Assembly (NCBI GenBank): GCA_031281515.1 | Contig: JAITFF010000021.1 | Coordinates: forward strand, 1-35,746 | Source: Holosporales bacterium | GTDB taxonomy: Bacteria; Pseudomonadota; Alphaproteobacteria; RUG11792 | Direction of reading: 5' to 3' | DNA length: 35,746 nt | Shown: positions 1 through 35,746 of the stretch, piece by piece | How positions within the stretch are numbered: the first letter of the stretch is position 1 | How the letters are laid out: each line of letters starts with the position of its first letter | Notes under the pieces: generated by a model | What the model was told of the DNA's origin: nothing | Database searches by the model: none | Seen by the model: the letters and a program-made list of their open reading frames with translations, nothing else | Program-made: the position numbers and the translations under genes

Positions 1-165
1 CAGGCTCTTAAAGATATCGATAAGGTCTGGGAAACCTTGCATTTTCAGGAACAGAGAAAGATTGTGAAGTTACTGATCAAAACCGTTGCTGTGGATAATT
101 CTGGCATCAAAATCATTCTGAATCACGAAGGTGCGCATGAACTAGTAAAGGAGATGGCGGCGTGA
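1..165 (+). CDS. large serine recombinase, distal part (5' end outside window; probably one disrupted gene with 162..545)
   Basis: Frame 1 is open from the window edge to TGA 163-165: QALKDIDKVWETLHFQEQRKIVKLLIKTVAVDNSGIKIILNHEGAHELVKEMAA*. It resembles the distal region of alphaproteobacterial 'recombinase family' large serine recombinases as I remember them. It is absent from the ORF track because it has no start codon. Confidence 0.5.
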   Translation, partial: QALKDIDKVWETLHFQEQRKIVKLLIKTVAVDNSGIKIILNHEGAHELVKEMAA

Positions 166-545
166 CATTTGCGATAAATCCAGAAGATCTTTACATGGAA
201 TTTACCACGAAACGCAAAGGCGGTAGGACGTGGATCATAACACCTGACGGCAGCGATCCCGTATTCGAGAAGGTAAAAGTGGACAACACGATCTTCAAGG
301 CATTGGTCAAAGCGCATTTATGGCAACGCTATATTCGTAATGGACGCTTTGCTTCTATGAAAGACCTGGCTGAAAAGAAAGGCATTGCTGAATCCTACGT
401 AAGGAAAGTTATAAATCTCAACTACCTTTCTCCGAAGATTAAAGAAATGATCTTAGATGGCAAATTTCCAAAGCACATTAGCCTCCAGGATATCCTCTAC
501 AATACTCCAATCCTGTGGTTTGAGCAGGAGAAATTCTGCAAGTAA
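162..545 (+). CDS. recombinase C-terminal module (HTH-like, LNYLSPKIKEMILDG motif), separate frame overlapping the previous ORF by GTGA
   Basis: 127-aa ORF. KRKGGRTWIITPDG...ALVKAHLWQRYIRNGRFASMKDLAEKKGIAESYVRKVINLNYLSPKIKEMILDGKFPKHISLQDIL matches the remembered C-terminal signature (...YVSRvLRLtlLAPDIveAILdGrqP...) that is fused to the recombinase in full-length homologues. Confidence 0.55.
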   Translation: MTFAINPEDLYMEFTTKRKGGRTWIITPDGSDPVFEKVKVDNTIFKALVKAHLWQRYIRNGRFASMKDLAEKKGIAESYVRKVINLNYLSPKIKEMILDGKFPKHISLQDILYNTPILWFEQEKFCK

Positions 546-676
546 AGTTTGGAGTTATTTATATACCAGATAGACCGAGATAAATACTTATATACATAAG
601 TTGAACTGTAAGATTAACACTTTGTTAACTCTGCGAATATAGAATTGAATGCGAGTTTAACTAATACTGTGGATAT

Positions 677-1678
677 GTGACTATGATAGACCCCGCAAAG
701 CGACAAAACAGAAAATTATCTTTTAGTCCTAAATTACACGCAATAATTTTCACGTTAATTATCAATACAATTATTGGTAGTGCAGAATCTTCGCAACAAA
801 CCAATACAATTAAAGGGAGAGACCGTTGGATAGAGTATGAAGTTGCATACCCTGATGATTGGACATCGGCAAGTCAGATTTGTTATTCAGATAAAGGCCT
901 CCCGAAAAAGCTCGATGAATACATCGTAAGCCATGCAGGGATTATCAAGGAATTAAACTTATATGGGATTGACATAGCGAACATACAGGTAATTATGCCG
1001 CAATTACGGATGCTAAGGTTGCAAGTCAATTACATAGGAGACAATGCATTTGAGAAGGCTCCAAATTTAGAAGCCATTATAATAAATCCATCAACAAATT
1101 ATAGAATCACAACAATCAGTCCGCTAGCATTCGCAAATCTGGAAAAGCTACAGAAAATTTACATGGACCCGTCAATCTTAGAATCATACATGAGCTCGCA
1201 AGCCCAATTCGTGCAGCCGTTTAAGGGGTGCAACACATTCTGTAAAATATATACCGATCGCGACGCATTCTACGCAGATGATGAGTCATCGCCAGGGTGC
1301 CTCGGAACGGTTAGTGAAATCAGCGGCTTGAACCTACAAGGGTTACGAGTGTCCATAGGCTCGGAGAGAGCAAACTTGCCTCCACAGAATCCGACTCAGT
1401 CGCCCGGCTTTAATCAATATCAAGCCACGGCGACATATCCCGGCCCAGCACGTGTAAGGGTGGAGGAGGTTCCATCACCGGAGAATATATATGCTGATCC
1501 AGTGAACCCCACTCCTCCTCACCCATCACTTGGCAAGGTGGAGGAGGTTCCAACAGTATCGATACCACTCAAGAGGTCGGTGCCACCTAAAGCACCTCCT
1601 GTAAAGGGAACTGCTGGTAAATCTGTGGCAGTACCAGCTAGGAACCCAGCACCAGTGCCGAGAAGGGCGCGTCGATAA
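677..1678 (+). CDS. secreted/membrane-anchored BspA-type leucine-rich-repeat protein with proline-rich C-terminus
   Basis: 333-aa ORF (GTG 677 or ATG 683). Hydrophobic N-terminal segment LHAIIFTLIINTIIGSA. LRR_5/BspA-like repeats (IGDNAFEKAPNLEAIIINPSTNYRITTISPLAFANLEKLQKIYM). C-terminal third is P-rich with two VEEVP repeats and ENIYADP. Confidence 0.6.
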   Translation: MTMIDPAKRQNRKLSFSPKLHAIIFTLIINTIIGSAESSQQTNTIKGRDRWIEYEVAYPDDWTSASQICYSDKGLPKKLDEYIVSHAGIIKELNLYGIDIANIQVIMPQLRMLRLQVNYIGDNAFEKAPNLEAIIINPSTNYRITTISPLAFANLEKLQKIYMDPSILESYMSSQAQFVQPFKGCNTFCKIYTDRDAFYADDESSPGCLGTVSEISGLNLQGLRVSIGSERANLPPQNPTQSPGFNQYQATATYPGPARVRVEEVPSPENIYADPVNPTPPHPSLGKVEEVPTVSIPLKRSVPPKAPPVKGTAGKSVAVPARNPAPVPRRARR

Positions 1679-2083
1679 CTCCAAGCTTCGGCCTGAATCA
1701 TCCTGAGTTCACGTAACTCCCAGCTGTCCAGAATTTGATGGGGTAGATTCTTACTAATGCCATGGTTTTGGAGCAAAAAGTTCGAATCCCCACCGAGAAA
1801 ATGGGCGGTGGTACCTATAAATTCATCCCTAGCAAAGCCTTGGTTTTCAAGGGGTTGAAGTACAGCAAAATTTTATACTTCCAGGTTTTACTCCAAGCGG
1901 CGCCCTTCGATATAGCAAAGGGCGCTGGTTTGGAGTTATGGAGTCATTTTTGGTGTAAAAACTGCCATTTTTGGTGATTTTTGCAAGATCGAAAGGGCGC
2001 CGACTAACCCCAAAAAGCTTCAGGAATCAACGGCTCTAGAGGTATGCCATAATTTTCACGGAGTAGTATTTAAAAGACAAATC

Positions 2084-2174
2084 TGGCGGAGAGAGGGGGA
2101 TTCGAACCCCCGGCACGGCCGGGCCGTGCAACGGTTTTCGAGACCGCCCCATTCAACCACTCTGGCACCTCTCC
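2084..2174 (-). tRNA. tRNA-Ser (anticodon CGA)
   Basis: Reverse complement reads GGAGAGGTGCCAGAGTGGTTGAATGGGGCGGTCTCGAAAACCGT...long variable arm...GGGGGTTCGAATCCCCCTCTCTCCGCCA. It has a 7-bp acceptor stem, anticodon loop CTCGAAA, long extra arm (class II tRNA), T-loop GTTCGAATC and encoded CCA. Confidence 0.93.
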
Positions 2175-2321
2175 CCTGGTATTCTCTCCAAAATAACACA
2201 TTCACGACCCTGATCACAACCTAGCGCTTACCCTCTAAATTTCTTACTTCTATTTCCTCATCAGATCGGGCAGAATCTTCTTCTAGATTTTTAACGTGCG
2301 ATCCATCTCCAAAAAAAAACA

Positions 2322-2804
2322 ATGAGTGAAAAACCAAATGAAAATTTCAAAATAGTCGCCAAAAATAAGAAGGCAAAGTTTAATTATGAAATACTGGAGA
2401 CCACTGAGGCCGGGATCATTTTGACTGGATCAGAGGTTAAATCCATTCGCAATGGCCGGGTTAGTATCAACGAGGCCTTCGTCGGTTCAAAGGCTGATTC
2501 CATGGATGTGTTTCTGTTCAATTCCGATATTTCAACATATAAACAGGCGAGCTACAACAATCACGAACCCAGACGTCCCCGAGTTCTTCTCCTGCATAAA
2601 GCTCAGAGGAACAAGTTCCTGAATGCCATTCAAAAGAAGGGAATGACAATCGTGCCACTAACCATGTATTTCAATCATAGAGGAATGTTAAAAATTAGTA
2701 TAGCCCTCGCAAAAGGTAAAAATGTGGTCGACAAAAGAGAAACGATTAAAACGAGGGATTGGAACTTAGAAAAAGCACGTCTCCTGAAAAATTTTAATAA
2801 ATAA
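2322..2804 (+). CDS. smpB: SsrA-binding protein SmpB
   Basis: 160 aa. Typical SmpB signature: IAKNKKAKFNYEILETTEAGIILTGSEVKSIR...VLLLHK...GMTIVPL. Confidence 0.95.
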   Translation: MSEKPNENFKIVAKNKKAKFNYEILETTEAGIILTGSEVKSIRNGRVSINEAFVGSKADSMDVFLFNSDISTYKQASYNNHEPRRPRVLLLHKAQRNKFLNAIQKKGMTIVPLTMYFNHRGMLKISIALAKGKNVVDKRETIKTRDWNLEKARLLKNFNK

Positions 2805-2812
2805 CTATCGCG

Positions 2813-3586
2813 ATGAGAATTAAAATAATCATTGAATACGATGGGACCGGGTTCGCCGGTTGGCAAAGGCAGGACAACTCCAATAATACAGTTCAGGAGA
2901 CCCTGGAAAAGGCAATCGAAAAAGTCTTTGATTATCGAGAAAGAATTACCCTCTACGGAGCTGGGCGGACGGATGCCGGTGTACACGCGACGGGACAGGT
3001 TGCTCATTTTGATATCCTATCGGATCTACTCGTCGAAAGGTGGATGAGAAATGCTCATAAACTAGTCAGAGCAGTGAACTTCTATCTAATAGAAACTGGG
3101 GTCGTGGTCCTAGGGGCTGACATCGTTCCCGATGACTTTCATGCCAGATTTTCAGCGAAAATGAGACATTACGAGTATATAATCCTTAACCGGGAAACGT
3201 CCTCAGTAATCGTCGCTCGCCATTCATGGCACGTCTCCAAAACACTCGACATACTGCCAATGCGGAAGGCCGCCGAATATTTTGTTGGGAAACACAATTT
3301 ATCAGCCTTTCGATCGGCCGAATGTTCCGCCAATAACACGGAACGAAATATTTCGTCGGTAGTCGTAGACAAAATAGGGCAACTCATCACTATATCGGTT
3401 TCGGCGCGGTCGTTTCTTCATAATCAGGTACGTATCATGGTCGGGACTCTCCGAATGATTGGAGCCGGGGAAAAAGAGCCGGAAATTATACCGGTTCTCC
3501 TTGAAAGCGGTGACAGAAGGAATGCCGGACCAACGGCGCCAGCCTGTGGACTGTATTTGAGGAGGATCGATTATGAATCTCCATAG
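2813..3586 (+). CDS. truA: tRNA pseudouridine(38-40) synthase TruA
   Basis: 257 aa. MRIKIIIEYDGTGFAGWQRQ and the catalytic GAGRTDAGVHATGQVAHF motif. Confidence 0.95.
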   Translation: MRIKIIIEYDGTGFAGWQRQDNSNNTVQETLEKAIEKVFDYRERITLYGAGRTDAGVHATGQVAHFDILSDLLVERWMRNAHKLVRAVNFYLIETGVVVLGADIVPDDFHARFSAKMRHYEYIILNRETSSVIVARHSWHVSKTLDILPMRKAAEYFVGKHNLSAFRSAECSANNTERNISSVVVDKIGQLITISVSARSFLHNQVRIMVGTLRMIGAGEKEPEIIPVLLESGDRRNAGPTAPACGLYLRRIDYESP

Positions 3587-4295
3587 ATCAGATATCTCGA
3601 AATTAGCGCATACCTACGGAATCCCTTCGAGAGAAACTCTCCTCCTGCTGGCACATGTATTGGCAACCGATTATACATCGCTCTTCTTTTCGAACAAGAT
3701 TCACATTTCGGAGGACGAGTATCGGATATTTTTGGACTGCATAAAAAGACATTCCATTGGAGAACCCATCGCCAAAATTATCGGGAAAAAGGAATTCTAC
3801 GGTTTAGAATTTAAGACGACGAGGGATACCCTCGATCCGCGTCCAGAAACCGAGATGATCATCGATTTATTCCGAGAAAAATATCCCGACGACTCGGCAC
3901 ACCTCGATATTCTGGATCTTGGAGCTGGGACAGGCTGTATCGGGATCACCCTCCTGACACTATACCCGAGGGCCACTTGTACTTTTGTAGATATCGATGA
4001 AAAGGCTCTCGCAGTGGCGAGATATAACGCATCTGCACTCAGACTACTATCTCGCAGCTCTTTCACTCTGAGCGACTGGTTCTCCAACATCGAGAGTCGG
4101 CGGTTCGATGTTATAGTCACCAACCCGCCGTACGTCCGAGATGATTTCGAGTTGAAGGGCGGGGTATTGTTCGATCCACCGGTGGCCCTTTTTGGAGGCC
4201 CAGATGGACAGAGGGATATTCACACAATCCTCAGACAATCTCCCATTTATTTGAAGGAGAATGGGGTCCTGATTATGGAAGGACTGGAATGCTAG
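3573..4295 (+). CDS. prmC: release-factor glutamine N5-methyltransferase (PrmC/HemK family)
   Basis: 240 aa. SAM-binding motif ILDLGAGTGCIGITL and the catalytic NPPY motif (VTNPPYV). Overlaps the truA stop by 14 nt. The N-terminal domain is rather short. Confidence 0.82.
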   Translation: MNLHRSDISKLAHTYGIPSRETLLLLAHVLATDYTSLFFSNKIHISEDEYRIFLDCIKRHSIGEPIAKIIGKKEFYGLEFKTTRDTLDPRPETEMIIDLFREKYPDDSAHLDILDLGAGTGCIGITLLTLYPRATCTFVDIDEKALAVARYNASALRLLSRSSFTLSDWFSNIESRRFDVIVTNPPYVRDDFELKGGVLFDPPVALFGGPDGQRDIHTILRQSPIYLKENGVLIMEGLEC

Positions 4296-4657
4296 CATAG
4301 TCTCCTCACTTAACTCGCAAGCTTCGGTGCAGACGGGACCCTCGAGTTAGAAGCGGCTTTGCATATATCAAAGGAGGAATGCAGATTGTGAGGAAGAGGT
4401 TGTGCCCGGCAGCTATAGCTGGAAAAAAAATCACGACAAGGCGCCTTGGCTAGGGTCGTAAAAAGACTCGAAAGAAAGAACAAACCAGCGAAAGAGACGT
4501 GTGTGCCGTGATGAAGAATTTGCTGCATGAGTTGCTTAGGGTACTGAAAAATGGGCAGCTTTTCGACGACATCGAATCATTCAGTCAGCGATTTTGTCCG
4601 TTTTTTCGTTGACTCGAAACGTAGTATCTTGACAACTGGGGCCTCCCTAGCTCCGCT

Positions 4658-5527
4658 TCATAGCTTTCCTCCCGAGGCCCAACCTCCGGTTAGTTGCCCT
4701 GGCTGGGCTTGCACAACTGGTGCAGGGGCAGGATACTGCGAGCGTGCCCCAACCCAAGGCGGGGGAGGCGTGGAGGCAGCTACCGCAGTCCTCTGTAGCG
4801 GAGACGAGCTATATGGATTACCTGCGGGATATCCGGTAGCTCTTGGTTGTGGGGAAAGGGTAGTACCACCCTGTTGCGAAGGGACGACTCCCCACCCACC
4901 CGTTCCAGGAATGGCTTGTGCTTGCCCTAATGGGGTTCTGGTCGCTACAGTTGTGGGACCTGATTGCGATTGCCACTGAGCTGAAGCAGGGGGTTGAGGA
5001 GCTCCCCACTGATTTCCCGCATATCCTGCCTGAGAATTGAAAGTAGAGAGAGTGGGGTAAACCGGAGCCAGCGGCGCCCTTCCAGTTGCAGCTGGAGGGG
5101 GCACAGCTCCCAGAAATTGGGTCGTAGGTGTTGCCGGAAGGGCGGCTACTGCCCCTCCGGGAGGTAATCCCGGCGGAGGAGGCGCTACTACTCCTGTGTT
5201 GTAGCCCCCGACCTGATTTACGGGGACAGGGGCAGCTGGAGGTAAACCCACTCCATTTGCCTGGTGCATAAGGGCGGCCACTTGAGCTTCAGCGCTGGCC
5301 TGACCGACCTTAATCTGATTCGCCACCGCTGCCCCTTGCTGCTTTAGTTCCCATATCTTTTGAAAGGCTTCTGTCCCTTGTTTGGTGAAGTCTCCTACTG
5401 CTTTGCCTAATTGGCTGAAGTCGAAGGCTTCGGTTACTGGAGAGCTTAGCGCCGAGATGGACACTACCGCCCACGCGGCCTTGCAAACAATTCTCTTGGT
5501 TGCAACAGTCAATTGGATTGAGGCCAT
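4658..5527 (-). CDS. secreted Pro/Gly/Gln/Ala-rich low-complexity protein (unknown function)
   Basis: 289-aa ORF. Signal-like N-terminus (KAAWAVVSISALSSPVTEA), a short helical region, then about 200 aa of P/G/Q/A-rich sequence. The segment is visibly more GC-rich than its flanks. The opposite-strand ORF 4551..4979 looks like a shadow. Confidence 0.6.
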   Translation of the reverse strand: MASIQLTVATKRIVCKAAWAVVSISALSSPVTEAFDFSQLGKAVGDFTKQGTEAFQKIWELKQQGAAVANQIKVGQASAEAQVAALMHQANGVGLPPAAPVPVNQVGGYNTGVVAPPPPGLPPGGAVAALPATPTTQFLGAVPPPAATGRAPLAPVYPTLSTFNSQAGYAGNQWGAPQPPASAQWQSQSGPTTVATRTPLGQAQAIPGTGGWGVVPSQQGGTTLSPQPRATGYPAGNPYSSSPLQRTAVAASTPPPPWVGARSQYPAPAPVVQAQPGQLTGGWASGGKL

Positions 5528-5624
5528 ACTTCCCCCGTTATCGAAATATCGATTTACTTTTGCTCTAAACGCTACTTCGATTGTACGGGGGAGTGGATTA
5601 ATTAATTGTTAACTATATTGTTGA

Positions 5625-5798
5625 TTACTTGTGCTTAACTGCTTTTTGTTCAGAAAAACAGCGGCGTTCCTGGTATTCACTTTGTTTTCCTTTATTAAAG
5701 GCCGACGTCGGGCGGTAATATCCCATAACTCGAGTCCAGACCTCGCATACTGTCCTACCTTCATTCTTAATCTCGATAACTTCTTTCCTATTATCCAT
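5625..5798 (-). CDS. glycyl-radical C-terminal segment of anaerobic RNR (NrdD), encoded as a separate 57-codon ORF in the +1 frame
   Basis: My own translation gives MDNRKEVIEIKNEGRTVCEVWTRVMGYYRPTSAFNKGKQSEYQERRCFSEQKAVKHK*. CEVWTRVMGYYRP...FNKGK..E is the NrdD glycyl-radical signature (RVxGY) plus the last Zn-site Cys. The ATG (5798-5796) overlaps the nrdD stop (ATGGATAA). It falls below the 60-aa cut-off of the ORF track. Confidence 0.75.
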   Translation of the reverse strand: MDNRKEVIEIKNEGRTVCEVWTRVMGYYRPTSAFNKGKQSEYQERRCFSEQKAVKHK

Positions 5799-7830
5799 TG
5801 GCTACCTCCTTCTCTCCAAGTACTCTCGCTGCCAGAAACTGTTGTCTCTTGAGTTCTTCGTCGCACTTCGGGCAGTACCTATGTTCCCCCCGCAAATATC
5901 CGTGTCTCGGACAAATTGAGAACGTCGGAGTTATTGTTATATATGGTATTTTATATTTTGTCAAGACCCGTCGTACCAATTCCTTACAGACCGAATAATC
6001 TGAGACTCGTTCCCCAAGATATAGATGAATAACGGTTCCGCCCGTGTATTTCCTCTGTAATTCCTCCTGGTGATCCAGCGCTTCGAACAAATCTTCTGTA
6101 TATGCGACAGGCAATTGGGACGAATTCGTGTAATACGGCGCCTCTTTCGGACCGGCTTGAATGATATCGGGATATCTCCGGGCGTCCTCTTTCGCGAATC
6201 GATACATACACCCCTCCGCCGGCGTTGCCTCCAGATTGTACAGATGTCCAGTCTCTACCTGGAATTCGACGAGCCTCTCCCTGATGTGATCCAATATTCT
6301 CAGGGCCATTTCTTTTCCATCCGGAGCTGCTATGTCGATTACATCATTCGTAAAGTTCCGAATCATTTCATTTAAGCCATTAACTCCAATCGTTGAGAAG
6401 TGATTCTTGAAGGTTCCGAGGTATCGCTTGGTAAAGGGATACAAGCCGTATTCCATCAGCCTCGCCACTACTTTCCTCTTAATTTCCAGGCTATTCTTTG
6501 CCAGTTTCAGAAGTTCATCTAAATGAACGAGTAGCCCAGCCTCATCCTTTTTATGTAGGTAACCAAGTCTGGCGCAATTTATCGTTACGACTCCGATCGA
6601 ACCGGTCTGTTCAGCAGATCCGAACAGGCTATTCCCTCGTTTCAATAGCTCTCTCAAATCGAGCTGCAGTCTACAGCACATCGAGCGAATCATGTTAGGG
6701 CTGAGGTCAGAGTTTATAAAATTCTGGAAATATGGAATTCCATACTTTGCCGTCATTTCGAATAATATATCCACATTCTTTCCATCCCAGTCAAAATCTT
6801 TGGAGATATTGTAGGTAGGAATTGGAAACGTAAAAACCCGGCCACTTCTGTCTCCTCTGGTCATGACCTCAATGTACGCCTTATTGATCATGTCCATTTC
6901 TTTCTGGAGAGTACCATACGTAAAATCCAGTTCTTCCCCGCCGACTATGGGGTGTTCATCTTTGAGATCCTCCGGGCAAACCCAATCGAACGTAAGATTG
7001 GTAAATGGTGTTTGAGTTCCCCATCGAGTCGGAACATTCAGGTTATAGATGAATGATTGCATCTCCTGATAAACCTGCTTATACGTCAGATTATCGATCC
7101 TGACGAACGGAGCCATATATGTATCGAATGAACTGAAGGCCTGAGCTCCAGCCCATTCGTTTTGCAAGGTCCCCAGAAAATTCACAATCTGAGACAGGGC
7201 GGTCGATAAGTGTCTCGCGGGTGATGCTTCAGCCTTCCCGCTGACTCCATTAAATCCCTCTTGAACGAGCATTCTCAAGGACCAGCCAGCGCAGTACCCG
7301 GAGAGCATATCTAAATCGTGGATATGCATAAATCCATTGATATGCGCTTCCGATATTTTCGATGTATAGATCCTATTTAACCAGTAATTTGCGATGACCT
7401 TCCCAGATAGATTCAGGATGAGTCCACCCAATGAATACCCTAGGTTCGCATTAGCTTTGACTCTCCAATCGAGTTGATCAATGTAATCGTCCACGCTCGA
7501 AACGGCATTGACGAATGACTGGTGCTCGGCCCTTAATTTTGCATGTTGCTCTCTGTAAAGGATGTAAGCCTTCGCCGTCGTTACGTATCCATGCTCGATG
7601 AGGACTCTTTCGACTATATCCTGTATATCCTCGATACTCGGTGCTGATTTGGGATACTTCTTCGCGAGGAGGGATGTCACCTTGAAGGCAAGCATTCTGG
7701 CCTCTCCGACATCAAATTCATTCGTCGCACTCGCCGCTCCGGCAATCGCTTTCGTTATTTTTTCTGTATCAAATGGAGCAAACGTTCCATCTCTCTTAAT
7801 TACAAAATTTAAAATCGCATCATTCGCCAT
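5791..7830 (-). CDS. nrdD: anaerobic ribonucleoside-triphosphate reductase (class III RNR) NrdD, lacking the glycyl-radical tail
   Basis: 679 aa. N-terminal ATP-cone (VIKRDGTFAPFDTEKITKAI), class III core, and C-terminal ITITPTFSICPRHGYLRGEHRYCPKCDEE Zn-ribbon. The ORF stops about 20 codons later, before any RVxGY motif. Confidence 0.9.
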   Translation of the reverse strand: MANDAILNFVIKRDGTFAPFDTEKITKAIAGAASATNEFDVGEARMLAFKVTSLLAKKYPKSAPSIEDIQDIVERVLIEHGYVTTAKAYILYREQHAKLRAEHQSFVNAVSSVDDYIDQLDWRVKANANLGYSLGGLILNLSGKVIANYWLNRIYTSKISEAHINGFMHIHDLDMLSGYCAGWSLRMLVQEGFNGVSGKAEASPARHLSTALSQIVNFLGTLQNEWAGAQAFSSFDTYMAPFVRIDNLTYKQVYQEMQSFIYNLNVPTRWGTQTPFTNLTFDWVCPEDLKDEHPIVGGEELDFTYGTLQKEMDMINKAYIEVMTRGDRSGRVFTFPIPTYNISKDFDWDGKNVDILFEMTAKYGIPYFQNFINSDLSPNMIRSMCCRLQLDLRELLKRGNSLFGSAEQTGSIGVVTINCARLGYLHKKDEAGLLVHLDELLKLAKNSLEIKRKVVARLMEYGLYPFTKRYLGTFKNHFSTIGVNGLNEMIRNFTNDVIDIAAPDGKEMALRILDHIRERLVEFQVETGHLYNLEATPAEGCMYRFAKEDARRYPDIIQAGPKEAPYYTNSSQLPVAYTEDLFEALDHQEELQRKYTGGTVIHLYLGERVSDYSVCKELVRRVLTKYKIPYITITPTFSICPRHGYLRGEHRYCPKCDEELKRQQFLAARVLGEKEVANG

Positions 7831-9400
7831 TTGCTAACTCCTTATTCATTAGATTCACAGTATTGCCAACTCCGTAAAGATGGATAAAGGACCCCATTTT
7901 CGGACCGCTCTCAGAGCCGAACAAGAAACCATACAACGTTTTGAACCAGCTCCTTATATCATCTTCGAAAAATCTCTTCCCAACCTCGAAAACTTTGGTC
8001 TGAAAATCATCGGCGCTAGCATGATGATCTAATTCTTCGAGTTCATCTCGTAATTCGGTAATTGCCCTCCTTTGCAAATCATCCGGAACTATAAACTTTC
8101 TGGTATTCGCTACGAAATCTTCATAATACGTGACCGCGAATTTGACCATTTTCTTAGTGAAATCCATTGTCTCACTGGATCCACTGCCATCAGCGATATA
8201 TTTCTTCACAAATTCCATCAGAACATTTTCATCCGCCGTACTGCACGCCTGTACTAAATTCAGAAGCATCGAGAATTTCGGGCAATTTGAAAGATGGGGT
8301 GGATTTCCATCGTGAATATGAAACACTGGGCTATCTGGATTTTCACCAGTATTTTCAGATTTATGAAAAGCCTCAATGGAATCTATATAATCATCCATGG
8401 CGCTCGGTATAACGTCAAAATATAGACGTTTTGCACGCTTCGGAGATTGATACATATAGTATGCTAGGCTTTCGTGTGGAGAATATTTCAACCACTCATC
8501 CATCGAAATTCCGTTTCCCTTTGATTTAGAAATTTTTTTCCCGTCCTCATCGAGGAAAAGCTCATACGTCAAATTTTCTGGCGGCCTTCCTCCGATAATA
8601 TTGCAAATCTTCGAAGACAGCTTGAAAGAGTCGATGAGATCTTTCCCATTCATTTCATAGTCTACTCCGAAGGCGACCCACCGCATTCCCCAATCGGCCT
8701 TCCATTGTAATTTACAGTGGCCATCAAGAACAGAGACCTCTTCGAGATTACCGGTTTCTGGATCTGCGTATACTATTGTACGGCTATCTAGATGCGTCTC
8801 GATGATCGGGACCTGCAGGACTTTTCCAGTCCTCGGGCAAATCGGAAGAAACGGACAATACGTCCTTTGGCGCTCTTCTCTCAGAGATGGCAGCATGACA
8901 CTCATAATTTCATCATAATGTTCCAGTATCTTCGATAGACATTCATTAAAAGCTCCAGATTTATACATTTCTGTCGAACTTTTGAATTCATACTTAAATC
9001 CAAATGAATCGAGAAACCTTCTCAGCATGGCATTGTTATGATGGGCGAAGCTTTCATATTGACCAAATGGATCTGGTATGGAGGTTAGTGGCCTCTCCAG
9101 ATTGGCCTCGAGCTGCTCTCGATTCGGAACGTTTGTCGGGACTTTTCTCAGGCCATCCATATCATCTGAAAAAACGAATAATTTTGCTGGGATATCCGAC
9201 AACTTCCTGAATGCCTGCATGACGAATGTCGTCCTCAAAACTTCTCCGAAGGTACCGATGTGCGGAAGTCCGGACGGCCCATATCCCGTCTCCAAAATCA
9301 CACAATCCTTTCCGGGAACAGCCCCGAGGCGCCCGATAATCTTCCGTGCTTCTTCGAATGGCCAAGACTTGGCGATATCAAGATGATTTCTACAAGACAT
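7820..9400 (-). CDS. lysK: lysine--tRNA ligase, class I
   Basis: 526 aa. The N-terminus WPFEEARKI...ETGYGPSGLPHIGTFGEVLRT (class I HIGH-type motif) and KISKSKGNG (KMSKS) match class I LysRS. Its stop overlaps the nrdD start by 11 nt. Confidence 0.92.
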   Translation of the reverse strand: MSCRNHLDIAKSWPFEEARKIIGRLGAVPGKDCVILETGYGPSGLPHIGTFGEVLRTTFVMQAFRKLSDIPAKLFVFSDDMDGLRKVPTNVPNREQLEANLERPLTSIPDPFGQYESFAHHNNAMLRRFLDSFGFKYEFKSSTEMYKSGAFNECLSKILEHYDEIMSVMLPSLREERQRTYCPFLPICPRTGKVLQVPIIETHLDSRTIVYADPETGNLEEVSVLDGHCKLQWKADWGMRWVAFGVDYEMNGKDLIDSFKLSSKICNIIGGRPPENLTYELFLDEDGKKISKSKGNGISMDEWLKYSPHESLAYYMYQSPKRAKRLYFDVIPSAMDDYIDSIEAFHKSENTGENPDSPVFHIHDGNPPHLSNCPKFSMLLNLVQACSTADENVLMEFVKKYIADGSGSSETMDFTKKMVKFAVTYYEDFVANTRKFIVPDDLQRRAITELRDELEELDHHASADDFQTKVFEVGKRFFEDDIRSWFKTLYGFLFGSESGPKMGSFIHLYGVGNTVNLMNKELANGE

Positions 9401-9496
9401 AAAGTATTCCCTAACTAATTGAAGAATGTAAACTTATAATGACGATGGCCTCATGATACCACTTCTTCTATCCGATTGAAACAGAGGAATGTAAAA

Positions 9497-12037
9497 CTAA
9501 TATCTCTTACTCCATCCAATGCCGAGTCCAAGCGAATTCTTCCCGGATAAGTCGGCCGTAATCTTCGTTCTTTTGGTAATATTTTTCTCGACGATGACTT
9601 TCGTTGTGTCTTTCCCAGCTCCCTGATCAATCGATATTTTCATGGTCCCTATGCTCTTACCGATGCTAACTGATGACCTTTCGCCAAAAGTTGCATCATT
9701 GGTTTTTTTGATTTCCAATGCATCTATTCCGAATACCGATTTCAACTTGTCGATGATATCAAATCCCCCGCTGTTCGACAGCTTTCCCATCATCGAAAAC
9801 AGTGTAAATGCCTCTCCCGTAGAAATTTCTGAAGATCTTTTATCGAATAATAAATACGAAAGAACATCGACCTTCGATACGTATGGTTTCGAGAAAAATG
9901 TGACATTCGCTCCGTTTTTATCCTGGGTAAATTTGGCCCCTACCTTTATGTTATCCAGGCTTTTGACAGCCGAAACCCGAACGTTGATGATATCCGGCTG
10001 GGCACTATCAACCCAAATTTCGCCATCTTTTAAAACAAATTTTTTCCCAGAAACTTTTACCTCCCCCTTTGTCATCTTAATTTTAGCGTAATATTTTGGA
10101 TCTGATGCATCTCCGGAGACGGAAATTTCCCCGTCCCAGAGACTATCAATCCCGAATTTAGACACCATTTTTAATCCATTCTTAAAAACAAACTTAATGT
10201 CGATAGGAAACTGTATTGGGGCAGTCTTTGCCTGGCTTATTGGCTTCGATTGTTTCTTGGGATCGATGATTTCCATCGATCTGGATGATCTCGCTATTAG
10301 ACTCGATATATCCATTTTTGTATTTTCTGAGTATAAAGCGCCCGATATTTTGATGGATTTCAGAATATCTCCTTTCGCCGTGATTTTTCCATTTAATTTT
10401 CCGTAGAATTCATTAAATTCAACGATATTAAAATCATGAAAATCGATTAAAATATCAGTGTCCAATCTACCTTTATCGAATACAATTCTACCACTACCAG
10501 TTAACGTTCCATGGGGGAACCCATCATCAGTGGCAAAAATCTTGTCTATCACTATACTGTTGTTTTTGACAATGGCACGAATCATCCCACCTTTGATGAA
10601 GGTATGTGCTACCGGGTTAAAGTACGCTAGATCATTCAGTTCGATGTTTCCAGCAAAGACGGGTTTCCCCAATGTTCCTGCGATTTCTATATCATACCTT
10701 AGGTGACCATCGGCGAACTGTCGCCCGCCCAGACCATAATTTTTCATACCAAACTCCCCTGTAGCTTTCACTTTAATCTTACTTTCCTTACCCGGAATCC
10801 AATTTTCCGTTTCCAGGTTACAGACGATGGTACTCCTCTTCTTCAGGAGATCGTACTGCATCGTGGTAGTAATACCATTCTTGCGCCAATGAGCGACCAC
10901 ATCTACCGTCGGCATTTTTAACTCTCCGAGTTCCCAATCACGTAATTTCGCAGTGAAATTCGCGATCCCATTCGAATAGTTACCGACACCGTCTATGATC
11001 CCCTGTTCGCCTCCAGGTTGACTTCGAATTTCAGATAAAGGAACGCCCTTAATTTCTATCTGACCGATCGATATCGTATCCGAAAACAGATTGACACCCG
11101 ATATATCGATACTCCCACTTTTTATTGGTATTTGTATTTTTGGGATGATATCTCCAACCCTAAATGTAAAGGGTTTAATCGCGATTCTATCGTCAAAAAT
11201 CATTTTATTGATTGAAAATAATTCTTTCGAGGTATCGAAATCCAGATTAACAAAAATCCCGATTTTTTTCGCATAGGCCTTGATATTGATTTCCCCGTTT
11301 TCCATGGATACTTGGCAAGATAGTTCTTGACCATATTCTGGGAGGTTTAGGATACCCCCTACAAAGTCTCCCACATATATGCCATCGAATGAAAACGCTT
11401 CATGAAACTTTGGTTTGTAACTTAGGCTCAGATGCTGATCCCGTAGTCCATACACTGCATTTACCCAGAAATTACCTCCTGTTAGACTGAGAATAACATT
11501 CGAATTCTGAATTTTGACTTGTGCTCCGTAGTTTTTTTCGTTAATCATAAAATTAAGGACTCTGAGGCTCAAGGCATTATCCAATGAAAAGGAAATATTA
11601 CGAACTTTGGAGTTGTTGAGATCCACCTCGTCGATCGAGATCCTTTTCACAATCTTTTGACCAACTATCTTAAAAATCTTGTGGAAATCGGAAAGATCTG
11701 GTCCTTTTGTACTATCCGAAACCACAGTCATTTTACCGATTTTAATATCACGAACGTGAGTCATCTTTTTGCTGAGCAGAATAGAAACGTTTTTTATGTC
11801 GATATTCGGCATCGCGAGGCTTTCCGTGAACTTAATTTGAAGCCGATCAAATGCGAAAGAAAATGGGAAAAACCCGGTTGATCCGGATATAATGATCTCT
11901 ATCCCGTTACCGGCTACTGCATTAATCAATGCGCTCTGAATTCTGGAATTCTGTAACGACAAAACAATCGAGGCAAGGAAAACAGTTATCCAGAAAACAA
12001 TTTTTAATGCTTTCTTAATCAGGAACCGAACGACCAC
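9497..12037 (-). CDS. tamB: translocation and assembly module protein TamB (DUF490 family)
   Basis: Long beta-rich ORF with an N-terminal membrane anchor (FLIKKALKIVFWITVFLASIVLSL) and a DUF490-like C-terminus ending ...LGLGIGWSKRY. The ORF track starts at 12085. I prefer GTG 12037, which is preceded by GGAGG at 6 nt and reduces the overlap with pepF. Confidence 0.75.
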   Translation of the reverse strand: MVVRFLIKKALKIVFWITVFLASIVLSLQNSRIQSALINAVAGNGIEIIISGSTGFFPFSFAFDRLQIKFTESLAMPNIDIKNVSILLSKKMTHVRDIKIGKMTVVSDSTKGPDLSDFHKIFKIVGQKIVKRISIDEVDLNNSKVRNISFSLDNALSLRVLNFMINEKNYGAQVKIQNSNVILSLTGGNFWVNAVYGLRDQHLSLSYKPKFHEAFSFDGIYVGDFVGGILNLPEYGQELSCQVSMENGEINIKAYAKKIGIFVNLDFDTSKELFSINKMIFDDRIAIKPFTFRVGDIIPKIQIPIKSGSIDISGVNLFSDTISIGQIEIKGVPLSEIRSQPGGEQGIIDGVGNYSNGIANFTAKLRDWELGELKMPTVDVVAHWRKNGITTTMQYDLLKKRSTIVCNLETENWIPGKESKIKVKATGEFGMKNYGLGGRQFADGHLRYDIEIAGTLGKPVFAGNIELNDLAYFNPVAHTFIKGGMIRAIVKNNSIVIDKIFATDDGFPHGTLTGSGRIVFDKGRLDTDILIDFHDFNIVEFNEFYGKLNGKITAKGDILKSIKISGALYSENTKMDISSLIARSSRSMEIIDPKKQSKPISQAKTAPIQFPIDIKFVFKNGLKMVSKFGIDSLWDGEISVSGDASDPKYYAKIKMTKGEVKVSGKKFVLKDGEIWVDSAQPDIINVRVSAVKSLDNIKVGAKFTQDKNGANVTFFSKPYVSKVDVLSYLLFDKRSSEISTGEAFTLFSMMGKLSNSGGFDIIDKLKSVFGIDALEIKKTNDATFGERSSVSIGKSIGTMKISIDQGAGKDTTKVIVEKNITKRTKITADLSGKNSLGLGIGWSKRY

Positions 12038-13799
12038 ACAACGCCTCCAAATATTGCACTTGATCGGCGATGGATTGTACGCCATCTCTCCAGAATTCTA
12101 CCCGTAAAGGATTAAGACTGAACTCGGATGCGGCGATATTATAGCTATCAATACCACCACGAGACAACATTCGAACATACTTTTCGATGAACTGCTCGCC
12201 CATGAGCCGGCGGCTATTAAATAGAGCGTTCACAAAAATTTCCCCGAAAGCGTATGCATAGACATAGAATGGAGAATGGAAGAAATGCGAGATATAACAC
12301 CAGTAACAGGATATACAATCATCGACATTTACATAACTTCCGAGACATTCTCGCTGAGTATCGATAAACATTTTGGATAGAGATTGTATTGAAGATCCTC
12401 CATTTCTTCTGGCTTCGTGTGCCATCCTCTCGAATCTGAAGAATGCTATCTGTCGAATGACCGAGTTTATGGTGTTGTCGAGTCTGAAGCAGAGGATGTC
12501 TACCTTTTCCATATCATTCGTCGAGGAAGATTCGAGAATTTTCTCGAAAAGGAGATTTTCGGCGAACAGGGATGCAACTTCCGACAGGGTAACAGGAGTA
12601 TCCGCTAGGAGTGGACCGTTCGAACCACTCAGAGTCTGATGAATCCCGTGCCCAAGTTCGTGGATCATCGTGAAGACATCCCTCAGTCCATTGAAATGAT
12701 TTAGGAGGATATATGGATGAACATCTGGTGAACATCCATGTGAAAATGCCCCTGACGTCTTCCCATCTCTGGGATAAACATCGATCCATCCGTTTTCAAT
12801 GAAGTTGTTGGCTATTTCTCTAAAAATCTCAGAAAAGGATCCGAAAGTTCCCAGAACAAGCTGAATTGCATCACGATATTCAAATTTTTTTTCGAGGATC
12901 CCGCTACGATTAACTTGAACATTGCGATCCCAGTATTCAAGCTTTTCCTTCTTCAGGAGTCTTGCTTTTAATTTATAGTATTTATGAGATGTGTTCTCGT
13001 ACTGCTCGACGACTGAATCAGCCAAAAAATCTACTACATGCTGTTCGATATTGTTTGCCAGATGCCTGAAAGATTCTGGTTTATCGTATTTTCTCAATCT
13101 ATCTTCGGTTACCCGATCCAGGAGGATACTACTATATATATGATTTATGTAAAAAGCGCTCTCATCAAGCTTAGCGCTGATTATCCTCGATGCATTTTCT
13201 CTCGTCTCGGAATCTGCCGAATGATTGGCTATTTCCAGGATCTCTGGCAACCTCTTCGTTTCGCCATCAAAAGGAAATTCCAATCTGGTCAGGAGTTCGT
13301 CATACAACCGCACCCACGAATCGTTGGAGGTTAATTGCTTCTGAAGCATGGCCTCTTCCGTCTCATCGAGGAGCATATGATCCCTGTATTTACAGCAGTC
13401 GAGTAGCCACGATTCGTATTTTTTGAGTTCTGAAGAAGAGTCGTCGGAGCATGCTTTTCTGAGGGCCGCTTCATCGAGCCTAGAAATTGCGATCCTGAAA
13501 AATACTATCTGAGATTCGATCCTAGCGATGGCTTCGACGATTCGTCGGTAAAATGACAGGGCAGCGTCATCGTTTAGATTGATCTGCAAATATAAAAACG
13601 CATAGGACTCCAAACGCACGAGGAATCCGATGATCTTCTCGTACTCTAGGATAGCTTCGTACAGATTTTCTGTGGAAACACGCCCACTGTAGGAGATCTT
13701 GAACTTCTCGGCGAGAGACCCGGCCGTATTAAGATCGATATCTAGCTGGCAATCGTCGGGCGACCCATATATATCCTCCAGACACCAGGTCGTACGCAT
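12015..13799 (-). CDS. pepF: oligoendopeptidase F (M3B metallopeptidase)
   Basis: 594 aa. Zn-binding motif MIHELGHGIH, with overall length and layout typical of the PepF family. Confidence 0.88.
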   Translation of the reverse strand: MRTTWCLEDIYGSPDDCQLDIDLNTAGSLAEKFKISYSGRVSTENLYEAILEYEKIIGFLVRLESYAFLYLQINLNDDAALSFYRRIVEAIARIESQIVFFRIAISRLDEAALRKACSDDSSSELKKYESWLLDCCKYRDHMLLDETEEAMLQKQLTSNDSWVRLYDELLTRLEFPFDGETKRLPEILEIANHSADSETRENASRIISAKLDESAFYINHIYSSILLDRVTEDRLRKYDKPESFRHLANNIEQHVVDFLADSVVEQYENTSHKYYKLKARLLKKEKLEYWDRNVQVNRSGILEKKFEYRDAIQLVLGTFGSFSEIFREIANNFIENGWIDVYPRDGKTSGAFSHGCSPDVHPYILLNHFNGLRDVFTMIHELGHGIHQTLSGSNGPLLADTPVTLSEVASLFAENLLFEKILESSSTNDMEKVDILCFRLDNTINSVIRQIAFFRFERMAHEARRNGGSSIQSLSKMFIDTQRECLGSYVNVDDCISCYWCYISHFFHSPFYVYAYAFGEIFVNALFNSRRLMGEQFIEKYVRMLSRGGIDSYNIAASEFSLNPLRVEFWRDGVQSIADQVQYLEALCGRSVPD

Positions 13800-13811
13800 C
13801 CCGAATATTGT

Positions 13812-14069
13812 TTACGAAAGTGGCTCAACGCCAACGTAAGTTCTATCGTCTTTCCCGTGCTTGAAATAGACGGTTCCATCGACCAAGGAATAAATCGTAT
13901 GGTCTCTGCCGAGCCCAACATTATCGCAGACCTTGTACTTCGTTCCTCTTTGACGGATTATGATCGTCCCGGCCAAGACGAACTCCCCACCAAACCTCTT
14001 GACCCCAAGTCTCCTGCCGATCGAATCTCTTCCGTTCCTAGAACTACCACCGCCTTTTTTTGTTGCCAT
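13812..14069 (-). CDS. rpmA: 50S ribosomal protein L27
   Basis: 85 aa. [44 protein letters not shown] is the canonical L27 sequence. Confidence 0.96.
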
Positions 14070-14073
14070 TTGA

Positions 14074-14400
14074 TCATGCCCCCTTGGATAGAGAAATATC
14101 GAGGATTTTCAGGACCGTCATCGGCTGCCGGTGCCCATTTTTCCTTCTCGAATTATGGCGCCTACGTTTTTTGAAGACGATGATTTTGTCGTTTCTAACG
14201 TGCTTTAAAATTTCGACATTGACGGAAGCCCCAGAGACGGAAGGAGAACCGATCGTTGTAACCCCTTTATCATCAGAGATCAGCAGCACATCGGACAGGG
14301 CAAGAACCTGAGAAGGGCTATTATCTAGCTTCTCGACCTTAATACAATCTCCGGGCTTCACGCGATACTGCTTTCCCCCACTCTTGATGACAGCAAACAT
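14074..14400 (-). CDS. rplU: 50S ribosomal protein L21
   Basis: 108 aa. [18 protein letters not shown]...[21 protein letters not shown]. Conserved rplU-rpmA gene order. Confidence 0.94.
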
Positions 14401-14590
14401 AACTCAACAGAAAAACGAAAGAAAACGCCGAAAGACGCATACATGCCGGCAGAATATCACGTCGTTCTAGCGCATGTCAACGCTCGGATTTTTTCGAGCA
14501 AATCGCTCCGGCAATGATAATTCCAAACTGTGCGATGAGGAAAGTATGTTATTTTTTTTGGGAAGAATTTCTGGAGAATAGTTTTATCTA

Positions 14591-15850
14591 GTGTCCAAGC
14601 CGAAAATTACGACCATTACCCTGGGTTGTCGGTTTAACTCCGTTGAATCGGAGATGATAAAAATAATCGCGGGTCAGACCAATGATCCCACGCCCATCGT
14701 CATAATAAATACGTGTGCCGTAACTCATGAAGCGGAACGGCAGTCTAAACAGGCCGTACGGAAGGCCATTCGGGAAAATAAAGGCTCCAAAATTGTTGTG
14801 ACAGGATGTGCCGCAAAAACTGCGAAAGAATATTTCGAAAACCTGGAGGGAATATCAGAGGTCGTCCAAAATGACGGAAAAGAACCAGTGGATATTTCTC
14901 AAATCATCGCGGGCCCGCTCCATCTTTTTGATGGTAGGGCCCGCGCTTTCCTACAAATTCAAAACGGCTGTGATCATTTCTGTACCTATTGCATCGTACC
15001 ATTCACCAGGGGTAGATCCAGGAGCCTTCCCCCAGAGCTCATCTTGAACCAGGTAGAGTATTTCCTCCATCACGGATTTAATGAAATTGTTTTATCCGGA
15101 ATTGATATTGCATCATACGGGAAGGATTTTAACGAAATGGGATACGACCTTTCCGCAATAATCGAGGCAATTCTCGAACGGACTCACATCGCCGGTACTC
15201 GTATTAGGCTATCATCGATCGATCCCGCTGCCGTCAGTCAAAATCTATTGAGTTTATTTACGGGTGAACCGAGGATCATGCCATACTTTCATTTTAGCAT
15301 ACAATCTGGGAGCAACGAGGTCCTGATGGCGATGAGGCGACGTCATTCGAGAGAGGATGTAATCACGATTTGTGAGCATATTCGACGCCAAAGGAAGGAG
15401 GTTGTAATCGGGGGAGATCTTATCGCCGGATTTCCAGTAGAAACGGAACTAATGTTCGAAGAATCGGTTAGGCTGATAGACGATGCCGGCCTGTCACTAA
15501 TTCATGTCTTTCCGTTTTCCTCCAGAAATGGCACAGTTGCCGCACAGATGGTCAAGCTTCCTCCAAACGTAATTCGATTTCGTGCTAGCATTTTGCAGGA
15601 AAAGACTCAGGCCGCAAAAAAGGCACTATTCCAGTCGCTGATTGGGTCGACGACGTCTGGGCTCATCGAAAAAAGTGACGGAGTTGTGGCGTTTGGTAAG
15701 ACCGATTCCTACATCCCCTTCCGATTAGTCGGCCCGTTTCGAGTAGGGGAGGTGGTACATTCCATCTCGATTGCTGGCATATGCGAAGAAAATTCCGAGC
15801 TGATGCTCATTTGTATGCTGGATCCCAATAATCTTTCACTTATCCCATAA
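14591..15850 (+). CDS. mtaB: radical-SAM methylthiotransferase, MtaB-like (MiaB/RimO family)
   Basis: 419 aa with a GTG start. N-terminal UPF0004 Cys pattern (TLGCRFN...NTCAVT...GC), radical-SAM CDHFCTYC, and a C-terminal TRAM-like region. The size and N-terminal motif favour MtaB. Confidence 0.8.
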   Translation: MSKPKITTITLGCRFNSVESEMIKIIAGQTNDPTPIVIINTCAVTHEAERQSKQAVRKAIRENKGSKIVVTGCAAKTAKEYFENLEGISEVVQNDGKEPVDISQIIAGPLHLFDGRARAFLQIQNGCDHFCTYCIVPFTRGRSRSLPPELILNQVEYFLHHGFNEIVLSGIDIASYGKDFNEMGYDLSAIIEAILERTHIAGTRIRLSSIDPAAVSQNLLSLFTGEPRIMPYFHFSIQSGSNEVLMAMRRRHSREDVITICEHIRRQRKEVVIGGDLIAGFPVETELMFEESVRLIDDAGLSLIHVFPFSSRNGTVAAQMVKLPPNVIRFRASILQEKTQAAKKALFQSLIGSTTSGLIEKSDGVVAFGKTDSYIPFRLVGPFRVGEVVHSISIAGICEENSELMLICMLDPNNLSLIP

Positions 15851-17122
15851 AATCTGAGCTGAGATCTTGTCTTTTCCAAAATAGGGAATCAATTTCTCCG
15901 GGATGATTATCGATCCATCTGATTGCTGATAATTCTCTAGGATCGCGATCAGACACCTCCCGACGGCTATTCCAGATCCGTTCAATGTGTGGACGAATTC
16001 ATTTTTCTTCGAAGATATGCATTTAAACCTGGTATTCATACGCCGAGCCTGAAACGTCCCGCACCTAGAACAGCTCGAAATTTCACGATACCTTTTCTGC
16101 CCGGGTAACCAAACCTCCAGATCATATGTCTTTTCAGAGGCGAATCCCATATCTCCAGTCGATAACACGACGGTTCTAAACGGTAAGTCCAATCTTTTTA
16201 AGATCTCCTCAGCGCAGGCCGTCATCCTTTCATGTTCTTCGATGGCCTGGCCCGGCGTCGTGATGCTGACCATCTCAACCTTCCCAAATTGATGCTGTCT
16301 CAGCATTCCGGCCGTATCTCTACCGGCCGCTCCGGCCTCAGATCGAAAACACGGTGTATATGCCGTGTAACGGATTGGAAGCTCATCCTCCCGCAAAAGT
16401 TCATCGCCATGAATATTCGTGAGTGATGCCTCAGACGTTGGAATCAGGTAGGACCCCATCGTCGTCTTAAATACATCTTCCTCGAATTTCGGAAGCTGTC
16501 CGACACCATACATGGCCTTCTGTCCCAAAATGAGTGGAACGTAAACCTCGGTATACCCATGTTCCTTAGTATGAATATCCAGCATGAAACTGGATAGAGA
16601 TCGTTCCATTCTGGCCAGATCCGAGAATAGGAGAACGAACCGAGCCCCAGCTATCTTGACGGCCCTTTCGAAATCCATCATACCGAGCCTAGCGCCGACT
16701 TCATAATGTTCGATCGGTTCGAAATCGAACTCCTTCGGAGTTTTGAAGCGCCTAACTTCAAGGTTACTATCCTCATCTGGACCAACCGGACACTCCCCAG
16801 ATGGAATATTTGGGATAGTCTCAAGGACCCCAATGTATTCACTTTTAGCCTGATTTACGCGCTCCGTCTGTTCTTGTATCTCTTTTTTTAAGGCTGATAC
16901 CTGCCTCGATAATTCGGACCCATCCTTTCCGGCGATCTTACATTTAGCGAATTCAGCGGTAATTGCATTCCTTTTCTCAAGTAATTGTTGCAATTTCGTT
17001 TGCTGCCACCGAAAGTCACGTTCAATTTCCAGGACTTCAGCCTCGATTTCCGGTTTCCCGCGTTTCCGCATGGCATCGTCGAGACTCCCGGGATTCGCTT
17101 TAACGAATGAGATATCAATCAT
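15836..17122 (-). CDS. serS: serine--tRNA ligase
   Basis: 428 aa. N-terminal coiled-coil arm, class II motifs (FRSEAGAAGRDTAGMLRQHQF, GSGIAVGRCLIAILENYQ). Its 3' end overlaps the convergent mtaB by 15 nt. Confidence 0.95.
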   Translation of the reverse strand: MIDISFVKANPGSLDDAMRKRGKPEIEAEVLEIERDFRWQQTKLQQLLEKRNAITAEFAKCKIAGKDGSELSRQVSALKKEIQEQTERVNQAKSEYIGVLETIPNIPSGECPVGPDEDSNLEVRRFKTPKEFDFEPIEHYEVGARLGMMDFERAVKIAGARFVLLFSDLARMERSLSSFMLDIHTKEHGYTEVYVPLILGQKAMYGVGQLPKFEEDVFKTTMGSYLIPTSEASLTNIHGDELLREDELPIRYTAYTPCFRSEAGAAGRDTAGMLRQHQFGKVEMVSITTPGQAIEEHERMTACAEEILKRLDLPFRTVVLSTGDMGFASEKTYDLEVWLPGQKRYREISSCSRCGTFQARRMNTRFKCISSKKNEFVHTLNGSGIAVGRCLIAILENYQQSDGSIIIPEKLIPYFGKDKISAQILWDK

Positions 17123-17933
17123 CAGATTGCACTTTACTTCTCTTCTTCTGGCAGTTTATCACAAAGATCCCGAAGAGAAATAGGGCAATTGACAAAGTTT
17201 GCCCAACCGTCAATGATAACCATCCGAAGTACCGTTCTATTGGCACCTCCTTATAAAATTCTATGACGAATCTAGCCGATGAGTAAATTATGCAAAATAT
17301 CGACGTCAGAACACCGGATCCAATTGTTCTCACTCCCTTCAGTCTGAAAATTATTAGCAAAACCCAGAAATTCAAAAGCCCCTCGAAGACTGATTCGAAA
17401 AGCTGAGTCGGGTATCGTGGCATATGATCCACCAAACTGAAGATTACCGCGAAATCAGCAGAGCAAATTCTTCCGTAAAGCTCCTGATTGACGAAATTAG
17501 CAAGCCGCCCTATACCCAGTCCCAATGAACCAGCAAAACATAAAACATCAGTCAAGGCTCTCCATTCGAAATGATGAGAACGGCAGAAGGAGTAGGTATA
17601 TATCCCGAGGGCCATAACGGATCCGTGGAAGGCTAATCCTCCCTGTCGTAACATGAAAATCTCCATGGGGTTTTTCAGATAATACTCGAAATCGAAGAAC
17701 AGAACGTGTCCCAATCTAGCCCCGATAATCATCCAGATTATCGAAAAAAACATGAATTTGTCGAAGGTATCGGCGGATGGTACCGATACCGGGAAAATAT
17801 TTCTAACCTTCCGGAGGCTCCAGGTGGCCATCCACCATGAAGACAACAGAGAGGCCGCGTAGATTACGCCGTACCAATAGACCTGGATACCGAGGATAGA
17901 AAAGGCGATGGGAGATACATTCCAGATAAACAT
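17115..17933 (-). CDS. lgt: prolipoprotein diacylglyceryl transferase
   Basis: 272 aa polytopic membrane protein with Lgt signatures (IQVYWYGVIYA, GARLGHVLF, GGLAFHG, GRLANFVNQELYGR). Overlaps the serS start by 8 nt. Confidence 0.92.
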   Translation of the reverse strand: MFIWNVSPIAFSILGIQVYWYGVIYAASLLSSWWMATWSLRKVRNIFPVSVPSADTFDKFMFFSIIWMIIGARLGHVLFFDFEYYLKNPMEIFMLRQGGLAFHGSVMALGIYTYSFCRSHHFEWRALTDVLCFAGSLGLGIGRLANFVNQELYGRICSADFAVIFSLVDHMPRYPTQLFESVFEGLLNFWVLLIIFRLKGVRTIGSGVLTSIFCIIYSSARFVIEFYKEVPIERYFGWLSLTVGQTLSIALFLFGIFVINCQKKRSKVQSDD

Positions 17934-18201
17934 ATAGTGCGGTCATAATACCGAAAATCCGCAAAATCCCGACATTGTCCTAAATATCCTCGCTAAATTC
18001 AACGATCAAAAAAAATAGCTCCACCTCTCGAATAAAGATCAGAGTTAACATACCTTCCAGGTGGACGGGAAAGAGGTCTCCATCTCTTTGCTACGATGGG
18101 TGCGTTCAACTCTTGTCTTTTACATGTCATGTTATTTGTCGGAGAATGGTGCGCTTGATTTTCCCAATGGCCTCATCATGGAGGCCAAATGGGAGTGATG
18201 T

Positions 18202-18810
18202 TTACTGCAAGAAGTCCCAATCTTGATTAAATGGATCCGACAAATGAGATAAAGGAAATTCAGTGGTTGTTGAGTCCTGATCTTGTGGAGGATTATGTTG
18301 TGCTGACTGTGGAACCGCTCTTGCGAATTGTGTAGGAACTTGGGCCTGCGGTTCCGTTGATCTAGACGCCATCCATCGGTGCTGGTATGGCCCAATGATA
18401 TGCTCTCTTATATCTCCCACTAATCGGAACATCCCAAACCTTTTCTGCAACATTGTTTGAATTCCTCGTAAAGGAGCACCTCTTTGCATAGCTTGTCTAG
18501 CTGCATTGATCTCTTCGTCTGTCCAGGGAGTCTTATGATCGAGGTCTGGATTCAGGTAGCATTTAAAACGTTCTCGGCATTGTCTAGGATTCCGATTTTC
18601 CATGTCCCTAGCTATTATTGTCCAATCAACTTGAACAGAAGTTGTCTCCTGGTAACGTCTTACTAGTTCCACCAGTCGTGCGTCCTCTTCAGTGGAAAAC
18701 CTGCGGTGGCAAGTATTATCGCTCTGCCCTGCTTCTGTAACTCCAGGCCCACTGATTACTAGCATCGCTAAACAAATTCCGAGGCATAATGGATTTTTCA
18801 ATCTCATCAT
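18202..18810 (-). CDS. signal-peptide-bearing Myb/SANT (R2R3-like) domain protein, eukaryote-like
   Basis: 202 aa. GGAGG lies 5 nt upstream of the ATG. Signal-like MMRLKNPLCLGICLAMLVISGPGVTEA. The Myb repeat RFSTEEDARLVELVRRYQ..VDWTIIARDMENRNPRQCRERFKCYLNPDLDHKTPWTDEE matches the ...QCRERW.N.LNP...K..WT.EED consensus. Confidence 0.7.
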   Translation of the reverse strand: MMRLKNPLCLGICLAMLVISGPGVTEAGQSDNTCHRRFSTEEDARLVELVRRYQETTSVQVDWTIIARDMENRNPRQCRERFKCYLNPDLDHKTPWTDEEINAARQAMQRGAPLRGIQTMLQKRFGMFRLVGDIREHIIGPYQHRWMASRSTEPQAQVPTQFARAVPQSAQHNPPQDQDSTTTEFPLSHLSDPFNQDWDFLQ

Positions 18811-19025
18811 TGATTCCTCCCCAATTAATTCCTCCCAATAGATTCATGCTACGTGCCTGCTGTGGCTGTAGTCAATGGTCAAAAACTTTACCGAGCTTTA
18901 TGGGACAAAAATGTATTTGCCGTTTCCGAAATTAAGATATAAGCTGGAATCAGATCGCCCATCCTCGGGCGGTTCGCCAAATCCAAATATGTGCAATCTT
19001 TTTCTAAAATCATGGAGGAAATTCT

Positions 19026-20213
19026 ATGTTAGCCAATTTTTTCAAAAATTACATAACCGGTAGAGTCGGAGATTCCGGATCTTCATTGGTTTCTTATCGT
19101 ACCGCTCGAACCGATTCGTCGATGGATTATGAAGACATGTCGGATACAGGTTACAAAAAAAATGTCGTCGTTTACCGCTGCGTTCATATGATCGCGAGAA
19201 CAATCGCATCGGTCAACTGGATCATGCGAAAAATGAATGAATCTCACGAAATTGATGAAATTATATATAAGCATGAAATACTAGAGCTAATCGAGCGCCC
19301 AAATTCAAATCAGTATAGAGCGACCTTTATGGAGGCCGCCGTTTCGTATCTCATGCTTTCTGGGAATTGCTATATCATGGCCCTTCGAGATGCCAATGAT
19401 GGTGGCAAACCCATCGAACTACATCTTCTGCGCCCAGACAGAGTCAAAATTATTCCGGGCAAAAGCTCAATCCCAGAGGGGTATGAATATGTCGTCGGAA
19501 ACGATCGGCGTATTTTTGAAGTTGATCCCGAGAATGGGGCATCCGATATCTTACACATAAAACTGTTTAATCCAGTTGATGATTGGTATGGAATGAGCCC
19601 AGTCGAAGCCGTCCTGGGATCGATTAGCCAGCATAATGCTATCGCTCAACAGAACATATCATTCTTACAAAATGGTGGTCGTCCATCTGGAGCATTAATG
19701 TACAACTCTTCACTCGATCATCAAAAGCGAAACGACCTCAAAAATGATTTACGTAGTCTTTATGAAGGAGGAAGAAATGCTGGGAAAATACTACTTTTAG
19801 AAGGGAATTTTGAATGGAAAGAAATGGGGCTCTCTCCAAAGGATCTCGATTTTATATCTGGGAAAGAGCTAGCAGCCAAGGAAATAGCAATGGCCTTTGG
19901 AGTTCCTCCGATTTTGATCGGATTTATGGCGGACGCCACTTTCTCTAACTACAAGGAAGCCAGGTATAATTTCTGGGAGGAAACGATTCTGCCGGTTCTG
20001 AACATCCTATCCGGCGAATTATCTAATTGGTTTCAAATCTTATTCAATACGGATCTCACGTTCTGGTACGACCTCGATTCGATTCCTGCCCTTTCGAAGC
20101 GCAGGGAATCAGAATGGAACAAGATCAGTAGCGCAGAATTCCTGACGATTAACGAGAAAAGGGAGGCTTTCGGATATCCTCCTATCGAAAATTTGGAAAC
20201 TTCCCGCGACTGA
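19026..20213 (+). CDS. phage portal protein, HK97 family (GTA-like, orphan)
   Basis: 395 aa with an SD (GGAGGA) upstream. Layout and motifs typical of the HK97/GTA portal (YRCV..IA....SV.W; LLR PDRV; GMSPVEA; FLQNGGRPSGAL; LEGNFEWKEMGLSPKDLDF; EIAMAFGVPP). Confidence 0.88.
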   Translation: MLANFFKNYITGRVGDSGSSLVSYRTARTDSSMDYEDMSDTGYKKNVVVYRCVHMIARTIASVNWIMRKMNESHEIDEIIYKHEILELIERPNSNQYRATFMEAAVSYLMLSGNCYIMALRDANDGGKPIELHLLRPDRVKIIPGKSSIPEGYEYVVGNDRRIFEVDPENGASDILHIKLFNPVDDWYGMSPVEAVLGSISQHNAIAQQNISFLQNGGRPSGALMYNSSLDHQKRNDLKNDLRSLYEGGRNAGKILLLEGNFEWKEMGLSPKDLDFISGKELAAKEIAMAFGVPPILIGFMADATFSNYKEARYNFWEETILPVLNILSGELSNWFQILFNTDLTFWYDLDSIPALSKRRESEWNKISSAEFLTINEKREAFGYPPIENLETSRD

Positions 20214-20442
20214 GATCAGGTTTTTCTGCAGAAGAAATCATTTATTCCATTAAGCATCTCACAACAAGATTGCTAAAAAGTGCTGCATTGCTCGCAAAAT
20301 TGATCTATCATGCATACATGATGCGTGGCGTGTTGCCGTCATCTTCGAAAGATGGCCGCTCGCATCGGAATGGATATAGTCGTTATATTTCGGTGTCACT
20401 TTCTGTTTTTTGGCATCGGATTTTGATTGGGGTTTTGTTGGC

Positions 20443-22341
20443 ATGTCAGGAAGACTGTTGATTGATGCTCGTTACAAAGATGAAACGCGGATCGCGATCT
20501 TGGACGAAAATGGGAAACTGGAAAATTTTGAGGTCGAACGGTCGGACCGACGGCCGATTAAAGGGAATATCTATCTCGCGAAAATCGTCAGGATTGAACC
20601 ATCTATTCAGGCGGCATTCATAGATTATGGCGCTGAAAAGCATGGTTTTTTACCTCTCTCCGAAATTCATTATGAATATTTCAATAAAAATAACGCACGA
20701 GCAACATCGGCAGACGGAGAGGACCACCAATCGGAAATTGAAAATGATAAAGACAAACGAGCGAATGCATTGCGCGGATTGCCGAGGCACTTCAAAATAC
20801 AGAACGTTATTTCGGCGAAGCAGGTTGTCCTGGTTCAGGCAGAAAAGGAAGTACGCGGAAATAAATGTGCATTTTTCACGACTTTCATCAGTCTACCGGG
20901 GAGATATTGCGTCCTCGTACCAAATTCTCCGAAAAACAAGGGGCCGAGAGTTTCGAAGAGATTGGACGACTCCGAAAAAATTAGGTTGCGCGAGATAGTT
21001 GAATCTCTCGATTTACCAGAAGGGATGGGGTGCATCGTCCGGACGGCCGGAGAGAACTGTAACAAGCAAGAAATAAAGCGCGATCTGGATTATCTATTCA
21101 GGTTGTGGAATGAGATCAATGAAAAACGGGCCAATGCGAGTATTCCGTCCTTGATTTATGAAGAAGGTAACGTCGTAAAACGATCGATTCGCGATTCATA
21201 TCGGAGGACGATGAACGAAATCATGATTCAGGGAGCTGGAGCGTTTAAAGAAGCCAAGACGTTCATGAAATTGTTTACTCCGAGTCATGTCAAAAAAATT
21301 AAGTTATACGAAAATAAGTCAATTCCGCTTTTTCATTCTTACGATATAGAGGAAAAAATCAAAGAAATCTTGGATCCGGTTGTTCCACTCCCATCGGGTG
21401 GGTCGATTATAATAGGCGTTACCGAAGCTCTGACAGCAATCGATGTCAATTCTGGAAAATCGAAAAGCGAGAGGGATATCAATGGAACGGCGGTCAAAAC
21501 GAATCTTGAGGCTGTAACTGAAATTGCCAGACAGCTTAAATTACGCGACATTGCCGGGATTATAGTCATAGATTTTATTGACATGATAGATCAATTGTCG
21601 ATCGGTAAGGTCGAGCGCAGGATGCGGGAGGTCATGAAACAGGACCGATCGAACGTTCAGATTGGCAAAATATCTCAATTCGGGCTATTGGAGCTATCAA
21701 GACAGAGACTTAGGACTAGCTACACTGATTCGAGCTTCACTAAATGTAAGCATTGTGCTGGGATTGGCAAAGTTCTGTCGACAGAAGCAGTTGCACTGTC
21801 GGTTATCAGGCAGGTGGAAAGTTTCCTTCTCGACGGGAAAAGTAAGGCGATAATTGTGGAGGTTGCTAGTGGAGCCGACCTGTTCATATTAAATCAAAAA
21901 CGGCAAATGATCATGGAGATGGAGGAGACGTATGGAGTTTCGATAGAAGTCGTCGGAAATCAGTTAATGGAGGCCGCCGAATGTAAGATAATCGTCAAGG
22001 AATTTGCTCGGGATCGACAGGCGGGATCTGAAGACCAGATGGAAAACGATGAAGTCCACCTCGTGAATCGCCCACGGCAAAAATTAGTGTTCAATGAGGC
22101 GCCAGAAGCAGTGCCGGATGTGGCCGAACCTCCGGCAGAAGGTCCTTCTGAACCGGTCAATGAGCCCAAACATCGTAGAAGGAGAAAAAAGAATTATCGT
22201 TCCTCAGCTCAATCGGATGGATTATTAGCAAGTTCAAGGACAGTTGATGGAGCAAGAGAAGGGGGTGTTGGTTCAACAGAAAAGCCACCAGCCAGAGAGA
22301 AATCTGGCAAGGATTGGTGGCTGAAGAAACTTTTTCCCTGA
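20443..22341 (+). CDS. rne: ribonuclease E/G family endoribonuclease (RNase E-like, with basic/Pro-rich C-terminal tail)
   Basis: The N-terminus MSGRLLIDARYKDETRIAILDENGKLENFEVE...GNIYLAKIVRIEPSIQAAFIDYG (S1 domain) is canonical RNase E/G. The DNase I-like region contains AIDVNSG, followed by a Zn-link CKHCAGIG. The ORF-track start (TTG 20410) adds 11 non-conserved residues, so ATG 20443 is preferred. Confidence 0.88.
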   Translation: MSGRLLIDARYKDETRIAILDENGKLENFEVERSDRRPIKGNIYLAKIVRIEPSIQAAFIDYGAEKHGFLPLSEIHYEYFNKNNARATSADGEDHQSEIENDKDKRANALRGLPRHFKIQNVISAKQVVLVQAEKEVRGNKCAFFTTFISLPGRYCVLVPNSPKNKGPRVSKRLDDSEKIRLREIVESLDLPEGMGCIVRTAGENCNKQEIKRDLDYLFRLWNEINEKRANASIPSLIYEEGNVVKRSIRDSYRRTMNEIMIQGAGAFKEAKTFMKLFTPSHVKKIKLYENKSIPLFHSYDIEEKIKEILDPVVPLPSGGSIIIGVTEALTAIDVNSGKSKSERDINGTAVKTNLEAVTEIARQLKLRDIAGIIVIDFIDMIDQLSIGKVERRMREVMKQDRSNVQIGKISQFGLLELSRQRLRTSYTDSSFTKCKHCAGIGKVLSTEAVALSVIRQVESFLLDGKSKAIIVEVASGADLFILNQKRQMIMEMEETYGVSIEVVGNQLMEAAECKIIVKEFARDRQAGSEDQMENDEVHLVNRPRQKLVFNEAPEAVPDVAEPPAEGPSEPVNEPKHRRRRKKNYRSSAQSDGLLASSRTVDGAREGGVGSTEKPPAREKSGKDWWLKKLFP

Positions 22342-22707
22342 GAAGACCGGTTTACTACGGTTGTTGGATCTTGTTCGAATGCTCACGTACGTCCAAGTTC
22401 GCTGCACTTCTGTGTTCCGTATATACTTCCTGGGGCTCTGATTCTAAAGGCGCGGAATTATACTTAAATTGCACACCTGAATCTGGGATTAGAAGCTGGA
22501 TACGATCCTCCATATCTTAGAAAGGAGCTAGAGATGGCTTATTAGTAGCTGCCTTGGAGGCTATAGGAGCTCACTTTATTCATTAGGAGATCTCTCTGCC
22601 TCCTCTGCCAAAATCGGAAGAATTTTTACCGTTTTTTAGCTTTTTCTTGGGACCATATCCCTCGCCCGCACGGCTGTGGCTGGCCTTTTTTTTAAATGGG
22701 GAGGATT

Positions 22708-23175
22708 ATGAGTATCTTTCATTACTGTCTTAAAAGTACGTTTGCTTTACTATGTTTCTCTTGCTTCACTCTGATTTCCGAGGCGGTATCCTTGGAAATT
22801 ACAAACAATTTCTCTGAATGTACCGGGCTCCTGGATGAGCTGACGAAGTTTTCTGAGCACGCCTCAGATGGTGACTCTATGACGATATCGAATTGGAATA
22901 TGGAACTCAAGAAAATCAGCGAACACGAGTACCACTTTGGCGATGCTATTCGGATGTATCTTACCGGCCATCCCACCCAAAGTTTGATGGGTCTAACTTC
23001 TATTTTATTCAGGGATGGAGGGTCGGTCAGTTTCGAACGTAATCCGGTCGCTACGGAATTAGTCCTCGTAAATCCGTTCATTGAGAAACTGTGCCAAAAA
23101 GAACCGCTATACCAATGGGTATGCTACCTGGCAACAAAATACATAATTCCAGACGACGAAGACGAGGAAAATTAA
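22708..23175 (+). CDS. small secreted hypothetical protein with acidic C-terminal tail
   Basis: ATG 22708 is preceded by GGGGAGGA. Signal-like MSIFHYCLKSTFALLCFSCFTLISEA. Ends in ...PDDEDEEN. No recognisable domain. Confidence 0.5.
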   Translation: MSIFHYCLKSTFALLCFSCFTLISEAVSLEITNNFSECTGLLDELTKFSEHASDGDSMTISNWNMELKKISEHEYHFGDAIRMYLTGHPTQSLMGLTSILFRDGGSVSFERNPVATELVLVNPFIEKLCQKEPLYQWVCYLATKYIIPDDEDEEN

Positions 23176-23443
23176 CCCCTACACAACTCGGAAAAATACA
23201 GCATCGTGTTAAGCTTGGGGAGGATTACTAAAGAGACACAGGAAAGTGAACTCTAGTATACACGATGCTGGAAGCTCTGCTGAACTTCGACTATGATACT
23301 AACACAAACTTAACGATTCGTAAACAACTAATTACTACTGATCTCGCTTTTGGAGCAGCCAAAGCTCTGTTGAACCGCTCTAATAAGCTGCTAAACAAGT
23401 CAATTTTAGTGATATTTTGTATCTTTTTTGAAGGATAAAAAAT

Positions 23444-24967
23444 TTAATAATTGCCGGATAGTTTATATTGCGCTGCCTCGGCGATGTGATGTTTTTGAAC
23501 GGTAATGGAGGCATCCATATCGGCTATGGTCCTGGCGACCCTGAGGATTTTATGACACCCCCTTGCCGAGATGTTCGAGCTTTGAACTATTTGCTGAAAG
23601 AAGATGCTCGTGGGTGTATCAAGGCGAGTCACCTCGTTTAGATATTTTCCACGAGCCTTCCCGTTTAATTTTAACTCGCTAACCCCGTTGTCCTCGGCCC
23701 GTTTAATCTGTATTGCCCTGGCTAAAGTAACTCGTTTCCTTATTGATTCTGATGTCTCTCTATTCTCCTTCTCGAACAGCTCGGCAACCTTGATGCTGTT
23801 AACGAAAATGATGATATCGAACCGATCCAGAATAGGCCCGGAAATTCTGTTCCGATATTCGATGGAGCATCTCGGAGCCTTTTGACACTGCCTTTGTGGT
23901 ACCCCGTAAAAACCGCATTTACACGGATTCATGGCGGCTATTAGCTGCATATTAGCCGGATAGGTTATGTGTTCCTTGGCCCTAGAGACCGTTATATTAT
24001 TCGTTTCAAGTGGTTGTCTGAGTGCATCGATCGTCTGTCTCTGGAATTCTGGTAACTCGTCCAGGAATAAAATCCCGTTATGTGCCAACGACAATTCTCC
24101 CGGCTTCGCATCGGGCCCACCACCGACTATCGAAATTAAAGATGCCGAATGATGTGGATCTCGGAATGGCGGGAGATGTATTAACCCATTGTCCGGCGAC
24201 ATACCAGCCAGACTGTATATGCAGGTCGTCTCGAGGGCTTCAGCAGGAGAAAGGGACGGCAGGATCGTCCTCATACGTGATGCTAGCATCGATTTCCCGG
24301 AGCCAGGGCTTCCTATCATCAGGAGATTATGCCCTCCCGAGGCTGCAACCTCGAGAGCTCGTTTTGCGAACGGTTGGCCGTAGACATCCGCCATATCGAC
24401 CTCATATTCCGGAGGATCGCGAAAGCGATTCGAGCCAACCTCGGTCTTGGCAACCTGTGAAATACCAGCGAAGTGATTGATAACGGTTATGATGTTAGGA
24501 CACGCAATGATGCCGTCATTGCCGCTCCAGGCTGCCTCCGTTTCGCAGGCCTTTGGGCAAATCAGAGCCAGATCATTTTCATTGGCCAACATTGCCGCAC
24601 AAATCGCCCCGGAAACATAGCATAAGCTGCCATCGAGACCCAATTCTCCAATTGAAATAGTATTCTCGAAAAGCCTGATGTCGATGGCCTCCATAGCTCC
24701 CAGGATAGCGAGGGCAATCGGAAGATCATAATGAGATCCGCCCTTTGGAATATCGGCTGGAGCCATGTTGACGATGACCTTCTTAGCCGGGAATCCGATC
24801 CCGAGTTGATAGAAAGTCGAGCGAATTCGTTCCTTAGCTTCACCGACTGTCTTATCCGGTAGGCCGACGATACAGAACGATGCGATACCTGGGGAAATCT
24901 GTGCCTCGACCGTGATCTCGCTTGGCCGCATTCCGATGAATGCAACTGTCCTTATCTTGGAAACCAT
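23444..24967 (-). CDS. yifB: YifB/ComM family Mg-chelatase-like AAA+ ATPase
   Basis: 507 aa. The N-terminal Lon-protease-like domain (TVEAQISPGIASFCIVGLPDKTVGEAKERI), Walker A GSPGSGKSM and GILFLDELPEF are typical of the family. Confidence 0.92.
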   Translation of the reverse strand: MVSKIRTVAFIGMRPSEITVEAQISPGIASFCIVGLPDKTVGEAKERIRSTFYQLGIGFPAKKVIVNMAPADIPKGGSHYDLPIALAILGAMEAIDIRLFENTISIGELGLDGSLCYVSGAICAAMLANENDLALICPKACETEAAWSGNDGIIACPNIITVINHFAGISQVAKTEVGSNRFRDPPEYEVDMADVYGQPFAKRALEVAASGGHNLLMIGSPGSGKSMLASRMRTILPSLSPAEALETTCIYSLAGMSPDNGLIHLPPFRDPHHSASLISIVGGGPDAKPGELSLAHNGILFLDELPEFQRQTIDALRQPLETNNITVSRAKEHITYPANMQLIAAMNPCKCGFYGVPQRQCQKAPRCSIEYRNRISGPILDRFDIIIFVNSIKVAELFEKENRETSESIRKRVTLARAIQIKRAEDNGVSELKLNGKARGKYLNEVTRLDTPTSIFFQQIVQSSNISARGCHKILRVARTIADMDASITVQKHHIAEAAQYKLSGNY

Positions 24968-25058
24968 TGCAAATCAGCGGAAAGACACAACTGCACGATC
25001 GTAGCATTTCACGGTTAATTGGCAGTTAAAAACTGGTAAATAATCTCAGTTCCATATT

Positions 25059-26345
25059 TCATTTTGCAGAAGGAACCATGACTTTTCTAACCGGGCCTAT
25101 TACAAATACAACTGGCTGTTGCACGGGAGCGCTTCTCCAGCGATTGTATGCCCAGATCCCGAGGAATCCAGCTGTTATCCCAGCCACTCCCAGAGCTCCC
25201 ATATAAAAAGTCTTCCACTTTTCTGTAGTTACCAACTCACTCTCAGTCGCAGTCAGCTGCCCCTTAGTCTCAGTTAACTCACTCTTAGTATCAGACAACT
25301 GCCCCTTAGTCTCAGTTAACTCACTCTCAGCTGCAGTCAGCTTACTCGTCAGTGTAGCTGACGCATTTTCGGCCTTATCTAATAACTCCAATAATTGAAC
25401 GACTCCATCTCCGACACCCTTGGCCTCCGTTGTTACCTCTGCAATAGGATCTTCTTCTAATTTGCCTATTGCACCAACCAATGCCCCAATTCCATCTTTG
25501 AGTGCTTCCACGTGATGTTCCCGTGCATCCACATCTTGACTATCCCGATCTGTGGATAGGAATGCCACTGCTTCGTTCACTACTGCCAAGAAATCCGCCA
25601 GAGGATGCCCGGTTAGTCTAACGGGGGGGGATTCTGTGAAGTCATGTATTGCTGTGTATACTTTCCTCATTTGCGCGTGTGTCCATCCCGCGAACCAACT
25701 CAGGCCTAGAAATGTGCCCGTGACTTCCTCATTGCTATCTGGTTGCTTCCTGGATGGGACCTCCTGGTCCTCATCCAGACTGAGGTAAAACTCGAACCCA
25801 CCCCTCTGAGGGTTCGGATTTATCCTCGTCTGATACGCCTTCAATCCTACCTTTTCCAATTTGTTGGACGAGAGGAGTTCCAACCCTTTCTCTTGGCTGC
25901 ACCACGCGAAGTATTTCGGATACTGGATTGGTGGGCCGTACTCAGTGGACCCTACTTCCGGAAAAAGTTTTAGGGTTCCCGCTGCGGCACTCCACTGTAC
26001 CGACAGTTCAAATTCCCCCAGCATGAATGGAAGAATTTCCGCCGCTAGGACCCCCTGGTCAAAAGTGGTAGTGTCCCATTCTTGCTTCTGCGCCGGATTC
26101 CCGTGCCTCAGAGTGATTGATGTGGGAAGCATGTCCGCTGATTCTTTCCAAACCGGATATGGGATGTGCTGTTCGTACTCTGCCTCTGCTTTCTGGGCTG
26201 TTCCCGTGCTTACGGGCTCTGCCGCAGGGAGAGTCTTGATATTTTCCCAGTCGTCGCCTAGTTTGGGTTCCGCAATTGGGACGCTGGCTGTTACTTGTGT
26301 ACTTAATACCAACATCGAAACTATCTGGATTTGCCTGAATTGCAT
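25059..26345 (-). CDS. secreted/tail-anchored hypothetical protein with coiled-coil tandem repeats
   Basis: I prefer a start at M18 of the 445-aa ORF (MQFRQIQIVSMLVLSTQVTASVP is signal-like). The central region has no recognisable domain. SELTETKGQL repeats are followed by a TM helix FYMGALGVAGITAGFLGIWAY and a short basic tail. Confidence 0.6.
   Translation of the reverse strand: MQFRQIQIVSMLVLSTQVTASVPIAEPKLGDDWENIKTLPAAEPVSTGTAQKAEAEYEQHIPYPVWKESADMLPTSITLRHGNPAQKQEWDTTTFDQGVLAAEILPFMLGEFELSVQWSAAAGTLKLFPEVGSTEYGPPIQYPKYFAWCSQEKGLELLSSNKLEKVGLKAYQTRINPNPQRGGFEFYLSLDEDQEVPSRKQPDSNEEVTGTFLGLSWFAGWTHAQMRKVYTAIHDFTESPPVRLTGHPLADFLAVVNEAVAFLSTDRDSQDVDAREHHVEALKDGIGALVGAIGKLEEDPIAEVTTEAKGVGDGVVQLLELLDKAENASATLTSKLTAAESELTETKGQLSDTKSELTETKGQLTATESELVTTEKWKTFYMGALGVAGITAGFLGIWAYNRWRSAPVQQPVVFVIGPVRKVMVPSAK
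25218..25325. repeat. about 2.5 copies of a 42-bp in-frame tandem repeat inside the 25059..26345 CDS
   Basis: Near-identical DNA units (ttaactcactcttagtatcagacaactgccccttagtctcag / ...) encode SELTETKGQLSDTK / SELTETKGQLTATE / SELVTTEK. Confidence 0.8.
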
Positions 26346-26611
26346 TTTTTTTTGCCACCCCTCGTGTGATCGGATCAACGATAGGGATGGTACCAAACTA
26401 TAATGAAAATTTACTTAAACCCTGCCTCGCTAGTTCCTGACTGCTGGGTATGGCTCTTGTTATTTTGATATCCCATTCACGCGTCCCTCGGGATATCCCG
26501 ATAGAGGACAATTTGACTGGTCCCTTTCGACTGGAATTTTAGGTCTCTAGGACGATTTAGGTTGCTCCCTCCCTCGGGAAATGATAGATTTGAGGATCCG
26601 TTGGCTCAATA

Positions 26612-26705
26612 GGAGAGGTGGCCGAGAGGCTGAAGGCAACGGTTTGCTAAACCGTCATACGGTATAAAATCCGTATCGGGGGTTCGAATCCCCCTCTCTC
26701 CGCCA
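26612..26705 (+). tRNA. tRNA-Ser (anticodon GCU)
   Basis: GGAGAGGTGGCCGAGAGGCTGAAGGCAACGGTTTGCTAAACCGTCATACGGTATAAAATCCGTATCGGGGGTTCGAATCCCCCTCTCTCCGCCA. It has anticodon loop TTGCTAA, a long variable arm hairpin (ACGGATTT/…), a T-loop and encoded CCA. Confidence 0.93.

Positions 26706-35746: not shown

What the first reader, a model, noticed from the sequence alone, without database searches (positions are those of the whole stretch)
5625..5830. nrdD is split: the glycyl-radical motif and fourth Zn-site cysteine lie in a separate, overlapping 57-codon ORF (+1 frame)
Seen: the 679-codon nrdD ORF ends (TAA 5793-5791) about 20 codons after ...ICPRHGYLRGEHRYCPKCDEE, without the catalytically essential glycyl-radical motif. 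In the +1 frame an ATG (5798-5796, overlap ATGGATAA) opens a 57-codon ORF: MDNRKEVIEIKNEGRTVCEVWTRVMGYYRPTSAFNKGKQSEYQERRCFSE.... This is exactly the missing NrdD tail (C-E-V-w-T-R-V-m-G-Y-y-R-P...N.GK..E). The +1 frame is closed by TAG immediately upstream of that ATG, so any join would have to occur within about 8 nt. The ORF track lists only a wrong-frame 85-aa ORF here. Established: class III RNR needs the Gly radical on the same C-terminal domain, and separately encoded glycyl-radical 'spare part' proteins exist for PFL (GrcA/YfiD). Alternatives (inference): (a) sequencing or indel error, (b) recent pseudogenisation, (c) a programmed +1 frameshift, (d) a genuine two-piece NrdD with translational coupling. 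Option (d) would be unusual.
Basis: partly seen in the sequence, partly recalled or inferred. Interest (0 to 1): 0.65.

Follow-up and report, generated by a model that had tools for sequence, protein, structure and literature searches.

The report
Two-gene anaerobic ribonucleotide reductase (split NrdD)
The anaerobic ribonucleotide reductase gene here is not broken: in a large clade of bacteria, a few archaea and phages, the enzyme's radical-carrying glycine sits on a separate protein of about 57 residues, an arrangement I could not find described in the literature.

Summary
It is not an error, a pseudogene or a frameshift site.

- **Assembly:** an independent assembly of the source run reproduces the junction without differences.
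- **Conservation:** of 81 related loci (window included), 65 show the same split between the Zn ribbon and the Gly loop. All three relative frames occur and spacers run from -32 to +400 nt. Most tails have their own Shine-Dalgarno plus ATG.
- **Selection:** body and tail are both under purifying selection.
- **Independence of the small gene:** it can be unlinked from nrdD, separated from it by an inserted gene, or fused to a thioredoxin-like domain. About 70 phage contigs that have no nrdD carry it alone.
- **Family size:** a profile of the small protein finds at least 150 distinct clusters, all of small proteins.
- **Zn site:** the "fourth Zn cysteine" claim is not supported. The Zn site (C-x2-H…C-x2-C) lies entirely in the large ORF.

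Best reading: a two-subunit class III RNR, made of a catalytic body and a translationally coupled small glycyl-radical subunit. Assembly and activity are inferred, not shown, and no nrdG lies in the window. I found no published description.

The parts
5791..7830 (-). nrdD 'body' ORF, 679 aa: ATP-cone, catalytic alpha/beta barrel, Zn ribbon and a 20-aa C-terminal extension. It has no glycyl-radical loop.
   Evidence: NF006126 scores 1117 bits (cut-off 548) over profile positions 4-652/684. Pfam ATP-cone and NRDD match.
7540..7806 (-). ATP-cone domain (residues 9-97).
   Evidence: Pfam PF03477, E 1.2e-24.
6670..6681 (-). Finger-loop motif M384-C385-C386-R387 (double-cysteine, 'MCCR' type).
   Evidence: Read directly from the sequence. 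The motif is invariant in all 81 loci and in alignment A2. PMC9669993 links the double-Cys motif to formate-independent, thioredoxin-type reduction.
5863..5913 (-). Zn-ribbon ligands C640, H643, C653 and C656 (CPRHGYLRGEHRYCPKC), all within the body.
   Evidence: C640, H643, C653 and C656 are invariant in A2. A Cys/His/Cys/Cys Zn site has been solved in TmNrdD.
5794..5853 (-). Body C-terminal extension LKRQQFLAARVLGEKEVANG, absent from short-linker fused NrdDs.
   Evidence: It is predicted helical (H654-676), with confidence falling towards its end.
5805..5811 (-). Shine-Dalgarno AAGGAGG for the small ORF, 6 nt upstream of its ATG.
   Evidence: An ATG with an SD of at least 4 nt precedes the tail in 53 of 65 split loci, against 8.7% of background ATGs.
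5791..5798 (-). ATGGATAA: the small ORF's start codon overlaps the last codons and the stop of the body. This is the geometry of translational coupling.
   Evidence: L001 has the same 8-nt overlap and L003 has a 19-nt gap.
5625..5798 (-). Small ORF, 57 aa: a free-standing glycyl-radical subunit ('tail'), made of a variable 15-aa head and the conserved Gly-loop domain.
5709..5732 (-). Glycyl-radical motif R23-V-M-G26-Y-Y-R-P30. The Gly26 codon GGA is at 5723-5721.
   Evidence: R23, V24, M25 and R29 are invariant and G26 is present in 79 of 80 small homologues. The AF2 model puts the hairpin at E698-703/E706-709 with pLDDT 80-89.
7820..9400 (-). Class I lysyl-tRNA synthetase gene. Its stop overlaps the nrdD start by 11 nt, so lysS, the nrdD body and the tail are probably one transcript.
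   Evidence: The scan found no terminator-like site on this strand between the genes.

Best explanation
This is a naturally two-gene class III (anaerobic) ribonucleotide reductase.

The large ORF encodes everything except the radical site: the ATP-cone, the catalytic barrel with the MCCR thiyl loop, and a Cys3His Zn ribbon. The 57-codon ORF encodes a separate small subunit that carries the radical glycine (Gly26).

Both are probably on one mRNA with lysS. The small ORF is translated from its own strong Shine-Dalgarno. Its ATG overlaps the body's stop (ATGGATAA), which would couple the two translations and keep the amounts of the two proteins similar.

Inferred steps:
1. The small subunit docks non-covalently, inserting its CEVWTRVMGYYRP hairpin into the barrel next to Cys385/386, as the C-terminal domain does in one-piece NrdD.
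2. The activase NrdG, encoded elsewhere in this genome, makes the glycyl radical on the small chain.
3. Catalysis then proceeds as in thioredoxin-type (MCCR) NrdD.

A plausible but unproven advantage: oxygen cleaves glycyl-radical proteins at the glycine. In this design only a protein of about 6.6 kDa is destroyed and has to be replaced, so the spare part is built in.
For: SHOWN
1. The two ORFs together cover the NrdD profile end to end.
2. An independent assembly gives the same sequence.
3. The split is clade-wide. Of 81 loci, 65 are split, 12 are fused and 4 have no tail nearby. The split loci come from Holosporales, alpha-, beta- and gamma-proteobacteria, Actinobacteria, CPR, Spirochaetes and two archaea. 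They include the isolates Iodobacter arcticus and Pusillimonas sp..
4. Relative frames are 26/20/19, spacers run from -32 to +400 nt and all three stop codons are used. An ATG with an SD precedes the tail in 53 of 65 split loci, against an 8.7% background. The 12 exceptions are four Gammaproteobacteria-labelled MAGs, five CPR, one Bdellovibrionales, one Rhodospirillaceae and one archaeon; 10 of them form a single subclade of the tree.
5. Both pieces are under purifying selection.
6. All 80 database hits to the small ORF are proteins of 37-87 aa. A profile search of 1.84 billion representatives gives 4728 hits, and the best 150 clusters are all 54-152 aa.
7. The 45 closest relatives of the body (72-100% identity) all stop at 666-693 aa. 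Fused relatives appear only at 63-67% identity.
8. The usual operon order is body, tail, nrdG.
9. The tail behaves as an autonomous gene.
   - It is unlinked from the body in Holosporales contigs L081 and L083.
   - A 23S-IVS-protein gene separates it from the body in L046.
   - It is fused to a thioredoxin/glutaredoxin-like domain in spirochaete-type loci.
   - It stands alone on about 70 phage contigs, next to lysis or integrase genes. None of these has an MCCRLQLD-type body anywhere on the contig.
10. AlphaFold2 on body plus tail, run as one chain with an alignment, gives pLDDT 83.6 and a confident Gly hairpin. Only the junction is uncertain. The best PDB matches are class III RNRs.

CONTEXT
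- The glycyl-radical domain of one-piece NrdD is highly mobile (PMC11226230).
- YfiD shows that a separate glycyl-radical chain can serve a GRE barrel (PMC8683613).
Against: - There is no biochemical, proteomic or transcript evidence for this locus or for any split NrdD. No RNA runs were found.
- No nrdG lies in the 35.7-kb window or within the ~4-kb flanks fetched for the Holosporales relatives. The activase in this organism is therefore assumed.
- The structure model was run as a single chain and its alignment contained fused homologues, so the docking largely restates homology. Residues 678-684 have pLDDT below 50, and no confident contact between the body extension and the tail head was obtained.
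- The oxygen-repair rationale rests only on analogy and on the mobility of the small gene.
Confidence: 0.85

Rival explanations
1. Sequencing or assembly indel: the real gene is one continuous ORF.
For: The contig comes from a metagenome at modest depth (about 7-9x). Only contigs could be laid on it, not raw reads.
Against: Logan's independent assembly is identical over 5400-6400. Relative to the profile the junction carries about 33 extra residues, not a 1-nt shift. The same architecture occurs in 64 other loci, with different frames and spacers, and in isolate genomes.
Confidence: 0.01
2. Recent pseudogenisation of nrdD, with the small ORF as a decaying remnant.
For: No nrdG is found nearby. 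Holosporales are host-associated, and such genomes often lose genes.
Against: Synonymous sites are saturated (pS > 0.8) between the window and L001 or L003, yet the body is 81-87% identical and the Gly-loop core is unchanged. There are no other lesions. The SD and ATG are preserved. dN/dS is well below 1 for both pieces in closer pairs.
Confidence: 0.02
3. Programmed +1 ribosomal frameshift (or read-through or hopping) at GGA-UAA makes a single fused NrdD. The ATG is incidental.
For: In the window and in L001 the tail frame is +1 and a +1 slip at the stop would join the frames. An SD-like sequence lies upstream, as in prfB.
Against: - GGA/GGC followed by a stop is not a slippery context. The SD spacing (6 nt to the ATG) is optimal for initiation.
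- L003 has a 19-nt gap, and frames across the clade are 26/20/19 with spacers up to 400 nt.
- Some genomes have the tail gene unlinked from the body or separated from it by another gene.
- Gene-60-type hopping to the next GGA would land out of the tail's frame (read from the sequence).
Confidence: 0.03
4. A GrcA/YfiD-type accessory 'spare part': the small protein only rescues oxygen-damaged one-piece NrdD encoded elsewhere. The truncated body here is a non-functional paralogue.
For: Stand-alone copies exist on phages and at unlinked sites. YfiD is a precedent.
Against: The body is under strong purifying selection and keeps every catalytic motif. In most loci the body, the tail and nrdG form one operon with no one-piece nrdD in it. 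The 45 nearest relatives of the body are all truncated in the same way. Whole genomes were not examined.
Confidence: 0.05
5. The same two-subunit enzyme, but the fission is selectively neutral. A stop and a start arose in a long, tolerant linker, with no oxygen-repair or regulatory benefit.
For: In fused relatives the linker between the Zn ribbon and the Gly loop varies from 4 to 48 residues. Long-linker fused forms keep both flanking elements, so the site tolerates almost anything. Fused subclades are nested among split ones in the NJ tree.
Against: The split persists across very deep divergence and many transfers. The small gene has been recruited independently by phages and fused to a thioredoxin-like domain, which suggests that it has value as a separate module. 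None of this is decisive.
Confidence: 0.35

Closest known systems
One-piece class III RNR (NrdD) of the NF006126/PRK08270 type, with an MCCR finger loop ('NrdD2'-like, thioredoxin-dependent as in N. bacilliformis). Nearest solved structure by sequence: T. maritima NrdD, 4COI/4U3E.
   Same: ATP-cone, barrel, MCCR thiyl loop, Cys/His/Cys/Cys Zn ribbon, RVMGY glycyl loop and the NxGK...E...R tail are shared. Relatives are 63-67% identical.
   Different: The polypeptide is broken between the Zn ribbon and the Gly loop. About 20 residues are added to the body's end and about 15 to the small protein's start, and the Gly loop is a separately initiated protein.
GrcA/YfiD (and phage T4 Y06I): autonomous glycyl-radical 'spare part' for pyruvate formate-lyase.
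   Same: It is a small free-standing protein that duplicates the C-terminal glycyl-radical domain of a GRE and works in trans on the barrel (PMC8683613). The T4 homologue parallels the phage-borne copies seen here; the T4 case is from my own knowledge and was not checked.
   Different: It belongs to a different family: the tail hits Pfam NRDD only and not the PFL-type Gly_radical domain. GrcA backs up a PFL that has its own glycine, whereas the body here has none, so the small protein appears to be obligatory.
Split class II RNR NrdJa/NrdJb of Pseudomonas aeruginosa.
   Same: An RNR catalytic chain is split near its C-terminus into two co-encoded polypeptides, both of which are required (PMC4520616).
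   Different: It is a different class. NrdJb carries the redox-shuttle function, not the radical site. [quoted passage not shown]
Phage Aeh1 'genes-in-pieces' NrdA, split by the homing endonuclease MobE.
   Same: The fragments acquire C- and N-terminal extensions at the break and assemble into an active enzyme (cited in bioRxiv 10.1101/2022.08.31.505936).
   Different: It is class I and the break is caused by a resident mobile endonuclease gene. Of the split loci here, the only intervening gene seen is a 23S-IVS protein gene in L046, the one long spacer whose ORFs were inspected.

Membership tests
Class III RNR catalytic subunit (NrdD) | Sequence membership: a curated equivalog or Pfam model scored above its cut-off. 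| tested here: met
   The body scores 1117 bits on NF006126 (cut-off 548) and 476 bits on TIGR02487 (cut-off 326). Pfam NRDD gives E 2e-175.
Class III RNR catalytic subunit (NrdD) | Thiyl-radical finger loop cysteine. | tested here: met
   M384-C385-C386-R387 is invariant in 96 relatives.
Class III RNR catalytic subunit (NrdD) | Zn ribbon between the last barrel strand and the Gly loop. | tested here: met
   C640-x2-H643-x9-C653-x2-C656 is invariant. It is the same ligand type as the solved TmNrdD site. Metal binding itself was not tested.
Class III RNR catalytic subunit (NrdD) | The glycyl-radical loop (RVxGY) lies on the same polypeptide as the barrel. | tested here: not met
   The body ends 20 residues after the Zn ribbon. 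The motif is in the separate 57-aa ORF. This is the point of difference.
Class III RNR catalytic subunit (NrdD) | A cognate radical-SAM activase NrdG is present. | tested here: inconclusive
   None was found in the 35.7-kb window. The only radical-SAM ORF there is MiaB/RimO-like. nrdG follows the tail in most of the 68 loci that have an NrdG hit. The rest of this genome was not available.
Class III RNR catalytic subunit (NrdD) | Glycyl radical formation and NTP reduction. | not testable with these tools
   This needs anaerobic reconstitution, EPR and activity assays.
GrcA/YfiD autonomous glycyl-radical cofactor | Homology to the PFL C-terminal Gly_radical domain. | tested here: not met
   In Pfam the small ORF hits only NRDD. 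In NCBIfam it hits only NrdD models.
GrcA/YfiD autonomous glycyl-radical cofactor | It backs up a full-length GRE that has its own radical glycine. | tested here: not met
   The adjacent body has no Gly loop, and neither do its 45 closest relatives. A one-piece NrdD elsewhere in the genome cannot be excluded.
Programmed +1 frameshift gene (prfB-like) | A conserved slippery or hungry-codon site with a fixed frame relation between the two ORFs in relatives. | tested here: not met
   Frames are 26/20/19 and spacers run from -32 to +400 nt. The junction differs even among the three closest relatives.
Split intein / protein trans-splicing | Intein blocks at the break (about 100 or more extra residues in total) and a conserved nucleophile at the C-extein +1 position. 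| tested here: not met
   Only about 20 + 15 extra residues are present. The tail heads vary, with no invariant residue before R15.
Split RNR (NrdJa/NrdJb type) | Homology to class II NrdJ; the second chain carries the C-terminal redox cysteines. | tested here: not met
   Both pieces are class III. The similarity is one of concept only.

The most novel reading that the evidence does not exclude
The small protein is an exchangeable, mobile 'radical cartridge'. It would be the first glycyl-radical enzyme whose radical site is obligatorily on a separate, replaceable subunit.

- Cells would replace only this 6-7 kDa chain after oxygen damage.
- Temperate phages of Sutterella/Parasutterella and of gut Alphaproteobacteria carry their own copy, in the moron position next to lysis or integrase genes. 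This copy would load the host's NrdD body and keep dNTP synthesis running.
- In spirochaete-type systems the same subunit also brings the reductant, as a fused thioredoxin-like domain.
Probability: 0.35. Interest if true: 0.9.

Novelty: new variant of a known kind. Interest (0 to 1): 0.8.

Why it matters
- **Enzymology:** in the glycyl-radical enzymes described in the reviews and papers I read, the radical glycine is on the catalytic chain. The known exception is the GrcA/YfiD back-up for PFL. A large and phylogenetically wide clade of class III RNRs that always carries the glycine on a separate small protein would change that picture.
- **Experimental use:** such an enzyme would be a natural system for studying how the glycyl-radical domain leaves the barrel to meet the activase. 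It would also give a direct test of the idea that oxygen-damaged radical sites can be swapped.
- **Annotation:** thousands of 'truncated' nrdD genes and 55-70-aa 'hypothetical' or mis-sized 'anaerobic ribonucleoside-triphosphate reductase' ORFs, including PHROG 4132 ('unknown function'), could be named. Split nrdD genes should not be scored as pseudogenes in endosymbiont, gut and CPR genomes.
- **Phage biology:** the stand-alone phage copies suggest a new kind of auxiliary metabolic gene.

Tried and rejected
- **Single-sequence AlphaFold2** of the concatenated body and tail was uninformative (pLDDT 37.9).
- **Docking by paired helices.** I considered that the body's C-terminal extension and the tail's N-terminal head form a helical hairpin or coiled coil. 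The spirochaete versions look heptad-like. For the window's protein, however, the alignment-based model gives a helix for the body extension only and low confidence for the tail head. The idea is left as untested.
- **Read pile-up** was not possible. Only Logan contigs are served for the source run, and no RNA runs were found.
- **Wei et al. 2014** (N. bacilliformis NrdD) is not held in the library.
- **Seven literature searches** found no description of a split NrdD. Neither did the 2026 GRE review or the RNR reviews.
- **Gene-60-type hopping** is rejected on frame grounds.
- **GenBank phage genomes** gave only two weak hits to the tail. The phage observation therefore rests on uncultivated IMG/VR contigs.
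- **The viral body scan** with window-derived peptide patterns missed known fused viral nrdD genes. I replaced it with a scan for the invariant MCCRLQLD motif. That scan missed 1 of 10 known bodies (L112).
Full report
**Observation**

- A 679-aa ORF, 5791..7830(-), ends with TAA at 5793-5791, 20 residues after ...YCPKCDEE.
- A 57-aa ORF, 5625..5798(-), opens in the +1 frame at ATG 5798-5796, so the two overlap as ATGGATAA.
- TAG at 5804-5802 closes that frame one codon before the ATG.

The two ORFs tile the NrdD models.
- NCBIfam NF006126 matches positions 4-652/684 in the large ORF (1117 bits, cut-off 548) and 649-683/684 in the small one.
- Pfam NRDD matches 2-532 and 532-561 of 562.

About 33 residues at the junction have no counterpart in the profile or in T. 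maritima NrdD: 18 at the end of the body and 15 at the start of the small ORF. The break is therefore not a one-base slip inside conserved sequence.

A canonical Shine-Dalgarno (AAGGAGG, 5811-5805) lies 6 nt before the small ORF's ATG.

An independent Logan assembly of the source run, a termite-gut metagenome, reproduces 5400-6400 without a single difference.

**The split is conserved, not a lesion**

All 80 database hits to the 57-aa ORF are themselves proteins of 37-87 aa.

I fetched 80 genomic loci that encode relatives of the large ORF and classified them together with the window.
- 65 have the Gly-loop in a separate downstream ORF, 12 are one-piece and 4 have no tail within 4 kb.
- Relative reading frames are 26, 20 and 19. 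Spacers run from a 32-nt overlap to 400 nt, and all three stop codons end the body.
- An ATG preceded by at least 4 nt of AGGAGG opens the tail in 53 of 65 split loci, against 8.7% of background ATGs. The 12 exceptions are four Gammaproteobacteria-labelled MAGs, five CPR, one Bdellovibrionales, one Rhodospirillaceae and one archaeon; 10 of them form a single subclade of the tree.
- Even the three closest relatives differ at the junction. The window and L001 have the 8-nt overlap, and L003 has a 19-nt gap.

Split loci come from many lineages:
- Holosporales;
- alpha-, beta- and gamma-proteobacteria, including the isolates Iodobacter arcticus and Pusillimonas sp.;
- Actinobacteria, CPR phyla and Spirochaetes;
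- two archaea.

In a neighbour-joining tree of the bodies the split state fills whole clades, with a few fused subclades nested in or outside them.

Other measures agree.
- Synonymous sites are saturated between the window and L001 or L003 while the Gly-loop core is unchanged. In closer pairs dN/dS is 0.05-0.29 for the tail and 0.02-0.09 for the body.
- A search with body plus tail concatenated shows that the 45 nearest relatives (72-100% identity) all stop at 666-693 aa. One-piece relatives of 700-755 aa appear only at 63-67% identity.
- A profile of 80 small proteins searched against 1.84 billion cluster representatives gives 4728 hits at E ≤ 1e-3. The best 150 clusters are all proteins of 54-152 aa.

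Together these results exclude sequencing error and recent decay. They also exclude a conserved frameshift or read-through site.

**Anatomy of the break**

One-piece relatives read CPxHGY..GE...CPxC, then a linker, then (C/T)EVW(S/T)R(V/I)xGY.RP...N.GK..E..R.
- The linker varies from 4 to 48 residues.
- Long-linker fused forms keep both a K/A/E-rich helix after the ribbon and an 'IxLxDxERQxCEVW' element before the loop.

Split forms are cut within this variable linker. The body keeps a median of 19 extra residues, and the tail has a median of 24 residues before RxxGY.

The Zn ligands (C640, H643, C653, C656) are all in the body and invariant. [quoted passage not shown] The small ORF's Cys18 is Thr in several fused relatives.

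All 81 bodies carry the double-cysteine MCCR finger loop. The literature links this motif to formate-independent, thioredoxin-type reduction (PMC9669993).

**The small gene is autonomous**

- In most relatives the order is body, tail, nrdG.
- In Holosporales contigs L081 and L083 the tail gene sits alone among housekeeping genes, with no nrdD within 5 kb.
- Conversely, four bodies have no tail within 4 kb.
- In L046 a 23S-rRNA-IVS-protein gene (PF05635, E 6e-30) lies between body and tail.
- In spirochaete, Termititenax and Methanosarcinales loci the separate tail protein is 170-180 aa. It has an N-terminal helix, the Gly loop and a C-terminal CPxC domain. For two spirochaete/Treponema proteins that domain gives weak glutaredoxin and thioredoxin Pfam hits; the Methanosarcinales protein (motif CDKC) gave none.

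**Phage copies**

In IMG/VR, 294 stretches encode tail relatives. Among the best 80 contigs:
- 7 are one-piece nrdD followed by nrdG;
- 1 is split with the tail adjacent to the body;
- 2 have the body downstream of the tail;
- about 70 have a stand-alone tail ORF with no body and no nrdG within 3 kb.

None of those roughly 70 contigs contains the invariant MCCRLQLD coding motif anywhere. That scan found 9 of the 10 known bodies.

The context is clearly phage (PHROGs):
- holin, endolysin, spanin, then the tail (L130);
- endolysin, then the tail, then integrase (L097);
- tail fibre, then the tail, then helicase (L101).

The viral copies are 56-87% identical (most above 65%) to the tails of hosts with a split NrdD, most often Parasutterella/Sutterella and gut Alphaproteobacteria. 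They fall in PHROG 4132, 'unknown function'.

**Structure**

AlphaFold2 on body plus tail as one chain, with an alignment of fused relatives and bodies, gives mean pLDDT 83.6 and pTM 0.79.
- The body extension is helical (654-676).
- The junction (678-684) has pLDDT below 50.
- The tail from about residue 695 is confident (80-89), with a hairpin at 698-703/706-709 bearing Gly705 (Gly26 of the tail).

Foldseek's best matches are class III RNRs: 9D3X, 8P2C and 4U3E, at E 1e-28 to 1e-30.

Because fused homologues were in the alignment, the model shows compatibility with the canonical fold. It is not independent evidence of docking.

**Mechanism proposed**

Shown:
- two selected ORFs;
- independent initiation signals;
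- coupling geometry;
- a complete set of catalytic motifs divided between two chains.

Inferred:
- non-covalent assembly with the hairpin in the barrel;
- radical generation on the small chain by NrdG, which is not in this window;
- thioredoxin-type turnover.

Speculative: because oxygen cleaves glycyl-radical proteins at the glycine, a separate 6.6-kDa radical subunit would make repair cheap.
- The mobility of the gene is consistent with this, as are the precedents of YfiD (PMC8683613) and the highly dynamic glycyl-radical domain of one-piece NrdD (PMC11226230). None of this proves it.
- Neutral fission in a tolerant linker remains a serious alternative for why the split exists.

**Novelty**

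Seven full-text searches and targeted reading found no mention of a split NrdD or of a stand-alone NrdD glycyl-radical protein. The reading covered the 2026 GRE review, RNR evolution papers and the P. copri and T. maritima NrdD papers.

Databases do hold these ORFs, labelled 'anaerobic ribonucleoside-triphosphate reductase' or 'hypothetical'.

The library does not cover subscription journals, so prior description elsewhere cannot be excluded.

**Verdict**

- The Zn-cysteine detail is wrong.
- Function as a two-subunit enzyme is very likely but untested.

Noticed in passing
L063:6050-6574, L066:5355-5870, L067:6056-6583, L069:6060-6602, L071:6049-6585, L076:6067-6609, L077:4310-4855, L079:6083-6448: In Spirochaetes, Treponema, Termititenax and one Methanosarcinales locus the separate tail protein is 170-180 aa. 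It has an N-terminal heptad-like helix, the RIVGYYR Gly loop and a C-terminal CPxC domain. For the two spirochaete/Treponema proteins scanned that domain gives weak glutaredoxin/thioredoxin Pfam hits (E 1.5e-4 to 2e-3); the Methanosarcinales protein (motif CDKC) gave none. A radical subunit fused to a likely reductant fits the MCCR (thioredoxin-type) bodies.
   Followed up: partly
L084-L163 (IMG/VR contigs), e.g. L130:3001-3171, L097:2992-3207, L101:about 2983-3138: About 70 phage contigs carry a stand-alone NrdD-type glycyl-radical small ORF next to lysis, integrase or helicase genes. They have no nrdD body or nrdG nearby and no MCCRLQLD motif anywhere on the contig. The copies are 56-87% identical (most above 65%) to tails of split-NrdD hosts, most often Parasutterella/Sutterella and gut Alphaproteobacteria. 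They match PHROG 4132, 'unknown function'.
   Followed up: yes
L081:5001-5204 and L083:5001-5177: In some Holosporales genomes the tail gene is unlinked from nrdD. In L081 it lies between a CDP-alcohol phosphatidyltransferase gene and grpE/cysS. In L083 it lies between xseA and bacA. Conversely L002, L009, L029 and L062 have a body with no tail within 4 kb.
   Followed up: yes
L046:3733-4095: A 120-aa 23S rRNA-intervening-sequence protein gene (PF05635, E 6e-30) is inserted between the nrdD body and the tail in a Peregrinibacteria MAG.
   Followed up: yes
P0016 (58 aa; homologue of window 5625-5798): One small-subunit homologue has Ser in place of the radical Gly (RVMSYYRP). It could be an error, an inactive copy or a non-glycyl radical site. 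In the representative search P0016 stands for its 50%-identity cluster.
   Followed up: no
Window 5625-5660 (tail C-terminus), alignment A1, and body C-termini of P0088, P0093, P0098, P0101, P0110, P0113, P0119: After the ER.xF motif the tails are often Cys-rich: at least 2 Cys in 51 of 80, with endings such as CGCSK, CCCRK and CACACAAE. About a third of the Holosporales bodies examined end in a Cys pair (CxC, CC or CxxC). This recalls the C-terminal redox-shuttle cysteines of class I and II RNRs. In the window the tail has only Cys47 and the body extension has none.
   Followed up: partly
L169, L170, L178-L180, L189, L191, L192 (viral nrdD loci): Several viral nrdD matches span 2.4-2.9 kb for about 570-660 aligned residues. 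This implies insertions of roughly 120-400 codons inside the gene, possibly inteins, introns or endonuclease genes. On the contigs of L137/L138 the small tail ORF lies about 2.7 kb upstream of such a body.
   Followed up: no
P0161, P0168, P0141, P0170, P0128 (fused relatives): Some one-piece NrdDs have linkers of 38-48 residues between the Zn ribbon and the Gly loop. They keep both elements that flank the break in split forms. They are either precursors of the fission or products of re-fusion.
   Followed up: partly
window 7820-7830: The class I lysyl-tRNA synthetase gene (7820-9400, minus strand) overlaps the nrdD start by 11 nt. The scan found no terminator-like site on this strand between lysS, nrdD and the tail. 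An unusual lysS-nrdD operon is implied.
   Followed up: no
window 18202-18810, 19026-20213, 677-1678, 4658-5527: Other genes in the window:
- a Myb-like DNA-binding protein (eukaryote-like domain);
- a phage portal protein gene, also seen about 4 kb from the unlinked tail in L083;
- a weakly leucine-rich-repeat protein;
- a 289-aa Pro/Ala/Gly-rich protein with no Pfam hit, immediately downstream of the tail.

These fit a host-associated Holosporales genome.
   Followed up: no
L019:5978-6143: In the isolate Iodobacter arcticus the 166-nt spacer between body and tail looks internally repetitive by eye (CACAGAG/CTCTGTG-type words in both orientations). It may be a REP-like element or a regulatory structure.
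   Followed up: no

Follow-up and report, generated by a model that had tools for sequence, protein, structure and literature searches.

How does a gene for a eukaryote-type transcription factor come to lie among bacterial genes, behind an export-like leader, and what might its product do? The question is raised by a complete coding sequence of 202 aa plus stop codon (positions 18202–18810, minus strand; ORF list, translation and Pfam Myb matches) in a 35,746-nucleotide stretch of Holosporales DNA, hereafter the window. The encoded protein consists of a hydrophobic leader, two Myb repeats and a low-complexity tail with an acidic, aromatic end. It is almost certainly the product of a eukaryote-derived Myb gene within a bacterial genome. 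Read as a whole, the gene has roughly an even chance of encoding an exported, host-directed mimic of a transcription factor derived from the host.

Myb repeats, C-terminal tail and DNA contacts

The original prediction, made from the bare sequence, assigned the central region to a eukaryote-type R2R3 Myb domain rather than to a bacterial helix-turn-helix family, and profile, structure-sequence and superposition evidence agree on this point. Only Myb families match in Pfam, far above chance, namely Myb_DNA-bind_6 (PF13921; E = 6.5e-13, 49.1 bits against a cut-off of 22.9) and Myb_DNA-binding (PF00249; E = 1.2e-10, 41.7 bits against a cut-off of 24.4). No bacterial helix-turn-helix family is matched in the Pfam profile search, and no model matches in NCBIfam. 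The top sequence matches among solved structures are c-Myb R1R2R3 (1h88, E = 1.4e-15), followed by Mybs of Trichomonas vaginalis. An AlphaFold model built with a 110-sequence alignment comprises six helices in two three-helix bundles, with pLDDT above 90 for residues 40–140 (a single-sequence run gave a pLDDT of 42). Its best Foldseek match is the T. vaginalis Myb2-DNA complex (3osf; E = 2e-4, 116 columns), and c-Myb R2R3 bound to DNA (1h89) is matched with an rmsd of 2.4 Å over 103 columns; both repeats are aligned in each case.

Repeat 1 (residues 36–88; positions 18547–18705, minus strand) is R2-type: it aligns to c-Myb R2, is covered by Pfam spans at residues 36–85 and 38–101, and carries the recognition helix RQCRERF. 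Its helices are predicted at residues 40–56, 63–68 and 75–86 with pLDDT above 90. Alignment bears out the earlier observation that Trp1 and Trp3 of this repeat are replaced by Phe (F38 and F82), and with W63 the triad is aromatic at all three positions. Phe occupies the first aromatic position in all parabasalid-type small Mybs aligned, and is therefore inherited rather than a product of local degeneration. Repeat 2 (residues 94–150; positions 18361–18531, minus strand) is a diverged R3-type repeat in which only the first triad position is aromatic (W96, with L114 and I138 at the others) and five residues are inserted before helix 3. It had been described as degenerate, which is true of its sequence but not of its fold, since a three-helix Myb bundle is still predicted (AlphaFold helices 98–109, 114–125 and 131–150; pLDDT above 90).

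The tail had been described as Q/P/S/T-rich with a DPFNQDWDFLQ end, in keeping with the composition of residues 151–202 (50% P/Q/S/T, net charge −6). It divides into a low-complexity P/Q/S/T linker (residues 151–191; positions 18238–18360, minus strand), delimited by composition and having low pLDDT and no secondary structure, and the acidic/aromatic end itself (residues 192–202; positions 18205–18237, minus strand), delimited by comparison of aligned homologues. Such an end, defined as at least three acidic, at least two aromatic and at most one basic residue in the terminal stretch, is found in the Holosporales family members described below and in 52 of the 110 aligned homologues, T. vaginalis proteins included. 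It is probably inherited, and probably serves as a co-activator-binding motif.

The DNA-contacting surface is less conserved than the fold. The base-contact residues of c-Myb, which we take to be K128, E132, N136, K182 and N183, correspond to R76, E80, C84, R135 and E136, with E132 alone identical. At +1 (pI 7.8), the net charge of the Myb region ranks second from the bottom among 53 domains compared, most relatives lying between +4 and +12. Because base contacts are lost or changed and the charge is so low, binding to the classical Myb site (YAACNG) is doubtful; the lost contacts lower the expectation of such binding and leave membership of the fold family unaffected. The protein might be an exported mimic of host origin with no DNA binding at all, working instead through SANT-like protein contacts or through a decoy end that sequesters a co-activator or import factor of the host, and its site of action could be the host cytoplasm, the nucleus or the bacterial surface. 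The change of N136 to C and N183 to E (the Asn183 equivalent is gone in four of five family members), the loss of two of three Trp and the insertion in repeat 2, the low charge, and the retention of the C-terminal end across the Holosporales family all speak for this possibility. It is nonetheless unlikely, given that the R2-type recognition helix RQCRER is intact (R76 for K128, E80 for E132, with C130, R131, E132 and R133 of c-Myb all conserved), that the rest of the family is basic (+4 to +8), and that the fold superposes on DNA-bound Mybs.

The leader and its upstream cassette

The earlier 202-codon translation is reproduced exactly, on the minus strand, and the GGAGG reported 5 nt 5' of its ATG is seen in the sequence as GGGGAGGAATCA directly before the start codon. 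The public gene call, P0001, is 187 aa long and begins at M16. This start is wrong, because protein conservation extends upstream of M16: residues 2–17 are kept as protein across the family. The public call would nevertheless suit a regulator that stays in the cytoplasm and controls genes of the bacterium itself, with its start at M16 or an N-terminus that carries no export signal, and tri-helical helix-turn-helix domains do regulate bacterial genes. Such a regulator is improbable here. The strong GGAGG precedes M1 rather than M16, the conserved residues lie upstream of the shorter start, no part in bacterial transcription is known for the acidic/aromatic end, and no bacterial family is matched. 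Moreover, the charge of +2 on the N-terminal side of the leader would place the remainder of the protein beyond the cytoplasm with or without cleavage. The leader could itself be a membrane anchor that is not cleaved.

The leader spans residues 1–27 (MMRLKNPLCLGICLAMLVISGPGVTEA; positions 18730–18810, minus strand) and resembles a Sec-type signal peptide. A heuristic assessment of charge, hydrophobicity and the −3/−1 rule sustains the original description of a hydrophobic, signal-like leader: the n-region has a charge of +2, 20 uncharged residues follow with a Kyte-Doolittle peak of 3.0, and the candidate cleavage site TEA/GQ fits the −3/−1 rule. By this heuristic, the leader is of the Sec type (signal peptidase I), and the same heuristic detects the pattern in every bacterial homologue but not in any eukaryotic one. 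Five family members have the motif M-x-LK-x-PL-C-L-x-x-C-L..L in common. A lipoprotein (signal peptidase II) leader, suggested by the adjoining lgt, was considered and rejected on the lipobox L-[ASTVI]-[GAS]-C. In the window protein the residues before the conserved C13 read L-G-I; the homologues have L-V-I, L-V-V, L-I-L or L-I-V there, so that position −1 is never G, A or S; there are 7 uncharged residues before the Cys, and the hydrophobic stretch runs on after it. A protein search with the leader alone returned 0 matches at E ≤ 10 in 5.8 billion sequences, and none of the other ORFs in the window has a similar leader or a Myb domain. Judged on its sequence features, Sec export of the leader-Myb protein is likely.

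Upstream of the gene lies a conserved cassette. The proximal GGAGG is accompanied by a second GGAGGA a further 8 nt upstream, forming a double Shine-Dalgarno element (GGAGGA-N8-GGGGAGGA; positions 18815–18835, minus strand) that is kept 5' of all four family genes with DNA sequence and has no other occurrence in the 1.64 Mb formed by the window and the loci. Farther out, a consensus scan identified the promoter-like element TTGACT-N18-TAGCAT(GAA) (positions 18843–18875, minus strand). Promoter-like matches in the region are no more numerous than expected by chance; the position and sequence of this one are kept upstream of the family genes at loci L081 (two copies) and L113. The promoter, the double Shine-Dalgarno element and the first 17 codons are conserved across genomes at the nucleotide level, with leader third codon positions 62–100% identical, while third-position identity in the Myb region is saturated (26–45% in the gene pairs compared). 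For each of these four genes, folding predicts a hairpin in which leader codons 7–10 pair with the start codon and the ribosome-binding site. That it hides the ribosome-binding site is not claimed, because its pairs are nearly all invariant and the folding energy in the window is no better than that of shuffled sequence (z = +0.77).

Family, genomic context and origin

The family numbers five proteins found so far, and the four that can be placed are all on bacterial contigs. Common to them are the hydrophobic leader, the diverged repeat 2 and the acidic/aromatic end. Holosporales is the annotated source of P0017 and of P0002, the closest homologue, which an exact look-up placed on no contig. 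The gene for P0017 closes a run of four consecutive leader-bearing Myb genes between kdsB/mltG and uvrB, and P0012 and P0073 stand in tandem next to pyrH-tsf-rpsB. An exhaustive homologue search gave 3659 matches, of which each one examined is either a eukaryote-type Myb or a bacterial copy with a leader. Species-representative genomes scanned with the patterns MRLKNPLC and QCRER[FY]K[CN] yielded no match; these patterns are narrow, so the empty scan argues only weakly for rarity of the family.

The placement of the gene among core bacterial genes, as originally described, is corroborated by its neighbours (serS, lgt, a phage-type portal, RNase E/G, TamB, NrdD and LysK), which mark a genuine segment of a bacterial chromosome. 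The products of lgt and serS are 78% and 80% identical to those of the Holosporales MAG Gsp477_bin11, and the nearest relatives of the flanking genes are Holosporales MAGs of lower-termite guts and rumen. The sample codes Gsp477, Cd354 and Gx481 denote metagenomes from the hindguts of Kalotermitidae, a lower-termite family (PMC11257099 supplement), and Holosporales are described as obligately associated with eukaryotic hosts (PMC11909080). Relatives keep lgt-serS, with other genes upstream of lgt; in nine related loci, the 10 kb preceding lgt contain neither a portal nor an RNase E gene, and none of the nine thus shows an empty lgt-portal junction. The Myb gene is located at a synteny breakpoint. 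Its GC content equals that of the window (0.45), and its GC3 of 0.37 is the lowest in the window (others 0.43–0.56).

The breakpoint and the low GC3, together with the diverged repeat 2 and the low net charge, would be compatible with a decaying, functionless remnant of a host gene transfer. We regard this as quite improbable: the ORF is uninterrupted here, as it is in at least four homologues on other contigs, the family motifs are kept along the full length of the protein, the fold is predicted with confidence, the promoter, ribosome-binding site and leader are conserved, and the gene has expanded into tandem arrays. Protist-rich gut metagenomes hold many similar eukaryotic Myb genes, but an assembly chimera or host contamination, with a protist gene misjoined to a bacterial contig, is hardly credible. 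The gene is flanked at 268 bp and 215 bp by bacterial genes on a contig of 35.7 kb, its ribosome-binding site is of bacterial type, and its GC content matches that of the window. Homologues lie within three further bacterial contigs, one of them present in two separate assemblies, and the eukaryotic relatives are without the leader.

The evidence points to a eukaryotic source for the gene. Its nearest named eukaryotic relatives are parabasalid Mybs of T. vaginalis and Tritrichomonas musculus, which have in common with it the Phe-for-Trp replacement at the c-Myb W95 position, the RQCR[ED]R helix and the C-terminal end, and which are leaderless. Leaderless relatives with a matching C-terminal end also occur on contigs of 33–35% GC that encode CDC45, Tweety, a protein kinase and a hydrogenase-flavodoxin/FAD fusion. 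In a neighbour-joining tree of 109 columns, the family falls inside the radiation of leaderless relatives and outside animal c-Myb (bootstrap 95 and 89). Because internal nodes of this tree are unsupported and labelled plant, fungal, ciliate, amoebozoan and oxymonad sequences are missing from it, a parabasalid donor is favoured as the best reading at present rather than demonstrated; with the same proviso on labelled sequences, the amoeba or ciliate donor initially suggested gives way to parabasalids as the nearest named relatives. Horizontal acquisition of a host-type transcription factor, the core of the original prediction, remains the best reading, with an export signal added after capture, in light of the R2R3 domain, the bacterial context, the parabasalid relatives, the bacteria-only leader and the inherited C-terminal end.

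Comparison with known systems and proposed function

The closest parallel comes from RsTa-C01, a Clostridia endosymbiont of Trichonympha agilis, for which Myb_DNA-binding genes closest to those of T. agilis are tabulated (PMC10579323, Table S10). Signal peptides are reported for 20 of its 42 eukaryote-like genes, and one Myb gene carries a lipoprotein signal peptide (PMC10579323). Myb genes with signal peptides are therefore already on record for Clostridia symbionts of Trichonympha (PMC10579323). The two cases are alike in having Pfam Myb genes in an associate of a termite-gut protist, parabasalid nearest relatives, a signal peptide on some of the proteins and adjacent Myb copies (0774/0775 in RsTa-C01), and secretion to the host was presumed there (Takahashi et al., ISME J 2023). 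However, RsTa-C01 belongs to another phylum and direct Sec secretion was assumed for it, whereas the bacterium of the window is an alphaproteobacterium and has two membranes. A lipoprotein-type signal is reported for RsTa-C01, but the window leader lacks a lipobox; the RsTa-C01 genes are compared here by their tabulated description.

Among characterized Mybs, T. vaginalis tvMyb1, tvMyb2 and tvMyb3 (PDB 2k9n, 3osf and 3zqc) are most alike in architecture, with two repeats near the N-terminus of a 160–250 aa protein, Phe at the first aromatic position, an RQCR[ED]R helix and an acidic/aromatic end; tvMyb2 is the best structural match. They differ in having no hydrophobic leader and a canonical R3 with three Trp and KN in its recognition helix, in place of which the window protein has R135/E136, two lost Trp and the five-residue insertion. 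The R2R3 region of c-Myb (1h88, 1h89 and 1gv2) gives the best E-value among solved structures. It is part of a large protein with three repeats, however, in which K128, N136, K182 and N183 stand where R, C, R and E are found here, and animal Mybs lie outside the clade that holds the leader-Myb family in the tree. The likeness to nucleomodulins and to Liberibacter effectors is conceptual, these being proteins of intracellular bacteria that act in the host nucleus or cytoplasm. In a nucleomodulin review, Myb is named only as a host target (MYB30) and not as an effector domain. A limited search of the nucleomodulin literature, mostly titles and abstracts, found no bacterial effector with a Myb domain, and a literature text search joining Myb with Holosporales found no paper.

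For the exported mimic, the following sequence of events may be envisaged. After capture, a small parabasalid-type R2R3 Myb gene would have come under a bacterial promoter, with a double ribosome-binding site and a Sec-type leader added to it. The precursor, made from M1/M2, would be exported by Sec and its leader cleaved near TEA/GQ. Since Holosporales have two membranes, Sec export would bring the mature protein (~20.6 kDa, ~175 aa) only to the periplasm, from which it would have to cross the outer membrane by some route to reach the cytoplasm of the protist host; an outer-membrane export route was not identified within the window. Type VI substrates normally lack Sec leaders. The type VI system is the secretion system regarded as typical of Holosporales (PMC11909080). 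Effectors of another alphaproteobacterium, 'Candidatus Liberibacter asiaticus', carry ordinary Sec signal peptides (PMC7819608). Delivery of the leader-Myb protein to the host would, on present indications, be an evenly balanced prospect.

Action in the host nucleus is a somewhat more tentative proposal. No basic nuclear-localisation signal is recognisable in the protein; its mature size of 20.6 kDa makes passive nuclear entry possible, and entry would proceed in this manner. In trichomonad-type protists, control of transcription is generally considered to depend heavily on a greatly expanded Myb family. Once in the nucleus, the protein would mimic or compete with the host's large Myb family through its Myb repeats, its acidic/aromatic end, or both. 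The most far-reaching interpretation, which we put forward as speculative, is that the leader-Myb proteins would constitute a first bacterial family of Myb-type nucleomodulins, in which a host factor captured by termite-gut Holosporales, driven by the cassette and duplicated into arrays, would rewire host transcription from the nucleus, with repeat 2 providing a new specificity and the C-terminal end recruiting co-activators.

Signal-peptide-bearing eukaryote-like proteins are a familiar theme, and Myb genes have already been listed in endosymbionts of termite protists. The present family is small and well defined, and its mature protein could be expressed in T. vaginalis, for which tvMyb structures and binding sites are known. 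The cassette of promoter, ribosome-binding site and leader may also serve as a search key for more exported proteins in such uncultured genomes. If exported, the leader-Myb protein would offer a direct handle on how intracellular bacteria reprogram their protist host.

Myb identity and the leader-bearing family

The minus-strand gene at 18202-18810 encodes the 202-residue protein quoted in the original prediction, and the coding-strand sequence upstream of it (...GGGAGGAATTAATTGGGGAGGAATCA-ATG-ATG) bears out the claimed GGAGG 5 nt ahead of the first ATG, with a second GGAGGA lying just upstream of this proximal site. Myb families are the sole matches of the protein in Pfam (Myb_DNA-bind_6, E 6.5e-13, 49.1 bits against a cut-off of 22.9, residues 38-101; Myb_DNA-binding, E 1.2e-10), and NCBIfam, a library for naming bacterial proteins, returned zero matches, so that assignment to a bacterial helix-turn-helix family fails and the proposed Myb identity stands. 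The best sequence match among solved structures is c-Myb R1R2R3 (1h88; E 1.4e-15), with Trichomonas vaginalis Mybs also among the best (about 1e-9).

AlphaFold prediction from the single sequence was uninformative (pLDDT 42); supplied with a 110-sequence alignment, it reached pLDDT >90 across residues 40-140 and produced two three-helix bundles (helices 40-56, 63-68 and 75-86, then 98-109, 114-125 and 131-150). Using Foldseek, both repeats were superposed on DNA-bound T. vaginalis Myb2 (3osf; E 2e-4, 116 columns, 32% identity) and on c-Myb R2R3 (1h89; rmsd 2.4 Å, 103 columns). The description of the second repeat as degenerate thus holds for its sequence, which has diverged, but not for its structure, which is predicted to be intact. 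Mapping onto c-Myb reproduced the two Phe replacements reported for repeat 1, with F38 at the position of W95 and F82 at that of W134, while W63 aligns with W115. Phe at the W95 position is common to every parabasalid-type small Myb aligned and is therefore inherited rather than a product of decay. Elsewhere, c-Myb K128, E132 and N136 correspond to R76, E80 and C84, W147, W166 and W185 to W96, L114 and I138, and K182 and N183 to R135 and E136; a 5-residue insertion precedes helix 3 of repeat 2.

The nearest homologue is P0002 (48% identity), which carries the annotation 'SANT/Myb domain-containing protein [Holosporales bacterium]'. When 1.84 billion cluster representatives were searched exhaustively with HMMER, 3659 Myb hits were obtained, only three of which (P0012, P0017 and P0073) align from the leader onward. 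All five proteins have in common the leader motif M-x-LK-x-PL-C-L-x-x-C-L..L, an R2-type repeat, a second repeat diverged in the same way, a Pro-rich linker and an acidic/aromatic end. P0012 and P0073 are encoded by tandem genes adjoining pyrH-tsf-rpsB on a JGI contig (L081). P0017, annotated 'Holosporales bacterium', is from a contig recovered in two assemblies (L113), where four consecutive same-strand Myb genes (4495-5229, 5381-6046, 6191-6784 and 6932-7498) lie between kdsB/mltG and uvrB, each with a hydrophobic leader and all of these different. The Myb gene at 5381-6046 was missed by the public gene call, which chose an opposite-strand ORF. Further leader-bearing Mybs are encoded by adjacent genes in a Puniceicoccales MAG (P0068 and P0014) and on a contig that bears genes for sigma-54 and two-component regulators (L115; the nine-repeat protein P0008). 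The latter contig also encodes a 514-aa protein (10485-12029) with faint RING/IBR zinc-finger matches, which could be another eukaryote-like (E3-ligase-type) gene of the same organism.

Leaders were scored by a simple heuristic (peak hydrophobicity over 10 residues, uncharged run and the -3/-1 rule), by which all bacterial copies have peaks of 2.0-3.3, 16-30 uncharged residues and sites meeting the -3/-1 rule. Peaks below 1.2 were obtained for T. vaginalis, Tritrichomonas and most leaderless metagenomic relatives; one unnamed metagenomic protein, P0005, has a peak of 2.1.

Conserved 5' cassette and genomic setting

Alignment of 100 nt either side of the start codon in four family genes revealed a conserved promoter-like element (TTGACY-N16-19-TAGNAT(R)AA), a conserved double Shine-Dalgarno site (GGAGGA-N7-8-GGGGAGGA) and nucleotide-level conservation of the first 17 or so codons. 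This cassette is located at 18811-18875 in the window (minus strand), at 875-941 and 2362-2428 in L081, and at 6866-6931 in L113. Neither the promoter-like nor the double Shine-Dalgarno pattern occurs elsewhere in 1.64 Mb of window and fetched loci, and the window's promoter-like element (18875-18846) was found independently by a consensus scan. In leader codons 1-17, identity at third positions is 62-100%, compared with 26-45% in the Myb region; for the L081 paralogue pair, the values are 16/16 and 32%. This points to an influence at nucleotide level, either regulatory constraint or gene conversion. In all four genes, RNAalifold predicts a hairpin in which leader codons 7-10 (UCCAUUAUGCCUC) pair with the AUG and the proximal GAGG. 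It would sequester the ribosome-binding site, though it is not statistically supported, showing almost no covariation and an ordinary folding energy in the window (z = +0.77).

The neighbours of the Myb gene are ordinary bacterial genes, encoding a pepF-like peptidase, a MiaB-type radical SAM enzyme, serS (15836-17122, minus strand), lgt (17115-17933, minus strand) and a phage-type portal (19026-20213, plus strand; Phage_portal, E 8.7e-80), with RNase E/G, comM, TamB, class I LysRS and SmpB also in the window. The anaerobic ribonucleotide reductase NrdD (5791-7830, minus strand; E 2e-175) is in keeping with a habitat in an anoxic gut or a protist. The Myb gene matches the window in GC content (0.45) and has the lowest GC3 of 20 genes (0.37; range 0.43 to 0.56), which is no more than a mild hint of foreign ancestry. 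The portal gene, located between the Myb gene and RNase E/G, is isolated, as neither a terminase, a protease nor a capsid gene adjoins it, and is absent near lgt in all nine related loci; it may be a gene-transfer agent or prophage remnant.

The nearest genomes, identified with lgt as probe, are uncultured Holosporales, the closest being Gsp477_bin11 (lgt 78% and serS 80% identical), followed by Gx481_bin27, Cd354_bin23 and several rumen 'RUG' MAGs (lgt 59-65%). Gsp477, Gx481 and Cd354 are lower-termite hindgut metagenomes (Glyptotermes spp. and Cryptotermes dudleyi, Kalotermitidae; PMC11257099 supplement), and the Paracaedibacteraceae contain a clade of uncharacterised members from animal guts, especially those of termites (review PMC11909080). 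The lgt-serS pair is kept in the related loci, and nothing upstream of lgt in them matches the window, with no Myb, portal or RNase E gene there; in the closest relative, this region holds a glmU-like ORF and a small Cys-rich ORF. The latter (9452-9832 of locus L001; 126 aa, MPVVVCGAMCQCSFGLAPSSL...) may be similar to the PAAR-like/DUF4280 proteins associated with type VI secretion. Given these differing upstream genes, the Myb gene sits at a synteny breakpoint, and since the relatives offer no empty site, there is no way to show that it was inserted into a conserved core, as the earlier reading had it.

Origin of the gene

Among the top 115 hits of the family profile, the only named eukaryotes are T. 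vaginalis (P0159, E 1.8e-17; P0230) and one alga, which ranks far down; Tritrichomonas musculus provided a 51%-identical hit. From a metagenome scan came numerous leaderless proteins, 145-240 aa in length, whose long contigs (33-35% GC) additionally code for CDC45, a Tweety channel, a DDB1/CPSF-type propeller and a protein kinase. An 1149-aa iron hydrogenase fused to flavodoxin and FAD-binding domains (3818-7267 of L083, a eukaryote-like contig of 35% GC) served as a marker for an anaerobic-protist source. This gene content marks the source of the leaderless Mybs as an anaerobic eukaryote whose genes are dense and poor in introns, consistent with Parabasalia.

The acidic/aromatic C-terminal patch noted in the original prediction has counterparts, as a similar stretch ends the leaderless metagenomic relatives and the T. 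vaginalis proteins. The last 15 residues contain at least three acidic, at least two aromatic and at most one basic residue in 52 of the 110 aligned homologues, and the tail is 19% aromatic, the body 10%. Because these ends are of the same kind, the transfer was of an entire transcription factor, C-terminal motif included, rather than of the domain alone. A neighbour-joining tree (109 columns, 100 bootstraps) grouped the window protein, P0002 and P0012 at 98%, with P0017 joining at 52%, inside a radiation of small parabasalid-type Mybs from which animal c-Myb was excluded at 95% and 89%. A parabasalid-type donor is the best reading of these sequences, though not proven, because deeper nodes are unsupported and the tree left out labelled plant, fungal, ciliate, amoebozoan and oxymonad sequences.

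Proposed action on the host

The gene most likely encodes a captured host-type Myb that is exported and acts on the host. After capture by the bacterium, a host-type Myb factor would have acquired bacterial expression signals together with a Sec leader, and the exported product would mimic or compete with host Mybs. The mature protein has a computed mass of about 20.6 kDa and an acidic tail, and could by its size enter the nucleus passively. One weak point of this mechanism is export, which faces two membranes, with no outer-membrane route for the protein visible in the window. Another is that this copy, the least basic of the family (net charge +1), lacks key base-contact residues, as judged by mapping onto those described in the structural literature as contacting bases in c-Myb. 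The main rival is an exported mimic that would act through protein contacts, not DNA.

A 333-aa ORF of the window (677-1678, plus strand) resembles BspA-type leucine-rich repeats only weakly and below threshold (LRR_5, E 1.6e-4); proteins of this class are typical of Trichomonas and among the eukaryote-like genes listed for termite-protist endosymbionts. This ORF could be a second gene for interaction with the host. A 789-aa ORF with filamentous-haemagglutinin repeats (30227-32596, minus strand; E 1.4e-12) and the next ORF, of 751 aa and with no family match (32603-34858, minus strand), could be two-partner secretion cargo or a large surface protein, and bear on how the bacterium exposes proteins. 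Five ORFs of 159-630 aa (4658-5527, 22696-23175, 25059-26396, 27154-29046 and 29237-30166) have no significant Pfam match, one showing only faint coiled-coil-type matches, and could specify surface proteins or effectors peculiar to the lineage. At the window edge lies a fragment of an IS1595-family transposase (35128-35586, plus strand) that has an N-terminal HTH.

Bacterial Myb genes are likewise present in a Clostridia endosymbiont of Trichonympha agilis, in which three Myb_DNA-binding genes were listed, two nearest to T. agilis genes and one with a lipoprotein signal peptide, and signal peptides occur on 20 of 42 eukaryote-like genes (Takahashi et al., ISME J 2023, PMC10579323). A literature search found no paper joining Myb with Holosporales, and in a nucleomodulin review Myb figures only as a host target. 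Genes of this kind had thus already been noticed, and the gene described here extends the kind to a further bacterial order. Some substance is added by a defined family in which genes occur in tandem arrays, the second repeat has diverged and the cassette for expression and export is conserved.
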